Origin: an uncultured Gammaproteobacteria bacterium
GTDB taxonomy: Bacteria; Pseudomonadota; Gammaproteobacteria; Pseudomonadales; Pseudohongiellaceae
Assembly (NCBI GenBank): GCA_913060695.1
Contig: CAJXUA010000004.1
Coordinates: forward strand, 84,612-148,611
Length of the DNA: 64,000 bases
Reading direction: 5' to 3'
The notes beneath the pieces are model-generated. The model was not told the origin of the DNA and did not search any database. It was given only the letters and a program-made list of their open reading frames with translations. A program made the position numbers and the translations under genes. This document shows positions 1 to 64,000 of the stretch, piece by piece (position 1 is the stretch's first letter; each line of letters starts with the position of its first letter).

Positions 1-33
1 TTTGGCGCTACGGCGCCGCAGTGAGAGTGCGTT

Positions 34-795
34 GTGAACAGTTTAAGTAAGCTTATGCGCTGGCCCAATAAGATGCTGTCGGCATTTGTTTTGCTACTGT
101 GTTTAAGTGCATGCCAGCCGGCCCAGAGCGTCCGCGTTGTTCAGGTGCCAGAACCCGCCGCGCCCGAGCCCATCGCCCCAGTAATAGACGAAGTGGCGTT
201 AGCCACAACTTTCGAGATGGAGTTACGCTATCAGCGCATCATCGCCGATCTGCTCTATGAGGGCATCAAGGCGCTGAATGCCAATCGCTTGTTAACTCCG
301 CCCGACATCAGTGCTCATGCCTATTTTAGTCGCGCGCTGGCTATAGAGCCGGAGAACGCCGTGGCCCTCAAAGGGCTGCAAGACATAGTGGCAAAGTATC
401 TTCAACTTGCAGACCAGGCCGGACGGCAAGGTCAGTTCGATAGCGCTAAGTCATATCTGCGCCGCGCCGAGCAGGTAGATAGCTCGCATCAGGGCATTGC
501 CAGTGCATGGGTTCGGCTCGAAGCCGAGATGAAGTCCAACGATATAGTGCACAGCATTAATGCCCGTGAACTCTCCAGCCAATCCGCCGCTCTAATGGAA
601 GAGCTGGGCAAGATTGCCGTGCAGGCACGCGACTCAGGCGCTTTCTTTTTGATCACCGCTCCCAACGATGTGCAAGCGCGTTGGATATACACGCAGATGC
701 AAACGGCCGTCGCCGGGCATCGACTGCGGGGTAACATCGAATTGGGTGATAGCCCCACCGTACGTCTAATTATGCCTACCGATTCAGATGTCTGA
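34..795 (+). CDS. Putative lipoprotein with TPR-like helical repeats (hypothetical)
   Basis: The N-terminus is hydrophobic with a lipobox-like LLCLSAC. It also has a TPR-like segment, AHAYFSRALAIEPENAVALKGL. It uses a GTG start and has an uninterrupted ORF, and the next gene follows 19 nt downstream. Confidence 0.6.
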   Translation: MNSLSKLMRWPNKMLSAFVLLLCLSACQPAQSVRVVQVPEPAAPEPIAPVIDEVALATTFEMELRYQRIIADLLYEGIKALNANRLLTPPDISAHAYFSRALAIEPENAVALKGLQDIVAKYLQLADQAGRQGQFDSAKSYLRRAEQVDSSHQGIASAWVRLEAEMKSNDIVHSINARELSSQSAALMEELGKIAVQARDSGAFFLITAPNDVQARWIYTQMQTAVAGHRLRGNIELGDSPTVRLIMPTDSDV

Positions 796-814
796 GTAGG
801 CATCGAGGTAGTAC

Positions 815-1840
815 ATGAATACCAGCAAGCTCACGCCTAAAACATTTTCTTGGAACTCGATGGGGCTCATCGGAAGAACGATCGTAGTTCTCCTCTTAAT
901 GTATTTTTTCGTAGTACTCGCGCTAGGTTTCTACTGGAGCGCGGAACCCGCGCCGTTCTCCGTGCGCGAGAACCAGACCGAGAAACTGGTAGGAGCTGAG
1001 CCTGTAGTGGGTACAGCCTCGGCCGCTGCTCTCATTCGCGTCGCGGAAACCTTGCTCGACAAACCTGGCGGATATCTCAGTAATGACATAGCCCCTCCCG
1101 GGCTCTATTTGGACAATATCCAGAACTGGGAATTCGGCGTACTCGTGCAGGTGCGTGACTTTTCGCTCGCGTTTCGGCAGAACTTTAGTCGTTCGCAATC
1201 ACAGTCCGTGGAAGACCCTGATCTCGTGCTCGTTGAGCCTAAGTTTAGCTCACCCAACGACCGCTGGATGCTGCCGGCGTCCGAGTCGGAATACCGCAGG
1301 GCGATTAATTCCATGACCTCCTATATGAGTCGTATCGCGGACCCGCAGGTGCAGGACGCACAGTTTTATGCGCGTTCAGACAATTTGTCGCGTTGGCTGG
1401 TGAACGTGGAGTCACGGCTAGGCAGTCTGTCACAGAAACTCAGTGCCAGCGTGGGTCAGGCGCAGGAGAACACCGACTCTGCAGGAGATCGTGGCGCGCA
1501 ACAGTCCACCGATGTGCCTGAGCAAAGGATTGTGAAGACACCCTATACGCAAATCGATGACGTTTTCTACGAAGCACGCGGCGCCACTTGGGCATTGATG
1601 CACTTCCTACGGGCAGTCGAGATTGACTTCGACTCGGTGCTGCGAGACAAGAACGCCCTGGTCAGCGTGCGTCAGATTATCCGCGAGTTGGAGGCGAGCC
1701 AGCGAACCGTGTTTAGCCCTTTCATCCTCAATGGCGGTGGGTTTGGATTGTTCGCTAACCACTCTCTGGTAATGGCGAATTACGTCTCCCGGGCTAATGC
1801 GGCTATCATCGATTTGCGCGAATTGCTGAATCAAGGTTAG
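815..1840 (+). CDS. Membrane-anchored hypothetical protein (possibly DUF2333-like, from memory)
   Basis: The 341-aa ORF has one N-terminal TM helix (IVVLLLMYFFVVLALGFYW). It is tightly spaced after the preceding gene. No catalytic motif was recognised. Confidence 0.55.
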   Translation: MNTSKLTPKTFSWNSMGLIGRTIVVLLLMYFFVVLALGFYWSAEPAPFSVRENQTEKLVGAEPVVGTASAAALIRVAETLLDKPGGYLSNDIAPPGLYLDNIQNWEFGVLVQVRDFSLAFRQNFSRSQSQSVEDPDLVLVEPKFSSPNDRWMLPASESEYRRAINSMTSYMSRIADPQVQDAQFYARSDNLSRWLVNVESRLGSLSQKLSASVGQAQENTDSAGDRGAQQSTDVPEQRIVKTPYTQIDDVFYEARGATWALMHFLRAVEIDFDSVLRDKNALVSVRQIIRELEASQRTVFSPFILNGGGFGLFANHSLVMANYVSRANAAIIDLRELLNQG

Positions 1841-2187
1841 GCGCCACGCCAGCAATAGCGTTAGGTGAAAGAGCCTGAGTGTGCTAGAGTTCGCCCCGAG
1901 CTTTGATATTAAATCAAAGGCGTCATCGTTAATTGTCTGGTCCTCCCGGCTCCACGCCGCGAAAACCCCCTCACAAGAGTGCCAATTACTGCATGCCGCA
2001 CTGTGTGTATCGCACAAACATTGGCAACGCTGTACTGCGGACAAACTCCGAAATTCTAGCAAAGAATCTAAGCGCTTTATTCCGCTCCCGCTGTCTTATT
2101 TAACTGTCGCTATCGCCCACTAGCCTTTCATTGGCCTATTGCGATCGTTTGACACAAAGGTGCCTGTTGGCACTTTCAGGAAACTAT

Positions 2188-3615
2188 ATGAATTTTGCAG
2201 ACCTTGGGCTATCAGAAGCCCTATTGAAAGCCTTGCTCGACCAAGAATACACCACACCTACCCCTATTCAAGAGCAAGCGATTCCCCCGATTCTTCAGGG
2301 CAAAGACATCATGGCTTCGGCCCAAACGGGTACGGGCAAGACCGCGGGTTTTACTCTGCCACTATTGCAGAAGCTAGCGATGCAACCACGTGCCAAAGCT
2401 AACCACACTCGAGCACTTGTACTTACACCGACGCGAGAGTTGGCAGCACAAGTTCACGCGAGCATAGAGACGTATGGAAAGTATCTGTCACTGCGCTCGA
2501 CTGTCGTGTTCGGCGGCGTGAAGATTAATCCGCAGATGCAGAAGCTGCGCGGCGGCGTTGAGATCCTGGTTGCTACTCCGGGCCGATTGCTCGACCTGTT
2601 TCAGCAGAACGCGATCAAGTTCGACGAGATCAATACCCTGATCCTCGACGAGGCGGACCGCATGCTGGACATGGGCTTTATCAATGATATTAAGAAGATT
2701 CTGTCGCGTCTGCCTAAGCAGCGCCAGAACCTAATGTTCTCTGCGACTTTCTCTCCAGAGATTCAGAAGCTGGCGAAGGGCTTATTGAATGATCCAGTAG
2801 AGGTCAGCGTCACGCCGATGAACACGGCAACAGAGCTGGTAGAACAGTCACTTTATATCGTCGACAAGAATCGCAAGACCGAGTTGCTGAAGCAGTTGAT
2901 CAAGAGTGAGAGCTGGTACCAAGCACTTGTGTTCAGTCGCACTAAGCACGGCGCGAACAAGATTGTGAAGCAGCTGGAAATTGATGGCATTCATGCCGCA
3001 GCTATTCACGGCAACAAAAGCCAGGCGCACCGCACCAAAGTGTTGGAGCGCTTCAAGGAAGGCAAGTTGCAGATCCTAGTGGCCACGGATATCGCGGCAC
3101 GGGGTATCGATATCGATCTTCTGCCACAGGTAGTGAACTACGATCTGCCGCAAGTACCGGAAGACTATGTACACCGTATTGGTCGCACAGGTCGTGCGGG
3201 TTCGTCGGGGCGTGCTATCTCTTTCGTATGCGCGGAAGAGAACAAGATGCTGCGTGATATCGAACGGCTCTTAAAGCGTCCGATCGATCGTGCTGAGATG
3301 CCGGGCTTCGTGTCCACGGAAGACTTCTCCAAGGTAGCGCCAGCGCCACAGCGTACGTCGCAGAATCGTCCGCAGCGCTCATCACAAGGCCGCCCACAGC
3401 GTGCAGCGCAGGAACGCCCGCGTCAAGTAAGTGGCAATCGTGGCACCTATGGCACTGCGCCAGATGCGCCTGCCGCACCGGCTCGCAGTGCGAAGCCGCG
3501 CTCAAGCAGTGGTGGTGGTCGTCAAGATCAAGCACGCCGTCCGCAGCGCGCTGCACAGCCATCCCGTGATGGCCAGTCCAAGTCTGGTAACACGACGCTA
3601 CTGTATCGTTCATAA
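2188..3615 (+). CDS. rhlE: ATP-dependent DEAD-box RNA helicase, RhlE-like
   Basis: Motifs present are the Q-motif [11 protein letters not shown], Walker [16 protein letters not shown] and [10 protein letters not shown]. The C-terminal tail is R/Q/P-rich and low complexity. The start was moved to the internal ATG (MNFADLGL), which is typical of RhlE. Confidence 0.93.
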
Positions 3616-3636
3616 GCGATACTCGTAGAAAAAAGG

Positions 3637-3671
3637 GCGCTGGGATCTTCGTGATCACAGCGCTTTTTTTT
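3637..3671 (+). terminator. Rho-independent terminator after rhlE
   Basis: GCGCTG(GGATC)...(GATC)ACAGCGC forms a hairpin that is followed by T8. Confidence 0.7.
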
Positions 3672-3716
3672 GCACTGAAATTGCTCGTAGAAATTGTACC
3701 TAGTTCTCTAGCTCTC

Positions 3717-3743
3717 TAGTTATTTAGTTATTTAGTTATTTAG
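3717..3743. repeat. Tandem 8-mer repeat (TAGTTATT)x3 plus a partial copy
   Basis: Read directly as tagttatt tagttatt tagttatt tag. Every unit contains a TAG. Confidence 0.85.
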
Positions 3744-3759
3744 AGCTTCGTAGCACGAG

Positions 3760-3870
3760 TGGCACTGCGGCGTACTTCGCTGCTGGACACGCCGTGAATA
3801 CATCCATGTAGGCTCAGTCGCCGCCGTCCGGGCGGCTCATGGTCCTGCATCGAAGCAGCCCACATTGCCC
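3760..3870 (+). repeat. GC-rich intergenic repeat, family R1, diverged copy C
   Basis: The core acgccgtgaatacatccatgtaggctc...catcgaagcagcc aligns with the two copies at 51308-51433 and 51531-51660. It contains an internal GCCGCC/GGCGGC hairpin at 3820-3836. Confidence 0.5.
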
Positions 3871-3950
3871 CTCTGGTTATGTAGGTGCGATATGGATCAG
3901 CGCTCAATATTATGCGGGCTCGATTTAGCTCCGTGCTGATAGAACCCACT

Positions 3951-4057
3951 GACTGTAGGAGCTCTTGTCCTCGTAAGGGGATGCTTGCAAGCGAATGGTT
4001 CGATTGATGAAGATCTGTGGGAGATTTAGGCCTATCGCCTGCAGGGCAGGCTCCTAC
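3951..4057 (+). repeat. REP-like elements (gactgtaggagc block, then tgtgggagatttaggcctatcgcctgcagggcaggctcctac)
   Basis: Both blocks recur in reverse orientation at 51782-51793 and 51485-51510. GCCTGC-AGG-GCAGGC forms a hairpin flanked by GTGGGAG/CTCCTAC. Confidence 0.6.
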
Positions 4058-4146
4058 CTATTTATCTGCATCTAAGACTGGAATCGCAAAGGCAGGAATT
4101 TCACGGTTGCTATCGTGAAGGCTCACGCTAGGTGAGGGTCAAACAT

Positions 4147-4356
4147 TTATTCGCTGTCGAGCTCGAGGATATCGCCCGGGGTGCATTCTAATGCCGAGCA
4201 AAGCTTCGCCAAGGTCTCAAAACGCACGCCCTTGACCTTGCCCGTGCGCAGTAGAGACAAGTTTGCCTCGGTTATGCCGATCTGCTCTGCTAGGTCCTTT
4301 GCCTTCATCTTGCGCCGTGCCAGCATCACGTCTAGGCGAACGATGATTTGCTTCAT
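4147..4356 (-). CDS. XRE/Cro-family helix-turn-helix transcriptional regulator (YozG-like, 69 aa)
   Basis: The HTH segment is KAKDLAEQIGITEANLSLLRTGK. There is a 4-nt ATGA overlap with the upstream membrane-protein gene. Confidence 0.85.
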   Translation of the reverse strand: MKQIIVRLDVMLARRKMKAKDLAEQIGITEANLSLLRTGKVKGVRFETLAKLCSALECTPGDILELDSE

Positions 4357-4868
4357 ACAAAACCTTCGTTATCTTCTTTTAGTGCCGCCGCAGCGGTGAG
4401 AATGCGGCCCATCATGACGATGAAAATCGCGAAGGCTAACATGCCCAGATATTCCGGTTCGATTCGCATCTCGAAGCCGCCATTGTGGCGTATCCACTGC
4501 GTGAGGTTAGGAACGATGAGAATTAAGGCAAGCATTGCCATCGTCGCGTACTCTCCTGCTTCGGCGACTCGCGCAGAGGCGATTTTGTTGAAAAAGTCAC
4601 CCTCACAGTAGTGCTTCAGTGCCATGTTCATGCGGTTTATCGCCTCGCATAGCCATACTGCTGGAAGTATCTGTACTGCTATTAGTCCGATCTCATTCGC
4701 TTTTGTACTCCACGACATTTCCTTGTTCAATACTATGTCCAATGCTGTCAGGCCGGAGTTGAGCAGGATCGTTAAGCCGATCATGGTTAGCGCTATCCAC
4801 GCAAATACTTGCGCGGTCTTCGCGAGTTGCTGTGCTTTGTTTAGATCACCGTCTATTAGATTTGCCAT
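4353..4868 (-). CDS. Multi-pass membrane protein (DUF2975-like partner of the small XRE regulator)
   Basis: The protein is 171 aa from the internal ATG (MANLIDGD) and has about 4 hydrophobic helices. It is translationally coupled to the XRE gene. The pairing of a small HTH with this kind of membrane protein is a recurrent arrangement. Confidence 0.6.
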   Translation of the reverse strand: MANLIDGDLNKAQQLAKTAQVFAWIALTMIGLTILLNSGLTALDIVLNKEMSWSTKANEIGLIAVQILPAVWLCEAINRMNMALKHYCEGDFFNKIASARVAEAGEYATMAMLALILIVPNLTQWIRHNGGFEMRIEPEYLGMLAFAIFIVMMGRILTAAAALKEDNEGFV

Positions 4869-5085
4869 CACAACCTCTTGGGTTACTGTTAATAGGCAAT
4901 AAATTATCGTAAAACGATAATTATCGCAAGTGCTTTGCAGGGCTGTGCTTAACGGGTAGTCTTTTGGGGGAAAGTGCAGCGCAGAAGTAAACTTTAGCGC
5001 TGCTCGTGCGTTATACATCTTAGGGGAATGCTGCCCGACGAGCAGCAGTACGTAGACGGCCGTTAGAGCAGGTCTAGACAAGATA

Positions 5086-5634
5086 GTGGAGCACGACAAA
5101 CTGGATACTTTGCAAAAACTCGATCGCTTTCTTGCCGATGTGCAGGGCAGGGCTTATCGAATTGCTCAAATAGCCACCAATAATCCAGACGATGCTCTGG
5201 ATCTGGTGCAGGATGCTATGTTTAAGCTCGTGGAAAAGTACAGTAGCCGCCCCGAATCCGAATGGGGCCCATTGTTCTATAGCATTTTGCAGAGCCGCAT
5301 CAATGACTGGCATCGTCGCAATACCGTGCGCCGACGCATTATGGGCTGGTTGCGTCCTAGTGAAGACGAGGGCGAGGACCCAATCGAACGAGTTGCTGAT
5401 GAGTCGCAGCGCAGCCCGGAACAGTTGCTGCAGATCAATGGCAGCATGGACAAGTTGCAGCAAGCCTTGCAGGCACTCCCGCAGCGTCAGCAGCAGGCGT
5501 TTCTACTAAGGGTGTGGGAAGGACTTGATGTCCGCGAGACAGCGCTGGCAATGGCCTGCGCAGAAGGCAGTGTTAAGTCACATTATTCGAGAGCTGTGCA
5601 TACGTTGCGGCAGCAATTAGGTGAGCATTGGTGA
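5086..5634 (+). CDS. ECF-family RNA polymerase sigma-70 factor
   Basis: Region 2 reads DALDLVQDAMFKLVEKY...RINDWHRR. Region 4 HTH reads ETALAMACAEGSVKSHYSRAVHTLR. The start codon is GTG. Confidence 0.9.
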   Translation: MEHDKLDTLQKLDRFLADVQGRAYRIAQIATNNPDDALDLVQDAMFKLVEKYSSRPESEWGPLFYSILQSRINDWHRRNTVRRRIMGWLRPSEDEGEDPIERVADESQRSPEQLLQINGSMDKLQQALQALPQRQQQAFLLRVWEGLDVRETALAMACAEGSVKSHYSRAVHTLRQQLGEHW

Positions 5635-6194
5635 TGAACGCGACATTCGACGCAAATAAGGCCCGCGCTGACAAGGAGGAGGCGCGCTTCCTAGCCAAGG
5701 TGGTTCAGACCCTGGATAGCAGCCTAGTGCAACTCCCTGTGGGGTTCGAAGAGCGTCTGGGCAACGCGCGTCAAGCGGCGCTAATGCAAGCTTCGCAGAT
5801 AGAAAGTGATGATGGTGCTCGTATAAGCAATTTCGCTCGGTCGCTTGAGTCCAGTGAGCTGCAGATCCCTGAATCGGTGAATTTGCGACTTGATGGAATC
5901 CGCACGGAGGCGATGCGTAGGGCGAGGCAGGCGTTGGACGGTTCAACCTCAGAACGCAAGGGCAGAGGCTGGAGGTGGATGAGATGGCCCCCGCAAGGTT
6001 TCGCGGTGCCAGCGAGTGCATTCGCTTCAATCTGCCTGCTTGTCACAAGCTTGCTGATATTGAGTCCGTCTGAGCCCATAGAGACAATGCCTTTGGCTGT
6101 GGCCGAGGACTCTCTTGTATTGGCATCTGAAGAAGAGATTGAATTATACGAAAACTTAGAGTTTTATCAGTGGCTTGCGGATAATGGCTTGTAA
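5634..6194 (+). CDS. DUF3619-like protein, candidate anti-sigma/accessory factor
   Basis: Its ATG overlaps the sigma-factor stop (TGATG). It has a single C-terminal TM helix (SAFASICLLVTSLLIL). The position immediately after an ECF sigma factor matches the sigma/DUF3619/DUF3106 arrangement as I recall it. Confidence 0.55.
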   Translation: MNATFDANKARADKEEARFLAKVVQTLDSSLVQLPVGFEERLGNARQAALMQASQIESDDGARISNFARSLESSELQIPESVNLRLDGIRTEAMRRARQALDGSTSERKGRGWRWMRWPPQGFAVPASAFASICLLVTSLLILSPSEPIETMPLAVAEDSLVLASEEEIELYENLEFYQWLADNGL

Positions 6195-6465
6195 TCTAAG
6201 GCGATGTTTCAGGGCCGCAGCTTTTCTCACTGTGTGTTTGTCCTGTACAGCTTTGGCTAAGCAGTCCGAGCAAGCTGATGTCTCTGCAGTAGAGCCAACG
6301 CCAGTGTTAGTCGATGAGGCAGACGTCGACCTCGCTCTTATTGAGTTTTTGGGGCAGTGGGAAACCGACGACGGCGAGTGGATTGCGCCGAGCGATCTGG
6401 CGGACGAGACGTATGTAGAGATTATTGAAGCAGTGGGTTCTTTGGAGATAGAAGAGATTGATTAA
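6184..6465 (+). CDS. Small secreted, highly acidic protein (hypothetical)
   Basis: It has a signal-like N-terminus (AAAFLTVCLSCTALA) and a D/E-rich remainder. It overlaps the upstream gene by 11 nt and the downstream gene by 8 nt. Confidence 0.45.
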   Translation: MACNLRRCFRAAAFLTVCLSCTALAKQSEQADVSAVEPTPVLVDEADVDLALIEFLGQWETDDGEWIAPSDLADETYVEIIEAVGSLEIEEID

Positions 6466-7126
6466 CAGGTCGGTAGACAATAAATGGCGTGGTGCACGCC
6501 TAGTGTTTGGCGCAGCAGCGCTATGGATCAGCTTAGGCCTCCAGGCTCAGGAGTTGATTCAATGGGAGTCGCTGAGCAGCGCGGAGCAACAGCTCCTGCA
6601 ACAGGTCGAAACGCAATGGGAGACCTTCACCCCGGAGCGTCAAGAGCAGTTGCGGCGTGGGGCGAAGCGTTGGCTGCAGATGCCCCGTGAGGAGCGTCAG
6701 CGCGCCCGCAGGCAGCAAGACTTCTTTCAGCAATTAAGTCCGCAAGAGCGCGAGCGCATCGAGAATCGTTTCCAGCAGTTCAATAGCGCCCCACCATCTC
6801 AACAGCGACGCTTACGTGAGATTCAAGAGCAGTTTCGCGACCTCCCTTCAGAACGACGGGAAGCTTTGCGTCGGCGCTTCGAAAACCAGAGGAACGAGCG
6901 CGCGGGGCAGCGACCTGAGTTGGAGCGTCGGCGTCCAGAACAACAGGCCGAGCGCCCGGAGTTACAAATAGAGCGGCCAGAGATTGGGGTGGAGAGGCCG
7001 GATCTGCAGCAAGTGCGGCCAGAATCAATCCCGCAACGCCCCAATGGGCAAGACATTCCTCGCATTCCGCCGCGCATAGAGCGGCCAACACCGCAGGTCG
7101 TAGTGCCACAGCGCCCAAGCCGCTGA
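6458..7126 (+). CDS. DUF3106-like periplasmic protein with a C-terminal ERPE-type repeat
   Basis: After a signal peptide it carries repeated W..L.(S/T)..(E)Q and QLSPQERERI helical motifs. The tail has 5-6 iterations of (E)RP(E/D)(L/I). The start is probably TTG. Confidence 0.6.
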   Translation: MINRSVDNKWRGARLVFGAAALWISLGLQAQELIQWESLSSAEQQLLQQVETQWETFTPERQEQLRRGAKRWLQMPREERQRARRQQDFFQQLSPQERERIENRFQQFNSAPPSQQRRLREIQEQFRDLPSERREALRRRFENQRNERAGQRPELERRRPEQQAERPELQIERPEIGVERPDLQQVRPESIPQRPNGQDIPRIPPRIERPTPQVVVPQRPSR

Positions 7127-7138
7127 ATTTCTAAGGCA

Positions 7139-7168
7139 TAAAAAAGGCCAGATCAAGATCTGGCCAAA
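7139..7168 (-). terminator. Rho-independent terminator for the EF-hand gene (hairpin shared by the convergent operons)
   Basis: GGCCAGATC-AA-GATCTGGCC is a perfect 9-bp stem. It is followed by T6 on the minus strand. Confidence 0.7.
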
Positions 7169-7187
7169 AGGGACACCTTGCGGCGGT

Positions 7188-7805
7188 TTAAAGGAAGGGA
7201 TCAATCTGTTCGGATATGCACTCGCGCACTATGCGACGCTGCTCATTGCGGCCCTGCATGCTGGCGGCGAGCTCGGCGCCTGTAAGTTGGCCGTCGGCAT
7301 CGGTATCCATGCGAGCGAATTGGTCATAGGCACGCTGCTCTAGTTGCATGAAGAACTCTTCCTGACTCAAGGCGCCATCGCCATCTTTGTCTGCGGCGGC
7401 GAAGCGATCCTCTTCTATTTCGCTTAGGCCTCCATTCTCGGCGATGCATTCGCGCAATGCGGCAGCGTCGATATCCTCAGCAGGCCCACGGCGGCGTGGG
7501 CGAGCCTCGTCAGCGCTCACAAGGCCGTCGTCGTCGCGATCTGCGCGGTTAAACTGACGCTCGAAGTTTGCGGTGCCTTTTGCGGTGAACTCTTCTAGGC
7601 TAATAAGTTGGTCACCATCGCTATCTAGTTGACGCAGCATGCGTAACTGGCTTTGTCGCGCCGGCCCGTGGCCTGCGCGAAGCTCGCCGCGGGCCTGTTT
7701 GCCGCGCACCCCTACGCCCCCTTGGGTTTCTTGAGCGAAACCGCTCACAGCAAAGCTACAGCCTGCTACTAGCATTGAGATTACTAAAAGTCGTCGATTA
7801 AACAT
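7188..7805 (-). CDS. Periplasmic calcium-binding protein with four EF-hand loops
   Basis: The signal peptide is MFNRRLLVISMLVAGCSFAVSGFA. The four loops are DSDGDQLISLEE, DRDDDGLVSADE, DKDGDGALSQEE and DTDADGQLTGAE. The start was moved to the internal ATG. Confidence 0.8.
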   Translation of the reverse strand: MFNRRLLVISMLVAGCSFAVSGFAQETQGGVGVRGKQARGELRAGHGPARQSQLRMLRQLDSDGDQLISLEEFTAKGTANFERQFNRADRDDDGLVSADEARPRRRGPAEDIDAAALRECIAENGGLSEIEEDRFAAADKDGDGALSQEEFFMQLEQRAYDQFARMDTDADGQLTGAELAASMQGRNEQRRIVRECISEQIDPFL

Positions 7806-8222
7806 TGGGTAATGCTCCCGAGTTAAAAGAACCGCTGCTATTGGCAGAAGTCTTGGGTGAATGTCGTGTTCAAGTCTGTTAACGCGGTGGGAGCGAGTCG
7901 GTTTACAAGATGAGATCACTTTAATACAAGCTCATTGTAATTAAAGGCGCGCAGTCATAGACTCAGGAAGGCCTCTGGAGGGAACCATGGCAGATTCGAG
8001 AAGAGCCTTGATTTACAAGCATTGTTCACTATTACTTGGCCTGACGCATAGTGAATTGGGCTGTTTTCAGGATTCGATAGAAAATTTTTCGCTTTAAGGG
8101 AGACGACTTCCGTTTCCTGTGCTCAAATTCCATCTCACGGTGCAGGGCTTTAGCGAGTCCGATACTAAAGAGCAAAAGAAATAGAATAATTCGAAATACA
8201 ACCTAGACGAAGGAGGTGCCTC

Positions 8223-9710
8223 GTGCGCGTTCAATCTGAACTGCTACGGTTTAAGACCCGCTTAGAACTAAATCTCAACACCATGTCGGCGTTCGCTAAA
8301 TGCTTATCTGTGGCAGCTTTGCTGTTGCCTGCAGCTGCAGCAAGTGCGCAATCAGCCGATGGCGTGACATTCCATAAAGATATCGAGCCTATTCTGCAGC
8401 GCAGCTGTCAGAATTGTCACCGTCCTGCCGGCGTTGCCCCTATGTCTTTGGTTACTTATGACGAAGTAGTGCCATTTGCCGGCCTGATCGAATATAAGAC
8501 TGGCTTGCGCGATCGTGCCGGGGCGATGCCTCCGTACTATCTCGAGCACGACATCGGCATCCAAGATTACAAGGATGACCCCTCGTTGACCGACGAAGAG
8601 TTGGCCGCAATCTCTACTTGGGCACGCAACGGCACGCCTAAGGGCGATGTGGCTGATGCGCCTGCGCCACGCACGTTCGCTGACGGTGCCACTTGGACCG
8701 CTGGTGAGCCAGACCTAATCGTACGCTCTGAAGACATCACTGTTACTGCGACTGCAGCTGACTGGTGGGGCGATATTCCACGTATTCCAATTCCAATCAC
8801 AGAAGACCGTTACGTGTCTTCCGTTGAAATCATCGAAGTGAACGATGTGGACACAAGCGGCGCCGCTGGCACCGTTGGTGGTCGTAACATTTTCCACCAC
8901 ATGATTTGGAGCACACAGATTCTCGACGAGAATATGCTGCAAGTAGAAGGCACACAGGCTGTTAGCTGGCCAGTGCACGAGATCGCACGTAACCCCGACA
9001 TTTTCGACCCAGATAGCGGTCGTTTGCTGAAGGTTGGTTCATATGTGGTTTCTGACTCTGTGCATTTGCACTCCACTGGTAAGGATACTACGGGCCATCT
9101 AATGATCGGCTTCCGTTTCCACCCCGTTGGCTACGAGCCTAAGTACCGTCCTGCATTTATCGGCCTAGGTAACGGCGTCGATATCAGCATCACTGGTAAC
9201 GAAGATAACCAAGAACTGCATGCATACGCAGTATTGGAGCAGCACACTAAGATCGTGACTTTCGAGCCACACTTGCATGCTCCTGGTGAGCGTATGTGTC
9301 TAGAAGCAATCTGGGGCTACACGGTAGAAACACTATCTTGCGTGGGCTATGACCACAACTGGGTACGTGGCTACACCTATGCTGATGATGCGGCTCCATT
9401 GCTTCCAAAAGGTACTGTTCTTCACATCGTTGGTTACATGAACAACACGCGTACTAACCCGAATGTGCCTGATTCACGTAACTGGCAGGGTTCTGGTAAC
9501 CGTTCTGTAACGAATATGTTCATCGATCTCGGCATGCGAGTAACGCTATCCGAAGAGCAGTTCTTCGATGAAATGGAAAACCGTCGTGAGAAGCTGAACC
9601 TCGGGCCAAATGACCACCAGATCGGCTGTCCGCTTTGTCTAGCTCCGCTTGTTGCGCCAGTATTAGAAGAAGCAGCCAGTGCAGATGTAGCTTCAAATCA
9701 AGGGGATTGA
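8223..9710 (+). CDS. Secreted c-type cytochrome domain protein with a possible PHM/DBH-like copper-monooxygenase histidine pattern
   Basis: AGGAGG lies 6 nt before the GTG start, and the alternative ATG is at 8283. It has a signal peptide, the haem motif CQNCH with downstream MPPY, then FHHM (225-227), HLH (281-283), HLH (350-352) and Met 406/432. Confidence 0.6.
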   Translation: MRVQSELLRFKTRLELNLNTMSAFAKCLSVAALLLPAAAASAQSADGVTFHKDIEPILQRSCQNCHRPAGVAPMSLVTYDEVVPFAGLIEYKTGLRDRAGAMPPYYLEHDIGIQDYKDDPSLTDEELAAISTWARNGTPKGDVADAPAPRTFADGATWTAGEPDLIVRSEDITVTATAADWWGDIPRIPIPITEDRYVSSVEIIEVNDVDTSGAAGTVGGRNIFHHMIWSTQILDENMLQVEGTQAVSWPVHEIARNPDIFDPDSGRLLKVGSYVVSDSVHLHSTGKDTTGHLMIGFRFHPVGYEPKYRPAFIGLGNGVDISITGNEDNQELHAYAVLEQHTKIVTFEPHLHAPGERMCLEAIWGYTVETLSCVGYDHNWVRGYTYADDAAPLLPKGTVLHIVGYMNNTRTNPNVPDSRNWQGSGNRSVTNMFIDLGMRVTLSEEQFFDEMENRREKLNLGPNDHQIGCPLCLAPLVAPVLEEAASADVASNQGD

Positions 9711-9714
9711 TCAG

Positions 9715-10668
9715 ATGGGTTTGTTTAGTTTGACTGGGCGACGTCATGCAGTAGTCGCCACGCTTTTTGCCGTAATGAGTGTCTTTGCAGGTGCCGTTAA
9801 TGCCGATACTTACCTCAAGGGGCAGCATATCGAGCCTGCCTATGAGGGCTGGCGGCTTCTCGATGATGGTAGCTATGTAATGATTTTCGGCTATCACAAT
9901 GAGAACTGGGAAGAGGAATTGGATATCCCTACCGGGGAGAACAATTTCTTCAGCCCAGGCCTTGAAGATCGTGGTCAGCCTACGCACTTCCTACCGCGTC
10001 GCAATCGCTTCACTTTCGAAGTGCCTGTGCCCGCAGATTGGGGTGATAAAGAGCTGGCATGGACCATTACGGCGAACGGCGTGACTAAAGTCGCTTATGG
10101 AACGCTGGCGCGTGATTACGTGGTCGATAACGTCGTAATCGCGTCCGAAACAGGTTCTTTGGGTGCTGGTACCAGTAGTCCCGAGTCCCGTGCCAACGTC
10201 CCGCCTGTAGTTGAAGTGCAGGGCGACCGCGTAGGAAGCGAGATTGTTCGAACTGTTCGCGTTGGTGAGCCATTGACCTTGACTGCTAAGGTCGAGGACG
10301 ATGGTTTGCCAAACGTACGTAACTTGAGCCCGTTCTTGGCCTCTGGCGCATCTGCTAGGGCAAGAATGTTACGTCCTCCTGTCCGTATTACCGTGGGTAA
10401 GACCAACGGTCTATTCCTCTCTTGGAATGTCTACCGTGGCGCTGGCAAGGTGACGTTCGATCCTCCCCAGGTGAAGCCTTGGGAAGATACACGTACTTCT
10501 GCAAACTCTCCTTGGGGACCTTTGTGGGTACCTCCTCCTGTTCCTGAGGATGGCATGTACGACGTTAAAGTCACCTTCGACGAGCCCGGCACCTATGTGC
10601 TGTGGGCCCGCGCGGATGATGGCGGCCTGTTCCACGACGAGTATGTCACGGTCAACGTGTTGCCATAA
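9715..10668 (+). CDS. Secreted hypothetical protein with a C-terminal Ig-like (DDGLP-type) domain, co-transcribed with 8223..9710
   Basis: There is a 4-nt gap after the upstream stop codon. It has a signal peptide (VATLFAVMSVFAGAVNA). The motif VEDDGLP...VTFDPP is typical of bacterial Ig-like beta-sandwich domains. Confidence 0.65.
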   Translation: MGLFSLTGRRHAVVATLFAVMSVFAGAVNADTYLKGQHIEPAYEGWRLLDDGSYVMIFGYHNENWEEELDIPTGENNFFSPGLEDRGQPTHFLPRRNRFTFEVPVPADWGDKELAWTITANGVTKVAYGTLARDYVVDNVVIASETGSLGAGTSSPESRANVPPVVEVQGDRVGSEIVRTVRVGEPLTLTAKVEDDGLPNVRNLSPFLASGASARARMLRPPVRITVGKTNGLFLSWNVYRGAGKVTFDPPQVKPWEDTRTSANSPWGPLWVPPPVPEDGMYDVKVTFDEPGTYVLWARADDGGLFHDEYVTVNVLP

Positions 10669-10690
10669 TCGGCTAACTCGATCGACGAAG

Positions 10691-10725
10691 AGCCCTGCAG
10701 ACCTTGTGTCTACAGGGCTTTTTTT
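10691..10725 (+). terminator. Rho-independent terminator of the 8223-10668 operon
   Basis: AGCCCTGCAG...CTACAGGGCT forms a hairpin with one mismatch, followed by T7. Confidence 0.7.
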
Positions 10726-12652
10726 ATGGGCGTAAGAATGGGAAGAGTGACTGCACGTCGCGCCACGGCACCACTTTAAAGTTCTGAGCTTGCTCCGGTA
10801 GCACATTGCGGCCGTCTTGGACGATCAGAAGTCCAGCGCTATAGGCGCCACCTAAGTTTGCGCTACTCACCTCGAGGCCATCGGTTTCGGAGGCCCCGTC
10901 TATCATCAATCCCGGATCTAGGTTCATGCCAATGCGGAATGTAGCAAGTACTGGGTATGGGGCGATGCTGTCCAAAACGATATAGCTATTATTGCCTTGG
11001 CTAGAGGCGATTAAGAAAGTGCCATTCTCGCCTTCGTACAGCGCTAAGCCCTCAATATCGTCGTGGAATGCGCCCCCAATTTTAGCCACTGCTTGCAAGT
11101 TAGTTGGGGCATCTGGGGCGGCACTGAGAGTCCAGATTCCGACGTCTTCTTCGCCCAAGAAAAGTTGTCCGGTTCTATCGTTGGCAACGCAGCCCTCTGG
11201 CTGGGTTGCCACGCTAAAGCGTCGCACAACGCCTCCTGTCCACTTGTTATTAGTAGTGTCTAACGCAAGTTGTAGAAAACTGCCGTCCTCATCATTCGCG
11301 AAAGCATAGAGTTTCTGTGTGGCATCCTGATATAGGCACATGCCATAGATGTTCTGTAATGGGGTGGGGATGTCGGCAACTAGAGTGAGCTGGCGGGTCT
11401 CCCTGTCGATCGCGAACATCGACAGAGTATTAAGGTCGCGATTGCTGGCAACTGCGACATCTACTATGCGCCCTTGCCATGAAACGCCATAGCGAATATC
11501 CACATTGTTTAGACGACCGGTGTCGAGGCGCTGTAGCTCATTTCCCTCTAGATCGTAGACGAATAGCCCTTGGCGCTTATTCGTGCCGACGATGAGGCTC
11601 TGCTGCGGAGTAGTGGGATGTATCCACAGCGCTGGGTCGTCTGCCGCGTCGCCGCGTTGTGGCATCGGATTGGTCTCTACAACAGGCATCACTTCCGGCA
11701 ATGACTCTGGGGCAGCAATGCTTTCAGGCGCTGGAACCTTCAATACAGTGAAACGCCTATTCTCCTCATCAAAGAGCGAGAGTGTCTGTGCCTCCCCGGT
11801 ATCACTCAGCGTAAGGCTTTCCGCGGACTGCATGCCGGCAGCGGACAAGCTATGGTGATGTTGCGTTAAGTACTGGAACTGCCCATCTTGCCTAGCATAT
11901 TGATGCACAGTGGGACCGTCGCCACTGAGGGCATACAGGTGGCCGTGAGCCGTGGCAAGACCTAGAGGGCCATCGCCCAAGTTTCCGAATGGTGCTGCGG
12001 CATCGATCAGCGTGCGCTCGACTTCTGCCTCTGGATCGGTGGGGTAGGCCCATAGAGTCTGTGAGGACTCGCTCACAAAAAGGGTGGCGCTATAGTCGTC
12101 TACGGCGCAGTACTCGGAGTCTGGGCCAGTAGGGAGTGTGCGTACGGGCAGCATTTGCCACTGTTCGCCGGGTACAGGCCGGAGTAGATACTGATGAGCT
12201 TCGAAGAGTTCGCTCAGTAGGAATAAGTGCAGGCGTTGAGCGCCATCCAGGTGCAGGCAAAGCCCCTCTACCGGGAAGCCGATGGGGGAGCTGACTAGGT
12301 CTTGTTGAAACTGCTGTTCCGAATCCAGTGAATAGAGCAGTACACGACTTTGGTTGCTGTCGAAACTGGCGAATATTCGCTGTGTTCCTGAGGCAGTCGG
12401 TATCGAGCGGGAATCTAGAAACTCTGCGTTTTGTGCCCATGAAGAGGTGGAATTGCCAGCACTATTGACGACCTGAATGCCGGTGTTTTCCCCGACTGAG
12501 AGCCACTGCGAGGAGGTGGCATCTAGCTCTAGAGCAAATTCCCCAGGGAGCATTAAGGAACTTGTTTGTGCAAGCAAGGATTGGCTAGCACTAAGCGCAA
12601 GGGCGAGGACTGAGGCGTTGGCGCAGGGGCGCCGTGTTGAAAAGAATGGCAT
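10724..12652 (-). CDS. Two-domain beta-propeller phytase (3-phytase, BPP family)
   Basis: The BPP signature DAADDPALWIHP is in the C-terminal half. A second, degenerate propeller-like N-terminal half gives a size of about 640 aa. A signal peptide is present. The start could be ATG 12652 or GTG 12676. Confidence 0.8.
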   Translation of the reverse strand: MPFFSTRRPCANASVLALALSASQSLLAQTSSLMLPGEFALELDATSSQWLSVGENTGIQVVNSAGNSTSSWAQNAEFLDSRSIPTASGTQRIFASFDSNQSRVLLYSLDSEQQFQQDLVSSPIGFPVEGLCLHLDGAQRLHLFLLSELFEAHQYLLRPVPGEQWQMLPVRTLPTGPDSEYCAVDDYSATLFVSESSQTLWAYPTDPEAEVERTLIDAAAPFGNLGDGPLGLATAHGHLYALSGDGPTVHQYARQDGQFQYLTQHHHSLSAAGMQSAESLTLSDTGEAQTLSLFDEENRRFTVLKVPAPESIAAPESLPEVMPVVETNPMPQRGDAADDPALWIHPTTPQQSLIVGTNKRQGLFVYDLEGNELQRLDTGRLNNVDIRYGVSWQGRIVDVAVASNRDLNTLSMFAIDRETRQLTLVADIPTPLQNIYGMCLYQDATQKLYAFANDEDGSFLQLALDTTNNKWTGGVVRRFSVATQPEGCVANDRTGQLFLGEEDVGIWTLSAAPDAPTNLQAVAKIGGAFHDDIEGLALYEGENGTFLIASSQGNNSYIVLDSIAPYPVLATFRIGMNLDPGLMIDGASETDGLEVSSANLGGAYSAGLLIVQDGRNVLPEQAQNFKVVPWRDVQSLFPFLRP

Positions 12653-12778
12653 ATGGCACTGAACTCCTTGAATCACTGTAAGTTTCTTTAAGTCCTAGAA
12701 CTTTAAAGTCTCAAAGTGTAGTGAGTTTGTGTGACATCGAAATGACATGATCAAGACAGGGCTGAAAACCACTAGACA

Positions 12779-12815
12779 CAAAAAAAGGCAGTGCTATCCG
12801 TAGATGGCGCTGCCT
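12779..12815 (-). terminator. Rho-independent terminator of cspA-like gene
   Basis: On the minus strand GGCAGCGCC...GGCACTGCC forms a hairpin followed by T7. Confidence 0.7.
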
Positions 12816-12862
12816 TTCTTTCAAGCTATACAACATCACTCAACGTGGAGCGATAGTCATAA

Positions 12863-13072
12863 TTAGCAAGCTACAACGTTCTCAGCCTGTGGGCCTTTTT
12901 GACCTTGAGTCACTGTGAACTGTACTTGCTGGCCTTCAGCCAAAGTTTTGAAGCCGCTGTCCTGAATCGCACTGTAATGTACGAATACGTCTGGGCCGTT
13001 GCTCTGAGAAATAAAGCCAAAACCTTTAGACTCGTTGAAAAATTTAACTTGGCCAGTAACTGTGTCAGACAT
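12863..13072 (-). CDS. cspA: Cold-shock protein, CspA family
   Basis: The 69-aa protein has RNP1 KGFGFI and RNP2 VFVHYS. The start was moved to [13 protein letters not shown]. Confidence 0.95.
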
Positions 13073-13380
13073 GTTGTCATCCTGTATATCAAATAAATAA
13101 AAAAGTGTGTTGACCCCAGATACGCGCACACGCAAAAGCGCAGCTCGATCTTGGAATCGGTAGCATTAGAATTCGAATATAAAATATGAGATACAGAACG
13201 AGTACTTAACGGCGGGACTTCGAAGTGCAATACATAAATATAGCCGCTATTCAGGCTGTCGAGCAGTATACGGGCTAATCAGAGCAAGTCAACTTTTATT
13301 TTTCCACTAAGGTGTTGATAACAAAGGGCTCAATACGGCGGCAAGGAGTAATACCATAGTGATAGAGCGGCTATCACTTC

Positions 13381-14676
13381 TCAAGAAGGGCGCATTTTCC
13401 GGTATAGGGTACGCAGGGATATCCCTAACTCATCCGCCACTGCCTGTTTGTCACCTTGATGTTTACTCAGCAATTGCAAGAGGTGAGCATGTTCGATCGA
13501 GCGTAGGTCCTGGGTAGGGGCTTGTTTGCCGATATCGCTCGCCATGCTCGTACTGATCAGTTCGGTGTCAATCTCGTGAGTGCTAGCGAGAAGAACGGCG
13601 CGTTCCAGAATATTGCGAAGCTCACGGACATTGCCATCGAAGGGGTATTGCATGAGCAACTTCTCGGCCGACACACTCAGTGTGTAGGGCTGTCGTTCAT
13701 TGAGCTTGCTCATGATAGAGCGGGCCAATAGGGGAATGTCATCGGCTCGTTCGCGCAAGGCTGGTAGATGGATAGGAAAGACATTAATGCGATAGTACAA
13801 GTCCTCACGAAAATCGCCTTTCTGTACCATTTCCCACAAATTTTTATGGGTGGCACAGATGAGCCGAAAGTCCGTGCTTTTAGGCTCTATGTTGCCTACG
13901 GCACGATAGGTGCCGGTTTCAATTAAGCGTAATAATTTCACCTGCTGCGCTAGCGCTATGTCACCGATTTCATCGAGAAATAGCGTGCCGCCGTTGGCCG
14001 CATCCACAAGTCCTTGTTTGCTATAACTAGCGCCAGTGAAGGCGCCTTTACTGTGGCCGAACAGTTCGCTCTCGAAAAGAGACTCGGTTAGCCCTGCGCA
14101 CTCAACTGTCACAAAGGGTTTGTCCTTGCGCACGCTCGATTGATGGATAGCTTTCGCCGCAAGCTCTTTACCTGTTCCAGACTCGCCCAGTAATAACACT
14201 GAAGCGTCACTTGGTGCGACGCGATTGATAAGCTCTAGAAGATGATTGAACGCGGGGCTAGTGCCCACCATTAACTCTTTGCTGGCCTGCGCACTCGCGT
14301 GGGTGACGGGCTTTAAAAGTTCTACGAAATATTTGAGCTTTCCATCGGCGTCGAAGATGGGAAGCATCTCAACATCGACGTGTTCGCGCCCGCGTGGGGT
14401 GTTATGTATGTGCAACACTTTTTCGCGGTGGCCGGATTTCTTACATGCAGCCAGTGGGCAAGACTCACCTGCCTGATCGCAGGGACGGTCGTACTGATGG
14501 GATACCTTATAGCAATATGCGGAGTCACCAGGAGTGATGCTACCGAAAGTCTTCGTATACAGGTCATTGGCAGCCAAAATTTCATAGCGATTGCTCACTA
14601 AGATGGCGGGGTAGTCGAAGCCGTCTAGCATTCCTGCCGAGTCTAGGAGGAAGTGATCTGAGGCGATAATTTGCAT
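13381..14676 (-). CDS. fisR: Sigma-54-dependent transcriptional activator, FisR-like (sulfide/polysulfide-responsive candidate)
   Basis: The AAA+ domain has GESGTGKE and ESELFGHSKGAFTGA, and a C-terminal Fis-type HTH is present. The N-terminal domain has Cys55, Cys66, Cys73 and Cys78. It is divergent from a pdo-sqr operon. Confidence 0.8.
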   Translation of the reverse strand: MQIIASDHFLLDSAGMLDGFDYPAILVSNRYEILAANDLYTKTFGSITPGDSAYCYKVSHQYDRPCDQAGESCPLAACKKSGHREKVLHIHNTPRGREHVDVEMLPIFDADGKLKYFVELLKPVTHASAQASKELMVGTSPAFNHLLELINRVAPSDASVLLLGESGTGKELAAKAIHQSSVRKDKPFVTVECAGLTESLFESELFGHSKGAFTGASYSKQGLVDAANGGTLFLDEIGDIALAQQVKLLRLIETGTYRAVGNIEPKSTDFRLICATHKNLWEMVQKGDFREDLYYRINVFPIHLPALRERADDIPLLARSIMSKLNERQPYTLSVSAEKLLMQYPFDGNVRELRNILERAVLLASTHEIDTELISTSMASDIGKQAPTQDLRSIEHAHLLQLLSKHQGDKQAVADELGISLRTLYRKMRPS

Positions 14677-14820
14677 ATTGACACCCGTGACAAGAATTTT
14701 GCCAATTATGGCTGGGAGTTCATGTAAACACCAGCGGGCTTGGTTCGCGCTACTAATTATTCATTTAAATATCTAATAGTTTCAATTGGATAAGCTTATA
14801 TCCATGATCTGTGCAAGCTT

Positions 14821-14836
14821 TGGTCTGCGTTTTGCT
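14821..14836 (+). promoter_or_regulatory. Sigma-54 (-24/-12) promoter upstream of the pdo-sqr-sulP operon
   Basis: TGGTCTGCGTTTTGCT has the GG and GC dinucleotides at the canonical spacing of TGGCAC-N5-TTGCW. It lies 47 nt upstream of the ATG at 14884. Confidence 0.6.
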
Positions 14837-14883
14837 ACTTGAGTGATAATGAGATTAACTAAACGCATAAGGAGAGAACTTTT

Positions 14884-15780
14884 ATGTCAACAACGAAACG
14901 CCCAATCGAGACAGACCTAACGCTGCGACCAGAGGTGCATCACTTCTTCGATGAACCCACGAACACATTTACTTACGTCGTTAAGGATCCGAGCAGCGAT
15001 GCCTGCGCGGTGGTCGATTCTGTGATGGATATCGATTATGCGGCGGGCCGCACCAATCTTGATGGCGCCAAGCAGATTGTAGAGTTCATTAAGGGTAAAG
15101 GCTGGCATTTGGAGTGGATCATCGAGACGCATGTGCACGCGGATCATCTATCTGCGGCGCTCTATATCCAATCTCAGTTGGGAGGCAGACTGGGGATTGG
15201 AGAGCGCATAGATGTAGTGCAAGAAACCTTCGGCAGCGTCTTTAATGCGGGCACCGAGTTCAAGCGCGATGGTTCCCAGTTTGACAAACTTTTCAAAGAT
15301 GGTGAGCGTTATCAGATAGGCAATATGACGGCGCAAGCGCTTCATACACCAGGCCATACACCTGCGTGTATGACTCATGTGATAGGTGACGCGGCCTTCG
15401 TGGGCGATACTATCTTCATGCCTGAGGGCGGCTCTGCTCGCGCAGACTTCCCTGGCGGCGATGCACGCACGCTGTACAAATCGATTCAAAGAGTATTGTC
15501 CCTGCCCGATGCAACCCGCTTGTTTATGTGCCACGATTATCCCGAAGGCCGTGAACTTGCGTGGGAGAGCTCAGTTGCTAAGGAGCGCAGTAAAAACATT
15601 CACGTGCACGATGGTATTAGCGAGGCCGAGTTTGTGGCGATGCGAGAGGCCAGAGACAAGACTCTTGACATGCCACGCCTCATATTGCCCTCCTTGCAGG
15701 TCAATATGCGGGCTGGGCATACCCCGCCACCCGAAGCCGATGGCAAGATCTTTCTTAGGGTGCCACTGAACCTGTTGTAA
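14884..15780 (+). CDS. pdo: MBL-fold hydrolase, persulfide dioxygenase-like
   Basis: It has the metallo-beta-lactamase motif THVHADH, is about 298 aa, and sits first in the operon with SQR. Confidence 0.75.
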   Translation: MSTTKRPIETDLTLRPEVHHFFDEPTNTFTYVVKDPSSDACAVVDSVMDIDYAAGRTNLDGAKQIVEFIKGKGWHLEWIIETHVHADHLSAALYIQSQLGGRLGIGERIDVVQETFGSVFNAGTEFKRDGSQFDKLFKDGERYQIGNMTAQALHTPGHTPACMTHVIGDAAFVGDTIFMPEGGSARADFPGGDARTLYKSIQRVLSLPDATRLFMCHDYPEGRELAWESSVAKERSKNIHVHDGISEAEFVAMREARDKTLDMPRLILPSLQVNMRAGHTPPPEADGKIFLRVPLNLL

Positions 15781-15836
15781 TATCCTCTCATGGGCAACGC
15801 AGGCGCGACACAAAACAAAAGCGAAAGGAATACAGG

Positions 15837-17504
15837 ATGAATATTAAAGCGATTACAGAGGGTTTTTCCGTAGCAGAGCAGCTTAGTGTTGCCGATGTCG
15901 AAGCGCTCGCAGCGCAGGGCGTTAGGAGCCTCATCTGTAATCGGCCCGACGGGGAGGGTGAGGACCAGCCTAGCTATGCGCACATCGAAGCTGCTGCGCA
16001 GGAGCAAGGCATGCTAGTGCGCCACATACCCGTTGTATCGGGACAGATCTCCGACCAGGATGTTAAACAATTCACTGAGGCCATGGCTGGCTTGCCGCGG
16101 CCCATTGTCGCCTACTGTAGAACGGGTACTCGGTCGATCAATCTTTGGGCCTTAGGGCAGGGTAGTAAAGGTCGCAGTACCGCCGAGATCATGGCGATCG
16201 GCAAACAAGCAGGCTACGACCTAAGCGATGCCGTAGCACGGCTAGCCGCCGCGAAACCTGGTGCTGGGCAGTCGCGCCATTTCGAAGTGGTAATTGTGGG
16301 CGCTGGAGCGGGAGGTATTAGTACTGCTGCAAGTTTGCTCAAGCGCAAACCAGGCCTGCAGATTGCATTGATCGACAGCGCACAGAAGCATTATTACCAA
16401 CCAGGCTGGACGATGGTCGGGGGCGGTATTTTCAAGGCTCGTGACACAGAGCGCGAGATGGCAAGCCTCATACCGAAGGGCGTGCAATGGCTTCAGAATG
16501 CCGTGGAGAGTTTCGCACCTCAGAACAATAATGTGACCCTGGACGACGGCAGTACAGTGTCCTATGACCGCCTCGTCGTGGCCTGCGGGATTAAACTGAA
16601 TTGGAAGGGCGTGGAGGGTTTAGAGGAAACTCTGGGAGAGAACGGTGTTACTTCGAACTACCGTTTCGACCTTGCGCCCTATACATGGAAACTTGTGCGT
16701 GGCTTGCGTTCGGGCAAGGCCGTTTTCACGCAGCCGCCTATGCCCATCAAATGTGCTGGCGCTCCTCAGAAGGCACTCTATCTCTCCGGAGATCATTGGT
16801 ACCGTAACGACAGGCTAAAGCACATCGATATCGAATTTTATAATGCCGGTGCGGTGCTATTTGGCGTGAAGGAATATGTACCGGCCCTGATGAAGTACAT
16901 CGAAAAATATGCTGCAACTCTGAAGTTTAATCACCGATTAACTAAGGTCGATGGCGAGAAGAAGACCGCGTGGTTCGAGAGGAGTGATGCTGAGGGCAAC
17001 AAAGACATCGTCAGTACCGAGTTCGATATGCTGCATGTGTGCCCGCCGCAACAAGCGCCGGATATTATTCGCAATAGTGAGCTCGCAGACAGTGCAGGCT
17101 GGGTTGATGTCGATCAGTCCACACTGCGCCATAAACGCTTTGCCAATATTTGGTCACTGGGCGATGTGATGAATGCGCCCAATGCCAAAACCGCCGCGGC
17201 GGCCCGCAAACAAGCGCCAATTGTCGCCTATAACATGCTGTCTGACATGGGGCTTACTAAGGGGCTTGCGCACTACGATGGCTATGGCTCATGCCCCTTA
17301 ACGGTAGAGCGGGGCAAGATCGTTCTTGCGGAGTTTGGCTACGGTGGCAAGCTGCTGCCTAGCTTCCCTTCATGGCTTCTAGAGGGCACGCAGCCCACGC
17401 GCTTAGCGTGGGTATTAAAGAAGGACCTATTACCCCCTGTGTATTGGAATGGAATGTTGAAGGGGCGCGAATGGCTCGTCAAACCCCAAGCAAGCGAGGA
17501 GTGA
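15837..17504 (+). CDS. sqr: Fusion of a DUF442/TIGR01244 (CX5R PTP-like sulfur-carrier) domain with a type II sulfide:quinone oxidoreductase
   Basis: The N-terminal ~110 aa contain NRPDGE...AYCRTGTRS (a CX5R loop). This is followed by the FAD Rossmann motif VVIVGAGAGG and the SQR redox cysteines in PIKCAGAPQK and GYGSCPL. Confidence 0.85.
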   Translation: MNIKAITEGFSVAEQLSVADVEALAAQGVRSLICNRPDGEGEDQPSYAHIEAAAQEQGMLVRHIPVVSGQISDQDVKQFTEAMAGLPRPIVAYCRTGTRSINLWALGQGSKGRSTAEIMAIGKQAGYDLSDAVARLAAAKPGAGQSRHFEVVIVGAGAGGISTAASLLKRKPGLQIALIDSAQKHYYQPGWTMVGGGIFKARDTEREMASLIPKGVQWLQNAVESFAPQNNNVTLDDGSTVSYDRLVVACGIKLNWKGVEGLEETLGENGVTSNYRFDLAPYTWKLVRGLRSGKAVFTQPPMPIKCAGAPQKALYLSGDHWYRNDRLKHIDIEFYNAGAVLFGVKEYVPALMKYIEKYAATLKFNHRLTKVDGEKKTAWFERSDAEGNKDIVSTEFDMLHVCPPQQAPDIIRNSELADSAGWVDVDQSTLRHKRFANIWSLGDVMNAPNAKTAAAARKQAPIVAYNMLSDMGLTKGLAHYDGYGSCPLTVERGKIVLAEFGYGGKLLPSFPSWLLEGTQPTRLAWVLKKDLLPPVYWNGMLKGREWLVKPQASEE

Positions 17505-17541
17505 GTTTGCAGTATTTGCAAGAGCAGGGCTGGGGACTGCA

Positions 17542-19245
17542 ATGACGCCTAAGCGGCATTGGTTTCCAGCATTAGTCTGGCTAAAAACTTATAACGGAGG
17601 TCATTTTTCCGGGGACCTGCTCGCCGCGATTATCGTGGTGATCATGTTGATTCCCCAGTCTCTAGCCTATGCGATGTTGGCAGGGTTGCCAGCCGAGATG
17701 GGCCTGTATGCAGGCATCACACCCTTGGTCATATATGCCCTGCTGGGCTCGAGTAGGGTGCTCTCGGTTGGGCCAGTCGCAATCATGTCGTTAATGACTG
17801 CTGCTGCGCTAGGCACGCTGGGCTTAGCTCCCGAGCAGTACATCGTGGCAGCGATAACCTTGGCGTTTATGTCCGGCGCCCTGCTAATCTTGCTGGGGTT
17901 CTTGCAACTCGGTTTTGTGGCGAATTTTATGTCACATCCCGTCGTTACCGGTTTTGTCACAGCCTCGGCCTTGATTATCGCTTTGAGTCAGGTGCAGCAT
18001 CTTCTAGGCATCACGTCCCATGGTTACACCTTGCTCGAACTTCTGTTCTCTTTGTGGGAGTCGGTACAGCAAATGAGTGGCGTGACAGTGGCGCTGGCTG
18101 CACCCACTTTGCTGTGGCTATTTTGGTCCCGGAAGGGGGTTGCCAACATACTCAAGAAGATTGGTGTTTCCCATAGTTCTGCGGTTCTAATCGGGCGCTT
18201 CTGTCCTATCTTTGCGGTGACATTTACCACTCTCATTACATGGGGGTTTGAGCTCGATACTCTGGGCGTAGCGGTCGTTGGGAGTGTGCCCACGGGGCTG
18301 CCAGAGTTCACCATGCCCTCGTTTTCGCTTGAGACTTGGAGAATGCTAGGGGGCTCGGCGATCCTGATCGCTACGATTGGCTTTGTGGAATCAATCTCGC
18401 TGGCGCAAGGTCTAGCTGCTAAGCGTCGCGAACGGATCGACCCAGACCAAGAGTTAATTGGTCTAGGTGCGGCGAACGTAGCTACTAGTTTCTTCGGCGG
18501 TTTTCCAGTGGCCGGGGGCTTCTCGCGCTCAGTCGTGAACTATGAAGCGGGTGCTGCAACCCCTGCCGCGGGGCTCTATGCTGCCCTCTTGATGGTGTTC
18601 GCAACATTGCTGTTAGTGCCCTTTCTATACTTCCTGCCGCGCGCAACACTTGCGGCCACGATTATCGCAGCAGTCTGGTCCTTGGTGGACCTAAAGATTC
18701 TGAAGACCGCTTGGTATTATTCCAAGGCGGATTTTCTAGCAGTCTTCTTTACAATCGTGCTGACGCTCGTTGCGGGCGTTGAGATCGGTGTTGCCTCTGG
18801 GGTTCTCGTATCTCTGATCGTGCATCTATACAAGACCTCTCGCCCCCATGTAGCGGTGGTAGGGGAGTTGCCCGGCACTGAGCATTTTCGCAGCGTGACT
18901 CGGCACAACGTGGAGACCCATGAGACTATCCTGTCGATCCGCATCGATGAGAGTCTCTATTTCGCCAATACTCGTTACTTGGAAGACATGATCTATGGTC
19001 TTATCGCGGAGCGGCCTAGGCTAAGCCATGTGATATTGATGTGTACCGCCGTCAACGAAGTCGACATGAGTGCGCTGGAGTCGATTCTGGAGATGAATAA
19101 ACGGCTCGATGAGCTGGGCATTAAGTTGCATCTTTCCGAGGTCAAGGGGCCTGTCATGGATCGCCTAGAACGCTCAGATTTTCTCAGCAAGCTCAGTGGC
19201 AACGTGTACTTGTCGCAACATCAGGCAGTAGAAGCCTTGAAATGA
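17542..19245 (+). CDS. SulP-family anion transporter with C-terminal STAS domain
   Basis: About 11 TM segments are followed by a STAS-like C-terminus (ILSIRIDESLYFAN...LHLSEVKGPVMDRL). Confidence 0.9.
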   Translation: MTPKRHWFPALVWLKTYNGGHFSGDLLAAIIVVIMLIPQSLAYAMLAGLPAEMGLYAGITPLVIYALLGSSRVLSVGPVAIMSLMTAAALGTLGLAPEQYIVAAITLAFMSGALLILLGFLQLGFVANFMSHPVVTGFVTASALIIALSQVQHLLGITSHGYTLLELLFSLWESVQQMSGVTVALAAPTLLWLFWSRKGVANILKKIGVSHSSAVLIGRFCPIFAVTFTTLITWGFELDTLGVAVVGSVPTGLPEFTMPSFSLETWRMLGGSAILIATIGFVESISLAQGLAAKRRERIDPDQELIGLGAANVATSFFGGFPVAGGFSRSVVNYEAGAATPAAGLYAALLMVFATLLLVPFLYFLPRATLAATIIAAVWSLVDLKILKTAWYYSKADFLAVFFTIVLTLVAGVEIGVASGVLVSLIVHLYKTSRPHVAVVGELPGTEHFRSVTRHNVETHETILSIRIDESLYFANTRYLEDMIYGLIAERPRLSHVILMCTAVNEVDMSALESILEMNKRLDELGIKLHLSEVKGPVMDRLERSDFLSKLSGNVYLSQHQAVEALK

Positions 19246-19266
19246 TAAAACTAGAATGGAACAGCG

Positions 19267-19752
19267 ATGGACGATGAGTCTAATATTCGGCGTTGTTGGC
19301 GCTTACATCAGAGCGCCGCTGGTGAGGCCTTATCGATCACCGCGTCTGGTTTTGTGGAGATTGCCAGCGCAAGCGATCTCGACATAGTACGCACTCAAGG
19401 TCAGGCAATTACGGCATTCGCGCTGGCAATCAGTGCGGGTAAACCACTCGATCATGTCGCCTATCAATGGTGTATGACCCGCTTCGAAAACTTCGTCTAC
19501 TTAGATCGTGCAGTGGTCGTTGCCAAACATAGGCGCAGTGGCATCGCGAGCGCCATGCTCACCTCTCTGCAAGAAAAGGCAAGCGCGCAGGGCAGCGAAT
19601 TGTTGCTATGCCAAGTTCATGACCGACCGGCCAATAAGTCGGGTCATCTCTTTGTGCAAAGCGTCGGCTTTACGCCGATCGAGAGCGTGATGCTACCCTC
19701 CAGAGAGATCGTCACGATGTATCAGCGCTCTATCGCTATCGCCACGCCTTGA
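19267..19752 (+). CDS. GNAT-family N-acetyltransferase
   Basis: It has the acetyl-CoA binding-type motif VVVAKHRRSGIASAML. Its 3' end overlaps the convergent thiolase gene by 31 nt. Confidence 0.6.
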   Translation: MDDESNIRRCWRLHQSAAGEALSITASGFVEIASASDLDIVRTQGQAITAFALAISAGKPLDHVAYQWCMTRFENFVYLDRAVVVAKHRRSGIASAMLTSLQEKASAQGSELLLCQVHDRPANKSGHLFVQSVGFTPIESVMLPSREIVTMYQRSIAIATP

Positions 19753-20900
19753 CCACCCCCAATACAAAGTGTGGCCAGACCTTTGTTCACGTCGCGCTTT
19801 ATCATCTCGTGCAGTAGTGTCACAAGCACTCGACAACCGGACGCACCAATCGGGTGACCCAAGGCTATGGCGCCGCCATTAACATTGAGTTTTGCCCTGT
19901 CCCATTGCAACTGTTCTGTCACTGCTAAAGCTTGTACGGCAAACGCCTCGTTAGACTCGATCAGATCGAGCTCATCTACGCGCCAACCGGCCTTGGCGAG
20001 GCAGTTGCGCGTCGCAGATACCGGTGCCATGCCCATGATGGCGGGATCGATAGCGGCATTGGCATAGGCTGAAATCTTGGCCAATGGCGAAACCCCAAGC
20101 TTATCGAGCATGGCCTTATTACACAGTACGACTGCTGCGGCACCATCGTTGAGCCCCGATGCATTGCCCGCTGTCACAGTCCCGTCCGCTTTGAAAACAG
20201 GCTTTAGGCGGGCTAATAATTCGGCGCTTGTGTCGGGACGCGGCCCCTGGTCGCTATCCACAATTATGGGGTCTCCTCTACGCTGCGGAATGCTGATAGG
20301 AAGGATCTCGGCGGCGAAGCGGTTGGCCTTCATAGCCGCAGCGGCCTTGTGCTGGGAATCGAGTGCGAAGGCATCTTGTGTCTCGCGCGAAATATTGTAT
20401 TTAGCCGCGATGTTCTCAGCGGTAATGCCCATATGATAATCGTTAAAAGCGTCCCATAGGCCATCGTGGAGCATCGAGTCTACTAGCTCCCAATTGCCCA
20501 TTTTCTGTCCCTGTCGAGCATGGGGAAGAACGTGTGCCGATTGACTCATGCTCTCCATGCCGCCAGCAACAACGAGTTGGGCATCGCCTAAGGCGATTGA
20601 CTGCGCGCCAAGATGCACAGCTTTGAGGCCTGAGCCGCACACCTTGTTGATGGTCATAGCGGGAGTCTGATTGCCGATTCCTGCGCGTATGCTGGCCTGT
20701 CGAGCCGTGTTCTGACCGCAGCCGGCGGTCAGAACATGACCGAGTATCACCTCGTCTATCAAACTTGGATCAATCTTATATTTATCGAGTAGTTGGAAGA
20801 TCACTTGGCTGCCTAGATCGACGGCGGAGAGCTCTGCTAACAACCCTTGGAAATTGCCTATGGCACTGCGGCCCGCGGCGATAATATAAACGTCTTGCAT
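19722..20900 (-). CDS. atoB: Acetyl-CoA C-acetyltransferase (thiolase II)
   Basis: The active-site Cys is in NKVCGSGLKA, and the C-terminus reads NGGAIALGHPIGASG...CIGGGQGVAIAIER. Confidence 0.93.
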   Translation of the reverse strand: MQDVYIIAAGRSAIGNFQGLLAELSAVDLGSQVIFQLLDKYKIDPSLIDEVILGHVLTAGCGQNTARQASIRAGIGNQTPAMTINKVCGSGLKAVHLGAQSIALGDAQLVVAGGMESMSQSAHVLPHARQGQKMGNWELVDSMLHDGLWDAFNDYHMGITAENIAAKYNISRETQDAFALDSQHKAAAAMKANRFAAEILPISIPQRRGDPIIVDSDQGPRPDTSAELLARLKPVFKADGTVTAGNASGLNDGAAAVVLCNKAMLDKLGVSPLAKISAYANAAIDPAIMGMAPVSATRNCLAKAGWRVDELDLIESNEAFAVQALAVTEQLQWDRAKLNVNGGAIALGHPIGASGCRVLVTLLHEMIKRDVNKGLATLCIGGGQGVAIAIER

Positions 20901-20952
20901 AAACCCCCCACAATGAATTTGTCTCTATGCGCTTCTATGTTTGTTAAGCGCG

Positions 20953-22890
20953 CTAGCGATTCACCCTATTTTCGATTAATTGATCCACGACAGCCGGATC
21001 CGCCAGCGTCGATGTATCGCCCATATTCTCTAATTCGTTTGCCGCGATCTTACGTAGAATTCTACGCATGATTTTGCCGGAACGGGTCTTCGGTAGACCT
21101 GGCGCGAATTGGATGATCTCTGGACGCGCGAATGCCCCGATCTCGTTGGCCACGAAAGCCAATAGGTTTTTACGAACGGCATCGCTGGCCTCTATACCAT
21201 GCATCAGTGTGACATACGCATAGATGCCCTGACCCTTGATGTCGTGTGGGTAACCCACCACCGCTGCCTCTGCAACTTGCGGGTGCAGTACTAGCGCACT
21301 TTCGATCTCTGCCGTACCGAGCCGGTGTCCCGACACGTTGATAACATCGTCTACACGTCCCGTAATCCAATAGTAACCGTCGGCGTCACGCCGCGCGCTA
21401 TCGCCAGTGAAGTAGTAGCCCGGGTAGGCTTTGAAATAGGTATCAATACAGCGCTGATGATCTCCGTAAACCGTGCGAATCTGACTTGGCCAGCTCGCGC
21501 ATAGTACGAGGTTTCCTGTGGCAGGGCCCTTCATTTCATTGCCTTCTGCATCGAGTAAGGCGGGTTGCACGCCGAAGAAGGGGAGAGTTGCGGAGCCCGG
21601 TTTCAGGTCTGTTACGCCCGGCAGAGGCGTAATCATTATGCCTCCTGTCTCAGTCTGCCACCAAGTATCGACGATTGGGCAGCGGCCCTCGCCGACCACA
21701 TCGTAATACCATTGCCATGCCTCAGGATTGATAGGTTCTCCTACGGAACCGAGCAGGCGCAAGGATGCGCGAGACGTCTTGAGCACGGGTTCATTTCCGG
21801 CTGCCATGAGCGCGCGAATGGCCGTGGGGGCGGTGTAGAGTATGTTGACCTGATGCTTGTCTATGACCTGCCAAAAGCGGGAGACATCTGGATAAGTTGG
21901 AACTCCCTCAAAAATAAGTGTCGTGGCGCCATTCGCTAGTGGTCCGTAGACTATGTAGCTGTGTCCAGTGACCCAACCAACGTCGGCGGTACACCAGTAA
22001 ATGTCGCCGTCTTGATAATCGAATACGTAGCGGTGAGTGATTGCCGCGCCGAGTAGATAGCCTGCGCTGGTGTGCAGGACGCCTTTAGGCTTTCCGGTAG
22101 AGCCGGAAGTATAGAGGATGAAAAGAGGATCTTCGGCATCCATGACTTCGGGTTCGCAATCGCTGCTCATCGATGCACATATTTCGTGATACCAGACATC
22201 GCGTCCCTCGTGCCACTGCACCTCGGCGCCCGTGTGCTGCACGACTAAGACGGTATGGACTGCGGGGCAATGCTCTAGCGCCTTGTCGACATTGTGTTTC
22301 AGCGCGATGCGCTTGCCGCCGCGCACGCCTTGATCTGCCGTGATCACGACGCGGCAATCGGAATCGAGAATGCGGTCCTTAATCGCTTCAGGCGAGAAGC
22401 CGCCAAACACCACAGAATGGACTGCGCCAATGCGAGCGCAGGCCAACATGGCATATGTGGCCTCTGGAATCATTGGCATGTAAATGCTGACACGGTCACC
22501 CTTGCCAACGCCGCGCGCGCGCAGAGAATTGGCGAGCTCGCCAACGCGCTCGTACATGGTTTGATAGCTAATGTGGGCGCTGTCCTCGGGGTTATCGCCC
22601 TCCCAGATCAGCGCAGTTTGTTGGGCGCGCGTGGGGAGGTGCCTATCGATACAGTTTACGCAGACATTCAGTTTGCCACCTTCGAACCAGCGCACCTCGG
22701 ACTTGCTGAACTCTCCTGAATACACTTTCTTCCAAGGGCTTATCCAATCGAGGAAGTCCTCGGCTTGCTGCGACCAGAATGCCTCTGGATCATGGATCGA
22801 CTGCTGATACATTTTTTGATATTGCTCGCTGACGATTAGGCTTTTGGCAGCCACATCTGCGGGCACTGGGTAGAGGCGACTATCAGACAT
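20953..22890 (-). CDS. acs: Acetyl-CoA synthetase
   Basis: It has the AMP-binding motif [11 protein letters not shown] and the C-terminal segment [11 protein letters not shown]. The start was moved to [10 protein letters not shown], giving 645 aa. Confidence 0.95.
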
Positions 22891-23046
22891 TGCACGTGTC
22901 CTGTGAAAGGGTTTTGATCGAAAAATATTATTCAAGTCAGGCGCCCGCAAAGGGGGCGAAATGCTTGTGCTGCTCAAGTTTTAGCAGGTTTTGGACGGTG
23001 AGTAAAATCTCCCTACCCATCCTTACTGCTGTGGCGGGGATGGGAA

Positions 23047-23892
23047 CTAGCGGTCGAAACGAAGATTGTCGATGAGGCGTGTCTTGCCCATCCAGGCCGC
23101 GGCGAGAATCACGAGGGCTTTGGCCTGCGGACTGGGCGGCTCTAAGCTATCGGCAGCGCAGACACTGAAATAGTCAGGCTTGAAATCGGCGGCTACTAAG
23201 CGCTGCCTCGCCTTGGCCTCCACATCGCCTATAGCGGCGCCCTGTAGAAGGGCCTCAGAGGCCCATTGTAGGGTTTCATTCAATGCCGCCGCCTTGGCCT
23301 TCTGAGCAGGGCTTAAATAGCCATTGCGCGAGCTCAACGCCAATCCGCTAGGCTCGCGCTGGGTAGGGACCCCGATGATGTCGATTGGTTGGCAAAGATC
23401 TGCAACCATCTTCTGAATTACCCGAAATTGCTGATAATCCTTGAGCCCGAACAAGGCGGTGTGGGGTTGCACCATATTGAATAACTTGCTCACTACGGTA
23501 GCAACGCCATCGAAATGCCCAGGCCTACTTGCGCCGCAGTAAGCGCTCGATAGACCGGGCACTGAGACCACCGTGTGTTGTGAGTGTCCCAGTGGATACA
23601 TCTGCGCGACTGTGGGGGTGAAGAGGAAATCGCATTGGGCAGCTTCAAGCTTCTCTTGATCCTGTTCGAGAGTGCGAGGATAAGAGTCGAGGTCTTCGTT
23701 CTGCCCGAACTGCATGGGATTTACGAAGATCGTGCAGACTACTATGTCGGCATACTGGCGGGCCTGCTCTACAAGGTAGATATGGCCGGCGTGCAGGTTT
23801 CCCATGGTCGGCACGAGCGCAATACGTTGCCCCGAAGAGCGCAGCTGCGTCAGCTTCTCTCTAAGTGTTTGAATACTGCTCAGCGTCTGCAT
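23047..23892 (-). CDS. panC: Pantoate--beta-alanine ligase
   Basis: It has PTMGNLHAGH, is 281 aa, and lies downstream of panB. Confidence 0.95.
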   Translation of the reverse strand: MQTLSSIQTLREKLTQLRSSGQRIALVPTMGNLHAGHIYLVEQARQYADIVVCTIFVNPMQFGQNEDLDSYPRTLEQDQEKLEAAQCDFLFTPTVAQMYPLGHSQHTVVSVPGLSSAYCGASRPGHFDGVATVVSKLFNMVQPHTALFGLKDYQQFRVIQKMVADLCQPIDIIGVPTQREPSGLALSSRNGYLSPAQKAKAAALNETLQWASEALLQGAAIGDVEAKARQRLVAADFKPDYFSVCAADSLEPPSPQAKALVILAAAWMGKTRLIDNLRFDR

Positions 23893-23904
23893 TTCTCAGG
23901 GACT

Positions 23905-24738
23905 CTAGTCGAAGCTGTGTTCGGGGCCGGGGAATTGTTTGTTCTTCACTTGCTGAACGAAGCCCTGCAAGGCGCCACGAATCCCGTCTTCTGAGTCTTT
24001 CAGAAAATTCTTTACGAATTTCGGCGTAATGGGGGATATTCCCAGAAGGTCATGCAGGACCATGACTTGGGCATCGGTATCCGGCCCTGCGCCAATTCCG
24101 ATTACTGGGATTGTCAGCATCTCACTGATCTGACGCGCTAAGGTCTGAGGTACGCATTCGAGCAACAGGATACTGGCCCCCGATGCCTCCAATAGCTGCG
24201 CCTCGGCGATCATGCTCTCGGCCTGGCGTGGATCGCGACCCTGCACGTGATAGCCGCCGATGCGGTTGATCGACTGCGGTGTTAAGCCCATATGGGCGCA
24301 TACCGGAATGCCGCGTTCGGCCAGTAGATGGGTCGAGTTCGCGATCCAGGCTCCGCCCTCGATCTTGATCATCTGAGCGCCGGCGCGCATTAGCGTGGCG
24401 GCATTCTCGAGGGTCTGGGTTTCAGAGGCGTAGCTCATGAAGGGCATGTCACCAACGATGAACGCACCACGGTTGCCTCGTTTCACGCTGCTGATGTGGT
24501 AGACCATATCGTCCATCGTGACCGGTAGCGTGCTGTCGTGTCCTTGTAACACCATGCCCAGAGAGTCGCCTACCAATATAACCTCTACACCGGCTTCGCT
24601 GACTAATTGCGCGAAGCAAGCATCGTAGGCTGTGAGGCAGGTGAATTTCTCGCCGCTCTGCTTGAGCTTTATGAGGGTGCTCAAGGTAGTTGCGCGGCGA
24701 GTGGTCTGGGCGACGTTAGGGGAAGACTGAGAGCTCAT
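23905..24738 (-). CDS. panB: 3-methyl-2-oxobutanoate hydroxymethyltransferase
   Basis: It has the typical LVGDSLGMV and KIEGG motifs and is 277 aa. Confidence 0.95.
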
Positions 24739-24756
24739 AATGATCCACCAGTGGGA

Positions 24757-25437
24757 TTACAGGAGGCTGGGTTTCGGATTGAAATAATGTGTCCCATTGG
24801 AACATGCCAGAATCTGAGTTACGAGGAGCTGATAATCGTCCTCATTGCCGACAAGGTCAATCTCGGCACAATTCACAATTAGGAGTGGACTCTTATCGTA
24901 ATAGTGGAAGAAGTCCGTGTAGGCGACGTTCAACCGTTCGAGGTAGTCGCTGTGAATATTTTGTTCTGCGTCGATACCGCGCTTCTGGATGCGCTCCATC
25001 AGGACATCCGCAGGTGCCTGCAGATAAACCACCAGATCGGGCACGGGGGCGTCGATGGTCAGGTGATTGTAGACCTGTTGATAGAGCGCGAACTCGTCGG
25101 CGTCCAGATTCTGTCGGGCGAAAAGAGGATCTTTGTCGATCAGGAAATCCGCTACGCGTACCTGCTCGAATAGATCGTCTTGGCGTAGATCCTGAATCTG
25201 GCGCGAGCGCTGAAACAGGAAGAACAATTGGGTGGCCAGGGCATTGCGCTTGGGGTCGTGATAGAAGCGCTCGAGGAAGGGGTTCTCTTCGGGTAGCTCT
25301 AGCAGTGTATCGTAGTGGAAAGTCTCGGCGAGGCGCTTCGTTAGGCTGGTTTTGCCAACCCCAATAGGACCCTCCACGGCGATAAATCGCGGCGCAGTTA
25401 TGGTGGGTTGCTGTGCGGAAATAGGACTTGCTTTCAC
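24757..25437 (-). CDS. Deoxynucleoside kinase family protein
   Basis: It has the P-loop VEGPIGVGKTSL and a dNK-like FLFQR/DFLI core. There is a 4-nt overlap with the pcnB stop. Confidence 0.8.
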   Translation of the reverse strand: MKASPISAQQPTITAPRFIAVEGPIGVGKTSLTKRLAETFHYDTLLELPEENPFLERFYHDPKRNALATQLFFLFQRSRQIQDLRQDDLFEQVRVADFLIDKDPLFARQNLDADEFALYQQVYNHLTIDAPVPDLVVYLQAPADVLMERIQKRGIDAEQNIHSDYLERLNVAYTDFFHYYDKSPLLIVNCAEIDLVGNEDDYQLLVTQILACSNGTHYFNPKPSLL

Positions 25438-26918
25438 GCCTTGTCACCTGCCTCGCTGGGGGGCTTGCGATTGGGTTTGCGGCGGCGTCGGCGCTTGGTG
25501 CCACCGCCTTTACCTAAACCTTCGAGCATTTGCTCTCGTTGGTTTTTATCAGCAATCTGGAAATCAGTCCACCACTGACCGATACCGCCGAGCTCCTCGC
25601 CTGCTTCTTCGCGAAGTAACAAGAAGTCATAACCGGCACGGAAACGGGGGTGGTCAAATACAGTCTCGGCGGCGCGGCGAGTCCGCACTTGTAAGCGTAG
25701 CTGTAACTCCCAAATCTCTCGAGTCGCGATGGAGAAGCGCTTCGGAATTGCCGTGATCTTGATCTGTTTCAGGATGACTTGATTCGCAGCCTCCTGCTGT
25801 TCTGGCAGGGTCGGTAACTTGCCATCGAGACTCTTTTGCAACTGCTTCTGCAAGGGAGCCCACAGAATGGCCCCATACAAGAATGCGGGAGTGACTGTTT
25901 TGCCTTGGGCGAGACGGTGATCGGTATTGCGCATCGCAAGAGTTAGGAGTTTTGCCTCTGGCGTTTGTGGATCTTTCGTGCAGGCCATAGCGGCGGGGAA
26001 CAGCACCTCACCAATCTTAAACTGACGCAATAACTCAAAGGTCTTCTCGGCCTGACCGCCAGTTAGCAGTTTCAATGTCTCGTCGAAGATGCGTGCCGGT
26101 GAGATTGATTCCAGTAAAGGAGCCAATTCATTCATCGGTGCGCGGGTATTCTTCTCGATGTCGAAACCGAGTTTGGCGGCGAAACGCACTGCGCGCAGCA
26201 GGCGTACCGGGTCTTCTCTGTAGCGAGTGGCTGGGTCGCCGATCATGCGCAAGAGTCGGTTCTCGATGTCTTGAAGGCCGTTTGCAAAATCGATAATGCG
26301 GAAACCATCGATCGTGTAATAGAGGGCATTCGCAGTGAAATCGCGACGTACTGCGTCGTCATTGATGTTGCCGTAAACGTTGTCGCGCAGGATCATGCCG
26401 GCGCTGGAGTGTGCGGAGTCTAGCCCCTTGATGCTGCGATTTGTTGTGTTCTCTTTGAATTCATTCTCAGGCGCGTGATGCGCGCGGAAGGTGGTGACTT
26501 CGATGATCTCGCGCCCGAAACGCAGGTGAATGATCTTAAAGCGCCGGCCTATAATCATGGCATTGCGGAACAGTTGCTTGATCTGCTCAGGGGTGGCATT
26601 GGTCGAAATATCGAAGTCTTTTGGCTTGTCGCCAAGAAGGAGGTCACGCACTCCTCCGCCTACTAGAAACGCGTGATAGCCGGCATCGTTGAGGCGATAG
26701 AGTACTTTCACAGCATTCGGAGAAATGCTCTTGCGGGAGATGCAATGGTCTTCGCGCTCAATGACATCCGCATCGGAAAGATCGAGGTCGCTCAAACTGG
26801 CACGGCCAGCCGAAGGGTTTCCACGCGCCTGGTCAGGCTTGGAAATGTGGGGCTCGTCCTGGGGCGTTGCCGCCTTGTTACGTTTGCCGAAGAGCGCTTT
26901 GCTTAGCTTTCTTAACAT
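25434..26918 (-). CDS. pcnB: Poly(A) polymerase I
   Basis: It has the nucleotidyltransferase head LVGGGVRDLLLG...DFDI and a basic C-terminal tail. Confidence 0.93.
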   Translation of the reverse strand: MLRKLSKALFGKRNKAATPQDEPHISKPDQARGNPSAGRASLSDLDLSDADVIEREDHCISRKSISPNAVKVLYRLNDAGYHAFLVGGGVRDLLLGDKPKDFDISTNATPEQIKQLFRNAMIIGRRFKIIHLRFGREIIEVTTFRAHHAPENEFKENTTNRSIKGLDSAHSSAGMILRDNVYGNINDDAVRRDFTANALYYTIDGFRIIDFANGLQDIENRLLRMIGDPATRYREDPVRLLRAVRFAAKLGFDIEKNTRAPMNELAPLLESISPARIFDETLKLLTGGQAEKTFELLRQFKIGEVLFPAAMACTKDPQTPEAKLLTLAMRNTDHRLAQGKTVTPAFLYGAILWAPLQKQLQKSLDGKLPTLPEQQEAANQVILKQIKITAIPKRFSIATREIWELQLRLQVRTRRAAETVFDHPRFRAGYDFLLLREEAGEELGGIGQWWTDFQIADKNQREQMLEGLGKGGGTKRRRRRKPNRKPPSEAGDKA

Positions 26919-27065
26919 CTAAATTTAGGATCCATTGACCGCAGCCACTTCGCCATCGATACACCATTATAGGGGCATGCGTGCGAGCACAACGTGATTC
27001 ATCATTAAAACTAATGGGAATGGTGCGGGATAATACACCGAAACAAGGGAAATTAGCAGGAGGAA

Positions 27066-27316
27066 ATGCTTTGGGGGGCGAGTACAGCCCCCCCGCAAGG
27101 AAGGTAATTTAGTTTTATTATTCTTATTAGACTAATCAGGCACCAAATACAGCACCGCAAAGCATTTTTTTATGAACCAGTACCGCCAGTTAGATAACAA
27201 ATCGGTTCTCTACGCACTGACAATCTACTTCTTTATTGTTGTTTTTCGTTGCACTCACAATGTAGTGCTATTTTTATTTTTATTGGCTTTCGTTGTTATT
27301 ATTTATTGTTATTGTG
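27066..27316 (-). ncRNA. crcZ: Candidate CrcZ-like Hfq/Crc-sequestering sRNA
   Basis: It lies downstream of a minus-strand sigma-54 promoter. Four clusters of AAnAAnAA motifs are present, for example AAUAACAAUAAAUAAUAACAA, AAUAAAAAUAAAAAUA, AAAAACAACAAUAAAGAA and AAUAAGAAUAAUAAAA. It ends at the GGGGGGC/GCCCCCC hairpin (27073-27094). Its position between cbrB and pcnB matches Pseudomonas. The 3' end is uncertain because there is no U-tract. Confidence 0.55.
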
Positions 27317-27326
27317 TCGTACATAG

Positions 27327-27342
27327 AGCATTAACCGTGCCA
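27327..27342 (-). promoter_or_regulatory. Sigma-54 (-24/-12) promoter
   Basis: The minus strand reads TGGCACGGTTAATGCT. The -24 half TGGCACG is perfect, and the GC of the -12 element is at the canonical spacing. Confidence 0.65.
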
Positions 27343-27415
27343 GTATGGTCAAGTTGAATAAAAACAATGACTTATATTTTTATTTCAAAAATATGACAAC
27401 TTGGAACTGGTACTG

Positions 27416-27462
27416 TGTTACTTAAAATCTCTAATGCCGTGGGTAGATGGGTATCGGTAACA
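27416..27462. promoter_or_regulatory. Candidate CbrB upstream activating sequence (TGTTAC-N35-GTAACA)
   Basis: Perfect hexamer half-sites identical to those I recall for Pseudomonas CbrB are centred about 120 nt upstream of the predicted start. The spacer is longer than the recalled N12-N14. An A/T-rich segment (27351-27405) lies between it and the promoter. Confidence 0.45.
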
Positions 27463-27485
27463 CTTTAGGCTTTGATGAATTTGTC

Positions 27486-27501
27486 TGTGATTACTATCAC
27501 A
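27486..27501. promoter_or_regulatory. Perfect palindrome TGTGAT-TACT-ATCACA (unknown factor site)
   Basis: Read directly. It lies between the cbrB stop and the candidate UAS. Confidence 0.3.
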
Positions 27502-27571
27502 AATAATGTTGATTTCGGCCTATATAGCCGCGGGCCAAAACCGAAGGCTATAAAAGCGGCTTGCTAAGTAA

Positions 27572-28969
27572 CTAGGCTTGTTTTTTCTTGCGCGGCAGTC
27601 CGAAGCGTTGACGACGCTCCCATAGGCATTTGCGGCTGATGCCCAGCTTGCGAGCAAGTTGAGTCTCATTCATTTGGTCTTGATGCTCCAGCACGAAGTG
27701 CTGGAAGTAGTCCTCTAGGGATAGTTCTTCGACTGAGTCGTCTTGAGGAGGGGTATGGTGCAGAGCTGTACGTTCATTCAGGGGGCGTAGCTGGGCTTTG
27801 AGGCTGGTATCGATAGCCAGTAGCTCTTCACCGATAATCTCGGACTCAGCCAGTACCACAGCGCGCTCTATGGCGTTTTCGAGTTCGCGCACATTGCCTG
27901 GCCATGGATAGGAAGCGATCGCTTGAGTCGCCTCTGAGCTGAATTTGAGCATCGGCGATTTGAGGCGTTTGCAGGTGCGGTCGAGAATGGCATCGGCGAG
28001 TTCGAGGATGTCATTGCCACGCTCTTTGAGCGGAGGAATGATTAGCGTCATCACGTTGATGCGGTAATACAAGTCTTCGCGGAAGTCGCCGTCGATTACT
28101 AGTTGCTTGAGATCACGGTGTGTTGCAACGACCAGGCGTACATCTACTTTTTTGGATTGCACGGAGCCGACTTTGCGAATTTCGTTTTCCTGCAGCACTC
28201 GCAATAGGCGGGCTTGAGCCTCTAGAGGCAATTCGCCTATCTCGTCTAAGAACAGTGTGCTGCCACTGGCGGCCTCGACTAGTCCTGTGCGGTTCGCGGT
28301 AGCGCCGGTAAAGGCACCTTTCTCGTGGCCGAAGAGTTCGGACTCGATGAGATTCTCTGGAATCGCAGCGCAATTGACCGAGATCATCTCTGACTCGTTA
28401 CGATCGCTTAGTTTATGTATTGCGCGCGCTACAAGCTCTTTGCCCGTTCCGGACTCGCCATTGATAAGCACTGTAGAGTTTGTCATCGCCACTTTGCGGA
28501 TGCGCCGGAACAGTTCCATCATCTGTGGACAGCTGCCGATCATGCCATACACGGGAGGCTCGGGCGGTGGCAGGGGTTTTTCTTGTGCTGCCTTGCGGCT
28601 GGCGCTTTCCTGCACTATACGACCAACCGTCTCTATCATCTCCTCGTGCTCGAAGGGCTTAGAGATATAGTCCACGGCTCCCATCTTCATCGAATCGATG
28701 GCGGAGCGCAGGCTAGAGTAGCTGGTCATGATAAGCACTGGTGTTTTGGTGGCCTTAATGAGGTCGGTGCCGGGTGCGCCGGGCAGGCGCAGGTCGCTCA
28801 CAACGATGTCGAAATCGTCCATATTGTGCTGCTCGATAGCCTCTCTAACACTCCCGGCTTCTTCGACGGAATAGTTGTGGCGTTCCAGCAGGCGTCGTAG
28901 CGCAGTGCGTATGACTTGCTCATCTTCAACTACTAATACTTTGTTCTGCACTGTCATCATGTTACTCAA
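27572..28969 (-). CDS. cbrB: Sigma-54-dependent response regulator, CbrB-like (NtrC family)
   Basis: It has a REC domain (DIVVSDLRLPG), an AAA+ domain (GESGTGKE, ESELFGHEKGAFTGA) and a C-terminal Fis HTH. It lies downstream of the SSS-fused kinase. Confidence 0.8.
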   Translation of the reverse strand: MSNMMTVQNKVLVVEDEQVIRTALRRLLERHNYSVEEAGSVREAIEQHNMDDFDIVVSDLRLPGAPGTDLIKATKTPVLIMTSYSSLRSAIDSMKMGAVDYISKPFEHEEMIETVGRIVQESASRKAAQEKPLPPPEPPVYGMIGSCPQMMELFRRIRKVAMTNSTVLINGESGTGKELVARAIHKLSDRNESEMISVNCAAIPENLIESELFGHEKGAFTGATANRTGLVEAASGSTLFLDEIGELPLEAQARLLRVLQENEIRKVGSVQSKKVDVRLVVATHRDLKQLVIDGDFREDLYYRINVMTLIIPPLKERGNDILELADAILDRTCKRLKSPMLKFSSEATQAIASYPWPGNVRELENAIERAVVLAESEIIGEELLAIDTSLKAQLRPLNERTALHHTPPQDDSVEELSLEDYFQHFVLEHQDQMNETQLARKLGISRKCLWERRQRFGLPRKKKQA

Positions 28970-29006
28970 GCAGATTGATAACTAATTCAACAGGTTGCGG
29001 CATCGA

Positions 29007-31952
29007 CTAGATCGCCTTAGTGAGTGATGCGTCCTTGATATTCGGTCCATCATAGCAGGGAAAAGTAAGAATTACTCGTGTGCCCGGATTCTCTTTCCTG
29101 TTAGATGCGCTGATTATATCAATATGTCCATCTAGGTTTTCAACTATGCTGTAGACCAATGAAAGACCAAGCCCCGTGCCTTCTCCAGGCTCTTTGGTGG
29201 TAAAGAACGGGTCGAATATTTGGTCTCGAATTTCCTCAGGAATGCCACTGCCCTCATCGGTTACCGAAATCTGTACGGAGCCGGATACGAGCTTGGAGGA
29301 TAGGGTGATCTTGCTATCTACGGGGCTGGCATCGTGGGCGTTATTGAGTAAGTTGACTAAGACTTGTAATAGGCGTTGTGAGTCTCCTAGTACCTGTAGT
29401 CCCGCCTTGCAGTTCACCACGTACTTAATTTCTTTGCGTTTCTTGTCTAGTGAGATCAGCGCGATCGCCTCGTTGACGCACTCTTCTACAGTCACGATCT
29501 CGCTATTATGATCCGATTTATTGCTGCCGCTGTGTGCGAAATTGACTAGCGACTGCACGATGCGGGAAGTGCGGTCTGTCTGCTCGATGATCTGGCGCGC
29601 CATTTCGCGTAGCTCATCGTTATTGGTCTCATCGCGAATATTCTGTGCCAGGCAGGCGATGCCGGTGATTGGGTTGCCGATCTCGTGGGCGACTCCAGCG
29701 GCCAAGCGCCCAATAGAGGCGAGGCGTTCGCTGTGGGTAAGTTCTTCCTCGAGTAGCTCCGTCTCGGTGAGGTCTTCTAGGAGGATGACCACGCCGTCCT
29801 GCTTGATCTTATGGGCCGCAGACTTCTCGATGATGGCTTTGTGTAGGCTGATAAAGCGGCGCTTACTTTTAATCTGCACCACGCGTTTATGGGCATGGGC
29901 GGTTTCGCCAACCGTGAAATCGTGGATAAGTGTCGCCCAGGGTTCCGCGATCTCACTCAGCTGAGAGCCAAGCACCTCCTGGCTGGGGATGCCGGTGAGT
30001 TGAGACATCGCGTGGTTCCACATCACGATCTGATTCTGTTCACCTAGTGAGCACACGCCTAAAGGCAGCTCTAGCAACACCTGCCGATGATAACGGCGCA
30101 GATTGTCTAGGTCCTCGGCCATACCGGACAGGTTGCTACGATAGGCCTCGATGCGGCTCTCGATGACATCGACGTCCGTGGACCCATGTTCAGACTCGAT
30201 AGTGAACGGAAGGAAGCGATCGATGAGATCGTGGGCGATAGACGGCCCTAATAGGCCGGAAAGATTCGCCTCTAGGCGCCCACGTAATAGACGCATATTG
30301 TGGGGGCGTTTTTCTTGTCGATTGATATGGAGATCTCGTAATGCCTGCAACACTTCCCGCGTCGCGGTGCGTTCGCCCAATGGCTTAGTGAGCTTGGCGA
30401 TGAAGTCATCGGGAGTCTTGGCGACTAGCCCAGTACGATTGCGACGACGGATCGTATCGATCGCGCAGACATCCGCGGAGGCACGTTCTTCGGCAGAGGT
30501 GCGTGTCCAAAAAGATATCGCGACGAATAGAATGATATTGCACACCAGCGACATCGCGACGATCTCGCGAGTATTGATCGATTCGAAGGCGAGAAAATTG
30601 AAGCCCGTTAGAACTGGCAACATCAAGAATAGGAACCAGATGGTGACACCGGCCAGAAGACCCACGATGAAGCCTTTCTTGTTTCCTCGGGGCCAATACA
30701 GCAAGGCGATGATGCTGGGCAGAAATTGCAGGCTCGCGATATAAGAGACATTGCCAATCGCCCTAACGCTGAGCTTGTCATCGGGGATGTAGTAGAAGAG
30801 AAAGCCGATCCAGATTAGCGCGGTAATTAGGGCGCGTCGGCGCCACAGTAGCCAGCGGTAGATGTCGTTGCGTGCGGTAGGTTGGTAGAGCGGCAGGATT
30901 AGGTGGTTCAGGCACATATTCGATAGCGCCAGAGTGATCACAATGATCAAGCCGCTGGCTGCAGAGAGTCCGCCAAGAAAGCCCACTGCGGTCATAAAAC
31001 CAGAGCCGTAGTCCGCACCTAGGCTGACAGGGTAAAACTCCAGTGGCGCAGTTGAGCCGATCTTCAGGCCCGCCCAGAGGATCGGGAATACTGGCAGACT
31101 AAGCAGTAGGAAGTACAAGGGCAGTGCCCAACTGGCGAGGGTCAATGCCTTGGGGTCTTTGTTTTCGTTGAAGATCATATAGAACATGTGCGGGCTAGCG
31201 ACAGCCGCTGTGAAGAACAAGATCGCAGTGATGTGGAAGGATCCTGGTGCGTCTGGCTCTTTGATGCCGGCAAGGAGTTCGGGTTGGGTCTGCAGCCACA
31301 GATCGAGTTCGGCGAAGCCGCCGAATCCTTGATAAACAGCGAAGAGACCAAGGCCTAGCATCGCGACTAGTTTGACGAGGGATTCGAAGGCGATAGCCAT
31401 CACCAGTCCTTCGTGTTTCTCGCGCCCCGCGCCTCGGCCGGTACCGAAGAAGATGGCGAACACCGTGATCATCACGCAGAAGGACGCAGCCAAGGTGGTC
31501 TGTGAGACCTCGGGGGCCATGATGGCCACGCTATTTGAGACAGCTTGAATCTGCAGTGACAGCAGAGGAGTGACCCCCAGCAGCATCACGATTGTAGTCA
31601 GGGTGCCAGCCACTGGGCTGCGGTAACGAAAGGCCAATAGGTCTGCCAGTGAGCTAAGCTGGTAGCTGCGGGTGATGTCGAGAATTGGGCGCAGCATAAG
31701 GGGCGAGAATAGGAAGGCTAGGGAGATGCCGATGAACGGTGCGAGATAACCGTATCCATCTCTGAAGGCGTTGGCCGTGGCTGAGAAATAGGACCAAACG
31801 CTCGCGAAAACGCCAAGTGCTAACACATACACTATAGGGTGGCGGGTGACTTTCTGCGGTATCCAGCCTTTGTCGGTCGCAAGAGCGACACCGAATAAGA
31901 CCCCGATATAAATCATACCCAGGACTATCAAATTACTCAGGTCAAAGATCAT
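29007..31952 (-). CDS. cbrA: Hybrid sensor histidine kinase with N-terminal sodium:solute-symporter (SLC5) domain, CbrA-like
   Basis: About 13 TM helices form an SSS-like N-terminal half. This is followed by a PAS-like segment, the H-box [12 protein letters not shown] and the ATPase G-box GTGLGLS. The protein is 981 aa. Confidence 0.85.
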
Positions 31953-32118
31953 CTGAGTTTTGTTCCCGATGGCAGAAGGCGGCGACCCCGATTATGGCGA
32001 GACCGAGGACAAAGGGGCGATACCATGCGCCCGTTGGTAGCGATATCCAATCGACACTAGAGACGAACAGCAAATAGCTGCACATCAGCAGAAGAAGTGT
32101 TGAGCGAGTAAGGTACAC
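31942..32118 (-). CDS. Small two-TM ORF overlapping the cbrA start (cbrX-like), not in the ORF track
   Basis: I translated it by hand as [64 protein letters not shown] (58 aa). AGGA lies 6 nt upstream. Its stop overlaps the cbrA ATG region by 11 nt. Confidence 0.5.
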   Translation of the reverse strand: MYLTRSTLLLLMCSYLLFVSSVDWISLPTGAWYRPFVLGLAIIGVAAFCHREQNSDDL

Positions 32119-32146
32119 GTTAATTCCTATTTTCGGGCCGGTGGCC

Positions 32147-33037
32147 CTAGTCGATAGATTCGAGCCGGATATTAGCTAACTTAGGCACTGCCTGTATATC
32201 CCAGTGCGCGATCGCCCATTGCAGCACGCTAGCGATGTCGCCCTCAGCCAGCTCTTCGCTCAATGGTTGACCTAGGAACTTTAAGGCGCGTAGTAGGGCG
32301 GGCAGAGGAGTCTTGTGATCGAGTGGGGCTGCGAAATGCTGTTTGCTGAGTTTCTGATTGTCCTCGTTCACGGCGACTGGGAAGTGCGCAAATTGAGGCG
32401 TCTCGAAGCCTAAACATTGTTGCAAATAAATCTGTCTCGGCGTGGAGTCGAGAAGGTCTGAGCCGCGCACAATGCAAGAGATGTTCTGGAAGGCATCGTC
32501 CACCACAACGGCGAGTTGATAAGCGAATAGGCCATCTTTACGCAGCAGCACGAAGTCGCCACATTCGCGCAGGAGTTGTTGCTGCGTGGCGCCCTGAATC
32601 TCATCTTTAAAATGTATCGTTCGATCCGCAACTTTTACTCGTAGGGCACAATCCTGCGGCACGTCCTTGCGGTCTCGGCAGCGATTATCGTAAACGCCCC
32701 CTAGTCCTTGAATCTGTTGGCGAGTGCAATCACAGGCGTAGATCAAGCCTTCCTGCTGGAGCCTTTGCAAGGCGTCACGGTAGGCTGGCAGACGAGAGCT
32801 CTGGTACAGAACCGGACCATCCCAGTGCAATCCGAATGCCTCTAGCGCCTCGAGTATTTGTCCTGCGGCCTGCGGTGGCTCGCGACTAGGGTCGAGGTCT
32901 TCCATGCGCAATAACCATTGCCCATGGTGAGCGCGCGCATCTAGGTAGCTCGCGAGAGCGGCGATGAGGGAACCGAAGTGAAGAGGGCCGCTGGGAGAGG
33001 GGGCAAAGCGACCGATGTAGTCTGCTTTGGATTTCAT
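32147..33037 (-). CDS. gluQ: tRNA glutamyl-Q(34) synthetase
   Basis: It is a truncated GluRS-like catalytic domain with GRFAPSPSGPLHFGS (HIGH-type) and a KLSKQ (KMSKS-type) motif. It is 296 aa and lies downstream of dksA. Confidence 0.9.
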   Translation of the reverse strand: MKSKADYIGRFAPSPSGPLHFGSLIAALASYLDARAHHGQWLLRMEDLDPSREPPQAAGQILEALEAFGLHWDGPVLYQSSRLPAYRDALQRLQQEGLIYACDCTRQQIQGLGGVYDNRCRDRKDVPQDCALRVKVADRTIHFKDEIQGATQQQLLRECGDFVLLRKDGLFAYQLAVVVDDAFQNISCIVRGSDLLDSTPRQIYLQQCLGFETPQFAHFPVAVNEDNQKLSKQHFAAPLDHKTPLPALLRALKFLGQPLSEELAEGDIASVLQWAIAHWDIQAVPKLANIRLESID

Positions 33038-33068
33038 TGGATAAATTACAACATCAGCAGGGCAGTGG

Positions 33069-33095
33069 CCTTATGCGCGAGATCGCGCAATAAGG
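33069..33095 (-). terminator. Intergenic hairpin between dksA and gluQ (possible leaky terminator/attenuator)
   Basis: CCTTATGCGCGA-GA-TCGCGCAATAAGG forms a 12-bp stem with one bulge. No U-tract follows it. Confidence 0.35.
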
Positions 33096-33119
33096 CAATA
33101 GCAGAACAGTGGAGCGCGC

Positions 33120-33563
33120 TTAGGCGCCCCATTGTTTCTCTTTAATCTCGTCTAGAGTTTTGCAATCGATGCACTTGTTCGCGGTTGGACGCGCTTCAAG
33201 ACGACGAATACCAATCTCAATGCCACAAGACTCGCAGAAACCATAATCATCTTGCGCGATCTTCTCGAGAGTAGAGTCGATTTTCTTGATAAGTTTGCGT
33301 TCGCGGTCGCGTGTACGCAGCTCAAGCGAGAACTCTTCTTCCTGAGTGGCGCGGTCGGCCGGATCGGGATAGTTAGCGGCTTCGTCTTGCATGTGGTGAA
33401 CGGTTCTATCGACCTCTTCCATAAGCTGGTTGCGCCAGCTGTATAGAATCGATTTAAAGTGTTCCTTCTGAGTATCGTTCATATACTCTTCCCCTTTCTT
33501 CTCTACATAGGGGGTAAAGTTTTTCAGAACAGGTGCAGAAGCCGGGGCTTGATTATTAGACAT
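33120..33563 (-). CDS. dksA: RNA polymerase-binding transcription factor DksA
   Basis: It has a coiled-coil region and the C4 zinc finger CESCGIEI...CIDCK. It is 147 aa. Confidence 0.95.
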
Positions 33564-33993
33564 GGTTCGCTATGCCTCATTGCCCTTTTAGGGCTTGTCC
33601 AAAGTGATCACTCGCAATCATAAACTTCGTGATGCCAGCACAGTGTTCGTATTCTCTAAGATTCTTGCTGATTTTCGCTGCCTAGGTATGGCTTCGATAT
33701 AGGAAGATTGATGGCAAGCGTATTTCAGCTTTGTAAAGCTTCGAAAAAAGCAGATTGCGCACTTCGAAGCTTGGGCCGAATCTTAGAAAGCCCGGTAAAC
33801 TAACAGAATATTGTCTGCCGCGCTATAAGAAAGTATTAAGTCTCAAATGCGCGTGTCGGCGAGCGTGTGTTCGGCTACACCTACTATAGACTAGGCCTAT
33901 ATAATGTCACCATTGTGAATCTCAAACTTATTGTTTCGCGGAGCTCTATTGTCCTTCCAGACCCCCAAGGCGCGCTTCCAAGTGGCAGCGCGT

Positions 33994-35148
33994 ATGCAGC
34001 AGATCAACCCCTTTCGTGTCATGACCGTTTTGGAGCGCGCTAAAGCCCTAGAGGCACAGGGTCGCTCGATCGTGCATCTCGAGGTTGGAGAGCCGGATTT
34101 TGTTACTGCGGCCCCTATTCTCGAGGCCGGGCGCGAAGCCTTGGCGAATGGACATACCGCGTACACCCCCGCGGCAGGATTGCCCCAATTGCGGGCGCGT
34201 ATTGCGCAGCATTATCTGGAAACACAGGGAATTCAGATTGCTCCCGAGCGAATTTTTGTTACCCCGGGGGCCAGTGGTGCGCTTAGTCTGGTGGCACAAC
34301 TCTTGGTTAATCCCGGCGATGGCGTCCTGATGTCAGACCCAGGCTACCCCTGCAATCGTAATTATGTGCGCCTAGCCGGAGGCGAGGCGCAGTTGGTGCC
34401 GGTCACGGCAGCGAGCCAGTTTCAAATTACTCCGGCGTTGCTGGAGCAATACGCGACCAAGGCCAGCAGGGGGGTCTGGCTTGCAACGCCGAGCAATCCC
34501 ACTGGCACTGTACTGACACAAGAGCAGTTGGGCGCTATCACGCAGTACTGCGATCGACATGATCTGCACGTCTTGGTGGATGAGATCTATCACGGTCTCG
34601 ACTATAGCAATGGGCTAGTAAGCGCGCTTGCAGTGTCTGATGATGCCATCGTTATCAATAGTTTCTCTAAGTACTTTGGTATGACTGGTTGGCGACTCGG
34701 TTGGCTGGTAGTACCCGAGGAGCTGGTGCCTGCCTGCAATATCCTCGCGCAGAACCTGTTTATTGCCGCGTCTACTCCTGCGCAATACGCCGCATTACGG
34801 GCGTTCGATGCGGACACGCGCGTGATACTAGAAGAGCGTCGACAACAATTCGCACTACGCCGCGATTACCTAAGTGCTGCACTTAAGGAGCTCGGCTTTA
34901 GCATCGATACCCCAACGCTAGGTGCCTTCTATATTTATGCGGGCATCGAGAAGTTCTCTGATGATTGCGAGGTTTTCTGCAAACTGTTGTTGGAAGAGTT
35001 TGGCGTGGCCGTGACACCTGGAACGGATTTCGGCGACTATGAGAACAAGCGTTTCGTTCGCTTTGCGTTTACCACGGGCATGGAGCAACTCGAGCTGGCC
35101 GTAGACCGGCTGAAGATCGCAGTGGCCTCAGGGAAACTCTGCCGATGA
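33994..35148 (+). CDS. Class I/II pyridoxal-phosphate-dependent aminotransferase
   Basis: It has the PLP-lysine motif [16 protein letters not shown]. It is 384 aa from the internal ATG ([10 protein letters not shown]). Confidence 0.85.
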
Positions 35149-35861
35149 AGTTTGCCCCGCCGCTCCAAACTGCAATGTTAATTAAGCGTTATAAACGCTT
35201 CCTCGCCGATGTGACTTTAGCCGATGGTTCCACGCGCACGCTGCACTGCCCCAACACCGGTTCTATGTTGCACTGTGCTGTACCCGGCAGCCGCGTATGG
35301 TTCTCGGATTCTGGGAATCCGGCGCGCAAGTATCCCTGCACGTGGGAGTTGGTGGAAGTCGATGAGAAATACAGGGTGGGCATCAATACCGGGCGAGCGA
35401 ATGCTCTGGTAAAGGAGGCCATCGCGCTCGACTCCATCGTGGAGCTGCGTGGCTATGCAAATTGTCGTAGTGAGGTGCCTTATGGCAGTGAGAAGAGCCG
35501 CATCGATTTCCTGCTTACCGACAATCCCGATGCGCCGGGCATCGATTGCTATGTCGAGGTGAAGAGCGTAACCCTTGGGCTAGGTAAGGGGCAGGGTGCC
35601 TTCCCCGATGCAGTGACCACAAGGGGGCTAAAACATCTGCGCGAATTGATGGAGATGAAGGCCGCGGGTCAACGCGCCGTGTTGTTGTTTTGCGTACAAC
35701 ATGAAGGGATACGCGATGTGCGACCGGCCGATGAAATTGACGCGGCCTATGGTGCGTTGCTGCGCGTGGCCCATAGCGAAGGTGTAGAGGTGATCGCCTA
35801 CAGTGCGCAGATAAGTGATCAGGAGATTCGCCTAGTGGAGCAGTTACCTGTAAACCTCTAG
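35145..35861 (+). CDS. sfsA: Sugar fermentation stimulation protein SfsA
   Basis: The N-terminus [12 protein letters not shown] and the length (238 aa) are typical. There is a 4-nt overlap with the upstream gene. Confidence 0.9.
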
Positions 35862-36208
35862 ATACGGCCTAGCTTACGCACATCGTCCTCGTCCACCATC
35901 ATGAAGCCGTTGCCCAGCACGAACGGGATCGCCTTGAGGCGTTTGCCTTTGCAGGGACCTAAGATACAGGTGCCATTCTCGATCAGGAACAAAGCCCCAT
36001 GGGTGGAGCACTGAATAAGCGCACCGTCGGCGTCTAGGAATTGGTCTTCCAGCCACTCCAAAGGCGTGCCTAGGTGTGGGCAATAATTGTAATAGAGGAA
36101 AAGTTGATCGTCTTTCTTAACGGCGAACAGATACTTATTCTCGACTTCTAAACCTTTAGAGGTTCCTTCTTCAATATCGTCCACACTGCAAAGCGTAATC
36201 ATGTTCAA
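35858..36208 (-). CDS. Rieske (2Fe-2S) domain protein
   Basis: It has the CPHLG...CSTHGALF (CxH-x17-CxxH) motif and is 116 aa. Confidence 0.8.
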
Positions 36209-36218
36209 GTCTCCTCGC

Positions 36219-37460
36219 CTAGGCCAATGCTTGGCTAAAGTCGGCGATTAGGTCATCGATGTGTTCGATGCCAACGGCGATCCTAATGAGCGAGTCGGGG
36301 ATGCCCATAGAGGCGCGCCGCTGCGGTCCCATCTCATAGAAAATCGTATGGGCTACTGGAATGGCGAGTGTACGAGTATCGCCAAGATTACTCGATGAGA
36401 CGACATATTGGAGGCGATTCAGGAAGTCGAAACAGTCGACCTCGGCATCCAATTCGATACTCATTAGCGCGCCATACTGTTCGAAAAGCGTGGTGGCCAA
36501 CGCGTGTTGAGGGTGGCTAGCAAGGCCAGGGTAATTGACCGTGCGCACCCGGGGGTGTTCCTCGCAGAATCGTGCTAGTGCTAACGCGTTGTCACTGGCT
36601 CGCTTTACGCGCAGCGACATTGTCTCCGAGCCTACTGCGAGAGTATGGGCAGCCTCTGGAGACAAGGTGGCGCCGAAGTCGCGCAGTCCCTTTTTCTTGA
36701 TCTGCGTGAGTCCCCATTGGCTTGTAGGCCCGGTTTTATAGTTCTCGTAGAGGTTGGGAAAGCCGCTCCAGTCGAATAATCCAGTTTCGGTCACGGCACC
36801 GCCTAAGGCGTCGCCGTGACCGCCGAAATATTTCGAAAGCGAGTTCACGATGAGCGAGGCACCGACCGATTTCGGAGAAAATAGGCAGGGTGTGGTGATC
36901 GTATTATCGACCACATAGACCAACTGCTTGGCTGCGCAGAGCGCACCGATCTTGGCAAGATCCGCCACCTGAGTAACAGGGTTGGCGATGGTCTCCACGA
37001 ATACCAACTTCGTGTTAGGCGTGATGGCCTTCTCTATATTGCTTACATCGGTGGCGTCTACGAAACTGACATCGATGCCGAGATTGCCAAACGTATTGAA
37101 TAGGCTATTGGTATTGCCGAATAGGTAGGCACTGGAGACTACGTGATCGCCTTGTTTTAAGAGCGAGAACAGAATAGAGCCAATGGCGGCCATTCCTGTG
37201 GCGAAGGCGACGCTAGCAACACCGCCCTCCATCCTCGTAATGCGGTTCTGAAGAGCGTTCACCGTAGGGTTCTGTTGGCGGCCATAATTGTAACCCGCCT
37301 GTTTTCCCTGAAACACTGCGGCAAGCTCGCGCGAGTCGGCATACTCGAATGCAATCGACGTATGGATGGGCTTATGCAAAGCGCCATGCTCGGGTTTGTC
37401 ACTGCGATCCGAGTGAAGGTTCACGGTATCGAAATGGGGAGAAGGCTTGTCGGTGCTCAT
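36219..37460 (-). CDS. Cys/Met-metabolism PLP-dependent enzyme (O-acetyl/O-succinylhomoserine sulfhydrylase-like)
   Basis: It has the PLP-lysine motif NSLSKYFGGHGDALGG. Its 413-aa size and overall pattern fit the trans-sulfuration family. Confidence 0.8.
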   Translation of the reverse strand: MSTDKPSPHFDTVNLHSDRSDKPEHGALHKPIHTSIAFEYADSRELAAVFQGKQAGYNYGRQQNPTVNALQNRITRMEGGVASVAFATGMAAIGSILFSLLKQGDHVVSSAYLFGNTNSLFNTFGNLGIDVSFVDATDVSNIEKAITPNTKLVFVETIANPVTQVADLAKIGALCAAKQLVYVVDNTITTPCLFSPKSVGASLIVNSLSKYFGGHGDALGGAVTETGLFDWSGFPNLYENYKTGPTSQWGLTQIKKKGLRDFGATLSPEAAHTLAVGSETMSLRVKRASDNALALARFCEEHPRVRTVNYPGLASHPQHALATTLFEQYGALMSIELDAEVDCFDFLNRLQYVVSSSNLGDTRTLAIPVAHTIFYEMGPQRRASMGIPDSLIRIAVGIEHIDDLIADFSQALA

Positions 37461-37551
37461 TCTGGCTAAGTCCTAGTGCGCCCAGGCGGGCGTTTGCTGT
37501 TTGGGCGGCAGTATATAAGAGACGGGCTGAGCTGAACACCGCTCGCCTTTC

Positions 37552-38877
37552 TCACTGCATAAGGTAGATGGGCAGCGCGGCGATCTGTTCGTCGATATCG
37601 GCCACGCGTGCGACATAGGCTTCACTATTGCGATCGGTGAACTGAGCGGAGAAATCGTCCTCGGTTAGGCCTGCATTATCTCGTGATACTGGCGGCATAT
37701 AATCGGTCTCCTCGCTTGCCATTGAGAGGCGACTCTGTAGCTGCTGGGCCTCGTTCCAAGAGCTTGTCGCGGCATTACCCAGTGCGACTCCGGCGATATT
37801 AGCTGTAAGGTCGCTAAAGCTGAACCCCGAGCGATAACGGGCGTCGTGGACTTCCTTGCTAGTAGAGAGAATGCCAGCAACCCCGGCGCCAACGGTAGCG
37901 CTCATAGCAGCAGAGCTGGTGAAGTGTTGCGCGAGGTCTGGGCGCCGCTGAATGGTGACGTTGAGTCGGCGGGGTGTAATCAAGGCAGCTGCTCCGGGTG
38001 GGTCGACTAGCTGGCTTAGGTCGGACTCGTTCACATAGAGTGATAGTGCCTGCAGCAAGCTGCGATTCTCTAACACTGGGTCGGCCCCTTGGGCGACTCG
38101 CTGCGAGGCGGTTTCGAAAAGCGGGAACATCAGCAGGTTTAAGGAGATGCTACGAGTGCCCTGAGGCTGCTGTTCGACCAAATCGACTAGTTTTCCGAAA
38201 TAGAACACGATGCGCTCTTTGTCCTCAGCGCTTAGAAAGAGCTGCTCAGCCTGAGTCTGTACTCTGGAGATCAGACGTGGCTCCCAATCCATGGTGATTT
38301 GCATGAGATTGGGGGTAAAGCTGATCTCGCGAAGACTTTGTTGCAGGTTTACCAATTCCTGATAATTGACATAGCTGCTGGCCAGGCGCGCCTCGAGCCT
38401 TGCGCTTAAGAACTGCACGAGGACGTCGGGTATTGGCAGATAGCCCATCTTTACTGAGGACAGTTCTAGTCGTTGTGCACCCATGCTGATTTTGCTTTGT
38501 AAGTTGAGGTAGAGTGTCGCAAGGGGGGTGGGCCAAGGCACACTCATGTCGACGCTGGCGCTACCGTCCTGAATCGCAACATCTGCGGTAACCTCTTGCA
38601 TGCCGGGCACGTTCTGCAGCAAGAACGCGGTGAGTAAGTTAAGTTCTGCCGCGTCCAAATGAAGGACAATCTCGCCCGGTGCGCCGATACGTGCCGGGGC
38701 GTTGTCGACTATGAGCTCCTCGATACTATTTATGGCGACGTTATCCAGCGTAGCGTTGAACGGCACAGAGGGGCGCCACTGCAAAAGCAGGGCGGCCACA
38801 AGAATAAGGAAGCCAAATAGGAACCCAAACAGTAGCGCGGGTTTACTTATGTGGCTGATGTAGCGGGACTTTGTCAT
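37552..38877 (-). CDS. N-terminally anchored hypothetical protein (441 aa)
   Basis: It is a long uninterrupted ORF with one TM helix (ALLFGFLFGFLILVAALLL). No motif was recognised. Confidence 0.6.
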   Translation of the reverse strand: MTKSRYISHISKPALLFGFLFGFLILVAALLLQWRPSVPFNATLDNVAINSIEELIVDNAPARIGAPGEIVLHLDAAELNLLTAFLLQNVPGMQEVTADVAIQDGSASVDMSVPWPTPLATLYLNLQSKISMGAQRLELSSVKMGYLPIPDVLVQFLSARLEARLASSYVNYQELVNLQQSLREISFTPNLMQITMDWEPRLISRVQTQAEQLFLSAEDKERIVFYFGKLVDLVEQQPQGTRSISLNLLMFPLFETASQRVAQGADPVLENRSLLQALSLYVNESDLSQLVDPPGAAALITPRRLNVTIQRRPDLAQHFTSSAAMSATVGAGVAGILSTSKEVHDARYRSGFSFSDLTANIAGVALGNAATSSWNEAQQLQSRLSMASEETDYMPPVSRDNAGLTEDDFSAQFTDRNSEAYVARVADIDEQIAALPIYLMQ

Positions 38878-39071
38878 GAGAATTCAGCATAATTGCTGAC
38901 AATTTCCTGTTTTACCGATATAAAGTGCATGCGAAGGGGCGTGACGGAGTCGTCAGGCACGGATGTTGCCCCCTTAAGTTGCTTGACCCTACTATCAGTG
39001 ACTGATTATGGTGTCGTCAAGCACGGAAACGATTATACCCAGACTACAATGGCCAACAAGGATTCCTCACC

Positions 39072-39707
39072 ATGAAACGCATTGCAAATCCAAGCAGATT
39101 AGCGCACGCCCTACAGCGCGTGACTTTAGGCCTCGCCGTGCTAGCGCTGGTGGGCTGCGGTTCAACAGATCAACCACCGGTCGTAGATCAGGCTAATACT
39201 ATCGAGATGCAACGCGAGGCAGAGCAGGCGGCGGCAACAAGGGCTGCCGAGGAGCGTGCTCGCATAGCCAGAGTTGAGGCGGAGCGTGAGCGCCAAGAAG
39301 TAGCCGCGCGCGAGGAAGCCGCCCGTATTGCTCGGCAACAGGCACAGGAAGAGGCGCAACGAGAGACTCAACGTCTCGAGGCGGCTCGGATCGCAGCAGC
39401 GGAGCAGGCCCGTCGCGCCGCAGTTGCTCGGGAGCAGACGCAGCGTGCACGCATCGCGGAGCTAGAGGCGCAGATTGAGCAAATACGCGCCAGTAATGCG
39501 GCGGTGGCCTCCGCGAATACTAAGTTTGAAGAAGCTATAGCCGCAGCGCAGGCACTTCTTGATGCTCTAAACGCCGAACAGCAGAAATACGCCAATACTA
39601 CTGCGCAGGGGGAGTTGCTCGTTCCATTAGAGAAGGCCCGTATTGCGGAGCTGGAATCTCGTAAGGATAGTTTAAAGCGAGAAGCGCAAGCACTTAGCCA
39701 GCAGTGA
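39072..39707 (+). CDS. Lipoprotein with long A/E/R/Q-rich coiled coil
   Basis: It has the lipobox LALVGCGS. About 150 aa of AEERARIA/REEAARIA-type heptad-like repeats follow. Confidence 0.6.
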   Translation: MKRIANPSRLAHALQRVTLGLAVLALVGCGSTDQPPVVDQANTIEMQREAEQAAATRAAEERARIARVEAERERQEVAAREEAARIARQQAQEEAQRETQRLEAARIAAAEQARRAAVAREQTQRARIAELEAQIEQIRASNAAVASANTKFEEAIAAAQALLDALNAEQQKYANTTAQGELLVPLEKARIAELESRKDSLKREAQALSQQ

Positions 39708-39717
39708 GGCTGTCGTC

Positions 39718-39909
39718 ATGAGTGGCGAGATCATCGATATAAAGGCAGCACTTGAGGAACGTCAATTCAAGGCTAAAGAAGATCGCCTTACGAAAATGCG
39801 TGAGGCTTTTCGCTCTGCTAGATTAGGCGCTAATGAGCAGATTAAGTCGAAAGCCACCACCTTAAAAGATGCTAAACGTAAGAAGAAAGGCCGCAAGTCA
39901 AAGCGCTAG
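39718..39909 (+). CDS. Small basic hypothetical protein (63 aa)
   Basis: The ORF starts 10 nt after the preceding gene. It has a lysine-rich tail, KRKKKGRKSKR. Support is weak. Confidence 0.4.
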   Translation: MSGEIIDIKAALEERQFKAKEDRLTKMREAFRSARLGANEQIKSKATTLKDAKRKKKGRKSKR

Positions 39910-40125
39910 CGGCCTTAGCCCCACCGACTAATAATATTTCACTATGGCCTTGCATGGGCCGGTCAAAACCTGCGCTATAGCGCAAATACTTCCCTCTATT
40001 TCCCGTCGAATTACTGTCTTTTTAACTGGCCCGTAAGCGCCGTGTTGCCTGCTTTGTTTGTGCAGATTGGTATGCTACAGTGCGCCGGGTCCGTTAACAA
40101 AAACAACATAAGGGGATACCGTAAG

Positions 40126-42276
40126 ATGCCAGGCATGACTATAAGTATTTCGATTTTGCTTTCACTTTTTGGTTTGGGTGTGGCGTACTTTTATATGCGC
40201 CAAGTTATGAGTGTGCCGTTGGACTTAGGTCTTGAAGGCGAGCAAAAAACCCGACTACGCTTTATTCACGGTGCGATCGCTCAGGGTGCCATGGCATTCC
40301 TGAAGCAAGAGTACAAATTTCTCGCCATCTTTATGTTGGTTTTTGCCGCGATCATCTCGGTACTGATTGACGATAATCACACTCCCGACACTCGGGAAGG
40401 TCTCTACACCGCCGTCGCGTTTCTATTTGGCGGCATAATCTCTATCGCATCCGGCTACATCGGCATGATGATTGCGACTCAGGGCAACGCCCGCACAACT
40501 GTATCCGCACGCAATAGCATCAGCGATGCCTACAAGGTAGCCCTTAACTCGGGCGCCGTTATGGGTTTTGCGCTAGTGTCCCTTGCTGTTTTGGGTCTGG
40601 TAGTGGTGTATGTAGTGATGAAGGCTTGGTTGCCTGCTGACCTACCTAATTATGTGTTGATGGAAATCATCGCCGGATTCGGCCTAGGCGGTTCTACTAT
40701 TGCCTTGTTCGCCCGTGTGGGTGGTGGCATCTTTACTAAGGCTGCCGATGTTGGCGCAGACTTGGTCGGGAAAGTAGAGAAGGGCATTCCAGAAGATGAT
40801 CCCCGCAACCCTGCAGTAATCGCCGACAACGTTGGCGACAACGTGGGTGATGTGGCCGGCATGGGTGCTGACTTATTTGGCTCCTGCGCAGAGAGTACCT
40901 GTGCGGCGATGGTGATTAGTGCGATTGTCTTTGCTGGCAACGTCGATGCTCTACTCTACCCGATTCTCATAAGCGCCATGGGCATTCCAATTAGCCTACT
41001 GACTCTTCTGCTTGTATCGGTCAAGAAAGAAGAAGATGTGTCACCTGCTCTTATGAAGTTGTTGATCATCTCCAGCGCGCTCATGGCAGTCACCATGTAC
41101 TTCGTAACCGGTATGGCCATTCCAGCCGAGTTCGTATTGCGCGATGTTACCTACACCAGCATGGGAATTTATTACTGCTTCTTGTCTGGCCTCATAGCCG
41201 GTCTTGCGGTGGGCCTATTAACTGGTTACTACACATCTGCCGCCTTCAAGCCAGTGCAAGAAGTGGCGAAGTCCTGTGAGACTGGTGCCGCAACTAACAT
41301 CATCTACGGCCTCGCACTAGGTTATAAAAGTACCGTGTTGCCCTATATCGCGATCGCGATCGCGATTTTTGTGTCTTGGGAACTAGGCGGCATGTATGGC
41401 GTTGCGATTGGTTCACTGGGTATGCTCGGTACTCTAGCCATTGCATTGACGATTGATGCCTACGGCCCTGTCGCCGACAATGCTGGTGGTATTGCTGAGA
41501 TGGCGGGTCTAGACAAAGAAGTACGACGTCGCACAGATATTCTGGACTCAGCAGGTAACACTACTGCGGCGATCGGCAAAGGCTTTGCGATCGGTGCTGC
41601 AATCCTTACCTCTCTGGCTCTATTCGCGGCATTCCTAACTAGTGCCGATGGCTTGATGAAGGAGCAGCGTGGGGATGACTACGACCTGCTAGGCTCGATC
41701 AATCTGCTCGATCCTGTCGTGTTCGTGAGCCTATTCCTCGGCGCGGTGCTGCCATTCCTGTTCACCGCGATGACGATGAAGTCGGTGGGTAAGGCTGCGT
41801 TCGATATGATCGAAGAAGTGCGCCGTCAATTCAAAACCATTCCGGGTTTGATGGAAGGCACTGGTGAGCCAGACTACGCACAGTGCGTGGCGATCTCTAC
41901 GAAGGCTGCCCTGCGTGAAATGATTGCCCCGGGCATTCTGATCATGGGCTCTCCAATAGTTGTAGGCTTCCTATTCGGTGTGCCTGCTGTAGCCGGTATG
42001 CTAGCGGGCTCTTTGGTCACTGGTGGCGTACTCGCAATTGCCTCGTCCAATAGCGGCGGTGCTTGGGATAACGCTAAGAAGTTTGTCGAGGCAGGTAATC
42101 TTGGCGGCAAGGGCTCGGAAGTGCACAAGGCCGCAGTCGTGGGCGATACCGTAGGTGATCCATTGAAGGATACTTCTGGTCCATCGTTGAATATCCTGAT
42201 CAAGCTTTCTGCGATTCTCTCGCTCGTATTCGCACCTTTCTTCGTGCAATACGGTGGAGTATTGATGGGCGGTTAA
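40126..42276 (+). CDS. hppA: Membrane-bound ion-translocating pyrophosphatase (K+-dependent type)
   Basis: Motifs [20 protein letters not shown] and DNVGDNVGD are present. [10 protein letters not shown] has Ala rather than Lys, which I recall marks K+-dependent enzymes. The start was moved to ATG 40126. Confidence 0.92.
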
Positions 42277-42289
42277 TTCTGCCTGACAT

Positions 42290-42319
42290 AAAAAAAGGGC
42301 TGCTTGCAGCCCTTTTTTT
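42290..42319. terminator. Bidirectional rho-independent terminator
   Basis: A7-GGGCTGC-TT-GCAGCCC-T7 lies between the convergent hppA and 42364..42918 genes. Confidence 0.8.
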
Positions 42320-42363
42320 ATGCTTGAGTCTGTCAATAGGCCCCAAGAGTATTCGGTGAATTT

Positions 42364-42918
42364 CTAGTTCGGGCGTGGCCTTTCGAAGTGATACATGACC
42401 CATTCGGTGTAGTCACTCTTCTCGCCTGTCTCGGTGTCTACCCAGCTGACCCGAACATTGCGGACACATTGGTAAATACGAAACGAGTCGGTGTCTTCGA
42501 TAATGAGTCCACGCACCGATGGATTGAGCGTGTAGTTGGATATCTCAACGAGTTTCCAGTCCTGGTGCATGGTTTGCCCAATGCAGTCGTTGCCGAAGAG
42601 TAGATCTACATAGCTCATCTCTTTCTCAGCCCAGGCATTGGGGCGAACGGTCAGGTCAAGCTTAAGCTGGGCCTGTGTCTTTGGGTCTTCCTCATCCTGA
42701 AACAGCACTGACTCTAGTATGATTTCGTGTTCGCTCAAATTCTGCGCGACCAAACGTAAGCCCGCATCACTCCTAGTTCCCCAAGCGCTGGAATAGATTG
42801 CATATTTGATAGGGTAATCGGCTTCCTGTGTTGAATTCACGGGCGTAGTCAGCCCCTGCGCAAAAGCCTGCGAAGCTGCACTTAGTGCTATTAACATGGC
42901 TATCGATGCCTTAGGCAT
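42364..42918 (-). CDS. Secreted hypothetical protein (184 aa)
   Basis: It has the signal peptide MPKASIAMLIALSAASQAFA. No motif was recognised. Confidence 0.6.
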   Translation of the reverse strand: MPKASIAMLIALSAASQAFAQGLTTPVNSTQEADYPIKYAIYSSAWGTRSDAGLRLVAQNLSEHEIILESVLFQDEEDPKTQAQLKLDLTVRPNAWAEKEMSYVDLLFGNDCIGQTMHQDWKLVEISNYTLNPSVRGLIIEDTDSFRIYQCVRNVRVSWVDTETGEKSDYTEWVMYHFERPRPN

Positions 42919-43141
42919 TCAATTCAATCCTCAGCCGAAGACAGTTCGGCGATACTTGCGATAAACCCAAGCAGGTTAGCGTAAATGGGGGTTTTTTTCC
43001 ATATTCATCTATCTAGTAGACCGGATGTGCGCCGATTGTCGCTCCGCTCCTGTTACGCTTGTCCCCTGTCCTAGCTTCGATGGATAATGCGCTAGACTGT
43101 TCATAGGCCGTAGCGACATAGGCTGCCAAGAGAGAGATATC

Positions 43142-43963
43142 GTGGAAAAACTGCAAGCTGTTAAACATATAATCTGTGTCGCTTCCGGAAAAGGGGGGGT
43201 AGGTAAATCCACTACTGCTGTGAATCTTGCACTAGCACTGCGACGACGCGGCATGCAGGTGGGACTGCTCGATGCTGATATCTATGGCCCAAGCCAGCCG
43301 ATGATGTTGGGTGTGAAGTCTGGTACGCGCCCAAAGATAGTCGACAACAAGTACATGGAGCCCATCAAGGCGCACGGTATAGAGTCGAACTCCATGGGTT
43401 ATCTCGTGGACCCGAATACGCCGATGGTATGGCGTGCCCCCATGATTGTGGGTGCATTCAATCAGATATTGAAAGATACGCTGTGGTCCGATCTGGACTA
43501 CCTGATCGTGGATATGCCCCCAGGCACTGGAGATATTCAGCTAAGCCTGTCGCAAGCGGTTACGATCACCGGTGCTGTGATTGTCACAACCCCTCAGGAC
43601 GTGGCGCTAATAGATGCTCGCAAAGGTATCGAGATGTTCCGTAAGGTGAAAGTGCCCTTACTGGGCGTGGTCGAGAATATGGGGGTTCATATCTGTTCTA
43701 ATTGCGGTCATGCGGAGGCGATATTTGGCACTGGTGGAGGACAGCAACTCTCCGAAGACTACGGCATCGATGTCATCGGCTCACTGCCTTTGGATTTGGC
43801 TATTCGTGAGCACACCGATGCGGGGAATCCTATCGTAGTTGCTGAGCCCGATAGCGCAGTCACTAAGGCATATTTAGAACTTGCGGATAAGGTCTTGGCG
43901 CGGGTTGCAGCTTTGGAGTCGCAATCCACTGCGGCGCCAACGATCACGATGAGCGACGATTAG
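43142..43963 (+). CDS. apbC: Iron-sulfur cluster carrier ATPase ApbC/Mrp (short form without a DUF59 domain)
   Basis: It has the deviant Walker A SGKGGVGKST and the cluster-bridging CSNCGH. It uses a GTG start. An in-frame stop at 43085 excludes a longer N-terminus. Confidence 0.9.
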   Translation: MEKLQAVKHIICVASGKGGVGKSTTAVNLALALRRRGMQVGLLDADIYGPSQPMMLGVKSGTRPKIVDNKYMEPIKAHGIESNSMGYLVDPNTPMVWRAPMIVGAFNQILKDTLWSDLDYLIVDMPPGTGDIQLSLSQAVTITGAVIVTTPQDVALIDARKGIEMFRKVKVPLLGVVENMGVHICSNCGHAEAIFGTGGGQQLSEDYGIDVIGSLPLDLAIREHTDAGNPIVVAEPDSAVTKAYLELADKVLARVAALESQSTAAPTITMSDD

Positions 43964-43993
43964 AAGGGACCGAAAACTCGGCCCCTTCGCCTA

Positions 43994-45697
43994 CTAGATA
44001 GCAGGCTTGCTCGGCTCTATATGCTCCCCAGGAAGACGGATATTGCGCACAATCGTCTGAACTTCTTCCGGCGGAGCGGCGGTGAATTTGCACACGCTTA
44101 AGGCCACTATTAGATTGAGAATAGTGCCAAACGTCCCAATTCCTTCTGGCGAGATGCCGAACCACCAGTGACTCGCGTTACTTAGTTCAGGGCTTAGGAA
44201 CTTGAAGAAGATGATATATGCGGCGGTAAAGCTAAATCCGGTCACCATTCCTGCCACTGCGCCCTGTCGATTCATGCGGCTATAGAAGATGCCAAGTACG
44301 ATAGCGGGGAAGAAGGACGCGGCTGCTAAGCCGAAGGCGAAGGCGACCACCTCGGCCACAAAGCCAGGCGGATTGATGCCAAAATAGCCCGCAATTAACA
44401 CCGCCACAAATATCGCCATGCGGGCATAGCGCAGCTCCTGTTTCTCGGTGATGTGGGGCGCCAAGCAGCGCTTCATCAAGTCATGGGATATCGAGGTCGA
44501 GATCACCAACAAAAGCCCCGCTGCGGTCGACAGAGCGGCCGCGAGCGCACCGGCCGCCACCAATGCCACAACCCAGTTGGGTAGGCGGGCTATCTCTGGG
44601 TTTGCCAATACCATGATGTCGCGATTGACGGTGAGCTCGTTGGTTTCTGGGTCGCCAACATATTGAATTCTGCCATCGCCATTCTTGTCGTCGAAGACAA
44701 TCAGGCTGGTACGCTCCCAAGTACTGAACCATGAGGGCATGGAAACGTATTCCGCATTATTAACGGTGTTCATGAGATTGACCTTAGAAAACGCGGCAAT
44801 CGCAGGAGCAGTGGTATAGAGGATCGCGATGAAGATCAGCGCATAGCCAGCTGAGCGGCGTGCATCACGCACACTAGGTACTGTGAAGAAGCGAATGATC
44901 ACGTGGGGCAATCCGGCGGTTCCGAACATGAGTGCCGCAGTGATGAAGAAAACATCCTGGGTGCTCTTCTGACCTTCGGTATAGGTACCAAATCCCAATT
45001 GTTCACTCACACCATCGAGGCGGTCGAGTAGATAGCCACCCCCATATTCCGGCGTAAGTTCTGAGCCAAAACCCAGTTGCGGAATCGGGTTGCCTGTCAT
45101 CATGAGTGAAATAAAGACAGCGGGCACCATATAGGCAAAGATGAGGACGCAGTATTGCGCGACTTGGGTATAGGTAATGCCCTTCATGCCACCGAGCACG
45201 GCATAGAAAAACACGATGGCCATGCCGATGATCACCCCTGTGGTGATGTCCACCTCTAGGAAGCGAGAGAAGACGATTCCTGCGCCTTGCATCTGCCCGC
45301 ATACATAGACGAAGGACACAACAATTGCACAGAACACTGCGGTGAGACGTGCGCTCTGGGAGTAGTAGCGCTCGCCGATGAAGGCTGGCACTGTGAATTT
45401 ACCGAATTTACGCAGATAGGGTGCAAGTAGCAGGGCGAGTAAGACATAGCCGCCGGTCCAGCCCATCAAGTAATAGGTGCCGTCGCGGCCTAGAAAAGAG
45501 ATGAGGCCTGCCATGGAAATGAAAGAGGCGGCAGACATCCAATCGGCCGCTGTGGCCATGCCGTTGACCAGCGGCTTCACGCCGCCACCGGCTACATAGA
45601 AATCGTGAGTGGAACCTGCCCGTGACCACACGGCAATGCCGATATAGAGGCTAAAGGAGAGGAAAACGAATAAGTATGTCCACAGCTGTACGCTCAT
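43994..45697 (-). CDS. Sodium:solute symporter family transporter (ActP-like cation/acetate symporter)
   Basis: It is about 567 aa with about 13 TM helices. The start was moved to MSVQLWTYLF, which overlaps the DUF4212 stop (ATGA). Confidence 0.88.
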   Translation of the reverse strand: MSVQLWTYLFVFLSFSLYIGIAVWSRAGSTHDFYVAGGGVKPLVNGMATAADWMSAASFISMAGLISFLGRDGTYYLMGWTGGYVLLALLLAPYLRKFGKFTVPAFIGERYYSQSARLTAVFCAIVVSFVYVCGQMQGAGIVFSRFLEVDITTGVIIGMAIVFFYAVLGGMKGITYTQVAQYCVLIFAYMVPAVFISLMMTGNPIPQLGFGSELTPEYGGGYLLDRLDGVSEQLGFGTYTEGQKSTQDVFFITAALMFGTAGLPHVIIRFFTVPSVRDARRSAGYALIFIAILYTTAPAIAAFSKVNLMNTVNNAEYVSMPSWFSTWERTSLIVFDDKNGDGRIQYVGDPETNELTVNRDIMVLANPEIARLPNWVVALVAAGALAAALSTAAGLLLVISTSISHDLMKRCLAPHITEKQELRYARMAIFVAVLIAGYFGINPPGFVAEVVAFAFGLAAASFFPAIVLGIFYSRMNRQGAVAGMVTGFSFTAAYIIFFKFLSPELSNASHWWFGISPEGIGTFGTILNLIVALSVCKFTAAPPEEVQTIVRNIRLPGEHIEPSKPAI

Positions 45698-45993
45698 GAT
45701 TGCTCCTCGATGTTTGTGTCGGAGGAGTCGGCAGACTGAGTCTGGTCGAGCTTGTACTGGTGGTCTAACTTGTCCATTTGGCGTATGTAGACGTAAATTA
45801 GAATCACAAAGCCGTAGATAGAGCCCTGTTGCGCCATCCAGAAACCGAGTTTGAATCCGCCGATGCGAAATTGATCGAGGAAATCGGCAAGAAGGATGCC
45901 ACAGCCAAAAGAGATGAAAAACCATACACAGAGTAGGCGAAGAACGATCCTGACATTAGCTTGCCAGTACGAGCGCGCGTTTTTATCGGACAT
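45694..45993 (-). CDS. DUF4212-type small membrane subunit of solute:sodium symporter
   Basis: The 99-aa protein has two TM helices and YWQANVRIV...GFWMAQQGSIYGFV, which is typical of the family. It is translationally coupled to the symporter. Confidence 0.8.
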   Translation of the reverse strand: MSDKNARSYWQANVRIVLRLLCVWFFISFGCGILLADFLDQFRIGGFKLGFWMAQQGSIYGFVILIYVYIRQMDKLDHQYKLDQTQSADSSDTNIEEQS

Positions 45994-46258
45994 CGAAGGC
46001 CTCTTTGTTTTTAGTATGTAATTTATTGATTATTATATTTATTATTTAAATCATAAGGCGCAATTCGCACCGATGTTAGCACTAAAAAAATTGCGCGTAC
46101 ACCGCCTCGCGGAGCGTTAGATGCTGTATTGAAACGCTGGTTTTTCAAGTAACCCACTGAGAAGGCGGTTTGGCTCGTTTCGAGTTGCTTATTCGATTTG
46201 ATGACGTACTATTCACTAGGTAAATGAAAGCGTTATATATCATCAAGGATTTAGCTCT

Positions 46259-47158
46259 ATGGCGTCAAAGCGTTGCGACCTCAATCTCTTCCTCGTGTTC
46301 GATACGATCTATACCGAGCGTAATCTCACGCAGGCGGCGAAATCTCTGGCAATCACCCAACCAGCGGTGAGTAATGCCTTGGCAAGGCTGCGCAAGCTAT
46401 TCAACGATGAGCTGTTCGTGCGTTCTGCGCGAGGAATGCAACCGACACCTGTTGCAGATAGTATCGCTCAGAATATCTCTGAAGCGCTTGGCCTGCTTAA
46501 GAGCAGCGTTCTGGAACGTGAGGCATTCGACCCGGCTTTCACCGAACGAACTTTTCAGTTCAGTATGACCGACCTGACCGAGGCGGTGGTACTTCCCAAG
46601 TTGATTCCATTCTTCGAAGAGACGGCTCCAAATGTAACCTTGCAGAGTTACTACGTGAAGCGGCAGGAGTTAGTGCGCAATCTATCCCGAGGCGAGCTCG
46701 ACTTTGCGGTGGACGTGCCCGTCATCGAGGACCCACAGCTCTGCCACGCGTCTTTGTTTAGCGATGGCTATGTGTGCGTGTTGCGACATGGGCATCCGGC
46801 ATTGGAGAAAGAGTTCACGCTAGCGACGTTCTTGGAGCTGCAGCATATTCACGTTTCGAGCCGCCGTAAGGGCTTGGGACAGGTAGACTTAGCGCTATTG
46901 AGGTGCGACGAGGAGCGCAATATTAAGTTGCGCGTGCAACACTATAGAGTGGCTGCGGCTATAGTGGGTTCGACAGATCTTGCGCTCAGTTTACCGCGCT
47001 ACTTAGCTAAGGAATTTGATCTTGCGATTCTACCTTTGCCGTTCAATGTAGCGCAGCTAGATTTCCACCTCTATTGGCATCGGCAATCCGACAGCGATAG
47101 TTCTCATCGGTGGCTGCGCGAGGCCATGCTTGAACTGTTTAAGGCTCCGAATGAGTGA
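46259..47158 (+). CDS. LysR-family transcriptional regulator
   Basis: It has the N-terminal wHTH LNLFLVFDTIYTERNLTQAAKSLAITQPAVSNALARLR. It is divergent from the DUF4212-symporter operon. Confidence 0.9.
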   Translation: MASKRCDLNLFLVFDTIYTERNLTQAAKSLAITQPAVSNALARLRKLFNDELFVRSARGMQPTPVADSIAQNISEALGLLKSSVLEREAFDPAFTERTFQFSMTDLTEAVVLPKLIPFFEETAPNVTLQSYYVKRQELVRNLSRGELDFAVDVPVIEDPQLCHASLFSDGYVCVLRHGHPALEKEFTLATFLELQHIHVSSRRKGLGQVDLALLRCDEERNIKLRVQHYRVAAAIVGSTDLALSLPRYLAKEFDLAILPLPFNVAQLDFHLYWHRQSDSDSSHRWLREAMLELFKAPNE

Positions 47159-47164
47159 AGACGC

Positions 47165-47671
47165 TTACTCGATAAACTCTTTAATGTAGTTGAGCAACTT
47201 GCGGCGATGTACACGCGCCATCTCTTCGTTCTCTTTCGTGTAATTGCGCATAATCTGCCGAAGCGCCTGACGCTCCGCCAATGGCCAGGTATCGACAAAA
47301 GCACTGATATCTTCCTCGCCTCCTTCCAAGAGGCGATCACCCCATTGCTCGATCAATTGTGCACGTCGCACCTGCGCATGATCGGGCGTGCGCATCTTGT
47401 CTAGCTCGGCTTGAATCTCTTCATGATTGCTGGCGCGCATTACTTTGCCAATAAACTGCAGTTGGCGCCTTTTTGCACCATGGCTATTAGGGAGTCTATT
47501 GTATTCATCCAGTGCCGAGCGCAGGGTCTCAGACAGTGGCAGCTTCTCGAGCTGTTTCTTGTTCAGCGTCGTAAGATCTTGACCAAGATCTTGCAAGGCG
47601 GTCATGTCACGCTTTACTTGTGACTTGCTGGGTGGCTCTAAGGACCAGTCGATTTCTTCGTGTTGCTTCAT
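47165..47671 (-). CDS. yjgA: Ribosome-associated protein YjgA (DUF615)
   Basis: It has SKSQVKRDMTALQDLG and RRQLQFIGKVMR, which are typical of the family. It is 168 aa. Confidence 0.85.
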   Translation of the reverse strand: MKQHEEIDWSLEPPSKSQVKRDMTALQDLGQDLTTLNKKQLEKLPLSETLRSALDEYNRLPNSHGAKRRQLQFIGKVMRASNHEEIQAELDKMRTPDHAQVRRAQLIEQWGDRLLEGGEEDISAFVDTWPLAERQALRQIMRNYTKENEEMARVHRRKLLNYIKEFIE

Positions 47672-47728
47672 GCCGCATCCTATTGTGGAGTATTTGGGCT
47701 TTAATTGAGGCGAGGCTTAAGCTTCGCG

Positions 47729-47995
47729 TTATTCGCTCTCGTCGAAGCGGTTGTTGACTAGCGTGGTGATGGCATCTAGTGCATCCGCCTCATCAGGTCC
47801 GTCGATGTGGATGTTCAATACGGTGCCCTTACTAGCGGCTAGCATCATGAGCGATAAAATGCTTTTACCGTCGACCATTTTGTCTTGGCCTACCTTAATG
47901 TGGCTGTTAAAGGCAGAGCTTACCGAGACCATTCTCGCGGCGGCGCGTGCGTGTAACCCAGCTTTATTGCAAATTGTGAGAGTGGATTTAATCAT
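47729..47995 (-). CDS. ptsO: HPr-family phosphocarrier NPr
   Basis: It has NKAGLHARAA (the phosphorylated His region), is 88 aa, and lies downstream of rapZ. Confidence 0.9.
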   Translation of the reverse strand: MIKSTLTICNKAGLHARAAARMVSVSSAFNSHIKVGQDKMVDGKSILSLMMLAASKGTVLNIHIDGPDEADALDAITTLVNNRFDESE

Positions 47996-48000
47996 GACTC

Positions 48001-48870
48001 TTACGCTGTTTCCCTGCGGATTAATTCGCGGTGCATCACTTGCACGTTCTTGATCTTATCAGCAAAGTGCCGCTTGAGCCTTTCGCTCAGATAGACGGAG
48101 CGATGCTGACCACCTGTACAACCGATCGCAACCGTCATATAGCTACGGTTGTTTTCTTCAAATTTTGGTAGCCATTTTAACAAGTACTGGCATAAATCTT
48201 CATACATGCTCTCAACCGTGTTCTGAGAGGATAACCAGTTCTGCACGGGCGCATCGAGGCCTGAAAGAGGGCGCAAGTCTGGCTCCCAGTAGGGATTGGG
48301 AAGGCAGCGCACATCGAAGACAACGTCCGCGTCGATGGGAACTCCATATTTATAGCCAAAGGACTCGAACATCAAGGCAAGGCCACTATCATCGCGCTCT
48401 ACAACACGAGTTTTTATAGTATCTCGCAGCTGGTGTAACGACATGTTGCTAGTGTCGATGGACAAGCTCGCGAGCAGAGCGATCTGCTCCAGCAGCTTCG
48501 TTTCTATGTTTATGGCCTGGCGCAAGCCAATCTTCTCGGTTGTCAGCGGGTGCTTGCGACGGCTTTCGCTAAAACGTTTGATAAGAGTAGGGCTGCTGGC
48601 GTCTAGGTAGATGATCTCTGTGCGTAGCGACTTCAGCTTAAGCTGCTCGATGATCTCAGGCACCTGCGTAAGATCCGAGGGAATATTGCGGGCGTCAATA
48701 CTGACCGCAACTAATGGTAGTTCTGTGCTCTGATCACTGACACGCTGCGCGAGTGCCGGCAATAGGCTAGCGGGCAGGTTGTCGATGCAATAATAGCCGT
48801 GATCCTCAAGCATGTTGAGGGCGGTACTCTTTCCGGAGCCGGAGCGCCCGCTGATAATTAGCAGTTTCAC
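48001..48870 (-). CDS. rapZ: RNase adapter protein RapZ
   Basis: It has Walker A GRSGSGKST and the C-terminal CTGGQHRSV. It is 289 aa. Confidence 0.93.
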   Translation of the reverse strand: MKLLIISGRSGSGKSTALNMLEDHGYYCIDNLPASLLPALAQRVSDQSTELPLVAVSIDARNIPSDLTQVPEIIEQLKLKSLRTEIIYLDASSPTLIKRFSESRRKHPLTTEKIGLRQAINIETKLLEQIALLASLSIDTSNMSLHQLRDTIKTRVVERDDSGLALMFESFGYKYGVPIDADVVFDVRCLPNPYWEPDLRPLSGLDAPVQNWLSSQNTVESMYEDLCQYLLKWLPKFEENNRSYMTVAIGCTGGQHRSVYLSERLKRHFADKIKNVQVMHRELIRRETA

Positions 48871-48964
48871 TTAGTCTATTCGCCTAGGGGGTTGGTGCAG
48901 ATTCGGATACTGTAGCGCTAAGAGCCTGCATAACATTATCAGCTTTGACTTGGGCTGAATAGTT

Positions 48965-49414
48965 TCAAAGGCGAGTGGCAATCTCGAATAACTGCTGTGG
49001 TGACTGGGCCTCACGAAGCTCTTGGCAGAAGGAATCCTGATGAAAGAGTGTTGCTAGAGCACCTAAAACCTTCAGGTGTTCATCGGTCTCCTGTGCAGGC
49101 ACGATTAACACAAACAGTAGGTCTACAGAGCGCGAATCGATCGCATCGAAATCGATACCTTCCTGCAAGGTTACCAGCGCCCCGGTAATGTGATCGCAGT
49201 CTGTTACGCGACAATGGGGGATGGCAATACCATTGCCGATGCCGGTGCTGCCCAGTTGCTCACGGGCAAGCAGTGCACTATAGATATGATCTGCGGAGAG
49301 GGAACATGTCTCGTCTGCAATTAATTCGCTGACAGTGGTGAGGAACCGCTTTTTACTAACACCCGGCAACTTCGAGAAACAGCGTTCTGGGGTCAGTATG
49401 GTATCGAGTCGCAT
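48965..49414 (-). CDS. ptsN: PTS(Ntr) IIA-like nitrogen regulatory protein
   Basis: It has the phospho-His region GNGIAIPHCR and is 149 aa. Confidence 0.9.
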   Translation of the reverse strand: MRLDTILTPERCFSKLPGVSKKRFLTTVSELIADETCSLSADHIYSALLAREQLGSTGIGNGIAIPHCRVTDCDHITGALVTLQEGIDFDAIDSRSVDLLFVLIVPAQETDEHLKVLGALATLFHQDSFCQELREAQSPQQLFEIATRL

Positions 49415-49524
49415 TATGGCTTGGTCTCATTGAACTAGAAATTCGACGGTAATTTTAGCATTGCTGTCGCGCGGATTTGAGGTTTTTTTTCGACCTTGGA
49501 TGAATTCGCAGCGTTATATGAAGT

Positions 49525-51081
49525 CTAGTCGAGTCTTTTGCGCTCGTTCGAAGGCGGAATAGCCAAGGATTCTCGATACTTGGCAATCGTTCGGCGTGCT
49601 ACGTTGATGCCTTGGTCTTCGAGTAACTTCGTAATTTTGCTGTCGCTTAGCGGCTTGCGTGTGTTCTCTGCGGCAACCAATTTCTTGATGAGGGCCCGGA
49701 TTGCCGTAGAGGAGCATTCGCCGCCACCGGCCGTACTGACATGGCTTGAGAAGAAATACTTCAGTTCGAAGATGCCCTTGGGGGTGTGCATATACTTCTG
49801 CGTTGTCACTCGCGAGATAGTGGACTCATGCATACTCACCGCCTCGGCGATATCGTGCAGCACGAGGGGTTTCATCGCCTCTTCGCCGTATTCGAAAAAG
49901 CCCTTCTGGTGCTCCACGATGCGTGTTGCCACCTTCATAAGGGTCTCGTTGCGACTCTGCAGACTCTTGATAAACCAACGTGCCTCCTGCAGGTTGTCGC
50001 GCAGATAATTATTGTCGGAGCTATTGTCAGCGCGCCGTACCAGCGAGGCGTAACCGGGGTTGATGCGAATCTTAGGCGCGGTTTCGGGGTTGAGCTCGAC
50101 GAGCCAGCGGCCGGTAGTGCTGTCTTTAGTGACGATGACATCGGGTACGATGTAACTGGTTGACGGAGGAGCAATATCCGAACCTGGGCGTGGATTGAGT
50201 TGTTCGATTACGGCGATGGCGTCGCGAAGCTCAGGCTCTTTGAGGCGTGTGAGGCGCATTAATTGTGCGTAGTCACGGTTGCCTAGCAATTGGAGGTGGT
50301 CTTTCACCACGATCTTGGCGTGTTTGACGGCGGTGGTTAGTAAGTCGTTCTCGAACTGCTGCAGTTGGATCAACAGGCACTCGGCAAGATCGCGATAACC
50401 GACGCCCACGGGATCGAATTGCTGGATGCGATGTAGCACTGCAACTACTTCGTCAGGGTCGATATCTAGCGAGCGGATAAGACTTGCGTGTATCGCATCG
50501 ATGCTAACGGTAAGCATGCCGTTGGGGTCGATGGCATCGATCAGGGCAAGGCCTATGAGGCGATCGGCGTCGGACATCGGAGTGAGATTCAGTTGCCACA
50601 TCAGGTGGTCTTGTAGGCTTTCGGTCACGCTATTACGTGATTCGAAATCCATGCTGTCGCCTTCGCCAGAGCCAGACCCGGAGCCTCCGGTGGTGTAAGT
50701 GCTTTGGTAGATGTCGTCCCAGCTACTATCAACAGACAGATCCTGGGGGATGCTCTCTTCCCAGCGATTGTCGTCGCCGTCGCTATCACTGCTGGCGCTA
50801 TATTCGGAGTTGTCTTTACTATCTTTGCTGGAGATTACGCGGTCGGCACTAAACTCGTCGCTAGAGCTGCTACTTTCGCTATTGGTCTCTGCTGCAGCGT
50901 CTTCTTTGGCATGGAAATCGTCGAGGCCTTCATCCAGTTCGAGCATGGGATTAGATTCGAGTGCTGAATGGATTTCTTGCTGAAGATCGAGAGTGGAGAG
51001 CTGAAGTAGGCGGATGGCTTGCTGCAGCTGGGGGGTCATGGTCAGTTGCTGACCCATCTTTAGCTGAAGCGATAATTTCAT
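49525..51081 (-). CDS. rpoN: RNA polymerase sigma-54 factor
   Basis: It has a Gln/Leu-rich region I, an acidic region II and the RpoN box ARRTIAKYR. Confidence 0.96.
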
Positions 51082-51133
51082 AGTGATGCGTACTTCATAA
51101 TGTGAAATTCTGTGGTTATGTGCTGGTGCTTTA

Positions 51134-51175
51134 GTTGGGTAAGCCTCTTAAGAGGCACTTTGCCTTTAACCCAAC
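51134..51175 (-). promoter_or_regulatory. Nested hairpin in the rpoN leader
   Basis: The outer arms GTTGGGT...ACCCAAC enclose the perfect palindrome GCCTCTTAAGAGGC. It lies 53-94 nt upstream of the rpoN ATG. Confidence 0.3.
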
Positions 51176-51307
51176 GCGATAGCAAGTATCGTGCCGTAAG
51201 TCGCTAGCAAATTTCAAGCCCAATCGGCAAATTTATGCGGCAGCTATGGTTGATTGTGGCGAATCGGGTTAAGACTATTGAAGACACTTAGTACTCCGAT
51301 TCCGTGT

Positions 51308-51433
51308 CGCTGCCGGGTACACCGTGCTGGAAGACGCCGTAGATCCATCCGTGGAGGCTCTACGACGGCATCCCTGCCGTCGAAGCTTCCCGCCCAGTGC
51401 ACCCGACATCGACACTGACTTTGTGCCAACGAA
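51308..51433 (+). repeat. GC-rich intergenic repeat, family R1, copy A
   Basis: It aligns over about 126 nt with the reverse complement of 51531-51660. Shared blocks include cgctgccgggt, aagacgccgt, atccatcc, tggaggctctacg, cgaagctt, cccgaca and tgtgcca. Confidence 0.8.
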
Positions 51434-51484
51434 TTGGCATGTATTTCCGAAGATATGTTTCAATCGACCCATATCGCATACAGA

Positions 51485-51510
51485 GTAGGCGATGGCCTAA
51501 ACCTCCTACA
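51485..51510 (-). repeat. REP-like block (reverse complement tgtaggaggtttaggccatcgcctac)
   Basis: It matches 4016-4041 (tgtgggagatttaggcctatcgcctg) at 22 of 26 positions. Confidence 0.65.
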
Positions 51511-51530
51511 AATCCTCATTAAGCCAGCCG

Positions 51531-51660
51531 TTCGCTGGCACAGAAATAGTGCCGGTGTCGGGTTCTCTCTGCGGAAAGCTTCGGCGGCATGGAAAGCCGA
51601 CGTAGAGCCTCCATGGATGGATTCACGGCGTCTTTGCGCAGAGAGAACCCGGCAGCGGCG
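51531..51660 (-). repeat. GC-rich intergenic repeat, family R1, copy B (inverted relative to copy A)
   Basis: See copy A. Its internal arms gggttctctctgcg/cgcagagagaaccc are complementary. They are replaced in copy A by a different, still partly complementary pair. Confidence 0.8.
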
Positions 51661-51781
51661 CGGGAACAATGCCACCCAGCCAGCCATTACTGCGGAATAA
51701 AAAGCGAATATGGTCCGTTCTGTGAGAATTTGTGCAAATGGCAGGTTCTTCGCGGGCTAGCCCCCCATAAATAGGGCAAGC

Positions 51782-51793
51782 GCTCCTACAGTC
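51782..51793 (-). repeat. REP-like block (reverse complement gactgtaggagc)
   Basis: It is identical to the 12-mer at 3951-3962. Confidence 0.5.
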
Positions 51794-51804
51794 AGAGTAA
51801 TTCT

Positions 51805-52530
51805 CTAGATTTTAAACTGATGTCCAAGATAAACGTCGCGGACTTTTTGATTGCTTAGGATTGTTTCTGAGGAGCCCTCGGCGATGATTTGGCCCTCGCT
51901 TACTATGTAGGCTTTCTCGCAGATATCCAGAGTCTCTCGGACATTGTGGTCGGTTAATAGCACCCCTATGCCTTTCTCTTTCAAATGCGTAATGATCGCC
52001 TTGATGTCGCTCACGGAGATTGGGTCTACCCCCGCGAATGGCTCGTCTAGGAGGATGAACTGCGGTTCCGCGGCCAGTGCTCGCGCGATCTCCGTGCGGC
52101 GCCGTTCTCCCCCTGAGAGACTCATCCCCTTGTTGTCGCGGATGTGCGTGATGTGGAACTCCGCCAGCAAGCTCTCTAGCTTATCTTTGCGCGCATGGCG
52201 GTCGAGCTCCTTGCGTGTTTCTAGAATCGCCATGATATTTTCCGCCACCGTGAGAGTACGGAAGATGGATGAGTCTTGGGGGAGGTAGCCAACGCCACGT
52301 TGTGCCCGTGCGTGCATAGGCATCGACGTCAAGTCTGTCTGGTCTAGTGAGATTCTGCCGCTATCGGCTTGGATCAGGCCCACTATCATGTAGAAGCAGG
52401 TGGTCTTGCCCGCGCCATTGGGGCCAAGTAGCCCTACAATCTGACCGCTTCCGACACTAATACTGACATCGCGTACGACATGGCGCCCTTTGTAGGCTTT
52501 CGCTAGATTGCTTGCTTGTAGAATATTCAT
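51805..52530 (-). CDS. lptB: LPS export ABC transporter ATP-binding protein
   Basis: It has Walker [10 protein letters not shown], the signature LSGGERRR and Walker B ILLDEP. It is 241 aa. Confidence 0.95.
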
Positions 52531-53048
52531 CAGTTGCTTGGAGGGCTGAGTGAGCCGCTGCAGGCTTGGCCCGAGGTCGCGCCGGTCTCAATTGTGTGGC
52601 GAATCTGCGCGCAGCGTAGCGTGGTGCCGGGTTGAATAAAATTGGCGCTGCCGATGAATTCGACTACGGACTCTAGGCCCGCATAATAATTAATTGTCTC
52701 GCTATTGCCTGTCACTACATCGTTCGGCTGATCTGCTTTTTGCTCGAAATTTGCCGGCACGCCAGTGACTCGTACTTGTTGCAGCTGATTGTTCTGGTTG
52801 TATTCGAGCACAGCCACATCGCCAGTAAGCTCGATGTTGTTCTGGCGTACAAACACATTGTCGCGCAGCGTGATTACCCGCAGGCCGTTCACAGTCTCGA
52901 TGGTGGTTTCTCCGTCGGCGCTATACTCGTGGCTACCGGCCGCCTCCTGTGCATGGTTGCGGGTAGTGGCGAAGGAGAGTGAGAGGGCGAGTGCGCCCAT
53001 CATCAACGTGCTGGCTATGCGCTTAAGGTTGACTGCTTTGAACTTCAT
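52530..53048 (-). CDS. lptA: LPS transport periplasmic protein LptA
   Basis: It has a signal peptide and an OstA-like beta-jellyroll pattern. It lies between lptC and lptB, and its stop overlaps the lptB start. Confidence 0.85.
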
Positions 53049-53688
53049 ATCGGCCCTTGACCTCTGTTAGAAAGGTCAGTGTGTCCTGGCGCAGATCGGC
53101 ATGCATGCCTATAGCGGTCTGTCGCAGGGTGTTAGTGGTCATCAATACTTCGCGATCCGTTTGCATGGTTTCGGTGTTCGGGAATAGCGAAAGAAAACTG
53201 GTCGAGAGCGTCATTGTGTTGCCCGTGTCGTCGTTCTGAAAAAGCTCGACCTCGTCACTTAAATCGAGTTGCTCTATGCGGTCACTTTGCTCGGCTGCGA
53301 GGATTCTGCCCGATCTGGCGACGATATTCCAGCGAGCACCTGAGCCTTGGTAGAGGCGGACATAGGGATTAGTCAGCTGTGTGCTGTTGTCGAGGTAGTG
53401 AATCTGCTCTTCTGCTTCGAGGGTGTATTCGATATTGCCGTCGATATCATAGAGGACGGTAGTGACACCGTTGGAGTAGGCGTCAAAGGTGATGGCTGGA
53501 CTAGTCTCTTCTACTAGTCTGGCTTGTGAGCGACGTTCCTGCAAAAAACCGCGGCCAGCATACAGCGCGACTAATATCGCGAGCGATCCGATCCAGAAGC
53601 GTGGTCCTGAAAGGAGCTCGCGCAGGTTGACCATTTTGTCGCTAGGCGCGATGGCGTCGATGTTAGAGGTAGGGCGCGATGGCGTCAT
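53023..53688 (-). CDS. lptC: LPS export system protein LptC
   Basis: It has one N-terminal TM helix (FWIGSLAILVALYA) and the expected position. The start is ambiguous. ATG 53688 has an AGGAA 7 nt upstream, and ATG 53634 is the alternative. Confidence 0.7.
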   Translation of the reverse strand: MTPSRPTSNIDAIAPSDKMVNLRELLSGPRFWIGSLAILVALYAGRGFLQERRSQARLVEETSPAITFDAYSNGVTTVLYDIDGNIEYTLEAEEQIHYLDNSTQLTNPYVRLYQGSGARWNIVARSGRILAAEQSDRIEQLDLSDEVELFQNDDTGNTMTLSTSFLSLFPNTETMQTDREVLMTTNTLRQTAIGMHADLRQDTLTFLTEVKGRYEVQSSQP

Positions 53689-54202
53689 CGTAACGTTCCT
53701 GAGCCTGCAGAATAAAATCACAAACCTCACGCACGGCTCCCAAACCACCGGAGAGCTGCGTTTGCAAATGGGCTATAGACTTTACGCTGCTGTGGGCGTT
53801 GTCGACTGCGAAACCAAGGCGTACTGCCTTCATCACACGTATATCGGGCAGGTCGTCGCCTACGTAGGCGATATTCTCTTTCTTAAAACCGTGCTGCTCG
53901 CATAACTCAGCAAGGGCCTCAAGCTTGTCTTCGCGGCCCTGCACTACGATCTTGATGCCAAGGTTCTCGGCTCGCTTGCTTAGCAGTGCCGATTTGCGCC
54001 CGCTCAGAATCCCTACCTGTACCCCGTTGTTTTGCAACAGTTTAATGCCTTGTCCATCGAGTGTGCTGAAGGCCTTAATTTCTTCGCCACTATCGGCGAG
54101 AAACAGTTCACCCGCGGTTAGTACCCCGTCGACATCGAGTAATAGGAGAGTGGTATCACGGGCCCGCTCCAGCGCGTCGCTGGGGTCGATATTGAAGAGC
54201 AT
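53663..54202 (-). CDS. kdsC: 3-deoxy-D-manno-octulosonate 8-phosphate phosphatase
   Basis: It has HAD motif I LLLDVDGVLT, is 179 aa, and lies downstream of kdsD. Confidence 0.9.
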   Translation of the reverse strand: MLFNIDPSDALERARDTTLLLLDVDGVLTAGELFLADSGEEIKAFSTLDGQGIKLLQNNGVQVGILSGRKSALLSKRAENLGIKIVVQGREDKLEALAELCEQHGFKKENIAYVGDDLPDIRVMKAVRLGFAVDNAHSSVKSIAHLQTQLSGGLGAVREVCDFILQAQERYDDAIAPYL

Positions 54203-54246
54203 AATCGTCGGTTTCCTATTAGTGAGCCAGTATTAAGGCCTAGCCC

Positions 54247-55221
54247 CTATACGACATTGGCCTGAAGAAGGTCATGCATGCGTATCACACCACTTAGTGT
54301 TTGCGCTGCATCGACAACCAACAGGGTGTAGACACTAGTCTCTTGCATCATCAATACTGCCTCTGTCGCTAAGGCATTCTCTTGAATCTTCTTGTTCTTC
54401 GCCGACATCACCTCGTGGATATAGGTCTTGTGGATATCCTTGCCTGAATCGAGTGTACGGCGCAGATCGCCGTCGGTAAAGACGCCGCATAGTGTCCCGG
54501 CTGCATCGATGACAGTGGTCATGCCTAGACCCTTGCGGCTTACCTCTAGCAGTGCGTCGCTAAGCAATGTGTCTGGGCTAACCTTCGGAATAGCATCGCC
54601 GGAGTGCATGACGTCTTTGACCTTGAGCAATAGACGCCTGCCGAGCTTGCCTCCTGGGTGGGAGAAAGCGAATTCCTCTGGCGTGAAGCCACGGGCCTCC
54701 ATGAGCGCCATCGCCAGCGCATCGCCGAGCACCAGCACTACCGTGGTGCTGGTAGTAGGCGCGAGCCCGAGGGGACAGGCCTCTTCCTCGACACTGCCAT
54801 CTAAATGGACATCGGCAACTGTAGCGAGCAGCGATTCCTTGTTTCCAGTGAGGCTGATAATCGGAATGCCTTTGCGTTTCAGAATTGGCATTAGCGTGAG
54901 TATTTCGCTAGCAGTGCCAGAGTAGGAGATGGCGATCACCACGTCTTTATCGGTGATCATGCCTAGATCGCCATGGCTTGCCTCGCCTGGATGCACAAAC
55001 ATGGCGGGAGAGCCGGTGCTAGATAGGGTTGCTGCGATCTTTCTGCCGATCAGGCCCGATTTGCCCATGCCCAGCACCACAACGCGGCCTTTGCAGGCCA
55101 GTATCAGGGCGCAGGCTTGCGCGAAACTATCATCGATGCGGGTCATTAAGGCACCAATGGCGCGGTGTTCGATGTCGATCGTGCGCAATGCGCGCTGGAT
55201 CAAATAATCTGTTTCAGTCAT
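54247..55221 (-). CDS. kdsD: Arabinose-5-phosphate isomerase
   Basis: It has a SIS domain (VVVLGMGKSG) followed by tandem CBS domains. It is 324 aa. Confidence 0.93.
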   Translation of the reverse strand: MTETDYLIQRALRTIDIEHRAIGALMTRIDDSFAQACALILACKGRVVVLGMGKSGLIGRKIAATLSSTGSPAMFVHPGEASHGDLGMITDKDVVIAISYSGTASEILTLMPILKRKGIPIISLTGNKESLLATVADVHLDGSVEEEACPLGLAPTTSTTVVLVLGDALAMALMEARGFTPEEFAFSHPGGKLGRRLLLKVKDVMHSGDAIPKVSPDTLLSDALLEVSRKGLGMTTVIDAAGTLCGVFTDGDLRRTLDSGKDIHKTYIHEVMSAKNKKIQENALATEAVLMMQETSVYTLLVVDAAQTLSGVIRMHDLLQANVV

Positions 55222-55270
55222 CTGCTAGTTTCTTCCATCCTGAGTCTGCAATAACGCCGCGAATCAGGCG

Positions 55271-56266
55271 TTAAATTTGTTGGTACATGATGCTAAACCA
55301 AAGCGCGTACATCAGTAAGAAGACGAAACCGAAGCTGCGTCCTATCGTCTTTCCTGACTTTATGGTCCAGAAGCAGGTGCCTGCTAGCACCACGGTCATG
55401 GCCAGCATTGTCGCATAATCTCGATAAAACAACTCCTGCTCGATCGGGCCCGCGGCGAGCAGGCCGGGGAATGGAAGCACTACAAGGAGGTTGAGGATGT
55501 TGGAGCCCACGATATTGCCTAAGGCGAGGTCCGAGTGGCCGCGCAATACGGAGGCGACGCAGGCGGCAAGCTCTGGGAGGCTGGTGCCCAGTGCCACTAT
55601 GGTAAGGCCAATGATGGCAGAGGAGACACCTAAGCGTGTCGCGATCGAGCTAGCGCCTCCGACCAAGGCCTCTGCGCCTACAACGAGCAGCACTAGCCCA
55701 ATGCTAAGGCGCAGGCTGGCGCGGGTCGTACTGATCGCAGGGATATCGGTGTCTTCCTCTATTTCGGCCAGATCCGGCGCGGGTTCGCCGCGCAAACCCC
55801 GGCGTACTAAGGCTAGTACGCAAAGCGCCAATAGGGCGATTAACACAAGGCTGTCGATGATGCCGATATACAGATTGGAGAAGACGATGCCAGTGACGAC
55901 TGTAACAATCAGCAGGGCAGGCAACTCTCTTCTCACAAGGGAGTTCGGAGGCGTTATAGGGCGGATAAGTGCAGCAATGCCAAGCGCTACCCCAATATTG
56001 AATATGTTGGAGCCTAGGGCGTTGCCGATGGCTATGGGGGCTTGGTTCTCTATGGCCGCGACCGCCGAAGAGAAGAATTCGGGAGCCGATGTGCCGAATG
56101 CCACAATCGTCAGGCCTATCATCAATGGGGCGACCCCAAAGTTGAAGGCGATGGCCGAAGCTCCGGCTACAAATTTGTCAGCCCCCCAAATTAGCCCGAC
56201 AAAACCGAATATCACAATGACGACGTCTAACAACATACATAGAGCCGGAAAAAGGGTGGGCACCAA
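55271..56266 (-). CDS. yrbG: CaCA-family calcium/sodium antiporter (YrbG-like)
   Basis: It has two alpha-repeats, GTSAPE and GTSLPE, and about 10 TM helices. Confidence 0.85.
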   Translation of the reverse strand: MVPTLFPALCMLLDVVIVIFGFVGLIWGADKFVAGASAIAFNFGVAPLMIGLTIVAFGTSAPEFFSSAVAAIENQAPIAIGNALGSNIFNIGVALGIAALIRPITPPNSLVRRELPALLIVTVVTGIVFSNLYIGIIDSLVLIALLALCVLALVRRGLRGEPAPDLAEIEEDTDIPAISTTRASLRLSIGLVLLVVGAEALVGGASSIATRLGVSSAIIGLTIVALGTSLPELAACVASVLRGHSDLALGNIVGSNILNLLVVLPFPGLLAAGPIEQELFYRDYATMLAMTVVLAGTCFWTIKSGKTIGRSFGFVFLLMYALWFSIMYQQI

Positions 56267-56460
56267 TTAGACGAAGGAATATTAATGTTTGCAAGTAGTA
56301 ATTTATTGCGGTGGCCGTTTGATGTAAACTGCGCGCAGCTTTCTACAAGCTACGACGCTGAGTCTGATAGCTCTGCTCGACGGCCTTTAAAACACTGTGA
56401 AACAAGCAGTTTCGTCAGACAATCTATACGCGTTTACCGATAAAACAGGAGATAGCTCAC

Positions 56461-57063
56461 GTGATCAAATTTAAGCATTTCGTTGCCATTGCCATATTGA
56501 CCCTGACAGCCCCATTTGCCTTCGCAGCAGAGGAGATGTCTGCAGTGGACTCCGCCCGCGAGTCGGTAAATGAATTGCTCGCGAAAGTTGAAGAGTTGAA
56601 GCCAATCTTTGAATCCGATCGCGAGCGCTATTTCGCGGGTATTCAGGATTCACTGAACCTGTTTGTCGACTTCGATGAGGTTGCAACCGGCGTCATGGCC
56701 CGTTATGCCGAACAAGCTACAGCGGAGCAGATCACTCGCTTCGGAGATAAGCTCAGGACAACCCTGACGCGCTTCTACGGTGCTGCGCTGGTCGGTTACG
56801 ACGGCCAGGAACTCGTCTTCCTGCCAGCTGGTCGCCCTTCTCCAGAGCCAGAAGAGAATACCAATGTGCGTATGCAGATCACCGCGAATAACAGCACGGT
56901 TGAGTTGCAGTACACCCTCTTCTTGAACGAAGCGCGCGAGTGGAAACTGAAGAACCTGTATCTGGGGGGCATTAACTTGCGTCGCCAGTATTACACCCAG
57001 TTCTCAGCCCTTATGAATCGCTATGGCAATGACATCGATCAGGTGATCAATAATTGGCAGTAA
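56461..57063 (+). CDS. mlaC: MlaC/Ttg2D-family periplasmic phospholipid-binding protein
   Basis: It has a signal peptide, is 200 aa, and has a family-typical pattern (FDEVATGVMARY...WKLKNLYLGGINL). It uses a GTG start. Confidence 0.75.
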   Translation: MIKFKHFVAIAILTLTAPFAFAAEEMSAVDSARESVNELLAKVEELKPIFESDRERYFAGIQDSLNLFVDFDEVATGVMARYAEQATAEQITRFGDKLRTTLTRFYGAALVGYDGQELVFLPAGRPSPEPEENTNVRMQITANNSTVELQYTLFLNEAREWKLKNLYLGGINLRRQYYTQFSALMNRYGNDIDQVINNWQ

Positions 57064-57104
57064 GCCGTGCCCACACTAAGATTTAGAAATATACAGGTTG
57101 TTTT

Positions 57105-57350
57105 ATGATGATTGACGCAGGACAAATTCAAGACTTACTGCGCGCCGCGCTTCCCGATTGTGAGATCAGCGTGAACGGCGAAGGAGGCAAGTTTCAAGTG
57201 CTCGCTATTGGCGACGTCTTTACCGGGCTCAACCCGGTAAAGCGTCAGCAGCAGGTCTACCAAATTCTGAACCCTCATATTGCGTCAGGCGCGATTCATG
57301 CTGTTAGCATGCGCTTGATGACCGTCCAGGAAAAGGCCGCACAGGCCTGA
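57105..57350 (+). CDS. ibaG: BolA-family protein IbaG
   Basis: It is 81 aa and has the VKRQQQVY...IHAVS BolA-like core. It lies immediately upstream of murA. Confidence 0.85.
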   Translation: MMIDAGQIQDLLRAALPDCEISVNGEGGKFQVLAIGDVFTGLNPVKRQQQVYQILNPHIASGAIHAVSMRLMTVQEKAAQA

Positions 57351-57367
57351 ACCCACAGACTCTTTAA

Positions 57368-58642
<1,275 letters not shown>

Positions 58643-58685
58643 GGGGCGTAAGCGCCCCGGAAGTAAAGAAAGGCAAGCGAGACCT

Positions 58686-59336
58686 ATGACGGCGACGAAT
58701 TATCAAAAAATTGTGATTGCTCTTACCAAAGGGCGCATCCTCGAAGAAGTGCTGCCCTTGTTCGAACAGGCCGGTATCGCACCACTTGAGGATATTAATG
58801 TCAGTCGTAAATTGATTTTCGACACGACAGTTCCTGGTGTGCAAATCATGGTGATTCGCGGCACCGACGTGCCAACCTACGTGGAGTTCGGTAGTGCCGA
58901 CATCGGTGTGGTAGGCAAGGATCTGCTGCTCGAGCATGGCAGCGATGATTTCTATGAGCCGCTCGATCTGCAATTGGCCAAGTGTCGACTGATGACGGCG
59001 GCACCTGTCGGCGCAGCGCCGATATTGGGGCGCATGAAGGTCGCGACCAAGTTTGCCAACATCACCAAGCGCTACTTCGCAGAACAGGGCGTGCAGATCG
59101 ATGTCATAAAGCTCAATGGTGCGCTGGAGTTGGCACCCTCTATGGGGCTGGCCGATATCATCGTGGATATCGTCGATAGCGGAAATACCTTGAAAGCGAA
59201 TGGGCTTGAGCCTTTGGCCCTGATTGCGCCAATTAGCTCCCGCGTCATAGTGAACAAGGCCGCCATGAAGATGAAACACGCGGTTATCCTCCCACTTTTA
59301 GAACGTTTAGCTGCTGCAGTTGAGGCAGGCAAATGA
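58686..59336 (+). CDS. hisG: ATP phosphoribosyltransferase, short (HisZ-dependent) form
   Basis: It is 216 aa from the internal ATG ([17 protein letters not shown]). It has the motif [14 protein letters not shown]. Confidence 0.93.
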
Positions 59337-60646
59337 GTGACGCTACTCTAAAGATTAGTCGCCTAGATAGCCGTGCGCCGGATTTCGAGCGCGCGATGAA
59401 TCGTATGTTGAATCGCTCGCTACTCGGTAAGCCAGAGCTCAACGCAGTAGTGTTCGACATACTCGAAGCCGTGCGCAGCCGCGGCGACGCCGCAGTCTTG
59501 GAGTACACCAATCGCTTCGATAAGCGCGATGCCAAAGACATGCAGTCGTTGACTGTCACCCGCGAACAAATGGCGATCAGCCTTGAACGTCTCCCAAAGC
59601 AACAAGCCCAAGCGCTGCGCGCCGCTGCGCAGCGTATTCGCGACTACCATGAGATTCAGAAGGCGGACTCATGGCAATACGAGGATGCGCAAGGCTCTGT
59701 CTACGGGCAGAAGGTGACCCCTCTGGATCGCGTGGGCATCTATGTGCCCGGCGGCAAGGCAAACTATCCCTCATCGATGCTCATGAACGGTATTCCAGCT
59801 CAAGTAGCGGGCGTTAAGGAGATCGTGGCAGTAGTGCCTACTGCGTGGGATGAGCGCGGCGATCTCGTCTTCGCGGCAGCCGCGTTGGCGGGCGTTGATC
59901 GTATCTATACCGTAGGCGGGGCACAGGCAATTGCCGCGCTAGCCTATGGCACAGAGAGCATTGCACGCGTGGATAAAATTACCGGGCCTGGCAATATCTA
60001 TGTCGCTCTCGCGAAGAAGATGGTGTTCGGAGAAGTCGGCATCGACATGATCGCGGGGCCGTCGGAACTAACAATTATTTGCGATGGCAGCACCGACCCT
60101 GACTGGGTCGCGATGGACCTCTTCTCGCAAGCTGAGCATGACGAGCAGGCGCAATCGATTCTGATCAGCAACGATGCGGACTATCTCGATCGTGTAGAGC
60201 AGAGCATCGCGCGCCTACTACCGACAATGGAGCGCCGGGAGATCATTACGAAGTCACTTGAGAACCGCGGCATGATAATCTTGACGGAAACACTAGAGCA
60301 GGCGGCGCAGATCAGCGATAGCATCGCGCCCGAGCACTTGGAGTTGTCCGTAGCCGACCCTAGCGCACTGGCGCAGCATGTAAATCACGCTGGTGCTTTG
60401 TTCATGGGAGCCTATAGCGCCGAGGCGCTTGGAGATTATTGTGCGGGCCCAAGCCACGTATTGCCGACCTCGGGCACGGCGCGATTCTTTTCTGCCTTGG
60501 GGGTTTATGACTTCCAGAAGCGTAGCTCGATTATTCAGTGCTCCGCCGCTGGTGCTGCCGAGTTAGCACAGATCGCGAGTGAGCTTGCGAGTAGAGAGTT
60601 TCTCCCAGCACACGCCGCGTCTGCGGACTATCGTCGCCGTAAATAA
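59333..60646 (+). CDS. hisD: Histidinol dehydrogenase
   Basis: It is 437 aa with typical [13 protein letters not shown] and AEHD motifs. There is a 4-nt overlap with hisG. Confidence 0.95.
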
Positions 60647-60680
60647 TCCCGCCGGAAACTGAGTTTATTCCTTGGCCTAC

Positions 60681-61868
60681 TTAATTGCTGGGAATCTCTG
60701 GTATGCGGTATTGGGAAATGCCCGTGCCTAGTTCCACCGGAATGACCATCGATTCGCCCTGCCGGTAGATGCTCAGATTTACCATTTGACCTGGCGCCTT
60801 GCGATTGATCTGGTCGATCGCGCCGATGACACTGCCGATAGTAATGCCGTCGATAGCCGTCATCACATCTCCTGCACTAACTCCTGCAAGTTCTGCTGGA
60901 CTGCCATCGTTGACCTGTTCGACTAAAAGGCCCGTCACATCCTCGCTGCCGAAGAAGTTCAGGCTGCTCTCCTTGGTTAGCATCTCGCCAGTAATAACAC
61001 CAAGATAGCCTGGCGTGACCTCGCCAAAATTGATGAGCTGATCCACTACTCCCATAGCCTTATTGATAGGCACTGCGAAGCCAATGCCGTCGGAGCCACC
61101 GGACTGCGAGTAGATAAAGGAATTGATGCCGATCAACTCGCCGCGGGTATTCACGAGTGCACCACCGGAGTTGCCGTAGTTAATCGCGGCATCGGTCTGG
61201 ATATAGTCCACAATCGGCAGGCCGTCTTGGGGAATGCCAAGCGCACTTACGATGCCGCGTGATACCGATTTCTGGCTTATCAACTCCTGGCTAGGGAAGC
61301 CGATAGCGAGAACGGTGTCCCCAACGCGCACGGTGTCGGAGGAGCCAATTGGGATCGGCGGAGGAAGGTCGCTAGAATCGATCTTCAACAATGCTAAGTC
61401 GGTGTTGGTATCAGAGCCTATCAAGCGAGCAGGGCTTATAAAGGTCTTGGAAGTGTTGTCACCGAAGCGTACTTCGATGTCCTCTGCGCCTTCGATTACG
61501 TGCAATGAGGTGAGTACATGGCCTTCGTTACTGACAATCACGCCAGAGCCAAGACTGCTATAGGAGCGCTCTGCTGGAATATTCTTCAACAGATTGCGAA
61601 ACAAGGGCGGAATCTCTTCCTCAGGTGGAAGTTGGATTTGCTGTCGAATGGTGGAGTGAATACTAATGATCGATGGGGCTGCACGATCAACAGCTTGGGC
61701 GAGCGAGAAGGGCACCTCTTCTGCTAGTTCGTCCTCGACAGGCAGTTGTGACAAGGCTTCGCCGAGACGGTCGATCTGTTGGTACTGCACCAGAATTACA
61801 GCGAAAAGGATGCCAGCGACGGTTGGCCAAATGATAAATTCTAAGAACTTTTTCATGAATTCTCGCAA
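60681..61868 (-). CDS. S1C-family periplasmic serine endoprotease with PDZ domain (DegS/AlgW-like)
   Basis: It has an N-terminal anchor. The catalytic His is in TSLHVIEG, the Asp in DLALLKI and the Ser in GNSGGALV. A C-terminal PDZ domain is present. Confidence 0.85.
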   Translation of the reverse strand: MREFMKKFLEFIIWPTVAGILFAVILVQYQQIDRLGEALSQLPVEDELAEEVPFSLAQAVDRAAPSIISIHSTIRQQIQLPPEEEIPPLFRNLLKNIPAERSYSSLGSGVIVSNEGHVLTSLHVIEGAEDIEVRFGDNTSKTFISPARLIGSDTNTDLALLKIDSSDLPPPIPIGSSDTVRVGDTVLAIGFPSQELISQKSVSRGIVSALGIPQDGLPIVDYIQTDAAINYGNSGGALVNTRGELIGINSFIYSQSGGSDGIGFAVPINKAMGVVDQLINFGEVTPGYLGVITGEMLTKESSLNFFGSEDVTGLLVEQVNDGSPAELAGVSAGDVMTAIDGITIGSVIGAIDQINRKAPGQMVNLSIYRQGESMVIPVELGTGISQYRIPEIPSN

Positions 61869-61991
61869 GGACTCAGGCTGTATTGCATGAGTCTGATACC
61901 ATACGCATCAATATAAATCGCAACATATTGGTGCATATAAAGTGTGCGACCATTATGCGAGTAATTAGCAGCCATGTGAAGGTGAATTCTG

Positions 61992-62753
61992 ATGTCTACA
62001 AGCCGCGATGAGATTCTAAAGTCCCTCAAGACACTATTACGACCGGAACAGTTTAAAGATTATTGCCCAAATGGGATGCAGGTGCAGGGTAAGCCCCAGG
62101 TACAGCGCTTGGTGTCGGGCGTAACGGCATGCCAGGCCTTGATTGACCGAGCGATAAAGGCGAAGGCGGACATGCTATTGGTACATCATGGCTATTTCTG
62201 GCGTGGAGAGGACGAGACGATCACGGGCATCAAGAAGACGCGTGTGGAAGCTTTGTTGAAGCATAATATTAATCTACTTGCCTACCATCTGCCTTTAGAT
62301 GTGCACCCGGAACTGGGCAATAACGCGGCGTTGGGGCGATTACTGGGCTTCATGACGACAGGGGACCTAGGCAAGCAGAACAATAACAGCATCGGGCTGA
62401 CAGGTGAGCTGGAAACGCCTTTGTCGGGTGAGGAGTTAGGAGCTCTACTCAATGAGCGGCTCGGCCGCGAGGCGCTCCATATTCCTGGAAGTGCGCAGCC
62501 AATACGAACAGTTGCGTGGTGCACAGGTGCGGCGCAAAACTTTATAGAGCTGGCATTAAAATCTGGTGTGGATGCGTATATCACTGGTGAGGTGTCGGAG
62601 CAGACTGTGCACATAGCACGCGAGACGGGTATCCATTTCTTCGCAGCTGGCCACCACGCGACGGAGCGCTATGGCGTACAAGCAGTCGCCGCCCACCTGG
62701 TAGAAAAGTTCGGGCTCGATCATGAGTTTATCGATATCGATAACCCTGTTTAG
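61992..62753 (+). CDS. ybgI: Nif3-like dinuclear metal centre protein (YbgI family)
   Basis: The HHG...GHHATE motif pattern is typical of NIF3. It is 253 aa. Confidence 0.9.
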   Translation: MSTSRDEILKSLKTLLRPEQFKDYCPNGMQVQGKPQVQRLVSGVTACQALIDRAIKAKADMLLVHHGYFWRGEDETITGIKKTRVEALLKHNINLLAYHLPLDVHPELGNNAALGRLLGFMTTGDLGKQNNNSIGLTGELETPLSGEELGALLNERLGREALHIPGSAQPIRTVAWCTGAAQNFIELALKSGVDAYITGEVSEQTVHIARETGIHFFAAGHHATERYGVQAVAAHLVEKFGLDHEFIDIDNPV

Positions 62754-62900
62754 AATAATGGAATAATGGGGTCAGGTTCCTTGATTTTGATAAAAATCAA
62801 GGAACCTGACCCCATTATCCAGGTTCCTTGATTTTGATAAAAATCAAGGAACCTGACCCCATTATCCTAATAAAAATCAAGGAACCTGACCCCATTATCC
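62753..62900. repeat. Stuttered palindromic element: one 26-bp-stem hairpin, one 15-bp-stem hairpin and a third free right arm
   Basis: The right arm AAAAATCAAGGAACCTGACCCCATTATCC occurs three times (62792-62820, 62839-62867, 62872-62900). The left arm 62763-62788 pairs perfectly with 62793-62818 around a GATA loop. The 8-mer GAATAATG is duplicated at 62753-62768. Confidence 0.9.
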
Positions 62901-64000
62901 TAGATGATCTTGCGAGTCTTCATTAGCTTTATCACTTGGCTTAGGCACTGTTCTACCGAGAGTGCCTCCGTGTCTAGAGTTAAATCTGCGTGTTCCGGCT
63001 CGTCGTAAGGGAATGACACACCTGGCAGGTCTGGCGAGCCAGAGAGTTCTGCGGCTGCGTAGAGCCCGCTTGGATCGCGGCGACGGCTGACTTCCAAAGG
63101 CGGATTCAGGTAGATCATCAGGCAATCATCTTTGCCGATGACGTTGCGCGCATGGTCTCGCGAGTCCTTGTTAGGTGCCACGAAGGCCGCGCAGCAGATC
63201 AGGCCCGACTCGTTCAAGAGTCTTGCCACGTTCGCGCTGCGGCGCAGGTTCTCCGCACGGCCTTCTTGGTCGTGAGGCAGGTCCTTGCTAATGCCTAGGC
63301 GCATCGCCTTGCCGTCGAGTACAGTGCTGACGCGGCCAAGGTCGAATAGGCGGCGTTCCAGTCCGTGGGCGAGCGTGGATTTACCCGAGCCGGATAGACC
63401 GATGAACATGACGGTCGCAGGGTGTTGGCCGTAGCGTGCCGCGCGTTCTTCACGCGTGACGTGCGCTTTCACATCGCTAGTTTCGCAGTGCACAGAAGAG
63501 CTAGCACCCTCGGTGCTCACCATGCCTGCGGCTATGGTGACATTACTCAGTCTGTCGACCACGATGAACGCGCCCGTGCTACGATTTTGCGTATAGCTGT
63601 CGATGCACACCACTTGATCGATGTTGATCGCACACTCACCGATCTCGTTGAGCTCCAAAGTAGGTGCTGGACCCTTCTCCAGTGTATTGACGTCGGTGCG
63701 GTAGAGCAGTGTCGTGATCTTGCCAGTAACAGTCTTAGTGCCGAACTTGAAGTCATAGAGCGCGCCGGGCAGCATTGCTTTTTCAGTCATCCACACGAGA
63801 GTGGCATTGAAGGCGTCGGTAACAACAGGGTAGTTGTCCGCATGCACGATCATGTCGCCACGGCTGATGTCGATCTCATCTTCCATGGTCAGAGTGATGG
63901 CCATTTCTGCGTGTGCCGATTCCAGTTCCTCGTCATAGGTCACGATAGACTTCACGCGGCTACGTTTCTGCGAGGGGAGTACTACGATCTCGTCGCCCTT
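62900..64000 (-). CDS. cysNC: Bifunctional sulfate adenylyltransferase subunit 1 / adenylylsulfate kinase (CysNC), 5'-truncated by the window edge
   Basis: The C-terminal APS kinase P-loop is FIGLSGSGKSTLA. The upstream part matches CysN domains II/III (GDEIVVLPSQKRSRVKSIVTYD). The reading frame is open to position 64000. Confidence 0.9.
   Translation of the reverse strand, partial: KGDEIVVLPSQKRSRVKSIVTYDEELESAHAEMAITLTMEDEIDISRGDMIVHADNYPVVTDAFNATLVWMTEKAMLPGALYDFKFGTKTVTGKITTLLYRTDVNTLEKGPAPTLELNEIGECAINIDQVVCIDSYTQNRSTGAFIVVDRLSNVTIAAGMVSTEGASSSVHCETSDVKAHVTREERAARYGQHPATVMFIGLSGSGKSTLAHGLERRLFDLGRVSTVLDGKAMRLGISKDLPHDQEGRAENLRRSANVARLLNESGLICCAAFVAPNKDSRDHARNVIGKDDCLMIYLNPPLEVSRRRDPSGLYAAAELSGSPDLPGVSFPYDEPEHADLTLDTEALSVEQCLSQVIKLMKTRKII

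Follow-up and report, generated by a model that had tools for sequence, protein, structure and literature searches.

The gap between cbrB and pcnB in the analysed window (the whole 64-kb stretch of DNA) was found to carry what is, at a probability of roughly 0.8 and as judged from sequence comparison, the crcZ gene of a Pseudohongiellaceae-type gammaproteobacterium, encoding a homologue of the Pseudomonas and Azotobacter CrcZ RNA that is compact at about 255 nt. The initial annotation had proposed a CrcZ-like sponge sRNA at this place and the proposal was supported by homology, gene order, control sites, AAN blocks and covariation. CbrAB and crcZ have been described, by a regulon study and two reviews, as exclusive to the Pseudomonadaceae, namely Pseudomonas and Azotobacter (PMC6296734, PMC8871633), while Pseudohongiellaceae is a family in the Pseudomonadales that is separate from the Pseudomonadaceae in the NCBI taxonomy. 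Their presence in Pseudohongiellaceae would thus widen the known range of CbrAB/CrcZ. A literature search showed nothing linking CrcZ or CbrAB with Pseudohongiella, Marinobacter or Halomonas. Overall, the finding adds another family to those in which this known circuit occurs, and it reveals no new mechanism.

Locus, host lineage and control region

The gap had a length of 653 bp (26919-27571). The genes ran in the order cbrA-cbrB-RNA-pcnB, all on the minus strand, with panB and panC next in line. The candidate RNA gene was therefore located between cbrB and pcnB on the strand common to all three, and in PAO1 the CrcZ of 407 nt is likewise located in the cbrB-pcnB spacer, with an RpoN promoter with CbrB and IHF (PMC8395346). 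The genes downstream of the gap were pcnB, a deoxynucleoside-kinase-family gene, panB, panC and acs, which matched the Pseudomonas order cbrA-cbrB-crcZ-pcnB-...-panBC except for the gene between pcnB and panB. The genes of the locus were as follows:

29007 to 31952, minus strand: cbrA-like sensor kinase of 981 aa (Pfam PAS, HisKA and HATPase_c at residues 620-966)
27572 to 28969, minus strand: cbrB-like response regulator with REC, sigma-54 AAA+ and lid domains (Pfam Response_reg, Sigma54_activat and AAA lid)
27059 to 27316, minus strand: putative CrcZ-type sRNA gene (start at 27316/27315 from the promoter and the Rfam match; 3' end uncertain)
25434 to 26918, minus strand: pcnB, poly(A) polymerase I (TIGR01942, 505 bits)

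The partners cbrA, cbrB and rpoN had been placed in the window by the initial annotation, and the kinase, the regulator and an RpoN-box protein (encoded near 49596) were all identified by their domain content. The domains of the CbrAB circuit were present in both proteins, with a multi-pass N-terminus (about 12-13 hydrophobic segments within residues 1-485), PAS and kinase domains in the CbrA-like protein and REC and sigma-54 AAA+ domains in the CbrB-like protein. The Pfam SSF transporter model produced no match to the cbrA-like kinase at E ≤ 0.001.

A scan with the regulator protein at one genome per species produced 80 loci with 75-99% identity. The sources were isolates of Pseudohongiella, MAGs of the Pseudohongiellaceae or of OM182 type, and MAGs left unclassified within Pseudomonadales/Gammaproteobacteria. 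Obviously wrong taxon labels, e.g., Klebsiella, were attached to some of the 80 loci. The RNA was conserved in 77 of the 80 Pseudohongiellaceae-type genomes with one copy per locus, and the isolates Pseudohongiella sp. O18 (locus L025) and P. nitratireducens SCS-49 (locus L037) both carried the RNA locus.

The predicted control elements, from 5' to 3' of the RNA strand, were as follows:

27457 to 27462, minus strand: TGTTAC, CbrB upstream activating half-site F1, a consensus match at -120 from the T of TGGCAC
27416 to 27421, minus strand: GTAACA, CbrB upstream activating half-site R2, a consensus match 35 nt after F1
27362 to 27374, minus strand: IHF-like block TAAGTCATTGTTT, which agrees with the generally known IHF consensus in reverse complement, YAANNNNYTGATW, at 8 of its 9 specified positions
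27327 to 27342, minus strand: sigma-54 (-24/-12) promoter TGGCACGGTTAATGCT, the sole exact match to TGGCAC-N6-TGCW on either strand of the 64-kb window

The near-consensus -24/-12 promoter that had been noted at 27342-27327 was thus present as a unique exact match and reads TGGCAC-N5-ATGCT. The transcription start predicted from it, near 27316, was one base off the beginning of the Rfam CrcZ match at 27315. A TGGCAC-N6-TGC element was found 130-500 nt 3' of the regulator gene in 76 of the 80 loci. The other four included contigs ending before the spacer (L021 and L043) and loci that carried the RNA without a match to the promoter pattern.

Experiments have defined the CbrB consensus as TGTTAC-N12-14-GTAACA-N15-19-GTAACA; its subsites are named F1, R1 and R2, and conservation of two of them at the correct spacing suffices (PMC8871633, PMC6296734). 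In 74 of 77 loci the two half-sites were located at -119 to -121 (TGTTAC) and -79 or -80 (GTAACA) relative to the promoter element, with an F1-R2 spacing of 34-35 nt compared to the 33-39 nt permitted by the consensus. The middle subsite R1 was degenerate here, and the F1-R2 interval (G-TAC-C...CTACCCA) was conserved across the 77-sequence alignment. At the sequence level, an RpoN promoter and CbrB sites as in CrcZ were both present, the latter with perfect F1 and R2 and a degenerate R1. The CbrB half-sites were absent from the initial annotation and lend further support to the CrcZ reading. In addition, the 77-sequence alignment showed conserved IHF-like columns (TAA-N4-TTG(T/A)T) in the interval from the activator sites to the promoter, and IHF helps crcZ transcription in Pseudomonas (PMC8395346). 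With these elements, phosphorylated CbrB would bind its TGTTAC/GTAACA sites, which precede the start by about 100-145 bp, and an IHF-type bend would carry it to the sigma-54 RNA polymerase on the -24/-12 promoter, with transcription beginning near 27316.

A-rich blocks and RNA structure

The family-profile search with nhmmer matched 27316-27063 (E 5e-48) with one copy in the window. The predicted start was about 244 nt from the terminal hairpin, and the promoter-to-hairpin distance across the family was 256-315 nt. The RNA, at about 255 nt, was therefore below the length of ~400 nt that is typical of CrcZ. Four A-rich blocks were identified by motif and run scans:

27292 to 27313, minus strand: A-rich block 1, two abutting (AAN)4 runs
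27267 to 27284, minus strand: A-rich block 2, (AAN)5 plus AGC, giving six A-R-N triplets
27232 to 27246, minus strand: A-rich block 3, (AAN)5
27114 to 27128, minus strand: A-rich block 4, (AAN)5

The blocks corresponded within 1-3 nt to four AAnAAnAA clusters reported in the initial annotation, whose other coordinates proved right with the same tolerance. A total of 50 matches to AANAANAA were found in the window compared to 23.6 ± 5.2 in shuffles, with none of 100 shuffles reaching 50, and 13 of the 50 were overlapping matches in the four blocks, within 27115-27313 on the minus strand. All three (AAN)≥5 runs of the window, counting both strands, were inside the RNA (27284-27270, 27246-27232 and 27128-27114). 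In an alignment of 73 homologues, nearly every invariant column was an adenine of an AAN block. The first and second positions of the triplets were A in 92% with an entropy of 0.24 bit, while the third varied freely with an entropy of 1.01 bit, and one position-2 column switched between A and G. A-R-N is the triplet rule for the distal face of Hfq (PMC8395346), and this A-A-variable pattern is as expected for binding to that face. Multiple unpaired A-rich motifs (AANAANAA or A-R-N), as in CrcZ, were indicated by the consensus structures, in which blocks 1-3 were outside every helix and block 4 was in the loop of a weak helix. The predicted helices were as follows:

27251 to 27268, minus strand: stem-loop 1, GCACUA...GAGUGC (helix 1, 94% of cells paired)
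27174 to 27231, minus strand: long central stem-loop GAAGUAGAUUGUCAGU / ACUGGCGGUACUGGUUC (helices 2 and 3, inner hairpin 27210-27193)
27139 to 27156, minus strand: G-U-rich stem-loop GGUGCUG-UAUU-UGGUGCC (helix 5, 98.7% paired, one-sided changes only)
27064 to 27167, minus strand: enclosing helix of 10 bp, AAAUGCUUUG (27167-27158) / CAAAGCAUUU (27073-27064) (helix 4, 95% paired)
27073 to 27094, minus strand: terminal hairpin GGGGGGC-UGUACUC-GCCCCCC (27093-27073 plus an extra G at 27094)

Both the GCACU (27268-27264) / AGUGC (27255-27251) stem and the terminal hairpin had been described before and were recovered. RNAalifold over all 73 sequences showed almost no structure, and the subfamilies were folded separately because of misalignment between them in the middle of the 73-sequence alignment. 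In the window-like subfamily (22 sequences), 94% of cells were paired compared to 43-51% with slid partners, and 15 double-change pairs were found compared to 6.9 ± 1.6 in shuffles, none of 500 reaching 15. These pairs were concentrated in the central stem-loop (27231-27174), where 11 of 21 pairs had two-sided changes preserving the pairing. The distant subfamily (35 sequences) had 89% of cells paired compared to 41-52% with slid partners and 18 double-change pairs compared to 11.7 ± 1.7 in shuffles, again with none of 500 reaching the observed value. Stem-loop 1 was the counterpart of helix 2 in the distant subfamily, which was 99% paired. The stem of the terminal hairpin covaried across the family (GGGGGGC/GCCCCCC, GGGGGGU/ACCCCCC, GGGGGUG/CACCCCC and GGGAGAU/AUCUCCC). 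The enclosing helix, which surrounds block 4 and the terminal hairpin and has an analogous outer helix in the Rfam CrcZ consensus, is plausible and not proven since it showed only one-sided (U-A/U-G) changes. The energy of the single-sequence fold was not clearly beyond that of shuffles (z = -1.58), and the structure is thus argued from covariation and not from energy. Overall, the spacer alignment recommended in the initial annotation showed that relatives keep the promoter, the A-rich blocks and the stems, the last with compensatory changes.

The comparative analysis shows an RNA in which four single-stranded (AAN)4-6 blocks are spaced by covariation-backed stems. By analogy with CrcZ, each block could fill the distal face of one Hfq hexamer. 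When CbrAB is active, as on a poor carbon source, the RNA would titrate Hfq, possibly together with Crc, from A-rich sites of catabolic mRNAs, and translational repression of these mRNAs would be relieved.

The same alignments bear on a reading of the gap as AT-rich regulatory DNA or a small-protein gene with no RNA gene. The G+C content does fall to 34-39% inside the gap and ORFs of 43-61 aa are present. However, each sense-strand frame has 4-10 stops, and the longest open stretches vary in strand and frame among homologues. Several helices carry compensatory changes, a sign that the structure of the RNA is under selection, and the triplet pattern is strand-specific and located 3' of the conserved promoter. 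A gap without an RNA gene is therefore extremely improbable. As for a small protein, this reading was rejected because no ORF was conserved in strand or frame among the 73 homologues, in agreement with the earlier remark that the gap has no credible ORF.

The 3' end and the relation to pcnB

The RNA is predicted to extend at least to the end of the hairpin (27073), and its 3' end probably lies within 27064-27040; it would be formed at, or shortly past, the G+C hairpin. The initial annotation had remarked that the hairpin is not followed by a U-tract, and this was borne out by the sequence and by a terminator scan of the region, which called nothing on the minus strand. A U-tract 3' of the hairpin was also missing in about 36 near relatives, and a discrete RNA 3' end is thus not assured. 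Hairpins followed by a U-tract were found in distant members (L038, L044, L049, L063, L067, L069, L071, L073 and L079). The 25 nt 3' of the hairpin were almost invariant in the alignment of the window-like subfamily and the tail was CU-rich, with the motif UCCUCC at 27064-27059; another such motif, CCUUCC, was located just 5' of the hairpin (27104-27099). In addition, 70 of 77 loci had a conserved -10-like GTGTATYAT in the stretch from the hairpin to pcnB, which suggests that pcnB has a promoter of its own. Given the missing U-tract, the invariant tail and the conserved GTGTATYAT, the tail may be part of the RNA or of the promoter of pcnB, or may serve both, and transcription may to some extent run on into pcnB.

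These observations raise the question of whether the element acts chiefly as a leader of pcnB under CbrB and sigma-54, with the A-rich RNA as the 5' UTR of the poly(A) polymerase mRNA, which would place pcnB under carbon-status and Hfq control. The start of pcnB (26918) is on the same strand only 155 nt beyond a hairpin that has no U-tract in the window and its near relatives, the sequence past the hairpin is nearly invariant, and a crcZ-like gene stays beside pcnB even where cbrB is not adjacent (L197). Nevertheless, many distant members, as well as L197 and L205, have the hairpin with a U-tract, and the GTGTATYAT points to separate transcription of pcnB. The 3' end could also be defined by processing at the stable 7-bp G-C hairpin, and partial read-through would supplement a sponge function, not supplant it. 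A leader as the main role is therefore considered unlikely and the CrcZ-type sponge is retained as the preferred reading.

The RNA could still be more than a free-standing sponge in the Pseudohongiellaceae-type lineage, through read-through into pcnB or base-pairing, and the chance of this is small. The loss of the hairpin's U-tract, with a CU-rich and near-invariant tail kept, is what makes run-on into pcnB conceivable. CbrB/sigma-54 transcription continuing into pcnB may couple carbon status to poly(A) polymerase expression, and the UCCUCC and CCUUCC motifs, which are anti-Shine-Dalgarno-like, may give the RNA a second, base-pairing action.

Relation to CrcZ of Pseudomonas and distribution

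A search of the whole window at the Rfam gathering thresholds produced no match, the CrcZ family (RF01675) having a gathering value of 95 bits. Below the thresholds, CrcZ was the sole significant Rfam family in the gap with 34.4 bits (E 2.4e-7) at 27315-27036, and the Rfam check recommended in the initial annotation thus returned a significant sub-threshold match. The alignment covered model positions 1-398, of which 134 in the middle were collapsed to 17 nt. Posterior probability was high at the A-rich 5' end and in the module of the 3' hairpin. CrcZ was also the sole match at E < 0.01 in seven related loci with 28-37 bits (e.g., 36.9 in L031, 34.6 in L025 and 28.3 in L005). The suggestion that the RNA is a divergent and shorter family member agreed with its length (about 255 compared to 407 nt) and with its score, and a score so far under the gathering value would explain the lack of annotation of such loci.

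Metagenome loci L197 and L205 had the complete set of CbrB subsites and terminators with a U-tract, and their CrcZ scores were 87 and 73 bits, also under the gathering value of 95. As intermediates, they connect the short RNA with Pseudomonas CrcZ. A covariance model built on the family's 5' module produced a single match in the window (77 bits, 27319-27219), and in the reverse test it was only marginal on the CrcZ-like metagenome loci (23.8 bits, E 0.14 at the CrcZ start of L197).

An independently evolved A-rich RNA, analogous to CrcZ and matched by Rfam through low-complexity A-rich sequence, would fit the low Rfam score with its 134-position deletion and the marginal score of the reverse model on a bona fide CrcZ-like locus, and A-rich repeats do inflate scores (bias of 13.1 for the reverse model). 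Against this, the Rfam alignment was strongest at the 5' end and at the 3' hairpin module, which is not A-rich, and the intermediates scored 73-87 bits. The neighbours, the strand, the promoter type and the activator half-sites at compatible spacing were all as in CrcZ, and joint convergence on all of these features is far less likely than descent. Independent origin is accordingly rated very unlikely, and homology with CrcZ is preferred.

Compared to CrcZ of P. aeruginosa, P. putida and Azotobacter vinelandii, the RNA shared the RpoN-type promoter, the upstream TGTTAC/GTAACA, the intervening IHF-like block, several single-stranded AANAANAA blocks, an outer helix around the last A-rich block, and (A)UACCUU followed by a G+C hairpin at the 3' end. 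It differed in its length of about 255 nt with four A-rich blocks (407 nt in CrcZ), in the degenerate R1 subsite, in the lack of a U-tract in the window lineage and in its host, which is of the Pseudohongiellaceae and not the Pseudomonadaceae. The 255-nt form would mark a minimal core of four AAN blocks, three or four stems and the 3' hairpin module, which would be useful for structure-function work.

CsrB, RsmY and RsmZ carry a GGA motif in hairpin loops that is recognised by the CsrA/RsmA protein, and they have no homology to CrcZ-type RNAs. The logic is common to both groups, in that a two-component system drives an RNA with a repeated unpaired motif that titrates a global translational repressor (PMC8395346). 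The A-rich RNAs CrcY (P. putida and P. fluorescens) and CrcX (P. syringae) are paralogues of CrcZ; they depend on CbrB and RpoN and likewise sequester Hfq/Crc (PMC8395346, PMC6296734). These are extra copies located elsewhere, whereas the RNA of the window is at the ancestral cbrB-pcnB position, and no second copy of the CrcY/CrcX kind was found in the 64-kb window or in any related locus examined.

For the protein partners, tblastn of P. aeruginosa Crc (query sequence identical to PDB 4JG3) and E. coli Hfq against the 64-kb window produced no match. Searches for homologues of P. aeruginosa Crc showed a Crc-like clade, with the gene order pyrE-crc-rph, in several other lineages. None of the Crc-like proteins found by these searches was traceable to Pseudohongiellaceae, and the P0138 branch was related to Endozoicomonadaceae. 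A further reading, likewise of low probability, is that the RNA works with Hfq alone, in a lineage without Crc.

The module of sensor, regulator, activator sites, sigma-54 promoter and A-rich RNA is conserved across Pseudohongiellaceae and related OM182-type lineages, and further lineages carry intermediates that are likewise under the Rfam threshold. On this reading, true members of the family escape the CrcZ model of Rfam or its threshold, and carbon catabolite control by Hfq titration can now be searched for in environmentally common heterotrophs. Finally, a metagenome scan for the activator and promoter architecture produced at least 119 contigs. Among the 119 matches listed, 111 had cbrB (58-99% identical) and 107 had the RNA, and the module was found in many environmental metagenome contigs, mostly aquatic ones.

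Sequences around the sRNA hairpin and on to panB

The stretch of the window from just 5' of the terminal hairpin of the CrcZ-type sRNA to pcnB and beyond contained the following features, identified from sequence, from sequence and conservation (-10-like element and CTGCTA) or by domain match (kinase-family gene).

27099-27104, minus strand: CCUUCC, CU-rich, anti-Shine-Dalgarno-like
27059-27064, minus strand: UCCUCC, CU-rich, anti-Shine-Dalgarno-like
27030-27039 and 27054-27059, minus strand: -10-like element GGTGTATTAT (TATTAT) and CTGCTA
24757-25437, minus strand: deoxynucleoside-kinase-family gene (PF01712, 136 bits) between pcnB and panB

The -10-like element between the hairpin and pcnB was conserved as GTGTATYAT in 70 of the 77 family loci and the CTGCTA located 18 nt upstream of it was invariant. 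The two elements are probably pcnB's own promoter, and the putative promoter overlaps the conserved tail 3' of the hairpin. The hairpin itself is flanked on both sides by the CU-rich motifs in the window, and CTTCC was found immediately 5' of it in 60/77 loci. These motifs may serve in internal pairing, in contact with the proximal face or rim of Hfq, or in pairing with ribosome-binding sites. Further downstream, the kinase-family gene occupies the position of folK in Pseudomonas.

CRP/Vfr-type palindrome upstream of the promoter

27488-27503, minus strand: perfect CRP/Vfr-type palindrome, TGTGA-N6-TCACA (sequence)

In the window, the palindrome precedes the sigma-54 promoter by approximately 160 nt. 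Five close relatives (L002, L003, L005, L009 and L040) retained the half-sites at the same position with a variable central 6 nt, while L024 also had such a palindrome but elsewhere; it was absent from the remaining family loci. The palindrome may be a lineage-specific additional input on crcZ or the end of cbrB.

Crc-like proteins

The order pyrE, Crc-like (ExoIII-like) gene and rph was retained in contigs L081, L091, L094 and L096, including a branch related to Endozoicomonadaceae, with only 43-69% identity of these proteins to P. aeruginosa Crc. In L095 and L097 the Crc-like gene also followed pyrE, and rph was not seen adjoining it. Since all Crc-like and exonuclease III proteins were named 'exodeoxyribonuclease III' and the gene order was kept at this identity, annotation does not clearly separate Crc from ordinary exonuclease III.

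CrcZ-like RNAs in other contigs and genomes

L197, 8523-9007: CrcZ-like RNA, metagenome contig, 87 bits
L205, 1658-2160: CrcZ-like RNA, metagenome contig, 73 bits

Both scores were below the Rfam gathering score of 95. Both contigs had complete activator sites (TGTTAC/GTAACA/GTAACA) and canonical terminators. In L197, rdgC instead of cbrB was upstream of the RNA and pcnB was still downstream.

Seven metagenome-assembled genomes with a Pseudohongiellaceae-type locus (L004, L011, L013, L032, L035, L068 and L073) carried the public titles Klebsiella, Rhodoferax, Glaciecola or SAR86 and are probably mislabelled bins. The RNA of L073 had an internal duplication of approximately 21 nt (5750-5781, AAUAAUAAUAAAAGUGGCACC) comprising the second A-rich block and the start of the next stem, which shows a route by which such RNAs could acquire extra motif copies.
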